Part shown: piece by piece, positions 1 through 5,644 of the stretch
Layout: each line of letters begins with the position of its first letter
Position numbering within the stretch: the stretch's first letter is position 1
IMG/VR virus record: IMGVR_UViG_3300020041_000169
Location: 1 to 5,644 of that record
Origin: a virus
Strand: one strand, 5' to 3'
DNA length: 5,644 bases
The notes under the pieces: generated by a model
The model's input: only the letters and a program-made list of their open reading frames with translations
Databases searched by the model: none
What the model was told of the DNA's origin: nothing
Position numbers and translations under genes: made by a program

Positions 1-121
1 CAAATGGAAAAAGTGATCGAATTACTTTCTTCGTGGCTTAAGTCCGCCCCTAAATGGGTTAAAGTTGTTGTGCCGCTCTTAATCGCTGGATTAGTCGCCA
101 TCTACCTCCTTTCTTCTTGTA
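1..121. repeat. Terminal redundancy, left copy; exact duplicate of 5524..5644, indicating a circular genome written past its start
   Basis: Read base by base, 1..121 (caaatggaaaaagtgatcg...cctttcttcttgta) is identical to 5524..5644. The offset of 5523 is the unit genome length. Confidence 0.95.
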
Positions 122-414
122 GTGCTATCCGTCAATTGGAGGTGGAACGGCGACAGACAAGAGAGATTAAGGACACGACTTCGGTACATCTCGTTACGTC
201 TGTTTATGTCCGGACTTCTGTGACCCGATCCGCTCGCGTGCGCTCTCTCCCCTATTCCGCCACGACAACCAAGGCCGCAAGGCCGCTCGTATCCCAAGAA
301 GCGGCCGCCCCTGCGGCCGCTGGAACACAGGCGGCAACAGCACGCCGATGTATCCAATCGTCAACTTTTCGCTCAGGTGCCGAAGTGACAACTTTCTTGA
401 TGCCCTCGCCGTGA
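4..414 (+). CDS. Hypothetical membrane protein with a lipoprotein-like signal peptide (136 aa); function unknown
   Basis: ATG at 4, TGA at 412..414. The N-terminus has K13/K17/K20, then a hydrophobic run V21-L36, then L36-S37-S38-C39 (nt 109..120). That fits the lipobox pattern [LVI][ASTVI][GAS]C. The remainder is basic, Ser/Thr/Ala-rich and low complexity. Caveat: roughly codons 75-136 lie in a GC-rich island where all frames on both strands are open, so the 3' extent is uncertain. In the circle its ATG (5527) overlaps the end of the 31-codon ORF 5444..5539. A strong terminator follows at 453..489. Confidence 0.5.
   Translation: MEKVIELLSSWLKSAPKWVKVVVPLLIAGLVAIYLLSSCSAIRQLEVERRQTREIKDTTSVHLVTSVYVRTSVTRSARVRSLPYSATTTKAARPLVSQEAAAPAAAGTQAATARRCIQSSTFRSGAEVTTFLMPSP
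300..321 (+). other. 9-bp GC hairpin (agcggccgc / ccct / gcggccgct)
   Basis: Pairs a300-t321 through c308-g313 are all Watson-Crick, with loop ccct (309..312). Eight of the nine pairs are G:C. Confidence 0.8.
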
Positions 415-442
415 GGCGTCAGCCCCTTATCGAGGGCATCAA
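397..442 (+). other. 12-bp perfect inverted repeat (ttgatgccctcg ... cgagggcatcaa) enclosing the stop codon of ORF 4..414
   Basis: 397..408 is the exact reverse complement of 431..442. The 22-nt loop (409..430) contains the TGA at 412..414 and a small inner ggc/gcc hairpin (415..424). Confidence 0.8.
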
Positions 443-452
443 TGAACGAAAG

Positions 453-489
453 AAATTGTGCTTGCACGCTTGCAAGTGCAATTTTTTTT
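453..489 (+). terminator. Rho-independent terminator
   Basis: aaattgtgcttgca (453..466) pairs with tgcaagtgcaattt (471..484) around the tetraloop cgct. The stem is 14 bp including two G:U positions in RNA (g460:t477, t459:g478). It has an upstream A-tract and runs into an 8-T run (482..489). It lies just downstream of ORF 4..414. Confidence 0.7.
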
Positions 490-505
490 GGTCATTGATG
501 ACCAA
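488..505. promoter_or_regulatory. Perfect palindrome TTGGTCAT-tg-ATGACCAA; possible protein-binding site
   Basis: ttggtcat (488..495) is the exact reverse complement of atgaccaa (498..505), with a 2-nt centre. It directly abuts the terminator T-run. Function not determinable from sequence. Confidence 0.3.
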
Positions 506-530
506 GGAGTTTGAGGAATGTCTTCAATGA

Positions 531-772
531 AAACCAATTATTCCGCTATTCGATAGCATTCGTCCTGTATCTTAATAAAAATATATCATAATAATTCTAT
601 TTATTAAAACTATAAAATAATGTCAAAAGGTCGAATGCTCTTGCGTGTTCTTTTCTTTCTTCGTATATTGCGTCCAATAAGATGAAAGAAAGAAAATTTT
701 TGTTAAAGTGCCCGTTTAACAACGTCTTTCTTTTCTCTTAGAACACATTTATTAACTAAAAATTATTGTCAA
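531..772 (+). promoter_or_regulatory. AT-rich intergenic region; probable promoter region for the 773->VP4->VP1 gene block
   Basis: No ORF longer than about 21 codons. 541..640 has 26/100 G+C by hand count and 571..620 is almost pure A/T. It sits between a terminator and the first of a run of co-oriented genes. I could not pick a convincing -35/-10 or TAnnTTTG element, so only the region is called. Confidence 0.4.
651..696 (+). other. Polypyrimidine/polypurine hairpin (ttttctttctt ... aagaaagaaaa) followed by a T-run
   Basis: 651..661 is the exact reverse complement of 686..696 (11 bp), with a 24-nt loop, followed by ttttt (697..701). A third related polypyrimidine tract, tctttcttttctctt, lies at 725..739. 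Confidence 0.5.
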
Positions 773-1060
773 ATGGTCAAAACTTTAAACAAAGTCACTC
801 TTGATTTTGAGCCTTTCAAGGCAGATGAACTCCTTCGTGTAAGTCTTAAGGTCGTGCGTGATGCGCCTTACGTTTCATCTGAATGGCCGTCACGTGTCAT
901 TCTTTGGCTATCCCGCCGTTATCATGTTGTCGCTTCTTATTTCTCTATTTCAGGTGACAATTCTTTCACTTTGTCTGCTATTATCGTAAGTGATAAGGAT
1001 TTCTTTCGTCAGTGGTCATATAATTCGTTGCTCGAATATGTTAGGCGACTTATTGCGTGA
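773..1060 (+). CDS. Hypothetical protein (95 aa)
   Basis: ATG at 773, TGA at 1058..1060. Same strand as all hallmark genes. Third codon positions are pyrimidine-rich, as in VP1/VP2/VP4. It is the first ORF after the AT-rich intergenic region. I recognise no motif. Confidence 0.6.
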   Translation: MVKTLNKVTLDFEPFKADELLRVSLKVVRDAPYVSSEWPSRVILWLSRRYHVVASYFSISGDNSFTLSAIIVSDKDFFRQWSYNSLLEYVRRLIA

Positions 1061-1310
1061 AAACGTAGTTCTTGCAGGAATGATTATCGATTTAGGTTTA
1101 ATCCCTGTTGATTTGTGCACTCCCACGTTAATATCTAAGATAAATGAGGAAATTTATGCTAAGGCAGAATCTGAATACTGGACACAGCAACGCGCCGATG
1201 ATGTACGTGAATTTTGTGAGTATTTCGCCCACAGGCGTCATGCTGACAAATTTTATTGTGAGCAATCTAAGTTGTTTGAGCCTCGTTTTGTTGAACTATT
1301 TGATAGTTAG
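1038..1310 (+). CDS. Hypothetical acidic protein (90 aa from ATG 1038; the track ORF starts at GTG 990)
   Basis: The open frame is 990..1310 with stop TAG at 1308..1310. Position 990 is GTG and would overlap the upstream ORF by 71 nt. In-frame ATGs at 1038 (23-nt overlap) and 1080 (no overlap) are more plausible starts. It ends 7 nt before the VP4 start. I recognise no motif. Confidence 0.5.
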   Translation: MLGDLLRENVVLAGMIIDLGLIPVDLCTPTLISKINEEIYAKAESEYWTQQRADDVREFCEYFAHRRHADKFYCEQSKLFEPRFVELFDS

Positions 1311-1317
1311 TTAATAT

Positions 1318-2292
1318 ATGTGTTACAACCCGCTTACCGTTACAATCAGTGAACCCAATGCGTCCGGAGGAATCCGCCGTGTTGCGGTTCCCTGTGGTAA
1401 GTGCTTTCAGTGCTTACGTGACTATCAGAATTCATGGTCTATTCGTATTCAGGAAGAGTTTAATAATTATGGTTATGGTTACTTTTTTACTCTCACTTAC
1501 AATAATGATTGCGTGCCTTTTGTTTGTGACCGTGATAGCGGTCGTTTATATCAGTCGGTGTGTAAGTCACACGTACAAGATTGGATTAAGAGGTTTCGCA
1601 CGAGGTTATCTCGAAAGGAAGGCGAGACGAAGGCAGGTATCAAATATTTTATAACCTCTGAGTATGGCCCTCGTACTTTAAGACCTCATTATCATGGTGT
1701 CATATTTGGTATTGATGAAATTGAATTCCGTTTGTTGCTTTCAGATTGGAACAAAACATTTGGCTTCACTACTTATAGGTTGATTCCTGCCCATAATTGT
1801 GGTGGTGCTTCTCGTTACGTTGCTAAATATTGCTCCAAAGGTTTTTTCAAGAATCCTTATGAGGTTCAAGGTATTGTTAAGCCAACTTTTCATCTTGTAA
1901 GCAAAGGATTTGGTTTTTCATATGTTGAACGTATGAAAGATTATCACCTCGCTGCTGATTGCTCTATTAACCCTCGCTTAGGCCGTTATTATCAGCGTGT
2001 CGGCGACCGTTCTCGCGTTTTTATTGGAAAATTTGGCTACAAGATGCCAAGATATTACAAGACAAAGATTTATGGTGAAAAAACTCGTTTATCGCGCAAA
2101 GTTGCTGATTATCTACATCAGGAGTCTGACAAATTTCGTGATAGTGCATTGGAAAGAATACAATCCGAAAGGAATTGCACGCTATCTGAAGCCATTCACA
2201 TACTTGATTTGCAAAATGATAGCGAAAGATTATGCAGAGAAAGAGAGATACGAAAGGCTTTAGGTGATTCTTACGACAAATCCCAAATTTAA
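1318..2292 (+). CDS. VP4: Replication initiation protein, HUH rolling-circle endonuclease (Microviridae VP4 / phiX174 A-like)
   Basis: 324 aa. The N-terminus reads MCYNP...VPCGKCFQC (Cys cluster, aa 25-32). Motif I is FFTLTY (aa 56-61, nt 1483..1500). The HUH motif is RPHYHGVIFG (H124-Y125-H126, nt 1687..1695). Motif III is SRYVAKYCSK, with two tyrosines Y167 and Y171 (nt 1816..1830). This matches the Y-V-A-K-Y arrangement of the phiX174 A active site as I recall it. Confidence 0.93.
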   Translation: MCYNPLTVTISEPNASGGIRRVAVPCGKCFQCLRDYQNSWSIRIQEEFNNYGYGYFFTLTYNNDCVPFVCDRDSGRLYQSVCKSHVQDWIKRFRTRLSRKEGETKAGIKYFITSEYGPRTLRPHYHGVIFGIDEIEFRLLLSDWNKTFGFTTYRLIPAHNCGGASRYVAKYCSKGFFKNPYEVQGIVKPTFHLVSKGFGFSYVERMKDYHLAADCSINPRLGRYYQRVGDRSRVFIGKFGYKMPRYYKTKIYGEKTRLSRKVADYLHQESDKFRDSALERIQSERNCTLSEAIHILDLQNDSERLCREREIRKALGDSYDKSQI

Positions 2293-2304
2293 TTTCTAAT
2301 TTAT

Positions 2305-3906
2305 ATGTCAAATCGCAATTTATTCGGTTCTACGCCGATACAGGTTCCTAACCGTTCCGGTTTCGATCTGTCGCACGAAAATATGCTCACACTTAAGTGT
2401 GGTCAACTCGTGCCTGTTATGACCGACCTTCTTATCCCCGGCGATAGGGTTAGCGTTGGTTCTGCTTTCGAGATCCAGTTGCCCCCTATGGCGACTGATT
2501 TCTACGGTCGTGTTCGTTTCAAGATGGAGGCCTTTTTTGTTCCTTGTCGCCTCCTCTATGCTGGTTGGCAGAAGTTTATGACCTCTCCTACTGGTAACAA
2601 TGCCCCTTCCGCTATTTCTGTTGGCTCTACACTGCCTTTCTGTGTTGTTCCTGCTGAAAATGCTTCTGTTCTTGGTCGTGGTTCCCTTGCTGATTATCTC
2701 GGCTATAAAGGTACTGCTAATACCCGTCAGCGTATTAATAACATATTGCGCTTTATGGCTTATCATAAGATTTACGATGATTGGTACCGTGATTCTCGGA
2801 TTCAGAAGCCTTTATTTGATGAGGCTGTTCCGATAAATACTTCGGCTAGTTCTATTTCGGTTGCTAATCTTCCTTATCAAGGTGTCAACGGTGATTCCTT
2901 TGTTTATGGTACTGCAACAAAATTTGCCGACGGTGTTGACCTTTTCAGTCTTCGTCAGCGTAACTGGGCTCGTGATTATTTTACAAATGCTACCCCTCTT
3001 CCACAGGCTGGCACAGGTGCCTCTTTGTCTTTTGATGTTGCCAATGATAGTGGTAGTTTTACTATTGCTTCCCTCCGTGCTGCGAACTCTTTGCAACAGT
3101 GGTTGGAGCGCAATAATATTGCTGGTAATAGGTATGCCGACCAAATTAAGGCTCATTTCGGTGTTATGCCTTCCGATGCTGTTATACAGCGCCCTATCTA
3201 TTTAGGTAGTTCTTCGAGTGTTATTTATAATCATTCGGTCTATCAGACTAACAATATGGGCGATGTTGTCGGTGACGGTTCCCCGAATCCTTTCACTTCT
3301 GTAGGTTCTAAATTTTCCGCTCCTATCGGTTCTGACAAATCTTCCCTTGTTGGTGATTTTTCAGTCACAGAGTTCGGTTACCTTATGGTTATCGGCTCTA
3401 TCGTCCCCGATGCCGTTTATGCAACTGGTGTTAACCGTGATTTCTTCCGGTTGCAGATTGGTGATTTTGCTTTTCCTCTGCTTCAAGGTGTTGGTGATCA
3501 ACCTATTTATAAGGCTGAACTGGCTAATGTCGGCGTAGATGGCAATACTATGGATGAAATGGAAACTTTCGGTTATACTCAGCGTTTCGCAGAGTATAAA
3601 TTTATGGAAGATGAAGTTCACGGTGGCCTTTGTGATGGTCAATCGCTTTCTGCTTTTGCTCTTAAGCGTTCTTTTGGCACTCTTCCTAATACTGCCCTTG
3701 GTGCCTCGTTCTTGGAAATTCCTGTTGACTATCTTGATGATGTTGCGGCCTCTGGTAGTTCGTTGCCTTCTTCTTACGGTGCTTGGGCTGATATTTTCTT
3801 TCAATATCGCAAGACTTCGGTCCTTTCTGCCTATACTATACCTACTCTTGGCGATCCTCATAACACACATCTTGAAACTGTTCCTACAGGTGGTCGCCGT
3901 CTATAA
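2305..3906 (+). CDS. VP1: Major capsid protein (Microviridae VP1 / phiX174 F-like)
   Basis: 533 aa. The N-terminus has NRSGFDLSHE, GQLVPV, LIPGDR and AFFVPCRLLY. These parallel the DLSH, PGD-like and F-Y-VP-x-R elements of phiX174 F and gokushovirus VP1. Internal WARDYFTNATPLPQ and LQQWLERNNIAGNRYADQIKAHFGV are typical VP1 blocks. A strong terminator follows. Confidence 0.95.
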   Translation: MSNRNLFGSTPIQVPNRSGFDLSHENMLTLKCGQLVPVMTDLLIPGDRVSVGSAFEIQLPPMATDFYGRVRFKMEAFFVPCRLLYAGWQKFMTSPTGNNAPSAISVGSTLPFCVVPAENASVLGRGSLADYLGYKGTANTRQRINNILRFMAYHKIYDDWYRDSRIQKPLFDEAVPINTSASSISVANLPYQGVNGDSFVYGTATKFADGVDLFSLRQRNWARDYFTNATPLPQAGTGASLSFDVANDSGSFTIASLRAANSLQQWLERNNIAGNRYADQIKAHFGVMPSDAVIQRPIYLGSSSSVIYNHSVYQTNNMGDVVGDGSPNPFTSVGSKFSAPIGSDKSSLVGDFSVTEFGYLMVIGSIVPDAVYATGVNRDFFRLQIGDFAFPLLQGVGDQPIYKAELANVGVDGNTMDEMETFGYTQRFAEYKFMEDEVHGGLCDGQSLSAFALKRSFGTLPNTALGASFLEIPVDYLDDVAASGSSLPSSYGAWADIFFQYRKTSVLSAYTIPTLGDPHNTHLETVPTGGRRL

Positions 3907-3914
3907 TTTTCCAT

Positions 3915-3946
3915 TCCAAGGGGCTTTGTCCCCTTGGATTTTCTTT
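3915..3946 (+). terminator. Rho-independent terminator after VP1
   Basis: tccaagggg (3915..3923) is the exact reverse complement of ccccttgga (3930..3938), with loop ctttgt, followed by ttttcttt (3939..3946). It starts 9 nt after the VP1 stop. Confidence 0.85.
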
Positions 3947-3972
3947 GTTATTTGATAAATTTACTTTGAATT

Positions 3973-4299
3973 ATGATACAAAAATGTAATTTCGACAAAG
4001 TTCGTGATATTCAGGAACATGTTCCTTCTCTCGCCACCGACCTTAATAAGGCTATTGAGACAAACACCGTTCAAGATACTGGCGTTGTCGCTGATTTCAA
4101 TTCCATTGAAGAGCCTAACGCTATAACTGGTCGTGTGTCTGATGCCTTCGAGGCTATAGACGCTCAGCGTGCAATTCTTGCTGCTGGTAAGGCTGCTAAG
4201 GCTAAGGCTGATGCTGCCGCCGCTGCTTCCGCTGCTGCTGCCGCCGCTGCTTCTGCTGCTGCTAAATCCGTGTCATCTTCAAAAGACGATGTTCTCTAG
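3973..4299 (+). CDS. Hypothetical acidic protein with Ala/Ser-rich low-complexity tail (108 aa); a scaffolding role is speculative
   Basis: ATG at 3973, TAG at 4297..4299, located between VP1 and VP2. The N-terminal two thirds are D/E-rich. The C-terminus reads AAGKAAKAKADAAAAASAAAAAAASAAAKSVSSSKDDVL. Codon style matches neighbouring genes. There is only a vague resemblance to gokushovirus VP3, not enough to call. Confidence 0.65.
   Translation: MIQKCNFDKVRDIQEHVPSLATDLNKAIETNTVQDTGVVADFNSIEEPNAITGRVSDAFEAIDAQRAILAAGKAAKAKADAAAAASAAAAAAASAAAKSVSSSKDDVL
4213..4260 (+). repeat. In-frame 24-nt tandem duplication (2 copies, 23/24 identical) encoding AAAASAAA x2
   Basis: 4213..4236 is gctgccgccgctgcttccgctgct and 4237..4260 is gctgccgccgctgcttctgctgct. 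The single difference is synonymous (tcc/tct). Confidence 0.9.
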
Positions 4300-4310
4300 T
4301 ACGAACATCG
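4287..4310 (+). other. 8-bp hairpin spanning the stop codon of ORF 3973..4299
   Basis: cgatgttc (4287..4294) is the exact reverse complement of gaacatcg (4303..4310). The loop tctagtac contains the TAG stop. Confidence 0.7.
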
Positions 4311-4346
4311 AAGCGCACTATATATACTTGATAATATAGTGCGCTT
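4311..4346 (+). other. 13-bp perfect stem-loop with loop ATACTTGATA; candidate viral-strand replication origin (nick site), alternatively a weak terminator
   Basis: aagcgcactatat (4311..4323) is the exact reverse complement of atatagtgcgctt (4334..4346). The 10-nt loop 4324..4333 contains ACTTGATA. That equals the core of the phiX174 origin CAACTTG/ATATTAATAAC, which gene A protein cleaves after the G. Only a 3-T tract follows, which is poor for an intrinsic terminator. Confidence 0.45.
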
Positions 4347-4373
4347 TGACACATAACAATAAATCAATATTTT

Positions 4374-5411
4374 ATGAAAGTAGAATATCATAGTTCTATG
4401 GAGAATAATAAAAATCTTTTCCGCAATATCGGTAAAGGTTTAGGCGGTCTTTGGAAAGGTGTTGAAAGTCTTTGGAATCGTGTTACTGGTCGTGGTCAGA
4501 CTAACGCCGAACGTGCCGCTCAGGGTTTCTCCGCTCAACAGGCTCAAATCAATCGTGAATTTCAGTCTGCTGAGGCTCAAATGGCGCGTCAGTGGCAAGA
4601 GGATTTTTATACACAGTATCAGAGTCCTCAGGCTCAGGTTCGTCAGTATCAAGAAGCTGGATTGAATCCTGCGTTAATGTATGGTCGTGGTGCTACTCCT
4701 GCCGCTTCCGCTTCGGTTGCGTCTAATGGTCCTTCGGGCGATACTGCCGCTGGTGTTGTTACTCCTGCTGACCCTTCTTCCTTGCTTAATATGATCTATG
4801 GAATGGCTAAGTTACCTTCTGAAATTGATCTTCTTAATGCTCAGGCAGATGATTTCCGCGCTGCCGCTACAGGCAAGAATATTCAAAATTCCTACTCTCC
4901 TCAAATCTTTGATCAAAACCTTCGTAAGGGCGAGATGGATATACTTAATACTTCCGCTGCTATTACTACCGCCCAATATCAATGGTCTTTGATGTCCTCG
5001 CAGGAGCAATTGAACACTATTAAGGCTTCCCTTACAGAAGCTGAAATTTCAGATGTTCTTGCGTCTGCGTCTCTTAAGGAGAAGCAAGCCGCTACAGAGG
5101 TTCTTAAACAGTCAAATTTAGAGGTTACAAACGATTTGATTGCCGCTCAGATAGCTACGGAAAAAATGCGACCTCTTATGGTTGCCGCTCAGACTGTTCT
5201 TGCTCGCAATCAAGGTTCATCTATTTCTTTGGATAATTTCCAAAAGGAGTTGACTAATGAGCTTTCAAGAATTACAGGTGTTGCCGCTCCTAAAAATTCC
5301 GCTGATTTGTTTTTTAAGACTACAGCTGAATTCGGTCGGAGAATTGACAAAGGCATTTCTTCTGCTAAAAACTGGCTTACAAAAACTGGCAAACGCTTGC
5401 TGAAGTTATAG
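4374..5411 (+). CDS. VP2: Minor capsid / DNA pilot protein (Microviridae VP2 / H-like)
   Basis: 345 aa, TAG at 5409..5411. The Gln/Ala-rich N-terminal region reads ...QINREFQSAEAQMARQWQEDFYTQYQSPQAQVRQYQEAGLNPALMYG. It contains the AGLNP-x-L motif (nt 4656..) characteristic of microvirus VP2. A long helical, coiled-coil-like C-terminal half follows. An alternative start is M9 at 4398. Confidence 0.85.
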   Translation: MKVEYHSSMENNKNLFRNIGKGLGGLWKGVESLWNRVTGRGQTNAERAAQGFSAQQAQINREFQSAEAQMARQWQEDFYTQYQSPQAQVRQYQEAGLNPALMYGRGATPAASASVASNGPSGDTAAGVVTPADPSSLLNMIYGMAKLPSEIDLLNAQADDFRAAATGKNIQNSYSPQIFDQNLRKGEMDILNTSAAITTAQYQWSLMSSQEQLNTIKASLTEAEISDVLASASLKEKQAATEVLKQSNLEVTNDLIAAQIATEKMRPLMVAAQTVLARNQGSSISLDNFQKELTNELSRITGVAAPKNSADLFFKTTAEFGRRIDKGISSAKNWLTKTGKRLLKL

Positions 5412-5443
5412 AATCTGCTTATATTGCGAAAAATATTATCGTT

Positions 5444-5539
5444 ATGGGATTTTGGATAATGCTTGTCGTTTTGTTTGCAGTGTGTGTTTATTTACCTTAC
5501 AGATTATTATCAAAACTTATTGACAAATGGAAAAAGTGA
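5444..5539 (+). CDS. Small single-pass membrane peptide (31 aa), not in the supplied ORF track; candidate lysis or toxic peptide
   Basis: ATG at 5444..5446 and TGA at 5537..5539, translated by hand as MGFWIMLVVLFAVCVYLPYRLLSKLIDKWKK. A hydrophobic N-terminal 17 residues are followed by a Pro and a basic tail (R20, K24, K28, K30, K31). It starts 32 nt after VP2. Its last 13 nt overlap the ATG (5527) of the lipobox ORF, which suggests coupled expression. The short length makes the coding call weak. Confidence 0.35.
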   Translation: MGFWIMLVVLFAVCVYLPYRLLSKLIDKWKK

Positions 5540-5644
5540 TCGAATTACTTTCTTCGTGGCTTAAGTCCGCCCCTAAATGGGTTAAAGTTGTTGTGCCGCT
5601 CTTAATCGCTGGATTAGTCGCCATCTACCTCCTTTCTTCTTGTA
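5524..5644. repeat. Terminal redundancy, right copy; exact duplicate of 1..121
   Basis: Same comparison as the left copy. No mismatch seen over 121 nt. Confidence 0.95.
5527..5644 (+). CDS. Second copy (5' part, runs off the window) of ORF 4..414, created by the terminal redundancy
   Basis: 5527..5644 is identical to 4..121. It is the same gene in the circular molecule, not a paralogue. Confidence 0.5.
   Translation, partial: MEKVIELLSSWLKSAPKWVKVVVPLLIAGLVAIYLLSSC

Follow-up and report, generated by a model that had tools for sequence, protein, structure and literature searches.

In the gut of humans and animals, microviruses rank with the most abundant phages. Among the small proteins that act on the bacterial envelope, colicin lysis proteins are tiny lipoproteins with a stable signal peptide that takes part in killing, phiX174 E has the architecture of a conserved membrane helix plus a basic, dispensable tail, and lysis proteins usually evolve fast. 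Outside the phiX174 group, both the cell lysis caused by microviruses and the immunity of their carriers are unexplained (PMC3394797, PMC7062461). The Alpavirinae/BMV proviruses of Bacteroidetes have a VP4, VP1 and VP2 gene set and integrate in Bacteroidales chromosomes without an integrase of their own, at a short, palindromic site that resembles dif (PMC3091885), and two accounts of these viruses make no mention of the lipoprotein ORF described here (PMC3091885, PMC3394797). Literature searches found no characterised microvirus lipoprotein either, in agreement with the initial annotation of the DNA described here.

The window, i.e., the whole stretch of 5,644 nucleotides that was analysed, consists of a circular 5523-nt microvirus genome plus a 121-nt assembly overlap (positions 1-121 are identical to 5524-5644). 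It carries the hallmarks of an Alpavirinae-like virus, classed by gene content, not phylogeny: a Phage_F capsid, an RCR Rep (VP4) and a pilot gene, VP2 (4374-5411, with matches to pilot-protein PHROGs). No integrase gene was found in the genome, as in Alpavirinae. The virus is a temperate, Alpavirinae-like ssDNA microvirus of gut Bacteroidales, and its relatives were found as prophages in Bacteroidales (Cryptobacteroides-like) genomes, inserted between SusC/SusD and an ffh gene that is 92-94% identical to those of Bacteroidales / Ca. Cryptobacteroides MAGs. Insertion takes place at a palindromic att site (698-722, without strand), the core of which, TTTGTTAAAGTGCCCGTTTAACAA, has arms TTGTTAAA/TTTAACAA around GTGCCCG and is duplicated at both prophage ends; an inverted repeat (651-661/686-696) lies upstream of it. 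The gene set and the mode of integration are, thus, those of the Alpavirinae/BMV proviruses, whereas the sequence of the att core and the Cryptobacteroides-like host are particular to the present clade. Neither the circular form of the genome, with its assembly overlap, nor the temperate lifestyle had been recognised in the initial annotation. An empty attB next to ffh was not found in 80 related Bacteroidales genomes. An apparent disruption of VP4 in one prophage (L004) was rejected as a gene-calling artefact, VP4 being intact.

The ORF of interest (4-414, + strand, with an ATG start and a TGA stop at 412-414) encodes a prolipoprotein-like small membrane protein of 136 aa, the sequence of which runs MEKVIELLSSWLKSAPKWVK / VVVPLLIAGLVAIYLL / SSC39. 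Because of the assembly overlap, its first 118 nt are also present at 5527-5644; the window being circularly redundant, a second copy of the ORF start lies at 5527, immediately downstream of VP2. Codons 1-20 (4-63, + strand) form a long, basic and conserved n-region with a predicted amphipathic helix at residues 2-14 (AF2 pLDDT 87-90), in which the motif W-L-K-x-A-P-K-W is conserved and W11, P16 and W18 are (nearly) invariant family-wide. They are followed by the hydrophobic helix V21-L36 and the lipobox L36-S37-S38-C39 (codons 21-39; 64-120, + strand), then by the first, conserved residues of the putative mature protein, SAIRQ(L/M)EVERRQTREIKDTTSV.LVTS (codons 40-66; 121-201, + strand), and finally by a variable, basic, disordered tail (codons 67-136; 202-414, + strand). 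AlphaFold2, run on a 21-sequence alignment, yielded a mean pLDDT of 59; of the structure prediction that had been suggested as a check, the two N-terminal helices came out confidently, but the remainder did so with low confidence. The second of these helices (residues 17-38, pLDDT about 90) is a confident membrane helix, and the charges on either side of it, as read from the sequence, are compatible with an N-in orientation.

Its sequence conservation marks ORF 4-414 as a genuine gene, inherited vertically and deeply conserved. More than 150 protein clusters hold it, at 115-146 aa and 73-92% identity, and nearly all of them come from ~5.5-kb microvirus contigs or prophages. Over codons 1-66, dN/dS is 0.18 and variability at the three codon positions is 0.139/0.053/0.301; dN/dS amounts to 0.13 in codons 1-20, where dS is high (0.86), and to 0.12 in codons 40-66, and dS is low (0.29) in codons 21-39. 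The codon of Ser40 switches between AGT and TCN among relatives, and indels among them are in-frame or compensated. Distant members keep an RVQLDKRTTRE..DTT motif, and the N-terminal motif, the membrane helix and the Cys are retained even where identity drops to 28-48% and length to 61-73 aa; in most of the distant representatives, the match is confined to residues ~1-79. The family ranges in size from 61 to 160 aa. Its 61-aa and 73-aa members, with just 20-31 residues past the Cys, are scored by the family HMM at 28.6 and 31.8 bits, whereas the top score among 9,590 background ORFs (including ~570 kb of Bacteroidales DNA) is 10.6 bits.

Synteny is conserved as well, since the gene stands directly 3' of VP2 in the window's clade and, among four distant genomes that were inspected, in three (L092, L094 and MG945709); the homologues downstream of VP2 for which the initial annotation had proposed a search do, therefore, exist. 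The identity of the N-terminal module to its counterpart is 53%, versus 52% for the capsid protein VP1, in L092, and 38% versus 27% in L094. Being conserved like the capsid over such large distances, it gives the gene the character of a core gene within a broad clade, and not that of the accessory module that had been supposed. The functional part presumably comprises the first ~40-66 residues, with the would-be signal peptide among them.

A spurious ORF, open only since GC-rich structured DNA has few stops and conserved at the nucleotide level only, is hardly credible as an explanation. The 5' half is not GC-rich, and its clear protein-level purifying selection refutes this idea for codons 1-66; the family is, moreover, recognisable in distant genomes despite its low identity there, and the other frames of the 3' half all carry stops in 10/10 genomes. 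It is codons 67-136 that would fit, with a dN/dS of 0.65 and hairpins in which compensatory changes alter amino acids, and the chance of 70 stop-free codons at the given base composition was estimated at roughly 10%. In this tail, which is open and nearly neutral, variability is flat across codon positions, and the ORF stops at 115-121 aa in 15 clusters among those listed. The tail is rich in Ser, Thr, Ala and Arg and is predicted to be disordered (AF2 pLDDT <50-53), as had been anticipated. It evolves nearly neutrally and overlaps conserved hairpins, and it is presumably not the functional part of the protein. Its amino-acid composition can be traced to GC-rich (54-60% vs about 40%) hairpin-forming DNA, and the ~70 relaxed residues would exist because translation runs on into a conserved hairpin cluster of the + strand.

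Hairpin a (272-285, + strand), GGCC-GCAA-GGCC, lies inside the ORF tail and shows one compensatory change, in the genome L011. Hairpin b (300-321, + strand), GCGGCCGC-CCCT-GCGGCCGC, encodes 'AAAPAAAG'; its 8 pairs are 100% paired, and three of them have compensatory changes in four genomes, some of which alter amino acids. Hairpin c (321-356, + strand), made of two stacked helices, encodes 'TQAATARRCIQ' and also has one compensatory change. The stop codon of the ORF falls in the loop of hairpin d (394-446, + strand), TTGATGCCCTCG...CGAGGGCATCAA, and hairpin e, followed by T8 (447-490, + strand), resembles an intrinsic terminator (hairpin and T8 at 462-489); the G-T/G-U pairs of hairpin e make the structure specific to the + strand. 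Across relatives, the 57 pairs of the cluster are 97.5% paired, and seven have compensatory changes, compared with 1.6 in shuffles (0/500 shuffles reach seven). The ssDNA fold of the region has a z of -6.6, and the layout of the hairpins is identical in the distant prophage L092. The cluster includes a putative terminator and, possibly, the complementary-strand origin. A terminator-like hairpin is, as stated in the initial annotation, present downstream, but a hairpin after VP1 (3915-3938) outranks it in a simple terminator scan. In the GC-rich stretch, Rfam and tRNA scans returned nothing relevant, and two Rfam matches at 4180-4358 were far below gathering scores. Two other explanations of the GC-rich 3' half, a minus-strand gene (ORF 252-467) and captured host DNA, were rejected: the other frames carry stops in relatives, and conservation of the region, including G-T pairs that fit the + strand only, extends across the phage clade. 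That a protein tail and conserved ssDNA/RNA hairpins share the same nucleotides matters for annotation and for finding replication and termination signals.

As regards the lipoprotein signal, the residues are exactly those of the initial annotation. Lysines K3, K13, K17 and K20 precede the uncharged 16-residue core V21-L36, as in the n- and h-regions (the latter of 7-22 residues) of bacterial lipoproteins, and L-S-S-C39, at the end of the h-region, matches the lipobox pattern [LVI][ASTVI][GAS]-C. Lipobox variants (LSSC, CTSC, FSSC or LSGC) occur in 152 of the 154 family proteins, with S, G or N at +2, and the Cys, the conservation of which in related genomes had been named as a check, is invariant even in a divergent alignment (A3). 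An identical L-S-S-C box is found in the SusD and DUF2807 lipoproteins of the host. The auxiliary rule of PROSITE PS51257 places a lipoprotein Cys between positions 15 and 35; here, the window has it at 39, and in the family it falls at 33-41, most often at 36 or 39. The signal is, thus, atypically long and contains a conserved n-region motif, so that cleavage and lipidation are putative; as signals that are cut off rarely keep such an n-region, the protein might also remain uncleaved.

The latter option leads to a rather unlikely alternative, in which the protein is not a lipoprotein at all. It would be an uncleaved N-in signal-anchor protein whose N-terminal and membrane helices (P16, W18, A28, C39) bind a host membrane enzyme, as phiX174 E does MraY, the Cys being kept for other reasons. 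The pre-Cys region is indeed the most conserved, with its low dN/dS and invariant P16 and W18, which is atypical for a discarded signal; a Cys this far from the start is late for signal peptidase II substrates, and the overall architecture resembles that of E. Nevertheless, residues -3 to +2 that fit a lipobox in nearly every family protein are hard to explain otherwise, host lipoproteins carry the same box, and the sub-threshold HMM and PDB matches, although not significant, all align to lipoprotein signals (BamE, LppU, LptM).

Family searches gave no function for ORF 4-414. In Pfam (E <= 1), the sole match was a chance one to ABA_GPCR, with none to the colicin lysis protein (Lysis_col) profile; no significant family was found in PHROGs, NCBIfam, PADLOC or PDB-sequence searches, those covering known exclusion and defence families (PADLOC, Pfam, NCBIfam, PDB sequences) included; and a search of GTDB species representatives gave no match. 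GenBank look-alikes of the family carry no annotation.

The leading, although still tentative, reading is that of a late envelope-disrupting lipoprotein, acting in lysis or release. The gene would be transcribed together with the late genes, and its translation would be coupled to that of a 31-aa membrane peptide. The precursor would insert N-in/C-out via Sec, be lipidated at Cys39 and be cut by signal peptidase II, and the resulting small lipopeptide, together with an unusually conserved and probably persistent signal peptide, would damage or inhibit the cell envelope, allowing progeny release. Its mode would, thus, be that of a colicin lysis protein or a single-gene-lysis factor, and not that of a holin-endolysin system. 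Consistent with such a role, no endolysin, holin or phiX E homologue was found in the genome (nine window ORFs against Pfam, six against PHROGs). In addition, as had been noted from the outset, the gene is at the end of the late string, directly after VP1-VP2, and no terminator-like site was detected from the start of VP2 to the ORF. A further point in favour is that some Alpavirinae carry a putative endolysin (M15 peptidase) in the equivalent VP2-VP4 slot (PMC3394797). Against lysis, the N-terminal module equals the capsid in its degree of conservation, searches gave nothing significant among lysis, spanin or exclusion families, and the gene is the last before attR in prophages. That position is typical of lysogenic-conversion genes.

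The 31-aa ORF, MGFWIMLVVLFAVCVYLPYRLLSKLIDKWKK (5444-5539, + strand), is itself an alternative lysis candidate; it has a single membrane helix and ends in a basic stretch of 11 residues. As had been reported, it overlaps the lipoprotein ORF, its last 13 nt being shared with the start of the latter (ATG at 5527, equivalent to position 4). It is intact in 9/10 related genomes and absent in one (L008). Small hydrophobic ORFs are common in other frames of this T-rich strand, so that hydrophobicity alone does not validate it; its conservation across the compared sequences does so weakly.

The main rival to the lysis reading, somewhat doubtful in our view, is a superinfection-exclusion or receptor-masking lipoprotein like Llp of T5 or Cor of phi80 and N15. 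Expressed from the prophage and/or at an early stage of infection, such a protein would, once sorted to the envelope, bar both its own virus and related microviruses from the receptor or from delivering their DNA; it could also keep progeny from adsorbing to debris. A small lipoprotein-type protein would suit this role, as would a temperate virus in which the gene is the last before attR, and the smallest ordinary members (84-89 aa) are near the sizes of Llp and Cor. Gokushovirus carriage confers superinfection immunity by an unexplained mechanism (PMC7062461), which was also counted for exclusion. However, the post-Cys part, i.e., the would-be receptor binder, is the least conserved and comprises no more than 20-31 residues in the members of 61 and 73 aa, whereas the pre-Cys 'signal' is conserved. 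No promoter of its own was detected, a sigma-70 scan giving none upstream and the Bacteroides-type TAnnTTTG being absent from the + strand (both weak scans). PADLOC and Pfam returned no match, and the gene shows core-gene conservation, not the patchiness of a moron.

An envelope-anchored helper of the viral cycle, serving as a tether for assembly or DNA packaging or as an aid to VP2-mediated DNA delivery, appears improbable. It would account for the strict synteny and coupling with the pilot gene VP2 and for a conservation equal to that of structural genes, but the mature part would be periplasmic, on the wrong side of the membrane for assembly, and we know of no precedent for a lipoprotein in microvirus morphogenesis. 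Moreover, gokushovirus virions consist of VP1 and VP2 only (PMC3091885).

A more far-reaching reading is a long shot, namely that the conserved signal-peptide-like segment and lipobox act as a single-gene 'protein antibiotic', a bait jamming lipoprotein maturation (Lgt, signal peptidase II, sorting) or inhibiting another membrane step of envelope synthesis. If true, this would be the first lysis mechanism known for microviruses other than the phiX174 group, and it would open a new antibacterial target route in gut Bacteroidales. More generally, this compact family, which has the hallmarks of an envelope-targeted lipoprotein and no Pfam or PHROG match, offers a short, synthesisable and testable candidate for a microvirus lysis or immunity function.

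Compared with known systems, two-component Rz1-type o-spanins and unimolecular spanins are likewise late-expressed phage lipoproteins, the present ORF standing beside a small membrane-protein ORF as well. Unlike in two-component spanins, the 31-aa neighbour has no periplasm-spanning domain and is accompanied by neither endolysin nor holin, so the locus falls outside that class; the best spanin HMM score was 13.4 bits, against a cut-off of 100, in one distant member only. Llp (T5) and Cor (phi80, N15) are small phage lipoproteins too, Cor in a temperate context, but no sequence or fold similarity to them was detected, the part after the Cys is variable here, down to 20 residues, and the gene behaves as a core gene. 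With phiX174 E and other Sgl proteins, ORF 4-414 shares the situation of a small membrane protein in a tiny phage without endolysin or holin, as well as a conserved N-terminal membrane helix with prolines and a basic, poorly constrained C-terminal part. E, however, lacks a lipobox and is encoded within gene D in a different frame, whereas ORF 4-414 is free-standing between VP2 and att, and no homology links the two (no Pfam or PHROG match). Colicin lysis or bacteriocin release proteins (Lysis_col) are likewise very small lipobox-bearing precursors, with a short mature lipopeptide (20-50 residues in compact members of the present family) and a signal peptide that appears to matter in its own right, the signal being the most conserved part here; in both cases, a single gene closes the operon and is followed by a terminator. 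Sequence similarity to them is absent, and the signal of the present family is twice as long, with a conserved amphipathic helix. Its host belongs to the Bacteroidales, its killing activity is putative, and the window's clade adds a relaxed tail of ~70 residues.

The open reading frame at 4-414 (+) is a real gene, and its N-terminal part is the conserved one. Its length (136 aa), K-rich n-region, hydrophobic core (V21-L36) and L-S-S-C39 lipobox all agree with the initial annotation. A first search returned 176 proteins; identity is 73-92% for the 120 listed, and most of these have 133-136 aa. Pairwise comparison of ten genomes gives, for codons 1-66, a variability of 0.139/0.053/0.301 (codon positions 1/2/3) and a dN/dS of 0.18, and the Ser40 codon switches between AGT and TCN, a hallmark of selection acting on the amino acid. 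A profile search run exhaustively against 1.84 billion representatives gave 19 clusters, most of which are 84-160 aa long and align to residues ~1-79 only; when members with 28-48% identity to the query are aligned, P16, W18, A28 and C39 never vary, and W11 and S38 hardly do. The lipobox is kept in 152 of 154 family proteins (LSSC 141, CTSC 7, FSSC 3, LSGC 1), the other two being a gene call extended too far and a fragment of 42 aa. Syntenic relatives were found as well: the distant genomes L092/L093 and L094 carry the gene in the same slot directly after VP2, the L092/L093 prophage being integrated at a different chromosomal site. The conserved N-terminal module is 53% identical in L092 and 38% in L094, versus 52% and 27% for the capsid protein, and its conservation exceeds that of VP4 and VP2. 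Nucleotides ~88-120 (codons 29-39), GCCATCTACCTCCTTTCTTCTTGT, are almost invariant. Over codons 21-39, dS is 0.29, versus 0.73-0.86 in the flanking codons, which hints at an extra cis-acting constraint.

Unannotated look-alikes occur in GenBank microviruses from pig and rat faeces: a 73-aa ORF after VP2 in MG945709 (2989-3210), and a 61-aa ORF overlapping the VP1 start in MG883716 (1138-1323) and also present in ON840016. MT135345 and MG945902 likewise carry unannotated ORFs of the family, of 61-73 aa. These ORFs share the n-region motif, membrane helix and lipobox, and have just 20-31 residues beyond the Cys. Their scores with the family HMM are 31.8 bits (73 aa) and 28.6 bits (61 aa); the top score in a background of 9,590 ORFs, drawn in part from ~570 kb of Bacteroidales DNA, is 10.6 bits, so the model does not merely detect any lipoprotein signal.

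Lipidation and cleavage of the precursor are probable. The lipobox is canonical, with S/G/N at +2 throughout the family; the identical L-S-S-C occurs in the host's own SusD and DUF2807 lipoproteins, and the charges flanking the helix are compatible with an N-in/C-out orientation. AF2 predicts a confident helix at 17-38, preceded by an amphipathic helix at 2-14. Two features count against a lipoprotein: the Cys lies at position 33-41 across the family, later than usual, and purifying selection on the n-region is strong (dN/dS 0.13, dS 0.86), which one would not usually expect of a signal that is discarded. An uncleaved, E-like membrane inhibitor, set against the near-universal lipobox, is an unlikely alternative. 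For Bacteroidetes lipoproteins, an acidic surface-export signal after the Cys has been described. The residues found here (SAIRQ...) lack it, so the mature protein, judged by its sequence, is more likely to face the periplasm than to be exposed at the surface.

The region after the lipobox had been described as basic and disordered. The disorder stands (AF2 pLDDT <50-53), but the region is better understood as a weakly constrained tail overlapping conserved hairpins. GC content is 54-60% from about 200 to 500, versus about 40% elsewhere. Codons 67-136 have a dN/dS of 0.65 and nearly flat codon-position variability, and in 15 clusters among the matches listed the ORF ends at 115-121 aa. The other frames of the tail contain stops in all ten genomes, and indels are multiples of three or compensated; the frame is thus kept open despite flat variability, which argues for a translated tail under weak constraint. 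Hairpins lie on the + strand at 272-285, 300-321, 321-356 and 394-446, the loop of the last holding the stop codon of the ORF, followed by a terminator-like hairpin and T8 at 447-490. Across the ten genomes, the 57 base pairs are 97.5% paired, and 7 pairs show compensatory double changes, versus 1.6 in shuffles (0/500 reach 7) and 0-3 in slid controls. The cluster has + strand-specific G-T pairs, and the GC-rich stretch folds as ssDNA with z = -6.6. At 300-321, compensatory changes occur in four genomes, and some recode AAAPAAAG to AVAPATAG, ADAPASAG or EAAPAASG; since they alter the peptide, the constraint acts on the nucleic acid. The distant prophage L092 (6125-6650) shows the matching order of lipoprotein core, GC-rich hairpins over the ORF tail, AT-rich stretch with a purine/pyrimidine inverted repeat, and att. 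Hairpins serve as signals for complementary-strand synthesis in G4, phiX174 and filamentous phages. By analogy, the cluster, probably the late terminator, may also serve in this way.

The window comprises a microvirus genome, complete and circular at 5523 nt, plus an assembler (k-mer) overlap, seen as an exact 121-nt terminal direct repeat (1-121 = 5524-5644). The overlap stops one base past the Cys39 codon, which is coincidental. On the + strand follow two small ORFs (773-1060 and 990-1310), the rolling-circle Rep VP4 (1318-2292, PF23343), the capsid protein VP1 (2305-3906, Phage_F), a 108-aa ORF (3973-4299), the pilot protein VP2 (4374-5411, PHROG 'pilot protein for DNA ejection'), a 31-aa membrane ORF (5444-5539) and the lipoprotein ORF, which runs from 5527-5644 (= 4-121) on to 414 across the artificial junction. 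A second GC bump (53%) lies at 4101-4300, where the 108-aa ORF ends in an alanine-rich sequence of low complexity (…AAGKAAKAKADAAAAASAAAAAAASAAAKS…); Rfam matches to isrG and mir-4904 in or just downstream of it are sub-threshold and look like chance. No endolysin, holin or E homologue was found among the window ORFs compared with Pfam (nine) and PHROGs (six).

The initial annotation placed the strongest terminator region of the genome after the lipoprotein ORF. A terminator-like hairpin with T8 is indeed present at 462-489 (+), but a simple scan ranks it below the hairpin directly after VP1 (3915-3938; 9 pairs, 6 of them G-C, with a T-rich tail next). The latter, the genome's strongest hairpin of intrinsic-terminator type, may attenuate transcription into the 108-aa ORF, VP2, the 31-aa ORF and the lipoprotein ORF. 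The reported overlap with a tiny TM-peptide ORF holds, as the 31-aa ORF covers the lipoprotein ATG by 13 nt. It consists of a single membrane helix with a basic end (MGFWIMLVVLFAVCVYLPYRLLSKLIDKWKK), and is intact in nine of ten related genomes; in L008, which lacks it, VP2 directly adjoins the lipoprotein gene. The peptide may act as a partner of the lipoprotein or be an alternative lysis candidate.

The virus is temperate, with prophages in Bacteroidales contigs. Close homologues of the lipoprotein ORF occur both on circular contigs of ~5.5 kb and on bacterial contigs of 70-170 kb, and in L004, L005 and L007 the entire phage sits between SusC/SusD genes and ffh, the latter sharing 92-94% identity with its counterparts in Bacteroidales / Candidatus Cryptobacteroides MAGs. 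At either end of the prophage stands the core TTGTTAA(A/T)GTGCCCGTTTA(A/G)C, or TTGTTAA(A/T)-GTGCCCG-TTTA(A/G)C, which is palindromic in the window (698-722; arms TTGTTAAA and TTTAACAA around GTGCCCG) and recurs in L004 (5176/10690), L007 (5161/10691) and the relative L010 (15/5521). In the relatives L009 and L011, TTGTTAAACACATTGTTTAG and TTGTTAAACTGTTTGTTTAG replace the GTGCCCG centre, which suggests that they integrate at another site or with another specificity. Directly upstream of the att core (651-661/686-696) and across it (689-707/715-733) are inverted repeats of polypyrimidine/polypurine type (TTTTCTTTCTT / AAGAAAGAAAA), and L092 has one like them in the corresponding position (6731-6755; GAAAAGAAACGA / TCGTTTCTTTTC); recombination or replication may use these repeats as accessory sites. 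The genome encodes no recombinase or integrase, and no empty attB was found next to ffh in 80 related Bacteroidales genomes. For Bacteroidetes microvirus proviruses (Alpavirinae), host Xer-type recombination at dif-like sites has been proposed (PMC3091885), and the integrase-less genome and duplicated palindromic core are consistent with such integration.

Searches of Pfam, PHROGs, NCBIfam, PADLOC and PDB sequences gave no homology-based function for the lipoprotein ORF, and no microvirus lipoprotein is described in the literature searched. How microviruses other than the phiX174 group lyse their hosts is unexplained, and some Alpavirinae have putative M15 endolysins inserted in the same VP2-VP4 slot (PMC3394797, PMC7062461). 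The conserved part is the membrane-embedded N-terminus with the Cys, the mature part shrinks to as few as 20 residues in some members, and the slot is late; on these grounds a role in lysis or release is tentatively favoured. The gene closes the late gene string and would be translationally coupled to the 31-aa membrane peptide, and its product would act either as a small envelope-disrupting lipopeptide or as a single-gene lysis inhibitor. High conservation and the place next to attR, where the gene is the final one of the prophage, speak somewhat against lysis. Superinfection exclusion, also among the roles first proposed, is rather unlikely, as a folded receptor-blocking lipoprotein fits the conservation pattern less well, and a helper of assembly or entry is very improbable.

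The finding stands, and it reaches further than the single sequence could show. With neither Pfam nor PHROG matches, these proteins form a new family, widespread in microviruses from gut and faecal samples and unannotated in the GenBank records with look-alikes, in which a long, conserved segment resembling a signal is joined to a lipobox and a variable tail. Through this gene, the question of lysis or immunity in non-phiX microviruses could become accessible. The lysis reading would liken it to colicin lysis proteins, small envelope-disrupting lipopeptides with a functional signal peptide. Phage-encoded small lipoproteins are known; new is a core gene of a microvirus clade in which the 'signal' is the conserved element.
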